The notes under the pieces: generated by a model | What the model saw: the letters and a program-made list of their open reading frames with translations, nothing else | Told to the model about the DNA's origin: nothing | The model's database searches: none | From: Zygnema circumcarinatum SAG 698-1b | Taxonomy: Eukaryota > Plantae > Zygnematophyceae | Reading direction: 5' to 3' | Length of the DNA stretch: 64,000 bases | Assembly (NCBI GenBank): GCA_037447605.1 | Contig: CM074822.1 | Span: forward strand, 19,292 to 83,291 | Position numbers and translations under genes: made by a program | In this document: positions 1-64,000 of the stretch, piece after piece | How the letters are laid out: each line of letters opens with the position of its first letter | Position numbering within the stretch: the first letter of the stretch is position 1

Positions 1-573
1 ACAGCCGGATGACCATGATGTATTTGTGACTTTGTGTCCTGAGCATCTAAATGTGATTCCATTCTCGATTTCCTTAATCGTGACTCCTGACTCTTTCATG
101 AATGTTGTGATGAATGGAGAACAATTTTGACCTGCTTGGATTTTGAACCGTCCGTACAGTCGTACGGTGTAGCCGTACGGATTCGTACCACCCGTACGGA
201 CGGTACGGACTGACGGCGATTCTGCGGCGTCGCGCGTCGCGTTCGAGATCGGAACGCGACCACGACCGCCGGTCGCTATACGGAGTGACGTGTCACGGTC
301 ACACATTGGGAATGCTGGTGACCGTGACCGGCCTCTCATACAACTGGCATTGGACCAGCCGATTGGCCACGTGGCATAGCGCCATTGGCTAGCCCTGCTC
401 CCGGTCCCTTACGCTGGTAAAGGGTTCGACGGGGGGAGCGTATAAGGGGCGTGGGATGAATGCAAGAGGGGGTCCTGGGAAGGGGGCACTTGCAATTGTT
501 CCAGAAACCAGCATTACGTTTAAGTGACTTAGTCTCTAGCAGGCTTTGGGTGTTGTGCTCAAGGCTTGTTACA
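1..573. mobile_element. Probable terminal part of an LTR from a third retroelement, inserted in the host copia protease region
   Basis: Homology to the copia internal sequence (574-689 vs 3105-3221) stops abruptly at ...GCTTGTTACA (573), an LTR-like end. There is a TATA-like TATAAG at 441, a G-box at 366-375 and a CCGTAC cluster at 151-208. The other end and the TSD are not visible. Confidence 0.4.
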
Positions 574-689
574 TCAGGGGTGTGAAGTACGTCACCGATG
601 CACAACCGCTCTTCTCTTTCTTCTTCGTAGATGACAGAGCCGTCTCCGAGGATCATCTTTACTACTCCTCCTTTTGTAACTGTCACTCC
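574..689 (-). mobile_element. Continuation of the host copia pol (protease-region) sequence beyond the nested insertion
   Basis: Translates as VTVTKGGVVKMILGDGSVIYEEEREERLCIGDVLHTPD, a diverged homologue of 3105-3221, which precedes DVLHTPDLKQNFMSVSQV. Confidence 0.75.
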
Positions 690-1119
690 TGTTGAAGCAG
701 GGGTCTGCTCCCCACTTCCGGCGCCACCTCGGGTGTCGCCCTCCATTGGAACTTGAGTTCTCACGGATGAAGACATTCAAACACTCAAAGCTCTATCTTA
801 CTTCACTCATCGCCCATAACAACAGAATGAAGCTAAAAGACAAGCACAGCGGAAATCACAATGAGAGAGTGTTAGGAGAAAGCTCACAGCTCTAAAACTC
901 CTTATAATAAAACTGTCTTCCCACAATGAAGTTCTCCCACCACTTCAAGGTCCCTCTTACTCACTACCTCACGACACAAGTGTAGGCAGCCTAGCAGCAC
1001 GAGCAGGTTCTGAGTAAGACCCAAGACTATGACAGAGTAGTGTAGGTGGTGTTTTTTCCATAATAAAACTACGCACTATATAATATGGCGTCCGTGACGT
1101 GACACACATGTCACGTCCC
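690..1119 (-). repeat. 3' LTR of the nested copia element (truncated by the N gap)
   Basis: Begins TGTTGAAGC at 690 and matches 4294-4723, with only two differences seen by eye. Confidence 0.9.
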
Positions 1120-1129
1120 NNNNNNNNNN

Positions 1130-4100
1130 GCGGTCTTGATATCAAGTTGATGTACGTGCATCCCCTCGGCCGCTGCAATCGATATTAGGGCACGGAGGGA
1201 GTTGAACTTCACCACGGGGGCGAAGGTCTCCGTGTAGTCGATTCCGTACGCCTGGCTGAAGCCCTTTGCCACCAGACGCGCCTTGTAACGGTCGACGCTC
1301 CCGTCCGCCTTTCGCTTCACCTTGAACACCCACTTGCATCCAATGGCCCTCCTTCCCCTCGGCAGCTCCTCAAGTCGCCACGTGCCGTTCTCTAGCAAAC
1401 TGTCCCACTCGCTGTCAATCGCTGCTCGCCACTTCTCTCCATCGACCCCGTCGTGCGCCTCCTCAAAGGTTTGCGGTTCGGTGATCATGAAACAGTGGGC
1501 AGCTCCCGCGAGGTCCGCTGAGTCTGTAGGCACTCTTTCCTGTACTAGATTAGTCTGTGAAGGCCTGTAGTGATCAGGCCTCCTCACCACACGGGTGCTC
1601 CTCCGAGGTCCTTGCGCTCTCCGGCTCCTCGTGTTGAAGAAAATCCCCGGGACAAACCCGGGAGGCATGCTCGACAACATAGCCTCTTTTCTCGGCCGTC
1701 TCAATCCTCCGGACTCACACGCCCATGCAAAGGAGATGCGGTTTAGGCCGAGTTCTCCTGCGTCGGACGGTGAGTGTGTAGTGGTGCGTCTCGCGTTGAA
1801 GGTTGCGGCTCCCGGCTCGCGACTCCCAGCTGCGGCTCCTGGGGATTGACTCCCCGCGGCCGCTTCCGCGTTAGAAGCGTTGCTTCAAGCTTCGACTCGG
1901 CGCTCTGGTCGATCTCTCCCTCACATTTGTGACACGAGGCGTCCATGCCCTCTTAAGCTGGTCTCCACATCCTCGTACACGATTTCCAAACTGCCTTTGG
2001 GGTCTTGGTCTCACCTAATAGGAGTCACGCCCCTTCTAGTCCATGCGTCTCTCGGAAACTCACGCACTTCGTTTGCTCCGAGGATTCGCTACCATTGAGT
2101 GCAGCCCATCCATGTTGTAGCAGAAGGTACCCTTCCACGGCTCGGGGGTCGAACTTTCTCTTCTGCCTCGCTTTCGGCACTGTCGACCAGTAGCGCGCTC
2201 CAAAGGTCTTCAGGTGGGACACCGTGGGTTTCCTCCCACTCCACACCTCTTCAGGAACCTGATCTTTAAGCACAGAAGATGGGCATCTATTTCTAAGGTA
2301 AGTTGCGGTCATCACCGCCTCTCCCCAAAAGGATGCCGGGAAGGCGGAATCTATCAGCATGGTACATGCCATGTCCCCCGGCGTCCTATTGACCTCTCGG
2401 CAGCTCCATTACTTTGAGGGGTAGAGCGGAAAATTCATGCCTTATTCCGCGAGCCTTTAAGTACCCGCCGAACTCCTTCGACTTGAATTCCCCTCCGTTG
2501 TCTGAGCGCAGCGTCTTCAGTTTCTGACCGCTCTCTCGCTCCATCTGAGTCTGCCAATCTCTGAAAGCTCCGAAAGCTTCAGACTTGTACTTGAGAATTT
2601 TCACCCAATTTTCCTCGAAAAATCATCAAGGAAGGTGATGAAGTAGCGAGCTCCTCCACTCGTTGCCGGTGTCACGGGGCCACACAAATCGGTATGTACC
2701 AATTCCAGTTTCTCCTGCGCGTGAAATGACTCCTCTCCACTCCTCGAAAAGGGTCTCCGATGCGCCTTCCCCTCTACACACTCTTTGCAAAAGCCTAGCT
2801 CCTTCTCAACTATGTCAATGTCTAACCCGCGTACCAGCCCCCTTGTAGCAAGCTGTTGCAGTCCCCTATGGTTTAGATGACCAAGTCTACGATGCCAGAG
2901 ATTTACTGCACCCTCAGTTACGGCCATCACACCCTCATCTTCTTCTCTCCTATAATGAAGGTAATATAGGCCTCCCTTCTCGTACCCCTCAAACAGCCGC
3001 TTCCCCGACTCCAAGTGAGTGGCTACGCAAGACTTCTCCTTAAAGGTGACTTCGTACCCCCTCTTACATACTTGACTAACAGACATGAAGTTCTGTTTCA
3101 GGTCAGGGGTGTGAAGTACGTCACCGATGCACAACCGCTCTTCTCTTTCTTCTTAGTAGATGATGGCCGAGCCGTCTCAGGGATCATCTTTCTTACTCCT
3201 CCTTTAAATGCTTGTCACTCCTCTCCGGTTGCCGAGTGAGCGGTCGGGTCCTCCAAGGTGTCCGGCGTAGAGAACATTAAGCTTGTCGCCACACGTAATG
3301 CGTGGGCGCGGAGGAGTCGATCGTACATGGCGGCGGATCATAACCTGGATCTTCCCAACAAAATCAGAATGTTCAGTCAGCATGAGATTCGTCTCCACCG
3401 CCACTCTGCAATCTGTGCTCTTGTGGCCTCGCTTCTTGCATTTGAAGCAGATTCCCTTGAATCCCTTCTTGACGGATGACGATGCTCCTCCACCCCGATC
3501 TTGGGTGTTCTTGTTCTTGTAACAGTCGGCCGAGAAGTGGCCCGTCTTGCCGCACGTGTAACACGCTCCCGCAGGGGCGTTCCCCACGGTCTGCTCTCGG
3601 CGCACTTCCTCTTCGAACTTGTCGTGAGTGCAACGCCAACACCTTCTCCACGGTGCCTCCAACGTCTTGGACAGTGTTCTCCTCCTTGATCCTTCGTTCC
3701 CTTGCTCAAGGGTCATCGGTGTTTGTTAGAGCAGTCTAAGAGGCTGCAAGCTACGCGCTACATCAGGTCGGCGGGGCAGTCCCCTAAGCCCGGCTGATTT
3801 TATGGTCTCCCTCTAACGGTTTTTGCAGCGCTATGAATCTCTCCATTAGAGTATCAAATCTGACCATATATTCACTCAGCTTCTCTTCCGAGGACATCTT
3901 CATTTTCCCAAGCTGCGTGTAAAGGCTGACTATCGTTACGTTATCCTTTACGTCATACATCTCCTCTAAGCATCTCCACATAGCATGTGAAGTCTTAAGG
4001 TCATACAGCATGGAAGAGGGACTTCCCCTCACGCTCATGACGATCTGGGTGAGGGCCTTGTTGTCCTTGGTCCTCCATCTGGCGAGCGCTGTGACGAACT

Positions 4101-4380
4101 CCGACTGCCGCTCCGCCATGGCTCCCTCCGGCTGCACCGGTGCCTTGATCGTGCCGTCAACGTACCCCAACAGCCCCTTGCCCACAAGCAAAGGAACCAG
4201 CCGCCATCTCCACCCCTTGTAGTCCGAACCATCGAACGCTGGGATGCTGAACTTCACGTGGTCCTCCTCGCCACCTTGGGCTCTGATACCACTTGTTGAA
4301 GCAGGGGTCTGCTCCCCACTTCCGGCGCCACCTCGGGTGTCGCCCTCCATTGGAACTTGAGTTCCCACGGATGAAGACAT
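1130..4380 (-). pseudogene. Copia gag-pol reading frame broken into several ORFs (3784-4380, 3204-3716, 2601-3134, 2386-2604, 2025-2372, 1111-1704)
   Basis: Consecutive domain fragments lie in different frames. The second half of RT and the RNase H domain fall in the gap. Confidence 0.85.
4280..4291 (-). promoter_or_regulatory. Primer-binding site complementary to initiator tRNA-Met
   Basis: TGGTATCAGAGC lies 2 nt after the LTR end ...TTCAACA; a second copy is at 6377-6388. Confidence 0.95.
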
Positions 4381-5304
4381 TCAAACACTCAAAGCTCTAT
4401 CTTACTTCACTCATCGCCCATAACAACAGAATGAAGCTAAAAGACAAGCACAGCGGAAATCACAATGAGAGAGTGTTAGGAGAAAGCTCACAGCTCTAAA
4501 ACTCCTTATAATAAAACTGTCTTCCCACAATGAAGTTCTCCCACCACTTCAAGGTCCCTCTTACTCACTACCTCACGACACAAGTGTAGGCAGCCTAGCA
4601 GCACGAGCAGGTTCTGAGTAAGACCCGAGACTATGACAGAGTAGTGTAGGTGGTGTTTTTTCCATAATAAAACTACGCACTATATAATATGGCGTCCGTG
4701 ACGTGACACACATGTCACGTCCCGTCCGCCATTGCAAACCCATGCACCGAGTCTGAGTGGGCGCACTCAGAAATAGCGACTAGCTAGCTGCCTCGTAAAC
4801 CTACGGCGGCGCCGACCTAGTTCTTGTCGGATCATTGCATCGCGTCCCAGGTACTGACTAGCCGTTCGCCCGGCCTCCTTAGCGCTGATCTTAAGCCCGT
4901 AGACATCTGTTGCGTACCTCGAACTTCGCGGACCCACATGGCGAGTGGTCCACGATTGGCGCATTCGGTTAGCCACCAAAAATCTTCCATGTGGATTTCG
5001 TAGCAACTTCTTTCAGCGTTTCGCTTGTCGCGTATCAGTCGTAGCGGCGTCACGACGCCGTAGTCGGCGGCCGGCCTCGACGATCAAAGTTCGCATTAGG
5101 TACTCCCTTACTTGTGTCACCACGCTGACCCAATCGGCGCTTTCGTTCGTTACTCAGCGCTTTTCATGGCGCACTCCTAAGTCGAACACCGACATTACTA
5201 AATCTAAGAGCACTACGCCTAGCAGATCTCATGTTCTACAAACTGAGTACCACAACAAGTTAGTGTGTGCCATACAATGTCTAACTATCATACACTAACA
5301 CTAA
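4294..5304 (-). repeat. 5' LTR of the nested copia element (~1010 bp)
   Basis: Aligns with 6391-7410 at both ends. The terminal TG appears eroded by 1-2 nt at about 5305. Confidence 0.9.
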
Positions 5305-7410
5305 ACTCTCCCACTATAGGTTGCGAGAGTGAGCAGTCTGATTATATACTCCCGAGGTGTCCGGTAAGAGAACATTAAGCTTGTCGCCACACGTAATGAG
5401 TAAGGCGCCCGGTCACGATCCAGCCATGGCAGCGGATCCATAGCGTGGATCTTCCCAACAAATAGAATATTTGGTCGGCATGAGATTCGTCTCCACCGCC
5501 ACTCTGCAATCCGTGCTCTTGTGGCCTCGCTTCTTGCATTTGAAGCAGATTCCCTTGAATCCCTTCTTGACGGATGACGATGCTCCTCCACCCCGATCTT
5601 GGGTGTTCTTGTTCTTGTAACAGTCGGCCGAGAAGTGGCCCGTCTTGCCGCACGTGTAACACGCTCCCGCAGGGCGTTCCCCACGGTCTGCTCTCGGCGC
5701 ACCTCCTCTTCGAACTTGTCGTGAGTGCAGCGCCAACACCTTCTCCTCGGTGCCTCCAACGTCTTGGACAGTGTTCTCCTCCTTGATCCTTCGTTTCACT
5801 TGCTCAAGGGTCATCACGGTGTTTGTTAGAACAGTCCTAAGAGCTGCAACTGCTACATCGAATCGGCCAGGCAGTCCCCCTAGAAACTGGCTGATTTTAT
5901 GGTCTCCCTCTAACGGTTTTTGCAGCGCTATGAATCTCTCCATTAGAGTATCAAATCTGACCATATATTCACTCAGCTTCTCTTTCGAGGACATCTTCAT
6001 TTTCCCAAGCTGCGTGTAAAGGCTGACTATCGTTACGTTATCCTTTACATCATACATCTCCTCTAAGCATCTCCACATAGCATGTGAAGTCTTAAGGTCA
6101 TACAGCATGGATGAGGGACTTCCCCTCACGCTCATGATGATCTGGGTGAGGGCCTTGTTGTCCTTGGTCCTCCATCTGGCGAGCGCTGTGTCGAACTCCG
6201 ACTGCTGCTCCGCCGTGGCTCCCTCCGGCTGCACCGGTGCCTTGATGGTGCCGTCAACGTACCCCAACAGCCCCTTGCCCACAAGCAAAGGAACCAGCCG
6301 CCATCTCCACCCCTTGTAGTCCGAACCATCGAACGCTGGGATGCTGAACTTCACGTGGTCCTCCTCGCCACCTTGGGCTCTGATACCACTTGTTGAAGCA
6401 GGGGTCTGCTCCCCACTTCCGGCGCCACCTCGGGTGTCGCCCTCCATTGGAACTTGAGTTCCCACGGATGAAGACATTCAAACACTCAAAGCTCTATCTT
6501 ACTTCACTCATCGCCCATAACAACAGAATGAAGCTACAAGACAAGCACAGCGGAAATCACAATGAGAGAGTGTTAGGAGAAAGCTCACGGCTCTAAAACT
6601 CCTTATAATAAAACTGTCTTCCCACAATGAAGTTCTCCCACCACTTCAAGGTCCCTCTTACTCACTACCTCACGACACAAGTGTAGGCAGCCTAGCAGCA
6701 CGAGCAGGTTCTGAGTAAGACCCGAGACTATGACAGAGTAGTGTAGGTGGGTTGCTTCCCATAATAAAACTACGCACTATATAATATGGCGTCCGTGACG
6801 TGACACACATGTCACGTCCCGTCCGCCATTGCAAACCCATGCACCGAGTCTGAGTGGGCGCACTCAGAAATAGCGACTAGCTAGCTGCCTCGTAAACCTA
6901 CGGCGGCGCCGACCTAGTTCTTGTCGGATCGTACATCCGTCCGTACAGTTTCGCCGTTTCGCCAGCGCTCCTTCGCAGTCTTCGCCCGCCGACATCTCGG
7001 CCGTACACTCGAACTCGCGGACCCACATCGCGAGTGGTCCACGTGGCGCATTCCGGTTCGCCGCCAAATATCTTCCATGTCGTTTCCGCGCCGCAACTTT
7101 GCGCTCCGCGTTTTGCGCCCGCGTCGCGACCAATCAGAGTCGCTCGCGTCCGTACTTCGCGAATCCGCGGCCGCGCCTCGACCAATCAAAGTTGCGCGTT
7201 CGTACTCCACTTACTTGTGTCACCGCCGCGACCAATCAGCGCCGCTCGTTCGTACTCCGCGCACTCGCGGCGCACTCACCAAAGTCAGAGCACCGACATT
7301 ACTAAATCTACGAGCACTACGCCTAGCAGATCTCATGTTCTACAAACTGAGTACCACAACAAGTTAGTGTGTGCCATATAATGTCTAACTATCATACACT
7401 AACACTAACA
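5305..7410 (-). mobile_element. 5' part of the host copia element: 5' LTR (6391-7410), PBS, gag and start of protease
   Basis: The LTR has TG...CA ends (TGTTAGTG...TTCAACA on the minus strand) and a PBS at 6377-6388. An intact gag ORF at 5413-6477 has two zinc knuckles and is near-identical to the nested copy's gag. Confidence 0.9.
5413..6477 (-). CDS. Copia Gag polyprotein (354 aa ORF)
   Basis: FSIPAFDGSDYKGWRWRL N-terminal motif, EKLSEYMVRF...FLGGLPGRFD capsid region and two CX2CX4HX4C knuckles. Confidence 0.85.
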   Translation of the reverse strand: MSSSVGTQVPMEGDTRGGAGSGEQTPASTSGIRAQGGEEDHVKFSIPAFDGSDYKGWRWRLVPLLVGKGLLGYVDGTIKAPVQPEGATAEQQSEFDTALARWRTKDNKALTQIIMSVRGSPSSMLYDLKTSHAMWRCLEEMYDVKDNVTIVSLYTQLGKMKMSSKEKLSEYMVRFDTLMERFIALQKPLEGDHKISQFLGGLPGRFDVAVAALRTVLTNTVMTLEQVKRRIKEENTVQDVGGTEEKVLALHSRQVRRGGAPRADRGERPAGACYTCGKTGHFSADCYKNKNTQDRGGGASSSVKKGFKGICFKCKKRGHKSTDCRVAVETNLMPTKYSICWEDPRYGSAAMAGS

Positions 7411-8404
7411 TCTTTGTCGTATCCGAAAAAAAATTTGAGTCAATTTGGCGTTTTCCTTATTCAATTATGGACCGTTTTGTGACACGAGCAACAGGTTTGC
7501 GTTCCTATACACGTCCACTCCGTTACATCTAACTTTTTTGTCTTTTTCTTTTTTTTTACTGAAATTTCTCAGCGTCATGCGACAATGCCTCTGCCGTATC
7601 CAAAAAAAGTTTGAGTCAATTTGGCGTTCTCCCTATTCAGTTATGGACCGTTTTGTGACTCGTGTTATAGGTTTGCGTTCCTATACACGTCTACTCCTTT
7701 ATATATAACTTTTTTGTCTTTTACTTTTTTGCACCGAAATTTCTCAACGTTACGCGACTGTGTGTGTGCCGTATCCAAAAAACGTTTGAGTCAATTTGGC
7801 GTTCTCCCTATTCAGTTATGGACCGTTTCGTGACTCGTGTAAGAGGTTTTTTTTCCTCCGTTACATATAACTTTTTTGTCTTTTACTTTTTTGCACCGGA
7901 ATTTCTGAGCGTCACGCGATAGTATGTCTGCCGTATCCAAAAAAAGTTTGAGTCAATTTGTCATTCTGTCTTTTCAGTTATGGACCGTTTTGTGACACGT
8001 GCAATTGGTTGCGTTCCTATACACGTCCACTCCGTTATATATTACTTTTTTGTCTTTTACTTTTTTGCACTGAAATTTCTCAACGTCATGCGACAGTGTG
8101 TCTGCCGTATCCAAAAGATGTTTGAGTCAATTTGGCGTTCTCCTTATTCAATTATGGACCATTTTGTTGACACGAGCAATAGGTTTGCGTTCCTATACAC
8201 GTCCACTCCGTTATATATAACTTTTTTGTCTTTTACTTTTTTGCACTGAAATTTCTCAGCGTCACGCGACAGTGTCTGCCGTATCCGAAAAAAGTTTGAA
8301 TCAATTTGGCGTTCTCCCTATCTAGTTATGGACCGTTTGTGACACGTGCAACAAATTTGCGTTCCTATATGTCCACTTTGTTATAAATAACTTTTTTGTC
8401 TTTT
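7411..8404. repeat. Tandem satellite, ~175-bp unit, ~5.7 copies
   Basis: The anchor GTATCC recurs at 7419, 7596, 7771, 7933, 8107 and 8281 (spacings 177, 175, 162, 174, 174). Units share TTTGAGTCAATTTGGCG and TTATGGACCGTT. Confidence 0.95.
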
Positions 8405-8964
8405 CTTAGTTTTTTTTTTTTTTTTCACTTTTTTCCCTCTTTTTTCTTTCTGAGGGTCGTTTTTGGGTTGAGGGTTTAGTGTTCAACCCGTTCAATAGCA
8501 ACCTGTTCAACACCGACCTGTTCAACAGCAACAGTTTATTTTTTATGGTTTTTTTGAAGGGTTTTTTCTGGATTTAAATTGAAGAGTTCAACCCTTTCAA
8601 CAGCAACAGTTACAACAGCAACCCTAAAAACCCTTAAAGCTGCTCGACCTCAGTGGCTTGGCGTTCAGCCACTCGACCCCAGTGGCTTGGCTTGGCTAAA
8701 TTTCCTAAAAACTCGTTTTGACGCGTGCTGCTGGTCTAAAAACCCTTGTGGATATAAGGACTGCGCTTTTTTTTTTATTATTTTGTGTCTCGCTCCCCCC
8801 TCTCTCCTCTCTCGCCCCTGTGGCAGTGTCGTCGCTCAACTAACTTTAGGCAGACACGTTGTTTCCGCTGTAGAAAAAAATGCAGGCATCGTCTAAAAGA
8901 CAACAGAGCGCACAAAAGAGAACAAGAAGGCCTACTTGAATGTTACAAGGATCTCCGGTCATAT

Positions 8965-11900
8965 TCAAGGACCGCCAAGGCTCCCTAGATGTTTCTTTAA
9001 AGCTCGATCTTTCCGTCTATGGTTGGCGACAGATGCTTTTTGTTGCTCCTTCCGAGCAAATGACCTTGATTCTCCCGCCTGCGCCATTGCAGGTCCCCTT
9101 CCACCTCCAACGCCACCCCTGCCACGGCCGCCCCTCCATCCCGCTTCTGCAACTCCTGCCTCCCCTGGGCCTCCCTCGTCGTCATCGTCCTCATCACTGC
9201 TCTCCACGTTTGCCAGCAAGTGTGCTCGGTTGCCGCCTCTTCCTAAGCCAAATATAGTTTCTGCTTCCACCTTCTTCAGAGCCTCTGCTTCCTCTGCCGA
9301 ACCAACAGCGACAGATCCCGCTACTCGGTAACTATAGTTCTTTCCATCTTTCAGATAGAACTGTGGGCCTGCAGACTTATCTAAGCTTTGCCCCTGTCTT
9401 GGCCCTCCCCGACCAGTCACAACCGGGTACTTTATGCCAGCAGCACCGGCTTGCCCTCCTCTCCCCTCCGCCCTCTCTGTATTGAGACCTTTTCCCAACG
9501 ACCGTGTCTCTGCACCTCCTCTCCCACCACGTCCTTCAGTTGGACCCACCGTTCCACTTGCCCGTCTGACAAAGGACCCACCTCCACTTTGCGCTGCAGG
9601 GGTTGCCCTGAGACTCTCAGAAACATTCCTCTCGCCCTCCAATGCACCGCTCGTGCCACGTCTCATCTGTGCGTCCAGCACATTCTCCAACTCCTCTTCT
9701 CCGCCACCAGCACCAAATGTGTCAAGATCATCGAACGAGTCATCGTACTCATCCTCGTATTCTATTTCCGCATCTTTCGCATATCTGCGAATCTTCGCAG
9801 CATCTTCACTTGCTCGCCAGTCCACCAACTTCTCGTCCCCCTTGTGTTTCCTTACGAATCTTCCTTCCGGCAATCCTAAGCCCGCCGCTTCCGCAGTAAC
9901 AGAGCTGCTACCTCCTGCTGCAGATCTTGCCTCGTCTAGGCGCACACCACCACCGTCTGTGACTTGCCGTCTGCCAACGCTCCTTTCGGAGGCCATACTT
10001 TCCATCACTTTGGCTTTCCCTTTGTCAGTCGCAGCAACTGTCTGCTTCTTGGGCAACTCAGCGGAGTGGACATCCAACGAAGCCAAATCCTCATGTAGGG
10101 TGCCTTCCAAGATGTGCTCGATCACTGCCTCTGCACTGCCGTCATACACTTCAAGGCAGGCAGCAAGAAAGCCATCACCAAAGTCTGGCAAGAGGTCCTT
10201 GATCTGACTGATCTTCGACTGTTGGATGGCCATCAAGCTCGCGTCCTCGCAAGCTGCCGGGCTCACACTTCGACCGGAAGAGATCGGGACTCTGCGAGAG
10301 GGAGAGGGAGAGGGAGAGAGAGGGGGAGAGGGAGAGGGCCCTGCGAGGGAGCGGACGTGCTCGAACTGAGCGCCGTCCAACGAAATTGCGCCTGCAAGGG
10401 AGGCCCCTCCCTACCATGGCAGTGAGTGCGATAGAACATGGCCAGCAGAGAGGGAGAAAGCAGCGGAACTGCACGTCAAACAGACACGGATCTGCGACCT
10501 GACATGCTTATCAAGAGAGACCTGCACGGTTTACGAAGGACATAAGCCCATTGAAAAATTGAGAATTAATTAACTGACTTAACTAAGAAGGTCTAAAAAG
10601 TTGGCCAAAGAAAGCACCTAATCTCTCACATTTTCAGGCATGAAAACGAACCCCTAAGGTTACAGTTAGGATGTCCAAAGAGTTCCGCAATAGAAATCCA
10701 GAACACAACGTATCGCTTGCAAGCGAATGCAACTTTCGGACCGGAAGGAAGGCATGGCACTGGAGAAACATGCATGCAGCGATGTTATTGGCAGCATAGC
10801 ATAGCCATCTTCCCAACCCCATTAACTGCATTTAAATAGCTTGCCTGTGGTCCTCAAGAATAAACCAGAATGTGCATAATGTAAAGAACTGCGACTGTTG
10901 CTCATTTAATCCTCCACTGTCAATACGTCAAACAGGTGCGTAGGTGAGTCAAAGGCTATAACGTTTTCAAAGTTGCTTTCTCGCCCATCCACTAGCATTT
11001 AGAGCCACGTGCAAAGCTTGCTGCAGACACTGCATCAAGTCGTCTGTCTCGTTCAGTAGGTCTACTTCGGGCATCGCCCCAAATCCTACTGCAGCCTTTT
11101 GTGATTGACTATAAACTGGCTTCCATATTCAAAGAGAATTAGATAAAATTTCTAATATTTGAGAACTTAGATATTCAATCATCCAACCCTCCTGAAAGTC
11201 AGAAAACTGCCCATCAGAATCAGACAGCACACCTCATTGCAACTCACCTTTCTCCATGGCAGTCCGGACCGACGTGACGAGTGCGTATCTGCGTTCGACT
11301 GCCCTCAAAAGACTCCCTCTTCTTTCAAATCCCCCGCCTCCCTCCCCACTCTCCTCTGACCCCACGGAGAGGGTCACGAGTGCGTGCAGCAACGCCTCCC
11401 CCCTCTCCGCCGACCTCTCCGCCACCCTCCCCTCCCCCTCCCCCTCCCTCTCCTCCTCGCCGGCTTGTAGGCAGCCATGGCGGAGAAGCAGCCACAGCAG
11501 CTCTGTCAGAGCTCGGCGTACAGGGACCAAGGGCCACAGCGCCGCCATGGATGGAGGGGTCTCCTCGGAGGGGGAGTCAGCGGTAAGGGTCTGCCGAAGA
11601 GTTGGCAGAAGGGAGTCATAAACCTTCGCTAGGGTAGGGAGAAAAGAAGCCCCGGTGGTGTCTGCCTCGCTGAAACCAAAGTTTCATCCCCCCCCCAATA
11701 AACCCACCAGTCGCTGAGGAATACTCAAGATCAAAGAACATGGGTCTTACTCGGTGGGGTTCTGGTTTGTCAAGTTTCGTGTTAGACGCTCGTCGCGGAC
11801 AAAATGTGTAACATCATGTACGAAATGGTCATTGAGTTTTACAATTATGCAAGCTTCTCCGTATTCTGCAAGCACATTCTACCCTCCTCAACTTAACATA

Positions 11901-14900
11901 CATCTACAAAGTCGTGTTTGACCTGAAATATTGTGTCTATACAGATGGATCACTAGCACATGCCATCAGCGGACAGACACGGCATAAGCGAAAGAGGCTG
12001 TCAAGTTTGGGAAATAGACTGTAGTGGGTCGTCAAGTGGTCGCCAACCTTACGACCACAGACAGACGCATGCGGCGAGTGCGTGTTCATGGACTCACTCC
12101 CTCCCTCCCTCCCTCCTTCCCTCCTTCCCTCCCTCCCTCCCTCCCTTCCTCCTGACCCCAGACAGACACGTGCGGCGAGTGCGTGTTCATGGGACTCACT
12201 CCCTCCCTCCCTCCCTCCCTCCCTTCCTCCTGACCCCAGACAGACACATGCGGCGAGTAAATGTGTTCATGGGACTCACTCATCAGAGAGGAAGCACTCG
12301 GCGGCCGGGGGATGCGCTGACACAAATGCCGTTAGCGTGCTGGCAACGTCGAGCATGTATCGCAGCACCTGCAGCATTAAAATGGCGAGCCAAGGATGAC
12401 TGAAACCCTTGTCAAAAAGGGCCCCTTGAGGAACTCACATTCTCATGTCGCGGAACCACAAACGTCGCAATTAGAGTGCGAAGAGCATGTAACTCGCATG
12501 GTAACAATGAGGAGTTCACTCCACCTTTTCCCCAACCTAACGCTAGATCAGTTGATTCAAAAGCGTACTCATTGCTAAACAACACAAATTCAGGCTATGG
12601 CTATCGGCATTCCGCAAAAAATCTATAAGATTTTAACAATTATCGGCTGAGATTGAGAAGCAAGAATGAGCCATATTCTTGAGAATGAGACTGAGAAGCC
12701 AATATCCAGATACAAGGGGCCGCAGTAGTCAGGTGATCAGCCCTGCCTCCCTGCACCTGTCCTCACAGGCAGAGCCCGAGTAGTGAGCACTGACGTCAAG
12801 CAGCTCCTTTCGAACTTCTGTCGAAGATGAACCCCCCCGCTCCCGCTCTGCGCTCATCCCCTGAAGGGGCAACAACAGTATCAAGCAATTATGTGCAACA
12901 CAAGAATGTACTTGCAGCCGCAATAACAGTAAACAAGTGGCTGAAAACAAAGCAAGCACTTTTAACTTACAAACTGCAAGATCTTCAAAGCTAAACATTC
13001 GAGCTCAGTCTCCCTACCTTCGCTGCTGCAATCGAGCGGCAGCACATGGTGTCCAGAGTTCGCGTTACATGCGATAGCACCGTTTTGATATCTTCGTAAA
13101 ACTTGGGTTGTCGCTTGAACACATTCCCCACCTGTACAACCTCAGCATGTAAACGAATTGAGGCACAAACATCGAGCTAAAGCTCAGCGTTTCCGATCTG
13201 TTCTCAACACGGTCCCAGAAAGGAAGCTGAACAAATATCCTACTAGCAGCCACGTTAAACAACGCAGCTCATATGCGAATAGCACTTTAAAGATTCATCA
13301 TCTGCAAACATATGTCATACCAGCATCCGTGTAAGGTCAGGATTGTCGCGCCCATAAATAGCGCAAACATCGAACAGCTTTGGCACGTCCAGCAGGCAAC
13401 TCTCATATAGCAGCGCTGCATGCAGGGTGAGGGCAGCCATTGAAGGACATTGTCAGATCTCGAGTGCAATGAAGACCCTCCGGCCAGATTCATCCCCATC
13501 AACAGAAAACGATCTCAATGTCGTCACCTTAAACACCCTATGTACCTGCCTGAAATACAGTTGCCAGAAGTGCAATCGAAGTCATATCTTGTCATCATAA
13601 TTGAACACCGCTGCACCCAAAAAGATTCTGACTCATGCCACAAACGGAGCAAACGATGCAGGTCCGGATAGGCAGCAGGTCACTCAAGCACCTGCATGCT
13701 CTCCTGCGTGGAGATTCTCGTTGACATGAACTCCTCGCTCTTGATTGGAAGACCTGCATGGCGGACTTAGACGTGGTTTAACCCCGGGCGGCAATGTGCT
13801 CGTGCACATGCAATCTCAGTGTAGTGCAAGAGTGTGCAATGTCTACCAAACAAAGGAACATCATCATCTCCCAACTGGTGCTACAGAACTGGTCCAGGTT
13901 GAGAGGGGGAAAAGTAACGCCAAGAGCTACCTTCCCAAGCTAACTGTCCCATGATCACGTATCCCATGAAGCCCTTCTGCCTTCCACGAAGAAGAATTTT
14001 AGCATCCAAAACTAGAATGAAGAGAATATTCATCCTGATCCGGAGGCGTTAAGTTTTCTTCAGAACAGACGAAACTACCGTTCTCCTCATGTGGTGGAAC
14101 TACTTGTGTTATTCCTAAAGACGTTCCCTTCCTTGAAAAGGGGGGTGGCAGCTCACATGCGGAGCAGCACCATGAACACGCGACGCGCAAGCTCTGCGTC
14201 CCCCGCCACAACACCCGCTGAGGGAGGCCCGTCCGTTCCCATGCTCTCCATATCAAAGGAACGCCTCTTGTAACGGAGATATGTGTCAAGGAAAAAAAGT
14301 AGGGAGTTGTCTTGCACCACTGCATCCCCCAGCAAAAGTGGTACAGATATTTTGTCAGACCATAAGTGGATTTAATGGAAGACTGGTCAGCCTTGTGCTC
14401 CTCGGAATAGTAAAATCTCCACGAAGATGAGATCTGAAGTGTGGACAGAAAGTATAGCTTGAAATAATTAGCTATCAAGGCTAGAAACAATAGAGAAAAG
14501 AGAAACGATAGAGAAAGGTTACATTGCTAAACACTTAGCTGCTAAAATGCTTTTTTTCATAATTGTTCACAGTCAGTACATGTTAAAAATGAAAAAAAAC
14601 AAGGTTCAAGTTGTACTATATACATTATTTAGATTTTGCTTTGCTATTTTAACTTGCACTGACATCGAATTATAGTTGAAACATTGAAAACATAGTTTGA
14701 AGCCCTTCACAAATAGATTCTTTGGGTGGGCTTCCCTTCATGCAGCTGAGGATAAGGTACCAGCGACCTTCCATTCATTATTCGCGCGAAGAACATTCTG
14801 GGAGCGCGAGAATGAATGACCAAACTCGTTTCCTAGCAGAAAGATGTTGCGTACTTTATCACGTGACTAGTCGCCTGGTTATTGTGTACAGCTTTCATGG

Positions 14901-15571
14901 TTGTCGGCCAGCAAGCGTAAGGCTTCACGTACTGTGTGCTACGGACCTTGCTTCCAAAATTCACGCGGCTGCAAGGAGAGGAGTGCGGCCAACTGGCGGT
15001 TCGTGTGATCCACGAACTCCTGCGCAGCCGCAGGGTCGCCTTCAGCCGCGCCCCATGCCAGCGCCTCATCCTGCGGAAGGTACGGCAAGAAGGGCCCCAG
15101 AGAGAGAGGCGCCCTCTGCTGCTTTGAAGGATTGCTGCGAACTCGTCCGTCGCCTATCGTTGATGAGCGGAGTTCCGGCTTTTCTTTTCCCGTCAGTGCG
15201 CCACCAAGACCGGCATCAAGAGGCTCGGCTCGCACGAAGCCCTCCTGCCCCGCGCGTGCGGGGCCGAAGCCAGGAGGAGGGCCCCGCGGTGCTCCCTCCC
15301 GAGCTGGAGCTGCAGCCTGAGGCCGGGTCCCGGCAGAGGCACGGGGCTGGCCGGACCCTGCGTCGCGCGTCTCTCTTCGGAAGTCTCGGAATCCGGGAGG
15401 AGCTTGCAGCTCTGCGCCCAGAGGGAGAGGGAGAGGGAGAAGGCCCCGCCCGCTCGCTCTCCCGCGCCCTCCAAATTCGCCGTGCCGCTGCGGGCCTCGA
15501 CCGCGGCCCGGAGCCTGCGGAGGTGCGCGGTGAGGAGCAGCGACAGGCGGCTGCTGCTCTCGCGCGGCCAT
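8965..15571 (-). CDS. ASCC2: Activating signal cointegrator 1 complex subunit 2 (CUE-domain protein), multi-exon
   Basis: Exon 1 is 14947-15571 (FLPYLPQDEA...LLSLQPREFWKQ). The exon from 14319 reads FFLDTYLRY...GDAELARRVFMVL. The last exon has a CUE domain (ISQIKDLLPDFGDGFLAACLEVY), EYEDEYDDSFDDL, YLKDGKNYSYRVAG and HRRKDRALKK, with the stop at 8965. Middle exons were only partly resolved. Confidence 0.9.
12057..12280. repeat. Intronic ~80-100-bp tandem repeat (2.5 copies) with variable (CCCT)n core
   Basis: CAGACAGAC...GCGGCGAGT...GTGTTCATG(G)GACTCACT recurs at about 12057, 12159 and 12237. Confidence 0.85.
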
Positions 15572-15756
15572 GGCCGCGGAAGCAGGCACTAGGCAGGTGC
15601 CGGTGCGCGAGGACGACGTGAGGAGGCCGAGCGCGGGCGCGAGGGCGCGAGGACGCGACGAGGGAGGGAGCGAGGGAGGAACGGAGGGGCGGAGGGAGAG
15701 AGGAGAGGGCGGAGGTTGCGTCGCGCGTGCGGCATGGCACGGCACGGCACGTCGCT

Positions 15757-15805
15757 TCACGTCACGTCACGTCACGTCACGTCACGTCACGTCACGTCAC
15801 GTCAC
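15757..15805. repeat. (CACGT)n pentamer microsatellite upstream of ASCC2
   Basis: About 9-10 perfect units, roughly 190 bp 5' of the ASCC2 ATG. Confidence 0.9.
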
Positions 15806-15862
15806 GCGGCATTGGGCCTTGAGCCCCGTTCTCTGAGAAAAAGGAACAAGGCCAGAGCTGGC

Positions 15863-16225
15863 TGGGGAGGGGTGGGGGTGTGGGGGTATCGGGGAGGGGT
15901 GGGGGTGTGGGGGTGGGGGTGTGGGGCATCGGGGAGGGGTGGGGGTGTGGGGGTATCGGGGAGGGGTGGGGGTGTGGGGGTTTCGGGGAGGGGTGGGGGG
16001 TGTGGGGCATCGGGGAGGGGTGGGGGGTGTGGGGCATCGGGGAGGGGTGGGGGTGTGGGGGTTTCGGGGAGGGGTGGGGGTGTGGGGGTTTCGGGGAGGG
16101 GTGGGGGTGTGGGGGTATCGGGGAGGGGTGGGGGTGTGGGGGTATCGGGGAGGGGTGGGGGTGTGGGGGTTCGGGGAGGGGTGGGGGTGTGGGGGTATCG
16201 GGGTGGGGGTATGGGGGTATCGGGG
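15863..16225 (+). repeat. G-rich 27-bp minisatellite, ~13 copies
   Basis: Unit GGGGAGGGGTGGGGGTGTGGGGG(TA/TT/CA)TC. Confidence 0.95.
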
Positions 16226-16587
16226 ACGGCGGTCGGAGCACCACCTGCGACGAGGCAGGGGCGAGGAGGGGACTGGCGAAGCAGCGGCAGACAGGCCCAA
16301 GCCCAGCCCCCGCCCCGGCATGTGCACAAGCCATTGGGGGCATCGCTGCGCGGCACATGAGGGCCCCCACGGGCGCGGCCGCACGGACTGTCTCGTGCAA
16401 TGTGCACATCGTCATGGCCGAACAAAATTGATCAATTTCATTCACTCAGCTCAAGAGCGCTATTCAAAAAATACATAAAGCCGGTGTCAGGCAGGCCTCA
16501 CCGCATAACCTCCCTCACCCCCCAGTTCCCAAGATGCCCGCTCAGGGCTGAGCCGCAATTCTGATCCTATGCTTCGCTCCAACATGC

Positions 16588-19500
16588 CTAGGGAGCCGGT
16601 ACACAAAACCCGACTTGTATGCCTCTTTTAGTGACTCTGTCGTACTCCTGGCTTCGCAGTGCAAAACAGTAATTCACCTGCACATACCAAGCGAACAAGG
16701 TGCCGGAAATGAATCAGCCAAACATGCAACGGGACAGAACCCCAATACTGTCAGTGTGAAACATCCAGCAAAAGGTCTTGGGAGATGGTGGCAGTTGCTG
16801 CAATAGAAACACTCGTTTCCATGCCATAGTTCACAATTTGGACAAGGGTGACTCAACCCACCTCCAGTCGCCCCAACATGGTCGGAAACACAATCCCGAG
16901 CCCCGCGGAGTATCTCATACTGTTTGAAACCTCCTTGGCAAACTCCCGCGGGGCTTGCCGAATTCCTGCAGCGCTTGAAAGCGGCAGCAGGTTTGCGGCA
17001 CAGGCGAACACGTGGCCATGAATCCCAAACCTCCTGAGCAGCTCGCTGGGCAAGTCAAACGACAGCCCCGCCGTAGCGGCCAGCAGGATGTCCCCCCCCA
17101 GCTGGTCGCGTCCGCTCCCTTCTGCCCGCTCGTCTGTTGGCCCAATCCCGCGTCTCCGAAAGCCGCGCAGCACGTCCGGGCCGCCAATAAAGAAGCGGTC
17201 ATTGATGAGGGAGGGGCGGCCCTGGGCGGACCATGGAAGCAGCAGGCCTCCGTGGACAGTTCCGGTAAGCGCAGCGTTGAACAGACCAAGAGGCACTGCC
17301 ACGTGCGCTTGTACGTCCTGCACAACTCTCCAGTGACCCACACAGGCTATAGGCGTCACATGACGGCGGCGTGCTGCTATAGTTATGGAGCCTTCAGCTT
17401 TAGGGGTTGCCACTCTGTTTCAGTTAAAGAATTTGATTTGTTCAAAATCTAAGACGGGATATGCAGGGCTTGTTTAATCACTTGGTGGGTACGACACTCA
17501 ACTCTTGAGGTTAATAATTGGAAAGTGCCGGCAAGTGTTTCTCCATCCTCCCTTCCATTGATTTTGTTACCTCACCAATACCATCTTTTTCTCGGTAGCT
17601 AAGCACTTATTCCCAGCCCAAATTCTGCAATAGTGAAGCTGCCTGCAACTAACCGAATGCGTAACCCCAAGTTCAAGTGACAGAAACGCTGTCAAACACA
17701 CAAGCAAGTCATCGCTCACCTGCTTCACAAATTGCACAAACTTGGAGCCCGGACCAAGTCCTGCAATCTCCGACGTGGCTGAAAATGCATAGCCCCGCGT
17801 GGGTCGCATGGTCGAGTCCCTTCGTTCCACGCTGTATGTGTAGTGCACCGATGACAGCAACGAGTGGCCCAACATGCGCCGAATGGCCGGGGATGCTTTC
17901 TCAGAGTCCTTGTTGTTCCTCCAGGAAAGTCTATTGCCCATGTTATGCGAACCAATATGATATCCAATGGATAAACCTCTCACGCCCTGTGTGTGGGAGG
18001 AATGGCGCTTCCAACATCGCCAGAAATATTCCAGTCGCTTGGAGAAGTGCCCACGGCTACCTCCAATGCGCGGAAAATGAAAGCCAAGAGAAAAGTTGCC
18101 GCTGCCTTCCTGTCCATATGCCAGCTGTGCGTCCACTGTTTCGCCATGACCCAGCTTATTCTTCAGGGTTCCTTGTGCCTCCACTGTGTGCTCTTCTCCC
18201 TGTGAAGCACATAGCACCCTGCTCTATCAGCCATGGATTCCAACTTTCTAGAAGAAAACGCGTCTGCAAGACAATATGACGTAGATGAAAACCCAGCCGG
18301 CCTGTGAGCGATCAAACGAAAGAAATCATATGCAATGCCGAAACTGCTTAAGTTTGGCGGCATTTATCCCACGAACGTGACTTTCCTCCAACTCTCTGTT
18401 GTTCGACAAGGCAGAACATAGCCTAAATTTCATGTGAGGTCCAACATATGACAGAGTGTTAAGGACCCAAACAAAGTAATGGAGAGCAGCATGGAGGAGC
18501 AGAGATGGAGTTGAAAAGATGGAAATGATCAAAGCATTTATTGCAATGTACAGTGTCAGCAAGCAGCTCCAGGCCCTCTTCTGACGAAAAGTGATCAGAT
18601 CATTCGCTTTCTATTGGGGAAGTACTATGCAAGAGGCCGCTACCTGAGGTTTTCAATACCTAGTTCCTGGCTTGCATGCTCTGTCAGAGTGTCGCGAGAC
18701 TGGAAAGCCTCACGAGTTGTGCACAGATATTGGAAGGTAGCCCAGCTGTAGCGTTAAGTGCCACGTGCATTGCCAAGCTAATGGCGAGGTAATGACTTGA
18801 AGCTACTTTCTACGTTTAGGGTTGGTTTGTTGCGTGCACTTTGGTGCTCTTCTGGCGCACATCCGCTGTACAAGTTCCCAGGGCGTCCATGGAACGGCAT
18901 GTGCATGTCATCCCGGTGGCTACCTGCGGTCTCTCCACGCAGGTAGCCACAAAGAGCACCTCTGGCCTTGACGCAGGTATTTAATATACAAATCATGCCT
19001 TTGCGGATCTCTCTCTGAATGTACTCCTCTCTTTCAGCCCAACTTAAACACTTTGCTTATGAAAATCTATGAATCCTGAGCATTCGCATATAATCACCCT
19101 TTTCAAAACTTCTTATGCAAAGCAGAGTGCATCTCGGTTCAAACTTCAAAAAAAAAATAAGTTAGGTCCCTTGAGAACTTGTCTTTTGCATAGACTAAAA
19201 AAAAAAAAATACAAAATGCAGCAGAATCCAGCCACGTTTCAAAAAAATCGAAAGGAATTTTTTTTTGGCTTGTCTAGTTACCTGTATAAACGTTCCAACA
19301 CTTGCAGAATGTCCCGCATTCTCCTTGACAGTCACATACACATCCGCTGTTCCGAAATCCGGCCCTTCGTCTGCCTCAATAGTCACACTTTCAAAGATGC
19401 CCAAGGCCAGCAGGCCGTTTCTAGCCTCTTCCAAACCTTCATTGAGCTCTTGAAAGGTGGTGGCCACGTTGGCAGCCTCCAGCTCGTGCTTAATAACGTG

Positions 19501-19722
19501 CTCTCTGGTTCTCTCGTTCCCCCTGATGATAATTTCATGTATGCGGCAGGGCTTGTCCTTGATTTCTTCTAGCAGCCGGGCCGAGTCCAGCGAGGCTCCA
19601 TCTTCCGCGTCTTCCTCGTCCCACTCCTCTTCTTCGTCTCCTCCATTCTGATCGTGCGGCAGCTCATTCACATGCGCAGGTTCTGTGTGACGCGGCTCCG
19701 CAGGCTGCTGCTCGGCAGCCAT
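16588..19722 (-). CDS. SAM50: Mitochondrial outer-membrane Omp85 beta-barrel assembly protein SAM50/TOB55, 4 exons resolved
   Basis: Exon 1 (19282-19722) has a POTRA domain (IHEIIIRGNERTREHVIKHEL). Barrel motifs include RRDSTMRPTRGY, DRFFIGGPDVLRGFRRRGIGP, LGGDILL and RYSAGLGIVFPTMLGRLE. The last exon (16588-16677) is VNYCFALRSQEYDRVTKRGIQVGFCVPAP*. Confidence 0.93.
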
Positions 19723-21481
19723 GGCCGGGCCCGCCGCAGTGAGAGGGCGAGGGCAGTGCTGAGCGGAGTGGAGGTGAGCGCTTCCTTCCAAGGTCCGAGG
19801 GAGAGAGGGAGGGAGGGGGGGAGCGCCCTCGCGGCGAGGGCATCGTCAAATAAGGGAATTTTTGAAAAAACAAATCCCTTAAATCCCTTGAGCAAGACTC
19901 AGATTTTTGCTTCATAGAAAGCCGCCTGTATATGGAAAAAACTAGAAAAAAAAAACTTAACGAGGCGTGTACGACGTACGGATGAAACGAAATACCCGCC
20001 CGCCCGCCCGCCCGCCCGCCCGCCTGCCTCGCTGTTGGCTTGTCTCTTTTGAAGCCCGACATGCCGCCAATGACGGAGAGCAAGACGAAGGCTGTGATGT
20101 TCCAACAAGGGCACGACAACACGAGTGGTCGCAAGGTCGCTGCTCGACTCACCAACAACAACAGGCCTTGGGTACGGGTCTCAGTTGAAGGGCTTGTGCG
20201 TAACTTTCAGTTGTTGGCATTGCCACGGGTTGGTTGACCGGCGTGTTGATGCTTGAAGCGTCGGTGAAGTTCATGGATTCTTCATGCAGCCACTCCCTAT
20301 GGCGAGAAACATTAGACCCGAGCGCAGCGGGTGCTAAAGAAGAGTGGGAAAAAGGCCAGAAAAGGGTGTGTCCACTTGTGGAGGCAGTGATGATGTGATG
20401 ACATTCGAATGCTAATATGAGACCAAAACTTCTTCCAAAGTATAAAGAAAGTACAAAATAGTACGAGCAAGTACAAAAAAGGTACAAATCCTTTAATTCC
20501 CTTGAACGAAACTCAAAAGTATCCCTTAATGGAGTTAAAAACGACAAACGACCTTCGCGGCTGCTTCTAGGGCTCCGTTGTTGTGCCTAGGCGTAGTTTT
20601 CCGCTCCTAGCTTCGTTTTATCGTGTTTCGGTCCTTTGCGACCAGTCCCTCGTGGTTCCACATTTTGCTTTTGTCCATGTACATTTGATGGCCTCGCCAT
20701 CGCGAGTTCAATGAAAGTTTCCCACAAAAACGAGTTTTATGCGAATTCCATTGTTTGACAGGGCAGCCGTACGGCGCCGTACAGTTCCGCGTACAGTACT
20801 GTACTGTTGCGTAAAGTACAGTACGGGTTCGTACGGTCCATGCGCGGCCTCCCGCGAGTTTGTCGTCGAGCAGCGCTGTCCGGCTTATGTCCGAGGGCTT
20901 CCGTCCGCGGGAGGGAGGGAGGGAGGGAGGAAGGAGGGGGGGCATGCGTGGGAGGAAAGGAAGTGGAGTCAGCGCTGGACGGGAGAGGAGGAGGTCCTGC
21001 AAGGCTGTCCGCTCAGCTCATGCCATGAACGACTGCTTCCGTCGCCGGCAATTCTGCCCAATTACTTCGACATTTCAGCAGCTCCACTTCATCGTTGTGA
21101 GACATTCAGTGGGGTTGGCGAGGTTCCGGCTCGTTTGGCCCTGTAAAAGAAATCGGAATTCTTTGCAGCCGTAATGACCAGACAACTTTCGACCCAGAAA
21201 CCGACACCATTTAAAAAGAGGGACCACTTGCAGCTTGCGCCTGACTGTCGTGGCTACACGCTACTACTTTACAGCGCGCGGTCATCTACTGCGGCTGTCC
21301 ATCCATCGCACTATACAGCGCCTCCGGCGAGGGCACATGCCGTCCCACACTACCAACTTCACGAACCGCGGTCGAGAGCGGATGTGCAGAATGATGCTGA
21401 AGGTGAGCGGCTGTACACTGTCCTTCCCCGTCTCCAAGTGCGGACCTGCTAATGTTTAATTTATTCTCCCCACGCAGTCCG

Positions 21482-24400
21482 TCACCGTCTCTTTCGTCGC
21501 CCCACAGGAGGAACGGGTTTGGGAGAGACGGGCTGGCGAGTCACGAGCCACTGCATGCCAGTCCCCAGGATTAGGGCAGACGTCAGCTCTGGCAACCGCC
21601 AAGATGGGCACTGCAAGTCACTACATGTAAACGCTGCGCTGCATCTCCGCACCTTCACAAGGCGCTGCGCTACAATGCAGAGGACCACAAAAGCGAGAAG
21701 AGTGAGCCAAAGCCCAAGGCTGAGCCGCCATTGTTGTCGAAGCTGAAGTTTCAGCTGCCGAAGATGCCTGTGCTCCCACACCCGCAAAACAGACAGAATG
21801 TGATCACCTCCACTAGCAGCATTTCATCTCCGAGCCCCTAAACCCTCACTTCAAGTGGCAAGTTCACAATCAGGACGCTTCTGTAAGCAATATTACAAGC
21901 GCATCTGACTTCAAAGAGTGGCATTCACATTCATAGAGCATGCAGCTGACACAAGGGTGCATGGCCGCCTGCACACTCACACATCAGCAGCCATGAAGTC
22001 CGGTTGCAGCCGCAACGCTTCTTCGAACCCCAAAACAGCCTCTTCCTGTGAGCCGCTCCCACCATACTGCCGCCAATGTCAGCAATTGGCGAGACTGGCA
22101 AGACTTCAAGCAATGCAGCGCTCACTTGACGACAACTGGGAAGAAGGGAAGGGAGCAGCAGCGACCTTTCTGCCAAGGGTTACGAGCACATTGGCAAGGC
22201 TGAAATGCAGCAGAACATGCTGCGCATCCTGCAGCAGGCCCTGCCGGAATGCCTCCGCCTGCATACCTCCGCCAAACCTTCTACAGATTGGAGCTGCACC
22301 GTATCTGCAAACTTTAAATCGTCCATGTGAATATAAAATCCACTACCACACAAATGAAAAAACTTAAACATGCGATTATCACAGTGATAAAATCAAAGAG
22401 AAAAAGCATGGGGGTTTTCTCACAGTCAGCAAAAAGGGACCAGAATCAAAGTCAGCTGGAAATTGGGTTGTCGCACTCCAAAATCTGAGATCCTTACAGC
22501 CTTTTGCACGTTGCCGAGGATGTAGTGGATGCTTCCCAAATTCAGGTACAGATCAGGATGCGTCTGCTCCACCCAGAAGAGCATAAAGTAAGGCCCTTCG
22601 CACCTCCCTGTGCACACTACTTCTGCATTGTTCAGAGCAGCCAAAGATGCTACCTTTAGGCGAATGGCCTGTTCCATGCAGTCCAGCGCGCGGTGGTAGC
22701 TCCCTTTGGCGCGATGCGCGTTGCCCAAGTCATTCCAAACCCGCGCGTCCTGCAACCCTAAAAACCCTAAGAACCCTAAAACCCTAAAAACCCTTAAAAC
22801 CCTAAAACCCTACAAACTCTAAAAACCCTAAAAACCCTACAAAACCTAAAAACCCTAAAAACCGCCCGCATGCATGCTGCGGCTCTTAGCCCACTGCTCA
22901 CTGCTCAGTGCTCGGCCACTCGCCAGCTGTCGCCATCCCATTGGCAAGGGCCGTATCCCACCGACCTGAGGCTCAAGTTTCGCCGTTCTTTCCAGAATCT
23001 CCAGCGCCGCGTCCACCCCGCCGTACCTTCACGTGGGCCCCACCACCCTCTCGCGGCGGCTCAGCTGCAGCCATAGAATGTCATCTTCCCATAGAAGGCC
23101 GGCAATAGGGGCAGGCACCTTCGTACCTAGTGAACAGGGAGGCCATTGCCAGTTCTTGCCGATGAGATATCAGCGAAGCACCTGTTAAAGGCGGCTCACT
23201 GCCCCCACCGACCGGCGAGTGTCCATTTACAGCAGGTCCATTGACGGGGTCGCAAGTGGGTCCCTTCATTTGGCAGCGAGAAGATGCAGCAGTTGCCGAG
23301 GAGGAAGATGCTGACCCTGGGTCACCAGGCACGCTGCACACATGGCGGCTTCCCCAGCCCATGTTGCCATTTATACCAAAAGAAGCGAATCGGGATTGCA
23401 CCTTCTTCAAAGCCGTGTTGTGGCGGAACATGAGCACAGTCGCCTGCTGACTCGTGCTATACACCGTCCGCTTCTCTGCTACCTTCCCGTTCTCTTGCCA
23501 GAAAGCATGCGAACGAGGGTACATTGCACTTGCCGCAAACTGCTGCCCTGCGTTCATCTCCGCCATCTCAAACTCGGTGGCTTTCATTGCCAAATATTCC
23601 TCTGCTCGCCGCATGGCTGCCTGTACTGCTTCAGCAACAGCTTCTGCTAAAGGAGAGTTCACATTGTACTGTGATGCATGGTTTAAAGCGCAATTCATCG
23701 CCATTTTTGGTCCATGTGGGACTGCTCCAACTGGCCCGTATGCAGCACATTCCGGTTTGTCCACAGGAGACGTCCAGTGGGGAGCAGAAGGAGCTCCATG
23801 GCCAACGGAATGTGCTGAAATCATGGGAATGCGGATCACTTCCTCCATATTTCCCCCGCACGAGCACACCTGAACATCCGCCTCTGCCTTCTCTTTCTCT
23901 TTCACGCACTGAGCCTCTCTCTGTTGCGAGCATCTGGCCGCGCAGTTGCACCGTGCTGCTCCGCAATTCGCAGAGACTTCGCTACGCCTGAATTCAGGAC
24001 AAGAAGCACTGCCCCCCACAGGATACCCAGTTCAACAACGAAAGCTCTGTTGCAACAGGATCACACCTATATGAGTCATGATGTGTTTTACATTCGACAC
24101 GGCAAGGACGGACACAGAGTGAAGAACGAGATATAAAAATAATAGGGTCTGGCGAATGACGAGAGATTGCGGCGGAACACAAGGAGACTTCGTCTTATTG
24201 ACTAGCCCGTCAGGTAGGCCTGTGTGGCACGCCGCTAAGCTGGGAGACATCTGCAAATAGAACTGAATGCTGGGAAGAGGCGAGGAAGGATGCAATAGAC
24301 AGGAGAGGAAGGCAGACGTTGCTGTAAGATGGCAGCCATTGCCACTTCCTATCGTGGATGCCACATCCGTCGCTTAAATTCCACGAAGTGCTGAGTTTCC

Positions 24401-25401
24401 GGGCAAAGCGGCGGCGTGGAGAAGAGTGCGAGGGAAAGTAGGGACAAGAAACTCAAGGAGTTCAAGTCAAAATGAAAGGGCGGTAAGGGAAGAAATGCAA
24501 GCTTTGGCGCGTACAGAGAAAGGCAAGTGGTCATATTTGATGCAGAGGGGCACAGGTAGGCAGAAGAAATGGAGGAAGCAACGTGGAAGGAGGAAAACGG
24601 AAAGGACGAGAGAGGATTCGTAATTTGAAAAAAGGAACGAAGATGAAAAGTGGAAAAAATGGGAACACGAGAAGGTGATGAAGCAGGAAAGGGAGGTGGA
24701 GCGGGCAAAAATAGACAAAGTGAGAGGACAGGAGAAAATTAAGGAAGGAGCGGGGAGCGTTCCACGGAAAAAAGGGCTATTTACGACGAGACGAATTAGC
24801 CAGGAAAGGTAACGAGAGGCAGGAAGGGAGTAGAATAGAACACGACGGAGAACGTGGTGGGGGAATGGACGAGAGAGACATGAGACGAGAAAAAGGAATG
24901 GCAGAAGTAGAAAGAAGATGGAAAGTGAATGACGGGACAAATGCACTGTTTTGATGCCGCTGTTCCCCCCCTGAAGTGTTTATCGTCTGTCTGCAGAATG
25001 AGTGCTCGTCCTCAAAATTTCCTCATCTCGAGCTGAAGCGTGAGCATGCTGAGTGGCGAAATCTGCAATAGTTGTGACGGGTGCAGAGGGAGGTGCGGAT
25101 AGGAGCACCGGCGCCAGCTGAGCCCCCGGCACTCGGCGGAGCGGCCCGGAAGGGGGAGGGGAGGGGGGGAGAAGCGAGGGAGAGGAAGAGGGACTTACTC
25201 GGGCGACGTGTGCGCGTGCGCGTGCAGCGCAGCGCGCGCGGCGGCGAGGGACGCGGCGAAGGGCAGACGCGCGTCGGCGGCGAGCAGGTCCAGAAGGCCC
25301 TTCTCCTCGCTCAGCAGCCATGGCGAGGCGCACCCGCCGGGCAGCACCAGCAGCACCGCGCCCAGCAGCGCACCCACCGCGCGCTGCGCTCTCTCCGCCA
25401 T
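21482..25401 (-). CDS. Predicted signal-peptide, TPR-repeat, C-terminal transmembrane protein (multi-exon; structure partly resolved)
   Basis: Exon 1 is MAERAQRAVGALLGAVLLVLPGGCAS with a GTAAGT donor at about 25199. There is a large exon at about 23130-24000. TPR helices read DAALEILERTAKLEPQ / DARVWNDLGNAHRAKGSYHRALDCMEQAIRL / HPDLYLNLGSIHYILGNVQKA / FRQGLLQDAQHVLLHFSLANVL. The hydrophobic tail is LSLGLWLTLLAFVVLCIVAQ. Linkage of all exons and the true stop are inferred. Confidence 0.6.
22755..22862 (-). repeat. Degenerate interstitial telomere-like array (TTTTAGGG/TTTTTAGGG variants, ~12 units) in an intron
   Basis: The plus strand reads ACCCTAAAAACCCTAAGAACCCTAAAACCCTAAAAACCCTTAAAACCCTAAAACCC... 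Confidence 0.85.
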
Positions 25402-26071
25402 GGCCTCCCACTTCCCCTCCCCCCTGCGCGTAAGCGTGCGGGTGGACGAGTGGCGCCCCGCCGCGGCCCGTCCGTACAGCGCGGGGAGGGCCGTACGGGG
25501 AGGGCTCCAATGGGCGGGCGGGCAGGCATCCCTCGGCCCTGCGCCCCGCGCCCTCTGCCCTCGACCGCACCACACCGCGACAGAAACGAGTATTCGGGGG
25601 AGGGAGGTACCCGCCTGCCCGCCCACCGGGACTGTACTCGTTTTGACTCACTACTCACTGCGGCCGTGCTCGCCCGCGAGGAACCGAACCCGCGGCAGGC
25701 CGTACAGGCCCAGCCCGGCCCGGGCCGCCCTGCGGCCGTACGGAGAGAGCGAGCGAGCGAGCGAGCACCGCACGGCGTACGGCAGCCGGGCGGGGCCGTA
25801 CGGTGATCCGTACGGCGGGCGGGCGCGAGCCCCGCTTTGGCGCGTGCGGGGGAAGGACCCCTCCCCTGCCGTACGGCCTCGCCCGGCACGCGGGCCGCCA
25901 GCACTCGCGCGCGTGTCCGTCTCTCTCTGGGCGAGCGAGCGGGCGGGCGGACGCGCGGAGGGAGGGGAGGGGAAGGACTACTCGCGACTCCACTGCTACC
26001 ACTACCTCTACCGCTACCTCTACCGCAGAGGGGAGGCGAGGCGAGGCGAAGGGAGGCGAAGGCGAGGCGGT

Positions 26072-27486
26072 ATGGGGCTGGTGCTGGGCAAGACGGACGG
26101 CTTGGAGCAGCCGCGCTACGAGGTGCTGGACAGGGCCGGGGCCTGTGAGGTCCGCAAGTACTCGCCCTACCTCATCGCGGAGGTGGGTCACTCACGCCAC
26201 TGGCGCTGCAGCACTTGGTTGTGCAGTTCTCTTGCTCCTTTTTCAGGTGTGGCTGAGATGCCTCTTGCTATATTTGAGTGTTTGAAAAATTCACTCCATG
26301 GTAAGTTCTTTAACCTGCTCCATGGTGTTCCTGTTAGGCATCCTCTACTATAGCATCCGCTTCGTTTCAATCTTCCCCCGTAGATTCCAGCCATGCATCA
26401 CCTGTCCGTGTCTTTAAGTCTCCTTTCTTTCTCGTCCTCAATATCAAGCTAGCTGAATTTCTGCACCTGTTTTCTTTCGGCAGGTCATTTACACCGGCAC
26501 ACACTTCCAGGTTGCGCACACAGCTCCCGCCCTGTGCTGCTCTTGCGCAGCAGAGAAGGGAAAGCTGCATCCGTTGCTGCTGCTGTGATGAGGGCAGCGT
26601 TCTGGGCACGCGAATTTTTTTGTGATGCATGAAGGTTTCCCGAAGCCACTGGAAGCTCTCGATCATGAGTCTGATCCTGCCTGCTGGCTGACCGGACGCA
26701 CCTCGGGCCCTGGCATGCGGGGGTGGGATTTGGAGTGCAGAGTGGAGCCGATGGGGGCTTTATGACTTTGGCGAACTACCTAGGTGTTGGGGGCAAACCT
26801 AAGAACGTGAAAGCTGGCGGAACGGAGTCAGAGAAAATTGCAATGACGGCTCCTGTGATCACGCAGGAGGCACAAGTTGGAGAAAAAATAGCCATGACAG
26901 CCCCTGTCATCACATGTGAGTTTCGCAGACCGTTCTCGTTCCGATGTGTCTTGGAGATGAAGACCTCGTCATGCATGTGGACACACCTCGGGCTGCAGAA
27001 ATATGGGCCACGGCTGTGGTGTTTTGAAGTGCTGTTTTTGTCGCTGTGCTGTCACTGCGTCGGCGAACAACGCAGGAGACTGAACATGGTCATTTCTCCA
27101 TGACATTCTGCAAGGGAAGATATTTCACGTTTGAAAACTGTTTTTGGGCTTGTACAGCTGAGAGCAAAGAAGAGTCGGCTGGCGGCAAACGAACGAGCAT
27201 GCAGTTTGTGCTGCCCTCCAAGTACACTATGGAGACCATTCCGCAGCCCACCGACCCCAAGGTGAGCATCAAGGAGGTGCCCGAGCAGACCATGGGCGTC
27301 ATCACCTTCAGCGGAATGACTAACTACTCTGACATTGAAAACGAATCCACCAAGTTACGAGGTGCGCTTGACGCTCTTGGTTGGAATGTAGTGGGCGACT
27401 ATGTACTCGCCAGGTACAATCCTCCGTTCACAATTCCATTTTTGAGAAAAAACGAAATACTGTATCATGTAGAAAAGAAGAACTAG
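26072..27486 (+). CDS. SOUL/haem-binding protein (plant MGxVLGK type)
   Basis: Exons are 26072-26182 (MGLVLGKTDGLEQPRYEV...EVRKYSPYLIAE), about 26741-26915 (GFMTLANYLG...EKIAMTAPV twice) and 27158-27486 (MQFVLPSKY...PQPTDPKV...LARYNPPFTIPFLRKNEI). A small extra exon cannot be excluded. Confidence 0.92.
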
Positions 27487-27959
27487 TAAATTTCTGATGG
27501 AAACGACATTCTGTCAACTTGGACGGTTTATTCAACACCTGTGAAGACTTCAGCCTGAAAGTTCCAAGTGACTGTTATGGGATAAGCTGGGCTCTAAAAA
27601 AAAAAAAAACCTTATATTGCTGTAATGCCAATCTAACTCAGGATGCATATGCAGCTTGTCTATGTCATGTTGCCCACACGTTGGTTTCATATCCTACCTG
27701 CGTCCGCAGCAAGAATTACAGACTTGAAAAATCTTGTCGACAATCTGTTATCAATTGCCATGAGTCGACAAGATTGCCAGATGGGCTTTAAACAATCGTA
27801 TGAACTGTCCTACCTAAATGTTGCATCAACATGTACGAGAAAGTCCTCTAAGCTCAAACATATACAATGGACAGCTATGGCGACGAAGATTTGTACACTG
27901 TACATTCGCTCGTAGTGTTTGCAATGACGGGGGAGGAAGCGAGAGCCCCTGGCGGCCAT

Positions 27960-30900
27960 TCAGCCGTCCTGCGCCTGAAACAGCGTCACGGTGGCGATAT
28001 GGCCGTTGCGAAGCACCTGATGCAGCAGCGTTTGAATGAATGAATGTTTAAATGGGAGTGAGTGAATGAATGAACATCAGAGTGCTCGTGCGAGGGTAGG
28101 GAGAGGAGGGGCAGCGTACCTCAAAAGCGATGTTGCGATAGCCATACACATACGTAGGTCCGAATGGATTATCACTCGAACCCCGCGTCTGAATTGCTGC
28201 CCGTCCCCCTGAACCAAGAATCCCCTGAAACCAACATACAATGGCCCCCCCTCAGCGCTTTCCACTGGATTTTGCCCTTGACCCGCACCAGCAACTACTA
28301 GGAGATAGGCATTCAGATCCTTCAACTGACCTGCACATGTTCCCACTTGCTATCTGCAGTAATGCGACGAACGACACCCGCGGTTGTGCCCGCATCACGT
28401 ATGTCTTCATCCATAGCTGCATTGCAACGAAGTCGGAGCCCTCAAAGACAAAGTCAGCCCGCCGTTAGGCATTGCACATTGACGTCGATCGCTTGAGGTG
28501 CCTTATCACGGGGACAACTTTCTACATAACCGCGGCTTGGCGACGCACACATGAAAGCGTGGATGGATACAGTACCTCGAGGACGAATTATTGTGAAGTT
28601 GCATTTCACGTGCACGTTGAAGTCTGCGTGGCCCGGGAAGTTGGTGTGCAGCACAAACTTCTTCAGACGGTGGCTCTGTTCCACAGCACTCAGACCGTAG
28701 CCCTAGTAAACAAGACCGTAGCCCTAGTAAACTTCTTCACCACCAGCTTGCAAAGAAATATGCAGGCAAGCTGGATGGGAGAGGCAGACCTGGCCATCAA
28801 AGAGGATATCAAGGCCCCTTGCGAAGTAGGAGTAGAGATAATCTCCACACAATGCTGTACGCGGGCGAGGGTCTGAAGCAGAGTGAATAAGCATGGTGTC
28901 CACCTGCACAGGCAGCCACCGACACAGCATTCGACTCTAGCACAGTCAGCAGCACACAAAGGATGAAGGCATTCTGTAGCACCCACTTAATCTGACACTT
29001 AATCTCAATCCACACCCTCGCAAAGTCAAAGTCGCCTTTGACGAAATCAGTACTAAAGGAGAGGAAGTAAGAGGTCGGCCTGCTGTAATCGATGCATTTC
29101 ATGAAGCGCCCGAAGAAAATGATTCACTGGCAAATAGGCTTACGTGAGTAAGGCATTATCTCAGGACAGAGTCATAGCCAGAGGCTGCAGGTTTAGCAGC
29201 CCACCTGCTTGGGACAGATCGAGCATGGCCTCCCAAGTTCTGTCCACACATCCTGCTCGGAATCATGCCAAACGATTACTTTTTCAATTAAGGCTAGCAA
29301 CACAGCGGAATCCATTCGCCATAGACAATTTTGACAGCTCTGCAGCGTACATGTCAGCCGCAGCCCCTGCTCTGTTCCATTACCTGTGGTGAACTGCCAA
29401 ACAGCAGCGATTGCCCGCCTACAGTAAAGTGCAATCCTTCTGCAAGCTGCTCCCCAGCCAAAGCCCTCATGGCCTGCTGTCAGCTCTTCAGCACTTCTTT
29501 TGTGCCCACAATTCTGTGAGCTCTAAGATTACAAGCATACCTGGGCGTAGTGAGCATTAGTTTACAAGGGCAGGAACATCCTGGCATTTACAGATACAAC
29601 AACCTACAGTCAAGTCTTTGAGTATACACCAGGCTTAATCTCTTGGAAGACTGAAAACTAAGAAAAGCAGGGCTGATTCCGCCTATTACATGTTATTTAC
29701 AGACCACATAAGCAGAGTCCCACATGGCACCTCACTGATAATCACCTTGGCCTGCACCTCCTCCATGTAGATGCTGCCAGGTGGCAGCTGTGGCGGCAGC
29801 GATTGGCTGAGAGCGGGCCCAGTTCCCACTCCTGCCGCCCCTGCATGCAGGCGGATGCGTGACGTGACAGGAGTGGTCCCATCCGGAAATTCCAGAGGGA
29901 GCTCAGCTGCAATCCGTAGACACAACCACTACCTATGTCAGTTAAGAAGAAGGATATCCTATAGCGAGAGACAATGGCGCGAAGGCTTCCCTATTAGTGT
30001 GGCTTCACCACACTTCTCGATCTTCACTTTCCCAGTCTCCCAGTCTCTTCAGTTCCTACCCAAGTTGAATCTCACGCGTCCATGAGATTGGCGAGTTATA
30101 CGCAATGGGGAAAGGCCGGAACTCTGTGTAATAGAGGATATGCTTCAACTGCTTACCTTGCCCGTGGAGGCAGCAGTCAGCATACTGTGGAGGAATTGGG
30201 AAAACCAGAGCAAGTCCCTGCAGCCATAGCCAGTGCCACATGTCAAGCATGAGAGAATGTACCACAACCCATATGACGCCCAAACCTCAGGTCAGCAGTC
30301 ATATCAAGGAACAGCAGATTGTTCACAATTGCAGTTAGTCACCCGCAAACCTTTGCTGGGTTCCCTCAGCAGAAGGCACATGCTTCTTTAGCATGAATAA
30401 CAAAAAAATGGGCAACGCACCTACCGGATAAAACAGAGTGTACACGCGACGGTCCACGTTGTAGGTCCCGGGAAATGTGGGGCCGAGCACCGCATACACA
30501 CGCACAAAGGTGGCGGGAATACCGGGGCCGCTGCCGCCCCCCCGGCAGCTCCGCATCAGCAATGAGCCGCCATCTTAAGAGGCCATTCTTCTTTTGCCTT
30601 CCGTCTGCATGGGACTGGCCATTTGCAACGGCTTATTTCAAGCAGGAGCTAAGGGTTTCAATCACGAGTAGCTTGGTTTCTTCTAAGCACACGTTCAGAT
30701 AAGCAACACAAGGATTAAAATTAAGTTCTGCATACCCAATTGTGGAGGTGGCATAGCGCATTTGCAGCCGTGTAAGGTCGTAGACTTCTATGAGACGCAG
30801 GCGCTGAGAAAAAACCATCACTCTCCGGAATCCGTCAGGACATCCTCTACGAAACCTATGGGGCTCTTGTTGTAAAAGAGCACTTTCTTCAAATTCAGTT

Positions 30901-31490
30901 TCAGTGCAAGGTGACAGAAAGTGATATGCGTGCGTCGGTGCAGCCTCAAAAGGAGTGGTAATTCGACTGCTGAGGGTCCTCCTGAGGGTCCTCCTGAGGG
31001 TACGCACGCGTGCAAGAAGAGCAGGCACAGCGAGGCAACGCACGAGAACAACAAAACAAACCTGCGAGCGAGGGTCAAAGCGGAGATGGAAACCGAGGTG
31101 GGGAAAGGCCACCACAATATCCCAAAGCAGCGGTTCCTGCATACCAGCACGATACCGGCAAGAAGGATCAGGCCGCACCTTCAGCTAGCTTCTGTAAATT
31201 TACGGCCCTGTCCACTGCAAACTTTCCGACATGCGTGGGAGAGTACCTGCTCACTGTACTTGATGTGCGTGCTCGCAAAAAGAGATCGCTGCTGGTCCGC
31301 CTGTGCGAGGGCCTCGCAGAGCGGCATGCCTGCACGCGCCCGTCCGGAAACCAAGCCGCACACGCGTGAGCAGGGCAGGGCAGGGAAGGGCAGGGCAATG
31401 GCACGCAGGCGGGGCAGTACAGGGGGCAGCACCGAGCGTGAAAGGCCCGAGACCCAGGCCCGGCCGCAGCTCCAGCGTCGCCAGCCCCAT
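27960..31490 (-). CDS. PHAF1: PHAF1 / UPF0183 (C16orf70-like) protein, multi-exon
   Basis: [15 protein letters not shown]|[14 protein letters not shown]|[84 protein letters not shown]|[14 protein letters not shown]. Confidence 0.92.
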
Positions 31491-31976
31491 AGCGCCTCCT
31501 CCTCTTCTCCCTCCCTCCCTCCCTCCCCTTCAGGGCGGGCGGCATCTCTTACGGGCGAGGCCCTCCGGAGAGAGGGAGGGCCGTACGGCACCGTCTGGTA
31601 CTGTACGGAAAATTCGTACGGTTGGTCGGTCTGTCGGCATCTGAAAGTGACATGACATGACGTGACGTGGAGTGACGTGTCATAAAAAAACAGCGAGGCG
31701 GGGCCTGCCCGCCGCTCGCTGCTGCGATGGGGCACGACACGGAACGGAACGGACAGAACGGAACAGAACGGGGCGGAACGGGGCGGAACGGAACGGGAGA
31801 CACCAGTTTGCCCTCGACCTCGCAGAAGCGCGCCCGACCACGACTCCCAACCCCGCCACTCATCTGCTCTCCTGCTGAGCCTAAAAAATTATACAGATTT
31901 GGAAAAAATATGCTACAACGCAATTTTCTATACATGGGCAGATAGATATCCGCGAAGGATAACGCATCTCAAAACA

Positions 31977-34900
31977 TCAATGTCTGCTATGTCTCAACAA
32001 TGTGATCTCCTCCCCGTCCCCGTCCCCGTCCCCGTCCCCGTCCCCGTCCCCGTCCCCGTCCCCGTCCCCGTCCTCCCCTCCGTCGGCTCCGAGCCCTCCC
32101 CCGCGGCTGCCGCCGTCACGGGGCGGCTGCCGCCTCCAGAGGGCGGCCGTGGGGGAGCCGGGGACCGACCCGACCTCGCTCCCGGTCCCCGTCCCGGTCC
32201 CGGTCCCCGTCCTGGTCCCCGTCCCGGTCCCCGGCGGCCAGGGCCAGGGACCGGCCTCCTCCGCGATGGAGCTGGCGGCGGGCGAAGAGGAGGAGGAGGG
32301 GTCCTCCGCCAGCTCCATGGCTTTGCTCGAGTCGTCCACCCAGTTCTGTATTCTTGCGCGTTCCCTATCGGCGGGGTATGTCCAGTACATGCCGGTTATC
32401 AAAGTCACGCAGACTAGAAAGGGGACGGCTATTGTCAAGTACAGTCCCTTTGCAAGGGAGTACGCATCGTCCAAATCTTTAGGGCTTGGCTGCCCTGCTG
32501 CATCACTCCCTTCAGCGTCTGCAGACTGCGAGAATCCGTAGAGCTTTACTGCCAGGAAGCCCACAAGAGGGGAGCCTACTGCTGCCACCGACTTCTCCAG
32601 CGCCATGTCGAAGGCATAAATGGCGGTCCGAAGGCGGGCCGGCACTATCTGTCCCACCCAGCATGCACACAAAGGGGCAAAGTAGGTCCTCGGCACTGAG
32701 AAATTCCATCGACAGAACGAAGAAATGAAAGCACACGAGGAACAGAAAGCTGCTGCGCTCAGCCACTCCGAAAGAAACAACTACCCACCAGATTCAGCTA
32801 CACCACTATCACAGTCACTCCAACTAAAAACTCATTCACGACTTCGTTCATTGCAGGAATGCCCTTGGTCTCACCTCAGCAAAGATGGGCCAATTGCAGG
32901 CTGGCGAATTCCAGGAAATGAGAAAGCCCATAACGAAGAAAACGGCCGCGAAAGCGGCAGGCCAACGGCCGCCATAGGGCAGCCCGAGGAGCAGCACCGC
33001 CGAGAGGGGAATGGCCGAACCCGCGCTCACTTGCGCGCAGAGAATGCGACCCACATTGGGATGGCGGAGAGCCGCCCAGTCGCCCAGCCACCCCCCGAAC
33101 ACGGACCCGCACATGTTGCCCACAGCAAGCAGGGCAACCTGTCACCCACCCTCTGCCAGCTATCAGCAGGCAGCAAGGCCCTCCCTCCCTCCATCCCTCA
33201 CAGGACCTTCCTTTCCCTCCATCTCTCACAGCCCTCACAGGGACCTTCCTCTCCCTCCATCCCTCACAGCCCTCACAGGGACCTTCCTCTCCCTCCATCC
33301 CTCACAGCCCTCACAGGGACCTTCCTCTCCCTCCATCCCTCACCTTCCTCTCCCTCCATCCCTCACAGCCCTCACAGGGACCTTCCTCTCCCTCCATCCC
33401 TCACAGCCCTCACAGGGACCTTCCTCTCCCTCCATCCCTCACAGCCCTCACAGGGACCTTCCTCTCCCTCCATCCCTCCACAGGGACCTTCCTCTCCCTC
33501 CATCCCTCACAGCCCTCACAGGGACCTTCCTCTCCCTCCATCCCTCACAGCCCTCACAGGGACCTTCCTCTCCCTCCATCCCTCACAGGGACCTTCCTCT
33601 CCCTCCATCCCTCACAGCCCTCACAGGGACCTTCCTCTCCCTCCATCCCTCACAGCCCTCACAGGGACCTCTCCCTCCATCCCTCACAGCCCTCACAGGG
33701 ACCTTCCTCTCCCTCCATCCCTCACAGCCCTCACAGGGACCTTCCTCTCCCTCCATCCCTCACAGCCCTCACAGGGACCTTCCTCTCCCTCCATCCCTCA
33801 CAGCCCTCACAGGGACCTTCCTCTCCCTCCATCCCTCACAGCCCTCACAGGGACCTTCCTCTCCCTCCATCCCTCACAGCCCTCACAGGGACCTTCCTCT
33901 CCCTCCATCCCTCACAGCCCTCACAGGGACCTTCCTCTCCCTCCATCACTCACAGCCCTCACAGGGACCTTCCTCTCCCTCCATCCCTCACAGCCCTTAC
34001 AGGGACCTTCCTCTCCCTCCATCCCTGACAGCCCTCACAGGGACCTTCCTCTCACACTGGTAAATCGTCGTCCGCAACACATGACCTCCGACGCAACGAC
34101 AAGAGCAAAAAACACCACCAACAATGTGCTGTTTGCTTCCCTTAAGGCCACACAGACCTTACACGCCTAAAAAACTCCTGCGTTTGCTAATGGGGGGAGA
34201 TTCCAGATACATTCCCTCCGAGCCAAAGAGTGTCACCACCCTCATCTCCGGCAGTGACTTCTGCTGAAGCGGCGCAGATAAACATACCAGCAGGGCCGCC
34301 ATTGCGTGGGAGAAGCCCGTGAGCTCGAGCCATAGCGTGAAGAAGAGCATGGCGTTCCATGGCAGCTGCCCCGCCACGCCCTGTGCGACCACCACCTGGA
34401 ATGTGCGCACACCCAGCACGTGTCTGGCGTCTTCCAGGAGCTCTCTCAGCTCCCGAACAATGGAGGAGCCCTCATCCTTGCTTCTGAGCAGGACAGGATA
34501 GATAACATGAAACACGGTTAATACAAGGCTCAATGTCAGTCTAGCCGTATTCTCAATTTGGGGGTTTTGTCATCACGTTTGTATTCGTTACGAGATGACG
34601 ATATCTCTCCTGACTTCCTGATCCCCTAAATACTGTTCAAAAACGAGTTTGAAAGGCAGGTTCAATGCCGTATGTTCTTTCATTCATGCCAAACCCGGCA
34701 AACTCCTTGCGAAGCTGATTCGCTCTGTAGGCGAGTTCCAAACGTCATGCCTGCTAATGCTAAATGACCTCACGTCCACTCTTCTGATAATCAGCCTCAA
34801 ACAAGAATGATACCCCACTCCACTTTCTGAAGCTAAGGACCACAACGCAGAAGTTTATTATGTTCATCAATCCGATCCCTTCAACGTCCCAGAGCTGCCC

Positions 34901-36039
34901 TGGAGAGCAATTGAAACAAACCAACTGCTGACTGCATGTGTCCATCTGCCTGCGTGGGCGCACCTCACCTCCTTTGCTGCAGTGTGGGCGGGCAGGGGTC
35001 GCGCGCAAAGTGGCAGAGCGCCGCCGCCAAGACCGCGCTGGCGAGGCCCACCGCGAGGAAGGCCGCCTGCCAGCCCGCGAGGCCGAGCAGCCGCCGCGGG
35101 GCGAGCACGGTCGCCAGGGCGCCGCCGGCAATGGACCCGACCTGCCCCGCCGCGTGCAGCCACCCAAAGGCGGCGCCCCTCTGCTCCTCCGAGTGGAAAT
35201 CCGCCACCAACGACTGAATCGCGGGACCAACTACGGCGAGGCCCACGCCGTTGGCTGCTCGAGCAACTGCCACCTGAACCAGCAATGCCAAATCTCGATG
35301 GCTGTGTTAGCAATGGTCTACGCAAAGGGGCGGTGCTGGAATGTGCCGGAATCGAGCACAGACTGTCAATCACTTGTGGACGCGATGGAAATTTGTCAAG
35401 AGGTGAGCGCAGATGTTCCATATTAACGCAAGGTTCTATCATTCCTGGTTTATTTCTGGAAAAATGTACCGATGAGCGCGTGAGCTAACTCAGGGCATGC
35501 AACATGGCACAATTAAAGGTAGCACGGTGAAGAAATTTGGAGAAAGCCTCCACATTTCAGGATTGGGTGTCAATGAGCTGAAACGAGGTCCTCAGACACT
35601 TGACGTTGCAATTCACCCAGAGAACAACAAGAGCAGTCTGCATTCGGAAGCAGAGCGCTTCAAGTTGGAGGAGTCACTCTGCATGCCGCGAGTGCAATGA
35701 TCCTCCCTGGTGGAGGATGCAGGTCGTGGGAAAGCAGCAATGTGGGGCGTTGCTCACTAGCCAGTAGGAGTGAGCGAACGCAGTGGCAACCGTGGCAGCG
35801 GCCCAGGCGGCTGCGCCGGCGGCGACGAGGTGCGGGCGGCTGTAGCGCGCGGCGAGCAGCGCGGCGAGGGGCGAGGCGGCGGCCTGCACGGCCGCGCGCG
35901 CGAAGGAGAGCGCGCCCAGGCCCATCGGCGTGGCGCCCAGCTCCCGCCCGAGCTCCGCGTACACCGCCGGCACCAGCGCCTCGTCCGCGCGCTCCAGCGC
36001 CGCCGCCGCGCTCACCAACGCCACCGTCACCGCCGCCAT
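31977..36039 (-). CDS. Spinster-like major facilitator superfamily transporter, 5 exons
   Basis: LERADEALVPAVYAELG, RAANGVGLAVVGPAIQSLVADFH...RGAAFGWL, FQVVVAQGVAGQLPW, GGWLGD...GRILCAQVSAG, ISWNSPACNWPIFAEIVP, YAFDMALE, SLAKGLY. Confidence 0.9.
33185..34052. repeat. 38-bp minisatellite (with 29-bp deletion variants), about 22-24 copies, inside an MFS intron
   Basis: Unit CACAGGGACCTTCCTCTCCCTCCATCCCTCACAGCCCT. Confidence 0.95.
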
Positions 36040-36312
36040 GGCCGCCTCCTCCACCTCCTCCTCCCCCTCCCCCTCTCTGCCTCGCCCCGCGGAAGCCTGC
36101 CCCCGCCCCCGCCCGGTCGTGGGCGCCTTCTTCGTTCCCTCCCTCGGACTCGGAGAGGTCCCTCCCCGACCCGTACGGCCACGTCTGTACGGAACATAGT
36201 GTGTACGGCTGCCGTACCGTGGCCGTGTCGCCTGCCTGCCTGCCTGTCTGCGCCCTCGGCCGCCTCTTCCTGCTGCTGCTGCTGCTGCTGCTACTGCTTC
36301 TGCCGCGCCGCC

Positions 36313-41558
<5,246 letters not shown>

Positions 41559-41909
41559 GTCTTGCAATATGTCCGTGTTCAAAATGCTGAGAACTACACA
41601 ATTCTGATGAGGAAAGTCATAAAATTTACTCAGCCACTGGTACCGATGTTGGGGGATGCTTCACTGCCGCACTTGCCGAGTGTGCAACTGCGAAGGAGAC
41701 AGTCACGTGCTGTCAGGAATGCGTAATTTTTACTGCACTCGAAAACGGTTGAGCACGATGAGCATGGTTCGTTTCTGGTGCGGTGACCTCTGCGGAGCCC
41801 TCTCCAGCATCGACAACGAATTCTACTGGTCAAGACAAAAAAAAAATTACAACTAGTCACACCGTTCACCTAGATTTCGCTGAGGACGAGCAGCGGACGG
41901 CGACAAAAT

Positions 41910-42102
41910 GGTGCCCGCCCGCCCGCCCGCCCGCCCGCCCGCCGGCCACCGGCCACCGGTCGGTCGTTCCAGTCAGCAGTCACGACAGAGCCACGTGGCG
42001 GCCAGCCCGCCCGCCCGCCCGCCGCCCGCCGCCCGCCCGCCCGCCGGCCACCGGTCGGTCGTTCCAGTCAGCAGTCACGCGAGTGCCACGTGGCGGCCAG
42101 CG
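41910..42102 (+). promoter_or_regulatory. Duplicated ~95-bp promoter module, each copy with a perfect G-box GCCACGTGGC
   Basis: (GCCC)n-GGCCACCGGTCGGTCGTTCCAGTCAGCAGTCACG...GCCACGTGGCGGCCAG occurs twice, with G-boxes at 41990-41999 and 42085-42094, upstream of the ATG at 42427. Confidence 0.7.
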
Positions 42103-42426
42103 CCCGCGCGCGGCCAAATTTCGAGCGGTGCAGTAGTCGTACCCAGCGTACTTCTCCGCCGTCGGATGCGCCACGTAGACCCTCACACCCGTTCCCGCCG
42201 TCAGATGCGACACGAGGCCGCTCAACTGCCCGCCCTCGCCCGCTCAATGGGCGAGGCGCTCCACCTTTCCCGGCGCGTCCGCCAGTGGGAGGGCGCCACG
42301 TGTTCATGATGGCGAGTGGCAACGGGCCGATGCGGACGCGCGCTCGGCCGCTCCGCCGCGGCGCGCGTACAAAGTGGGAGAGAAAGGGCTACCGGCGGTG
42401 ACTGACTGACTGCCCGACTGCCCGCC

Positions 42427-45347
42427 ATGGCGACATCCCTCCCCCTGCTGCTGCTCGGCGCGGCCATGGCGCTCCTGCTCCGCACCCTCCCTGCGGCCGC
42501 CGTCCTTCGGGGCTCAAGTAGGATGCTTGCACAAGTGCATGCGACGTGCCCGCAAACCGCGCTCAGTCTGTGCAGCTTCTACTTCGAAGGGTACGAGGCG
42601 GCGCCCCCCGTGATCGGGCTGGACGGTGCGCCGGACCGCGCTGTGAGTCCCGCCCTGTTGGCAAAAGACGCGAGCACGGGGAAGAGCGTGCCGGTAGTGG
42701 TGGGCAGCACAGGCGAAGCGACGTCCCTGTGCGGCTCCAACATCACCTTCTCGGGGCAGTTCTACATAACGGGACAGCCGTCACGCCTTCACGTCCGCAC
42801 CTTCAACAAGGTAACTGCTGCTCACGGCCCTCTCCGCATAGAAGCCTTTCCCATGCCTGTTTGCGGAAGCCGCTGAGCTTGAATGGACCTTCGGCGGCTT
42901 GCAGGGTCCGCGGGCGGCCTTTGCGAACTTGTGCGTTGTGCTGCCACTCCGAACAGTGCGCGCGGGCGCGCTCGAGCTCCGCCCCGGAGACGCGCATCAA
43001 AAAGAGTACCCTGAGATGCGCCGCTGCGTCCTCTTCTCTACCGGCCCCTCCTCCGCCTGCACACTCCCCTCGTCCTCTCCCTCTCCCCCTCCCTCTCCCT
43101 CTCCCCCTCCCCCTCCCCCCAGGTTCAGCCTCCCCGATCGCCTGCCCTTCTCCCCCCTTGTGTTCAAGCCGTACGGCGCGTTCTTTATATTTGGTGACGG
43201 TGCGGTTGACATTGGAAACAACAACGCTATAAGCGGAAGCCCGTTCAAGGCGAATTACCTGCCATACGGCATCGACTACATGCCTGCCAACGGCCGCTTC
43301 TCGAACGGAAAGATCTCCTTCGACTACAGCGGTGCGCGAAATAATGATTGTTGATGCTCTACTGCTATCGAGATTCATTGTTAGATTTTTTAATATTGGT
43401 GTTTTTCTGCCACCGCTTCCGCACCCTTGCCTGCCTCTGCGGTTGGCCCCGTTTCACTTTTGTAGTTGCTGAGGACTAACCGTTTCTTCTTGCTCCGTGG
43501 CTTCTTGTAACAGTGGAATTCTTAGGACTCGCTCCCGTGCCCAAGTACGCAGATTTCAATGCGGCTACTTCATCGGACTTCTTTTCAGCAGGGGTCAATT
43601 TTACCTCGTTTGGGTTAGGGTTCGTGAAGGCAGGAATCAATTTTGCCTCAGCGGGGTCAGGGATACTCTCAGAGACAAACTGCATGGCGGTAAGATCGCA
43701 CACCCCTTTTTGTTCCGGTCTACTTTCAGACATGTGATAGTAAAGAGTAGAGCCCCTGACGTTTGCTTATGTTTGAATAATCGCATTTTAACGTGCAGAA
43801 CACACTTTGCCATTCACTCAGCTTCCAAGTTAGCCAGTTCCTGGCTGCGAGTTCGAACTACACTGCGGAGGTGAGTATCGATTGCATTCTCGTTTCAAAG
43901 CATGGTCAATACTTACTCTTATTTTAGAAAGTGCGTTGACATGCTCTTCGTGACTCGTTCCCGGCATGGTTTCTTTGTAAATCGAGATGTGTGGTGTCGC
44001 ACGGCATACGGAAGTCAGTGTCAGCTGAAAACTGCTGTCACCGAATGCACCGCCATGGGACGCATGGAGTGGGGGGGTGTAGGAGAGAGCGACGAGTCTG
44101 TTCGTCATCTCGTCGGGAGGAATGGACTATTCCGTATATTTGGCGAACCCGTCAGGAGTCAATGCTACGGAACTCATTGGTAGGGTGATCGGTGGACTCG
44201 CTGAGATATTGCAGGTGAGAGTAAGCATAGTCTGGCACAGGATTCAGGAAATGGCCAGTCAGATCATCAGTCTGTCAGATATTCGGGGTATTCATCGGAT
44301 GGAGGAGTGAATTTTGCTGCTCGTCACTTAGCGCACATGCCCGATCATGCTTCTATCATACTAAGGGCTGTTTTTATCTTCCAATCTGAAGATCGCAAAT
44401 CTTAATAAGCCATCTCACCAACAGTGCGAACGAGCTAAGTGAGCAGATCATGTAAAAGTAATTTAGAACTTGTGTTTCAGCCATGGAATCAAGAATCAAT
44501 CACATGCTCTCTTACGTTCTGTCTTATTCCCAGAATGTTGGCACCTCACTACCAGCCGGGTAGAGCCTCCTCGCCTCCGTGTTTAAGTTGAAAATCTTGA
44601 ACACTAAATCGCTGCTCTGTGATTAATCGGTTGAAATTTTGTTCCCCTTCGTTTGACAGACTCTGTACACCGCCGGCGCCCGCAAGTTCCTTCTCAGTGA
44701 GCTCGCTGACTTCGGTTGCACGCCTTCATTCCTCGCCTCTGTCAATGCGGCGGAGTCGACCCCTCGGTGTTCCCCCCTCGCCACTCCCCTTGTCACGGCG
44801 CACAATGCAGCCCTGACACGCCTTCTGGCCGCCCTCCAAGCACGGCTCGCAGGAGCATACTTCACACGCATCCGAACCCAACAATACATTTACAACATCA
44901 CCTCAAATCCTGGCAGCATCGGTAAGTGCCATCACTCCTGTCGCAATCCTGCATGCCCGCATAAACACCACATTATCACATCCCAAAAATCATCGAATCG
45001 TCCCATTTCACTTCCTCCATCCGGCTTTGTCCAATTCACTCCCACGAACAAGCTGCGGAGACTCCCAATCTGTCCCTTGCATCCTCCAAGTACAGCCCCT
45101 ATTCACAGCGGTGCCCTTTGCAGGCCTCTCCAATGGCTTTGAGGCGTGTTGTGGAGGCGGCCGTTTTGGCGCGGAGGTGAAGTGCCGCTATCCGGGCGCG
45201 ACGGTGTGCGTGGACCGCGAGGCCTTCGTGTGGTGGGACGGCGCGCAGGTCTCGCAGGCCGTCCACCGCGACATCTCGCTGCGGCTGCTCGCGGGGGACG
45301 AGAGCTTCGTGCAGCCCTACACCATCCCCGCCATGGCGCTCCTTTAG
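42427..45347 (+). CDS. Secreted GDSL/SGNH-fold protein with extra N-terminal Cys-containing domain and Pro-rich linker; catalytic residues substituted
   Basis: Exons resolved: 42427-42810, 42905-43331, from 43514, about 43799-43870, about 44082-44214, about 44661-44921, about 45124-45347. Plant GDSL motifs are FIFGDG.VDIGNNN, PYGIDY...GRFSNG, GINFASAGSG, SLFVISSGGMDY, LYTAGARKF...FGCTP, ACCGGG and VWWDG. Confidence 0.9.
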
Positions 45348-46892
45348 GGTTTCTCCGCGAAGCCCTTCTCGTCACTGCGGCTGTGGCTCGTCCTGGAAGG
45401 GGCTCGAGGGAGGTTTAGGAAGGACCAGGCGTTGTTGTCTGCTGAGGTATCTGTTGAATGTAGAGGTTTTGAAGGGAGCCTACTGCTGTAAGCTTGCCTG
45501 TTGTAGTGCGGGAATAGGTCGTGGTCAAGCGGAAACACATTCTGTATTTTAACTGTGCCACTGGTGACGGAATGAATGACGATGTGGTTTTTGTGAGCAT
45601 GCCTTCATGCTCGAGTGCAAAGTTGTTGTGCGTTGTGAAAGTGTCCGCATACAATACCAATACTTTACATTGTTAAAAATCCGTCTTTTTGGTGCATTTC
45701 TCTGCGATGGTGTGGTGCGGTAACACAATTCTGGAATGGAAGTCGGTATTTTTGCTGTATCATATTCAGAATGTATTTTCATTTTTCCCTAGTTCAACTT
45801 AAAGCACAGGTACGGTGGACGCATTCGGAAGAACCCCTCAGACCTTGAAAGCCAAGCTACATGGGACTCCTTTGGCAGGCGAGATATTTAGTTAAGTGTT
45901 ACACTGGAAATTTCCCGTTGCTCTCAAGTCATTTCGTACTTACCGTATAAAAAAAGTTTGCCTGTTTTGTGCATTTGGTACCCGCCTTTCCTAGTTCACG
46001 AAGCTTAACCCTCCACATTCCAGAATTAACTAGTCTGAATGTTTTAGGATCACTACAATCCAATCTAAGATACATTTTGCCTACATCCCTTCGATTCCTA
46101 ACGCACGTTGTGCTGAGTAGGCGGGAGGGCCCCTCTGCGGCGCAGACGTCAGCTGCATTGTAGAAAGATAGGAAGATGCTCTTGTTTGTAGCCCAATAGG
46201 ACAGTGGTGTACAACAATGAATCTTAATCACCAACCAAATCGCCAACTCGTGGCAGACCACGATCCTCACTTTCTACGTTGAGCACACTTTCGTGCATCG
46301 TGGAGGATAGATAGTGGCTGACAATGGCATCAGCGGCCTGCCCCCTTACCCCATAATCCGACACCATCGCTCCCTCAGGGCACTCATCTCGCGCAGTCCG
46401 AGCATCCTGCGAGCATCCTTAAAGAACCCAACATCAAATTTTGGTCGATTCACAAAAGATGCTGCTTGTACGCAATGTGGCTCCTTCTTGGTGGCTCTGG
46501 CGGCTTAAAGCGCCAACCCTCCGGCCTTCATCCACGGTCCAACCGAGTGCCGCATGCGAACTGTTGAAGTTTCGAAATTGAAAAACTTCGATTGGAGGTT
46601 TCCACACTATCTGCCTTAGTTTGAAACTCCGGAGTTTCAACAGAACACACGTCGTAGCAGGGAGACGCAGCCTAAGGATGACCGATGTCTTGCAAATGAG
46701 ACCATGCAGAGTGAACTCTCCTTCGAATCAGAAAAAGTTTGCCTGATAGCCCGCAGGGGACGAATACTTGATTTATAATTTTCCAAAGTTATAATCTTCA
46801 GCGACATCTTTTTTGCACTGTCACGTTACCTCAGGCGACCTTCAGATTTGAGATGGAAGGAGGAGGTGACGAGCAATGCAGAGCCGTCACGA

Positions 46893-54792
<7,900 letters not shown>

Positions 54793-55178
54793 CGCCTCGC
54801 TCCGGCCCTTCCCCTTCCCTTCCCTTCCCTTCCCTTCCCTTCCCTTCCCTTCCCTTCCCTTCCCTCCCCTACTCCCCCGTCCGCAGCAGCAGCAGCAGCA
54901 GCAGCGAGAAGGGAGCGAGTGAGCAAGCGACTGTGGCCGAGGCGAAAGTGAACCCAACAACAACCGAACCGTGACCGGACCATGCATGCATGCCATGCGC
55001 CGCACAGGACCATGGCCATGGCCATGGTGATCGGAGCGATGGTGACCGGACCAATTTGCCATGCCATGCCATGCCATGCCATGGGCCGTACGGAACGCGC
55101 GTGGTGTGGCGCGGGGGCGGCGGTAGGTGTTTGGAAGCAGCGGAGCGGAGGGCGGAGCGAAGGGCGGAGCGCGCAGCC

Positions 55179-58100
55179 ATGGCGGCACGCGGACCGGCCT
55201 CCTCCGGATGCCAACTGGAGGGAGCGCCTCCTTCGTGGGGGGGCTCCCCTGGCTGGCAGAGCAGCCGCCAAGGCTTCGGAGGAGTGAGCTTGTACAACCT
55301 CGCCTGGGCGCAAGCAGCCCACGGTGCGGCAACAGAGGAAGGCGAGCTGGAGGAGGGAGAAATTAGTGAGGAGGGGGAAGTTACTGCGGAGGGAGAAAGT
55401 AGTGAGCAGGAGCAATTCCTGATTCAGAGTGAAGCGGAGAGTGCTCAGCAGACCAGCTCACGACAGAGTAATTCTAACCAAACAACTTTCCGCAATGAAA
55501 CGGCGAATTTGAAGACATTTAGGGAAAGTATTAAGGAAAGAATCAAGCTTGACGAAACAGGCAGGGGTAGGGACGAAATATTCAAGAGAAGGGATGAAAG
55601 ATACAGAGACAAGGACGATAGAAACGGGCTCAAAATTACTTGGAGGGAGGGACGCGACAGAGGGGAAGTATGGAGGCAACCTGGTCAGAAGGAGCGGTTT
55701 CCTAGGACATACGAACGCCCTCGAATAACTGAAGCTTTTCCTCGCGGGCCGAAGCGAGGAAGAGAGGCGATGCCGCGGGAACGGGACACTAGGGACGACG
55801 AGCGAGGCAGGACGCTACAGGCTGCAAAACAATTGCTGGAGAGAACAGGCGTAAAGGATGCTCAGAGGTAGGCGATATGTCCAAGTCTAATTCGAGATAT
55901 GATTACATTTCCAACTTTGCGTCCGCACTCTCTCAGTACCACTTTTATGTGTTGGAGTTTTCTCTGAAACGGAGCGTTGAGTGCAGGTCACTGGCCACAG
56001 TTTGCCGACAGATGCAACGGGCAGTCACGATGCTGGATGAACTCCTTGGCCCTTCAGACTGCCAGTCACAGCAGGACCTTCCTGGGGATGTTGCGGCAGT
56101 GAGCAGGTGCTGTTTTGGCAGTCTTCAATCTGTCTTCGCGGTGAGCCTGACGTCGACAAACGTTTAAACACTTCATGTCCCTTATTGTCCTTCGGCCTTT
56201 GTGTGCTTTATTTCAACTGCTTCTACGACTGGCTGACAAGAAACAATGTGGCTGCTGACTTGAAAGAGAAGCGAACTCTTTTGAAAGAGAGCATTTGGCT
56301 GATGGCTGGCAGGTTGCAAACACGGCCAGCGGTCGGGAGCAGGAAGGTTTTCGGGGAGGCCCTTTTGCAGAGTACGGGGCTGTTCTGTCACCTATTGAGC
56401 AAATGCTGCTGTCCTGAGAGCTTGTCTTGCCTGTCCACCGTCTAAAACTTCTTGCTATAGGTGACGATTCGTCGTATGCAGCCTTATGGATATTGTCTGG
56501 GCTAATCGTCATCGGCTCTTCACGCAGAAGCAGGTTAACGAGGTACTTCCTTTTATCTTTCAGCTCACTCGCTATGCTGCGGCAGGACTTGTACTCTGAA
56601 ATTCATCGATTGTCCAATGACATTGCTGAAACAGAGTATTTTTTAGTCTTAAAATGCATTATCACTTTGCCACGGTCAGGTTGCATCAATGCGACGAAGC
56701 TTCGAGACAAGCTGTCTTGCTGGGAGAATAAAGGTTGAGCAGCGAGAAACTGTGGAACAGAAACCGTCCAAAGCACCTGAAAACCCGGTTCGTCCTAAAG
56801 AAGAGCATATTGTTGAAAACACTCCTGAAATCAGCGTTCCTCGTCTATCCCGTGTACCTGCCGACGCAACACCTGAAGCTGCGCCTGTGAAAGTCCTTTC
56901 GGATAATGGGAGTCAAAATGGAACCTTTTTGAAACTCTTTGGTAATCTTCCTGATGCACAGCAGGCAGCTGATGCTGCGGCTATAGCTGCAGCCGCTTTA
57001 GCATTTGCACGACGATCTAATTCATCCGTTAGTGGTGGTGAGATTTGTCCACCATCAGAATCGTCAGTTTTGTTGAACTGGATGTGGTCACAGGAGTCTT
57101 TTAGCGACCAGTTGAGCGGATTTGCACAGGCACATAGTCGTGAACCGACTGTTTATGTTGGAAGACGTGAATCTCGTGAAGATCAGCAACACCACAGTTC
57201 GTTCGAGTCAGCCGAGCAAATTAAAGTCAATGTCAAACAGGCTGGTGACCTTATCCGCCAAGCAGAGAGAATGACACGTTTAAGCAGCCAGTCAGCTCGG
57301 AATTTTGAGATTAACTCCGAAGATGGGGAGTCCGTTTCAAAACATCGTCCCTTGGCAGAAAATGAGGTGCCTCCCAGAACAGAGATCTCCAGCCATACGG
57401 CGAGTGTTGATAACTATCTGAGCCTTGTAAAAGTAGGAGAGGACATTGGCATCAAAGATTGCACACTGGTAGCTCAAGTACCGTACAATCCACAAGAGGC
57501 TTCTCATGACCATCTGGAGGATGACTACCATCCAGAGCAAAGCATGTTTGTCTTGCAACGCATGCCCAGTCCAACTCCTGGGGTTGTTGAGGATGATGAA
57601 GAAGACACAGAGGAAGGTCCATCGAATGGCGAGAATAACCAATTGATAGTTGAAACAACTGGAGCTCTTGCAGTACTTGAGAGGCCAATGGCCTCCAACA
57701 TGTTGGGCATTCCATGTTTTGATTCAAGTGAGGCTTCAGGTGAAGCTGTACAGCATCGTGATCTAGGGACTGCGCCTCCCCTTCGGAACACAACTTTGGG
57801 CATTGCAAGTCGAGACCCACGAAGAAGGCAAGAGGCAGTCACAGGTGAAGGCGCTTCCTCTCTGGGAGTACTTCAGGAGAGAAAACCCTTGGACTTCGAA
57901 AACACGTGTCGAGACGGAGCTGGGAGTGGGCGACCTGATGTCAAGAGATTACGTGTAGGTGAGAGAGAATCGAGCCGGATTGGTTATTTTGAGGACTGGG
58001 CTGGGAAATCCACTCCGAGCCAATTGCAAAGTGATGCCAACTGCAATATATCATCTGTAGAAACGAATGGCTTCTGTGCTGAGGGACCGTTGGTTATTGG

Positions 58101-60031
58101 AATATCACCGAGTTATATGAAGATAGAAACAGGTTTCAATTTAGACAGCAGACAACAAAAGCAGGACATTCGTTCTGCAGAGCTGGCAGCGAGTGTGCAG
58201 TTGGCCAGTGAACAAGGGCAGACACTGCTGTCAGTGGATATGGGGCCAAATGCACATTCCACTGATGGACAAGCCGGAGGAGAGTGTATGGTAAGTTTGT
58301 TAGTCGGTTCAATTACGCCTACTCGATTCAGATTGAAATGATGCAAGTGTGACAGCAACCCTGTCTTGTGTCCCAGAAAGGTCGACTGATTGACAATAGA
58401 CAACTGTTGCTGCTACTGCAGAGGGAGGGAGCAGTGCGTACGCGTATGCGGCAGAGAGACCCACGGCGATTGTTGCTGGAAGGCTTGGAGGAGGAGAGGG
58501 CGAGAAAGGCTGTCAGCAGCATCGCGAGAAGGGAAAGCAGTCCAACTGTGGGTGGTTTTCCTGGGCAATCGCGCAGTCCATCGCTTACTTGCAGCGATGT
58601 ACAGGGTCATAATCTGAAGTCTGCGGTAATTGGGATTCCATCAGAGGTCGGATTGATTGATAACCCCCAACGTCGCAATAAGGATGAAAAAATGGTTGCA
58701 CACTCCCAATTGAGGGGTAGAATACTGGAAGATGGTGCAGGCCAGCCACAAAGGTTTTTGGATTCTGGTACCACATCACCTGCTGTGAGCTGTGCAGAAG
58801 AAGGCAAAGAAGCTAACCCTGCGTCTCAGCCACTCGAGCAGCTACTTCAGGGCATGTCACCTGCAGAACGGGCATTGGTGGCTGCTGAACGTATGAGGCG
58901 TATGCAGGAACAGGAGCGAATGCTTGACGCTAGAAAGCTCTGCCTCGTGTTAGATTTGGACCATACCTTACTCAACTCAGCAAAGGTGCTTGCTCTCACC
59001 AAATTATCGGAAGAATGCCACTTGAAAAATGCACCTCGATGTGAATTCGCGCCCGTGCACAGCTTGGATTGTTATTTTTGGTAGTTTGTCTGGAACTGGT
59101 TCACAGTGACCGAAAGACTGGGTTGGGAAATGTGCATGTTTTGCAGTTTGGGGAGATTGAAGAGTGGGAATCGCATTTAAGGGCTGCTGAACTCCAAGAA
59201 AAGAACCGAATGGCAAGAGAGGGAGGGAGACGACGTGAGCTGTACCGGTTTGCTAACATGGCCATGTGGACGAAGCTTCGACCAGGCATTTGGACCTTTC
59301 TTGAAAAAGTGATTATCTTTAGCACCCATTTTCATCCACATTTCCCCGGGTAGAGCTTCATCGATGTAGTACTTCTTTATTCGTTATTTTCCAGCTGCCT
59401 CCATGAAAACTGTTCTCTGCCATCGTCGTGTGCAGGCAAGTGCACTATTTGAGCTGCATGTATACACTATGGGCAATCGTGCATATGCTACACAAATGGC
59501 GCGCCTTCTTGATCCTTCAGGCAACCTCTTTGCTGGTCGAGTCATCTCCAAGGGCGACGATTACGGAGAAGGACCCACTGACACTGCTCTAAGACCACGC
59601 AGTAAAGATCTGGATGGGGTATTGGGAATGGAGTCCACAGTACTCATTTTGGACGACTCGGCAAGTGTTTGGCCGCACCATGCTGAAAATCTGATTGTTG
59701 TGGAACGGTGCGGCCTTTTTCTTTCCCTTACAGCTCCTTAATATCTCCTGTAGCTGCACTGCAGAACAGCAAATAACGACCTGCCTATCAGCAGCTTCAT
59801 GAGAACCATTCAAGGATTCTGATGGTCCTGCGATTCCTTCGCTGCAGCTATATGTACTTCCCTTCTAGCCGCCGTCAATTCGGACTAGCGGGGCCATCAC
59901 TGTTGGAAGTTAGCCACGACGAGCGCGAAGCAGATGGCATGCTTGCATGTGCATTTGCGGTGAGCAAGCTTCCTTGCCCATGCCTTACTCCTGTGGACGC
60001 CGGTCTGGAAACTCCCACTACCCTTGGACCA

Positions 60032-60065
<34 letters not shown>

Positions 60066-61384
60066 GCTAACTAACTAACTAACCTTGGACGATGAATGCT
60101 CGACGACGCAGGTGATGGAGCGAATCCACGCAGCATTCTTCAAGCAGCATGACCTCCAGTTCAGCGCTGATGTGCGCAACATTCTCGCAGTGGAGCAGCG
60201 GCAGATTCTATCGGGCTGTCGTATCATGTTCAGCCGTGTTTTCCCTGTGAGACTTTACGCAACCTGCTGCACGCTTCTGACAGGGGGCGAGAAGGCATGC
60301 ACTGGAGATTGACAGTCACAGCACAGCTATTGACCAACCCGGAGAGAGTGGGGAGCAGGTGGAGGAGACCCGTCCCCATACGCATCCTCTTTGGCGCATG
60401 GCCGAGCAGTGTGGGGCGACGTGCACGGCTGCTGCAGACAAGGGCGTCACACACGTGGTGGCACTCTCTCTGGGCACGGACAAGGTGAGCGGAGGCTGCG
60501 AGCTCTCCCTCTCCCTCTCCCTCTCCCTCTCCCTCTCCCTCTGCCTCTGCCTCTGCCTCTGCCTCTGCCTCTGCCTCTCCCTCTGCCTCTGCCTCTGCCT
60601 CTGCCTCTGCCTCTGCCTCTGCCTCTGCCTCTGCCTCTGCCTCTGCCTCTGCCTCTGCCTCTGCCTCTGCCTGCCTCTGCCTCTGCCTCTGCCTCTGCCT
60701 CTGCCTCTGCCTCTGCCTCTGCCTCTGCCTCTGCCTCTGCCTCTGCCTCTGCCTCTGCCTCTGCCTCTGCCTCTGCCTCCCTCTGCCTCTGCCTCTGCCT
60801 CTGCCTCTGCCTCTGCCTCTGCCTCTGCCTCTGCCTCTGCCTCTGCCTCTGCCTCTGCCTCTGCCTCTGCCTCTGCCTCTGCCTCTGCCTCTGCCTCTGC
60901 CTCTGCCTCTGCCTCTGCCTCTGCCTCTGCCTCTGCCTCTGCCTCTGCCTCTGCCTCTGCACCTCTGCCTCTGCCTCCTGCCTCTGCCTCTGCCTCTGCC
61001 TCTGCCTCTGCCTCTGCCTCTGCCTCTGCCTCTGCCTCTGCCTCTGCCTCTGCCTCTGCCTCTGCCTCTGCCTCTGCCTCTGCCTCTGCCTCTGCCTCTG
61101 CCTCTGCCTCTGCCTGACTCACAGCTTCAAGTGTGCAGGTGAACTGGGCGCTGGCGACCGGCAGACATGTGGTGCGACCGGCCTGGTGAGGGCGCGCCCC
61201 GACCCCTCCCTCTGCATTGTTTTGAGCTTGTTGCGGCACCAAATGGCATCCATTGAGTTGGCCGGAGGAGATTGACCGCCATGAGTGAGTGTTGGCACTG
61301 CCGCGTCACACGCATATGGGCAGGGTGGAGGCCTCCGCAACCCTGTATCGACGAGTCAACGAGAGCGACTTTCGGCTTTCATGA
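55179..61384 (+). CDS. CPL3: RNA polymerase II CTD phosphatase-like 3 (FCP1 family, FCPH + BRCT), multi-exon
   Basis: The N-terminal SLYNLAWAQA motif, RDPRR repeats, RKLCLVLDLDHTLLNSAK (DxDxT), MWTKLRPG, FELHVYTMGNRAYA, KDLDGVLGME, YFPSSRRQFG and the BRCT segment ILSGCRIMFSRVFP...VTHVVA...GTDK|VNWA...WVEAS. The stop is at 61382-61384. Confidence 0.95.
60033..60083 (+). repeat. (CTAA)n tract in a CPL3 intron, flanked by an 8-bp direct repeat
   Basis: About 12 units. CCTTGGAC occurs at 60022-60029 and 60083-60090. Confidence 0.9.
60503..61114 (+). repeat. (CTCTCC)n/(CTCTGC)n hexamer microsatellite, ~610 bp, filling a CPL3 intron
   Basis: About 100 units between the donor at 60485 and the acceptor at 61138. 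Confidence 0.97.
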
Positions 61385-62057
61385 GAGGTGGAGCAGGATG
61401 CGCACCACCAGTCCGCCGTGCCTCCCGGCGGCATCGCATGAGCTGCGATGCGAATACTTCACTTGGGCGGATCACTCACTCTGTAAAGGCAGCTGTGAAC
61501 TAAGCAATCCACCCGCACCTGACCTGGCACCCGCCTCCCTTTCTTCCTCCCCTCTGGAGAGGGAAGGACGACGTCAGAGAGCGCATGCAAATGGAGAAGG
61601 CGCCAAATCATTGCCAAATGTCAAATAGCATCTCACATCCACTCTCAATGTCGGGCAGAGCAAAGTACTTCGCAGCCCTCGCCTTGATCAGCGCACAAAG
61701 CACAATTACCCGGAAGCCCTCCTAGCACAAGAATAACTTGTACGGTAATGGGAAGCGGATCGCGTTAAGCAGTGCGAGACGGACACATTGTTGCCGGCAG
61801 CGTGTGCATGCCTTGTCAGAGCCGTGCTGCGAGTGGCCCCGCGTTGCCGCCCGCCTGCCCTTCGCTCGCTCACTCCCCTCCGCCTCTTTGGACGCACGCA
61901 CGTTTGCACGGGTGACCACGCACGAAGGCGTGACGTCACCCAAGTTGTTGCAAGTAGTTAGACAAGGGACGTCCACGTCCGTACACCCCGCGCAGCCGCG
62001 CGGTACGGACGGCACACCTCCTGGACGTACGGACAGTATGGCACAGCGCGTGAGGTC

Positions 62058-62405
62058 TAGGGATGTACATTTAACCGTACAAGCGACTTTTAGAGTTTTA
62101 GATTTCAGAATTAAGACGTTCTATTATCTAAAAGTTTCGGAGTTTTAGAAGACATTTAGAATAGCCGTATGACCGTTGGAATTAAACATCTACCAGCTTG
62201 AATGGCGCTGGAGCTAACCGTACAGTTCAGCCGTACGACCATATGACCGCACGATTTTCCATCCATAGTAAAAGGTTTTATAAAACGGCCTGACCTTGAT
62301 CCTTGACCTTGATCGTGAGTTCAAGGCACTTCACCTCTTCCTGACCTTTAGAATTTTTTATTGGACTTCTAATACGCGACACTGCGTTCCAAAGTGCATC
62401 CCTCA
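62058..62405. mobile_element. Possible degenerate hAT-family (Ds-like) MITE
   Basis: The left end is TAGGGATGTAC and the right end GTGCATCCCTCA. Flanking 8-mers GTGAGGTC and GCGAGGAC match at 6/8. Subterminal CCGTA/AAACGG motifs are present. Confidence 0.4.
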
Positions 62406-63080
62406 GCGAGGACGGACTGAGGCCGGGGGAACACGGTTTCGGGTTCTACGAGGGAGAGGACGGCCAACGTGGCGCTGACGTGGCGCCAGTGTGGCAAATG
62501 AGAGAGTTCTCGGAACTCTCTGGGTGGACAAGCACTTTTTTCCATCTACACGCGAGGTACAGACGTTCGTACGCGGGTTTCATGTCGATAAAAATACTCA
62601 CCAAATGTGCGAAGAGGCTTTTAGGCTTTTACGTATGTACGACAGGTAACTTTGTTTTGATGAAATAGCTTTTGTTTGTTTTTGAAAGGCGACTCACCAT
62701 GAATTCACTAAGGCTCAAGAGTGACGAAGTCACAGCGAACCAAAGCGGAATGCTGTGTGCTAATCAAATCGCAACAAACAAAACGAATATGCAAGTTACG
62801 CACCTTTTGGTACAAAAGTGCTCGAGTGTTCTACACTTGAGCTTACTGGATTAGCTTATGACAAACTTGAATGAACCAAAGTAAAGTGACCTTCAAAAGT
62901 GAACAGTTAGAATGCAATTGAATAGTGTTAGAAATCCTGTTAGTTTAGACCCTCCAACAGAGCTAAAAAGGACAGGCGACGTCAGTGTAAGCATTTTTGC
63001 AAAGTGGTCAAGTGTAACTCAATAACCAAACAAGCTAAACACAATCAATTAGGAGGTCGGAAAGCAAACTCTAAGGGAAG

Positions 63081-63163
63081 GGGAGCCGTATGATAGGAAA
63101 CTATCACGTACGGTTCTGTGAGAGACAGAACGCAGTTCAAAGGGTGTATCCAGTCTACTCTCG
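63081..63163 (+). ncRNA. Group II intron 3' end (domains V and VI)
   Basis: Domain V is GAGCCGTATGATAGGAAACTATCACGTACGGTTC. The domain VI stem GAGAGAC pairs with GTCT(A)CTC, with a bulged A at 63157, 7 nt before the exon. Confidence 0.88.
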
Positions 63164-63568
63164 TATTGTATTCGTATTGAAGAGATGCGGCAAAGTCTTC
63201 GAATTATTATGCAATGTCTAAATGCAATGCCTAGTGGGATGATCAAAACAGATGATCGTAAATTGTGCCCTCCTTCACGAACTCAAATGAAACAATCAAT
63301 GGAATCGTTAATTCATCATTTTAAACTGTATACAGAAGGTTTTGCAGTACCGGCTTCATCAACTTATACAGCAGTGGAAGCGCCTAAAGGTGAATTCGGT
63401 GTATATTTAGTGAGTAATGGCACCAATCGTCCGTATCGTTGTAAAATAAGAGCACCAGGTTTTGCGCATTTGCAAGGACTCGATTTTATGTCCAAACATC
63501 ATATGTTAGCTGATGTAGTTACTATTATCGGTACTCAAGATATTGTATTTGGAGAAGTAGATAGATAG
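63164..63568 (+). CDS. nad7: NADH dehydrogenase subunit 7, terminal exon (134 codons), mitochondrial type
   Basis: [15 protein letters not shown]...[15 protein letters not shown]...[14 protein letters not shown]...[14 protein letters not shown]...[22 protein letters not shown]; the frame is open. Confidence 0.96.
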
Positions 63569-64000
63569 TAGCTTACAACAAAAGCTTCGCGTATGCACTC
63601 CAATGAACTAAGCTCACCCATGTGGGCGCCAAGCGCTGTTACGAGTGAAGCAAATCCACCAAAGTGAAACTGCTTTAGCTAAGCTCAGGGCGTGATTTGA
63701 GCGGAGGCAAGGTAGCGACTAGCGCTGCGTCAGCAAGCTTGCTCTATACCGTCTATTCATGCGCTTTGGTCCTTCGGTTGGTTTGTTTTGGTTTGGTTCG
63801 GTTAACTTACCCCCTTATTACACCAAGCACTCCGTGCTAATTTACTATGAGCGCTGCTCCCTTTGGTCGCAGCGCTCACCTAAATGTGTTGCACTTTAGT
63901 TGTTGCACAGTATAGAGCACTCAATGCAAAAAGCTCACGGTAAAACAAGCGAACGAAGTGAGCGCCGCGCGAGCTGCGTTCGCTTGTTTNNNNNNNNNNT

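Follow-up and report, generated by a model that had tools for sequence, protein, structure and literature searches.

A GDSL-like gene of Zygnema circumcarinatum with an intact reading frame and without the catalytic Ser, Asn and His: a probable secreted pseudoenzyme

A GDSL-like gene of seven exons, predicted to encode a protein of 558 aa, lies on the forward strand of contig CM074822.1 of Zygnema circumcarinatum SAG 698-1b (GenBank assembly GCA_037447605.1). The analysed stretch of 64,000 nucleotides (contig positions 19,292 to 83,291) is referred to as the window, and its numbering is used for all features listed here:

42427..45347, forward strand: complete CDS in seven exons (558 codons and the TAG stop at 45345-45347)
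42427..42810, forward strand: exon 1, start resembling a signal peptide (MATSLPLLLLGAAMALLL), followed by the opening part of the six-Cys N-domain (CP..C.FYFEGY..)
42905..43331, forward strand: exon 2, rest of the N-domain, Ser/Pro linker and GDSL block I (FIFGDG)
43061-43120, forward strand: Ser/Pro linker, a CCTCTC repeat in exon 2
43199..43201, forward strand: GGT, Gly227 at the nucleophile Ser of block I (Ser in 109 of 110 homologues, one gap)
43514..43689, forward strand: exon 3, block II (GINFASAGSG) with the oxyanion Gly318 kept and a model-specific insertion ahead of block II
43588..43671, forward strand: in-frame 42-nt tandem duplication, AGVNFTSFGLGFVK / AGINFASAGSGILS, 27 of 42 nt identical, which lengthens the protein by 14 residues immediately ahead of the block II strand
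43799..43870, forward strand: exon 4, NTLCHSLSFQVSQFLAASSNYTAE
44083..44214, forward strand: exon 5, block III (SSGGMDY)
44122..44124, forward strand: ATG, Met367 at the oxyanion-hole Asn of block III (Asn in 109 of 110 homologues, Asp in one)
44660..44921, forward strand: exon 6, LYTAGARKF...GCTP...C...HN, block IV area
45124..45347, forward strand: exon 7, with ACCGGG, two Cys, block V (WWDGAQ), and the C-terminal end with the stop codon
45246..45248, forward strand: CAG, Gln526 at the catalytic His of block V (His in 110 of 110 homologues)

All six introns are of the GT-AG type, the reading frame is continuous across them, GC content at third codon positions (GC3) is above that of the introns for each exon, and an in-frame stop is found 8 codons 5' of the ATG at 42427. 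The exon model is supported because the end-to-end alignment with three transcript-derived, and thus intron-free, homologues (P0023, P0027, and P0028) is gapless at all six junctions. When the same three proteins were used as tblastn queries, no alternative exons with canonical motifs were detected in the window, and no paralogue of the gene was present elsewhere in these 64 kb. The earlier note had placed the coding start at 43181, which falls within exon 2, the true start being at 42427; it had also overlooked the linker, the domain N-terminal to it, and the duplication at block II.

The single ORF begins with a signal peptide, followed by an N-domain of approximately 140 aa with six Cys, the Ser/Pro linker, and the GDSL domain, and contains five N-glycosylation sequons; signal peptide, linker, and sequons together make a secreted, wall-type location plausible. 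Database searches and Pfam scans were run exon by exon, while the joined translation was used for alignments and trees with the homologues. Among the single exons, the best Pfam match was that of exon 6 to PF00657 (13.1 bits vs. a cut-off of 23.6, such short pieces being uninformative), and exon 1 gave nothing significant in Pfam. In the full-length alignment, blocks I-V appear in the correct order and can be aligned across the whole domain with members of the GDSL/SGNH family, and in the tree the protein is nested among GDSL proteins bearing precomputed PF00657 hits. Judged by this homology, the protein belongs to the GDSL/SGNH fold family (PF00657, Lipase_GDSL). The exhaustive HMMER search with exon 6 returned 26 hits, none above 44% identity and none of them an orthologue or a copy of the protein, the word search with exon 2 recovered generic block I fragments only (54-66% identity over about one third of the query), and exon 6 matched nothing among PDB sequences.

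The closest known relatives are P0023 and P0027, both from run SRR8128906 (Logan RNA contigs L001 and L002), and P0028, from EukProt. They have the same architecture from end to end at 37-43% identity, sharing the N-domain motifs FYFEGY, RTFN, and STGPS and the position of the linker, and Pro-rich linkers of differing lengths occur at this same place in homologues. All 14 Cys are common to the Zygnema protein, P0023, and P0027, where they align one to one, while P0028 has 12. Unlike the Zygnema protein, these three relatives have Ser, Asn, and His in place and no 14-residue insertion. The N-domain of P0023, used as a word-search query, matched only P0023 and P0027. With these sequences, the Zygnema protein forms a small family known to date from streptophyte-alga-like transcriptomes alone, and the other members sampled look catalytically competent.

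The catalytic columns were assigned by a MAFFT alignment with 110 homologues. Direct reading of the DNA bore out the substituted motifs reported in the earlier note, giving FIFGDG, SSGGMDY, and WWDGAQ at the positions listed above. Across the five signature columns the Zygnema protein reads GGMDQ, while 101 of the 110 homologues have SGNDH and the rest close variants; at the nucleophile and catalytic His columns, no residue other than Ser or His occurred in any of the 110 (one gap at Ser). The block II oxyanion Gly318 (NFASAG) and Asp523 of block V are retained, and the preservation of motifs, cysteines, splice sites, and frame likewise held up on inspection, with GCTP (residues 416-419), ACCGGG (492-497), all 14 Cys, and the six GT-AG introns intact. 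An SGNH lipase loses its activity when any one of Ser, Asn, and His is changed to Ala, but not when the Gly is replaced (PMC10779480). Given the changes Ser to Gly, Asn to Met, and His to Gln, the protein as encoded cannot perform ester hydrolysis or transfer by the canonical SGNH mechanism.

The losses are not randomly distributed. Among the 29 columns conserved at 97% or more, 26 are kept and the three exceptions are precisely the Ser, Asn, and His columns (lost: catalytic 3/3 vs. other 0/26), an outcome with a chance of 1/C(29,3) = 1/3654; at a threshold of 85%, 44 of 54 columns are kept. The proposal that the substitutions are confined to catalytic positions thus stands for the near-invariant columns and fails for the protein overall, about 57% of whose positions differ from the nearest known relatives. 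In the tree, the Zygnema protein is sister to P0023 plus P0027 (support 84/64) with a branch of 1.03 vs. 0.65-0.84 for theirs. The excess over the active relatives, approximately 1.5-1.9 times, is of the same size in the N-domain and the GDSL domain, these rates being compared among 3-4 sequences, around a node with moderate support. A longer branch would also result from a period of relaxed constraint. We see no relaxation specific to the GDSL domain, because the ratio of GDSL to N-domain dN is 1.2-1.5 in pairs that include the Zygnema protein vs. 1.46 in the active pair; dS was saturated or undefined against L001 and L002, so this comparison uses dN alone.

Taken together, the conservation pattern and the modest rate excess argue for a maintained non-catalytic protein over decay, and our preferred reading, to which we would give a probability of about 0.65, is that of an intact gene for a secreted modular pseudoenzyme, inactive by the SGNH mechanism and retained by selection. 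Retention by selection appears most likely because the other fold-defining residues and all disulfide Cys have been kept.

The best surviving rival, which we nevertheless regard as unlikely, is a young unprocessed pseudogene, i.e., a duplicated paralogue fallen into disuse and drifting, which has as yet acquired no stop, frameshift, or splice loss. Such drift would agree with the longer terminal branch, but the same rate excess is seen in the non-catalytic N-domain, the losses among near-invariant columns are catalytic only (3/3 vs. 0/26), and all 14 Cys and 12 splice sites remain intact. No transcript-derived protein of the gene was present among the library matches, which could also be counted for a pseudogene; as the Zygnema locus is contained in no form in the searched protein library, the absent transcript says little. 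The in-frame duplication adjoining block II could be damage as well. Adjacent 42-mers matching at 27 or more of 42 positions were found nowhere else in the gene, and the 14-residue insertion is absent from all aligned homologues; however, the two copies are now 64% identical, i.e., 36% diverged, and the frame is still open. We also considered how long a drifting frame would stay open. Of all possible substitutions in the CDS, 3.1% create a stop, and under a neutral model the probability of no stop is 0.0055-0.0004 at a divergence of 0.1-0.15 per site (indels and the 12 splice sites uncounted), this being the smallest divergence that would allow for at least 3-4 hits among the 9 bases of the catalytic codons. 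Under neutrality, the joint probability of 4 or more substitutions in the three given codons and no stop in 1674 nt would be approximately 1e-5. Had the catalytic changes been made while the gene was in use, it would have been a functional pseudoenzyme at that time anyway. The earlier view that plain decay is unlikely to account for this gene is thus supported by the loss pattern, the intact ORF, splice sites, and Cys, the modest and equal rate excess, and the neutral-decay calculation.

Less probable still is that the protein remains an enzyme, performing non-canonical chemistry on the SGNH scaffold with another nucleophile or base, or in a lyase- or transferase-type reaction. The motifs of the groove are kept (GD, GNNN, GRFSNG, NFASxG, the D after block III, and the D of DxxH), and the GDSL active site has been described as flexible and multifunctional (PMC4757993, PMC8490726). 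Yet no local Ser, Thr, or Cys could take the place of the nucleophile (FGDGAVD), the nearest His is located six residues past Gln526 on the following helix, and where one replacement of Ser, Asn, or His is enough to kill an SGNH lipase (PMC10779480), here all three are gone; a precedent was not found in the literature searched. An artefact, whether of sequencing, of assembly, or of an incorrect exon model that hides canonical exons, is barely credible: since at least 4 nucleotide changes are needed (AGY to GGT, AAY to ATG, CAY to CAG), and these independently in three exons about 2 kb apart, a single base-call error is insufficient (the earlier note, too, had regarded sequencing error as unlikely), and tblastn with the three homologues recovers these exons only and all junctions are gapless against transcript-derived proteins.

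Surveys list further GDSL proteins with one or two catalytic mutations. The existence of non-catalytic plant GDSL-like proteins, on which the earlier note drew, is well illustrated by MVP1/ERMO3/GOLD36 of Arabidopsis (At1g54030), a functional GDSL pseudoenzyme in which the nucleophile position is occupied by Gly instead of Ser. It enters the secretory pathway, has no lipase activity, and serves a non-catalytic cellular role (PMC3498303, PMC4757993). The back-substitution G59S has been made in ERMO3. A catalytically dead GDSL is therefore already known from Arabidopsis, and the Zygnema gene adds to that class. Both are plant-type GDSL proteins with blocks that are otherwise well conserved and Gly at the block I Ser; unlike MVP1, which has this one catalytic change, the Zygnema protein has also lost Asn and His. 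In addition, MVP1 lacks the N-terminal Cys domain and the Pro-rich stalk, both present in the Zygnema protein, and belongs to a Brassicaceae clade associated with ER bodies and myrosinase, while the Zygnema protein groups with algal N-domain GDSLs (in a tree built without MVP1). From these sequence comparisons, the catalytic losses of the two proteins were probably independent.

The fold was compared through an AF2 model of P0027, the closest active homologue, in which the GDSL domain was confident and the N-domain, with only four sequences, had a pLDDT below 50. The best Foldseek matches of this GDSL domain were ChoE (6uqv), PlaA (8a25), AnAE (9l1r), and the CE16 acetyl xylan esterase (7ztn), with E values of 1e-11 to 1e-14 and target-normalised TM scores of 0.65-0.81, and blocks III and V align to N147 and D285/H288 of ChoE. 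The likeness to these four proteins is one of GDSL-domain fold, as seen in the model of the homologue and not of the Zygnema protein itself; in contrast to the latter, they are active and single-domain, at about 20% sequence identity. In the same model, the spot equivalent to the 14-residue insertion is a loop between helix 323-326 and strand 329-331. According to the titles of its crystal structures, the ChoE mutants S38A, N147A, and H288N still hold substrate.

If the gene indeed encodes a pseudoenzyme, the protein would probably still fold and present the old substrate groove. The N-domain would be disulfide-rich and the Ser/Pro-rich stalk extensin-like and glycosylated, and the two could together tether the protein in the extracellular matrix, where it may most plausibly act as a non-hydrolysing binder or spacer for an esterified wall polymer or a surface lipid that is processed by active paralogues. 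The fullest form of this reading we offer tentatively, as a possibility less likely than not: that of an old, selected pseudo-esterase of a streptophyte alga, in which the triple loss and the duplicated loop beside the pocket turned a wall-tethered SGNH module into a protein that, without hydrolysing them, reads, protects, or competes for surface lipids or esterified polymers of the wall, or that regulates active paralogues.

In land plants, the GDSL proteins, which act on cutin, wall acetylation, and lipids, form one of the largest families of secreted enzymes, and to our knowledge little of their history has been charted in the related algae. If true, an old selected pseudo-esterase would be the first described case of a GDSL pseudoenzyme from outside the land plants, and the recruitment of a dead GDSL would have arisen independently of the Brassicaceae MVP1. 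If a dead copy has been kept intact in a wall-tethered subfamily specific to algae, catalytic loss and subsequent reuse would have occurred among GDSL proteins outside land plants, and the copy would offer a natural substrate-trap variant for finding the ligands of active paralogues. The idea itself is not new, and the gain would be incremental unless a function is demonstrated.

Two minor observations concern the sequences recovered in the searches. The sole metagenome locus obtained for exon 7 (L003) was spurious, as it matches LRLLAGDE only and contains no GDSL. The codon GC3 of P0023 and P0027 is 0.43-0.52 vs. 0.73 in the Zygnema gene, the sole DNA match being 66 nt long at 74%, and judged by GC3 these two homologues probably come from other species than the Zygnema gene.

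The 42700-45800 region was read directly with three-frame translation and holds a split GDSL-like gene on the + strand, whose seven exons are separated by GT-AG introns throughout and join into a continuous frame of 558 codons plus a TAG stop.

Exons of the GDSL-like gene
42427-42810, + strand, exon 1
42905-43331, + strand, exon 2
43514-43689, + strand, exon 3
43799-43870, + strand, exon 4
44083-44214, + strand, exon 5
44660-44921, + strand, exon 6
45124-45347, + strand, exon 7

The earlier note had placed the gene start at 43181, which falls within exon 2; the true start is at 42427. From there the encoded protein (hereafter the model) runs from a signal peptide-like N-terminus (MATSLPLLLLGAAMALLL) through a Cys-containing domain of ~140 residues (N-domain) and a Ser/Pro stretch (SSSPSPPPSPSPPPPPP, coded by a CCTCTC repeat at 43074-43117) to the GDSL domain. 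With its signal peptide, Ser/Pro stalk and five N-x-S/T sequons, and without a retention signal, the protein looks like a secreted, glycosylated, wall-associated product. GC3 exceeds intron GC for every exon; along the gene it falls from 0.81 and 0.74 (exons 1-2) to 0.56-0.62 (exons 3-5) and rises again to 0.66 and 0.88 (exons 6-7), following the GC of the adjacent introns (0.42-0.60).

Three catalytic replacements had been claimed, and all were found by direct reading: GGT at 43199-43201 within FIFGDG, ATG at 44122-44124 within SSGGMDY, and CAG at 45246-45248 within WWDGAQ. When the GDSL domain was aligned with 110 homologues, the five signature columns (block I Ser, block II Gly, block III Asn, block V Asp and His) read SGNDH in 101/110 and GGMDQ in the model, and no homologue carried another residue in the Ser or His column (one gap at Ser). 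The model kept 44 of the 54 columns conserved at ≥85% and 26 of the 29 conserved at ≥97%; the only near-invariant columns that it lost were those of the catalytic Ser, Asn and His, an outcome with a probability of 1/3654 for three losses placed randomly within the 29. The proposal that the substitutions are confined to catalytic positions holds among the ≥97% conserved columns and fails for the protein as a whole, in which ~57% of sites differ from the nearest relatives, while the preserved frame, splice sites and cysteines were borne out (the ORF is intact, and so are all 12 splice sites and all 14 Cys).

Database searches used single exons as queries (Pfam, PDB sequences, an exhaustive HMMER library, a word-indexed library and metagenomes), and the joined translation was aligned locally with the fetched homologues. 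Single exons were too short for Pfam, the best score being 13.1 bits for exon 6 against PF00657 (cut-off 23.6). The exhaustive HMMER search with exon 6 returned 26 matches at E ≤0.001, with identities ≤44%, including P0023 (538 aa), a transcript-derived algal protein that shares the full architecture of the model. A search with P0023 added P0027 (576 aa) and the EukProt Trinity transcript P0028 (523 aa), both of full architecture; the other matches were ordinary land-plant GDSLs that aligned with the C-terminal 60% only. P0023 and P0027 are encoded on intron-free contigs of a single RNA run (SRR8128906) and probably belong to species other than the source of the model, since their GC3 is 0.43-0.52 vs. 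0.73 in the model gene. A further match (P0008) came from Closterium sp., which fits a streptophyte-alga origin. No orthologue was found in the exhaustive HMMER library, the word-indexed library or the metagenomes with exon, P0023 and N-domain queries; the only metagenome match to exon 7, contig L003 (Ga0182024_10001964), was spurious, as it shares LRLLAGDE alone and has no GDSL domain. Nor did any transcript-derived match to this gene turn up, which would mildly favour weak expression if the libraries include RNA from this species.

End to end, the model is 42%, 43% and 37% identical to P0023, P0027 and P0028, respectively, and its N-domain is homologous to theirs. The alignment with these three relatives, all of which keep Ser, Asn and His, is gapless across all six splice junctions, all 14 Cys match Cys of P0023 and P0027, and tblastn with the three proteins matched only the seven exons, with no alternative exons carrying canonical motifs in the window; judged by these comparisons, the exon model therefore holds up.

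In an SGNH lipase, Ala in place of Ser, Asn or His abolishes activity in each case, and replacing Gly does not (PMC10779480). The three essential residues are gone from the model and, of the four, only the dispensable Gly remains; no Ser, Thr or Cys lies beside Gly227 as a replacement nucleophile, and His occurs no closer than six residues past Gln526. Canonical catalysis would thus be dead in the model. The closest solved folds to the P0027 GDSL domain are the ChoE, PlaA, AnAE and CE16 esterases. Going by the titles of the entries for ChoE S38A, N147A and H288N, these mutants hold acetylthiocholine, and substrate binding therefore seems to survive such replacements. The model would probably still present a substrate groove, and our best guess for its putative role is a non-hydrolysing binder, spacer or competitor for the substrate of active paralogues.

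Neutral decay was weighed against maintenance. The three catalytic codons (9 bases) required at least 3-4 substitutions, implying, had these been neutral, a divergence with a lower 95% bound of ~0.09-0.15 substitutions per site. Stops would be created by 3.1% of the possible substitutions in the CDS, and the probability of no stop is 0.0055-0.0004 at 0.1-0.15 per site, indels and splice sites not yet counted. In the tree, the model is sister to P0023 and P0027 (support 84/64), with a terminal branch of 1.03 vs. 0.65-0.84 for the corresponding paths of the relatives. Relative to active relatives, the dead GDSL domain is not evolving faster than the N-domain, because four-taxon trees of the two domains taken apart gave an equal branch excess (~1.5-1.9x) in both, and the GDSL/N-domain dN ratio was 1.2-1.5 in pairs with the model and 1.46 in the active pair (dS is saturated against the relatives, and the comparison rests on dN). 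The pseudoenzyme reading, drawn from sequence, is well supported, and maintenance of the model by selection is likely.

GDSL pseudoenzymes as a phenomenon are already known. In Arabidopsis At1g54030 (MVP1/ERMO3/GOLD36) the motifs are well conserved apart from one Ser-to-Gly change in block I; the protein lacks lipase activity, and its role in the cell is independent of restoring Ser. A survey found 3/116 Arabidopsis GDSL members dead and, in other plants, five sequences mutated at one or two catalytic positions (PMC4757993, PMC3498303). The model shares the Ser-to-Gly change with MVP1. It is nevertheless probably an independent addition to the documented cases, because Asn and His are missing from it as well, an N-terminal domain and a stalk precede its GDSL domain, and it belongs to an algal clade. 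No description of an algal GDSL pseudoenzyme was apparent in the literature searched by full text (GDSL with pseudoenzyme or streptophyte-alga terms).

Just upstream of block II, the model has 14 residues found in no homologue. The insertion reflects a 42-nt tandem duplication in frame (43588-43629 and 43630-43671, 27/42 bases identical); nowhere else in the gene do neighbouring 42-mers match so well. The duplication copies the first part of block II (AGVNFTSFGLGFVK next to AGINFASAGSGILS). The copies are 36% diverged and the frame remained open. In the AlphaFold2 model of P0027 (GDSL domain pLDDT >90) the equivalent spot is the loop entering the block II strand, which places the insertion, by this prediction, next to the oxyanion hole.

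Other features of the window
5413-6477, - strand, copia-type gag ORF (PF14223, 1.9e-24) plus a CCHC zinc knuckle
8965-10380, - strand, long CUE-domain ORF (ubiquitin-binding PF02845, 9.5e-10) with a Gly/Arg-rich tail
32725-34170, + strand, ATG ORF of 481 codons, nearly all Pro/Ser-rich ~30-aa tandem repeats (…PSSPSIPHSPHRDLPLPPSLTALTGTFLSLH…)
48196-48960, - strand, WD-repeat-like ORF
54313-55329, - strand, FAN-type N-terminal PH domain (PF25400, 2.1e-27)
56689-59084, + strand, two successive long ORFs, the second with LDLDHTLLNS at its end (DxDxT motif, as in FCP1/CTD-phosphatase-like proteins)

The 48196-48960 and 54313-55329 segments are probably exons of a single large FAN/BEACH-type gene (48196-55329, - strand), and the two ORFs at 56689-59084 probably belong to a single gene whose N-terminal exon is long and disordered. 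The 481-codon ORF has no Pfam match, and its bin is the most GC-rich and C-skewed of the window; it could encode a repetitive wall-type protein or be a satellite open by chance. A GCCC-tetranucleotide-rich 95-bp repeat, present twice in tandem at 41913-42101, ~330 bp upstream of the GDSL-gene start codon, may lie within the promoter or 5′ UTR of that gene. A perfect (GA)n microsatellite at 40221-40898 (~340 units, 680 bp) accounts for the strong skew, both GC and AT, in the 40-42 kb bin.
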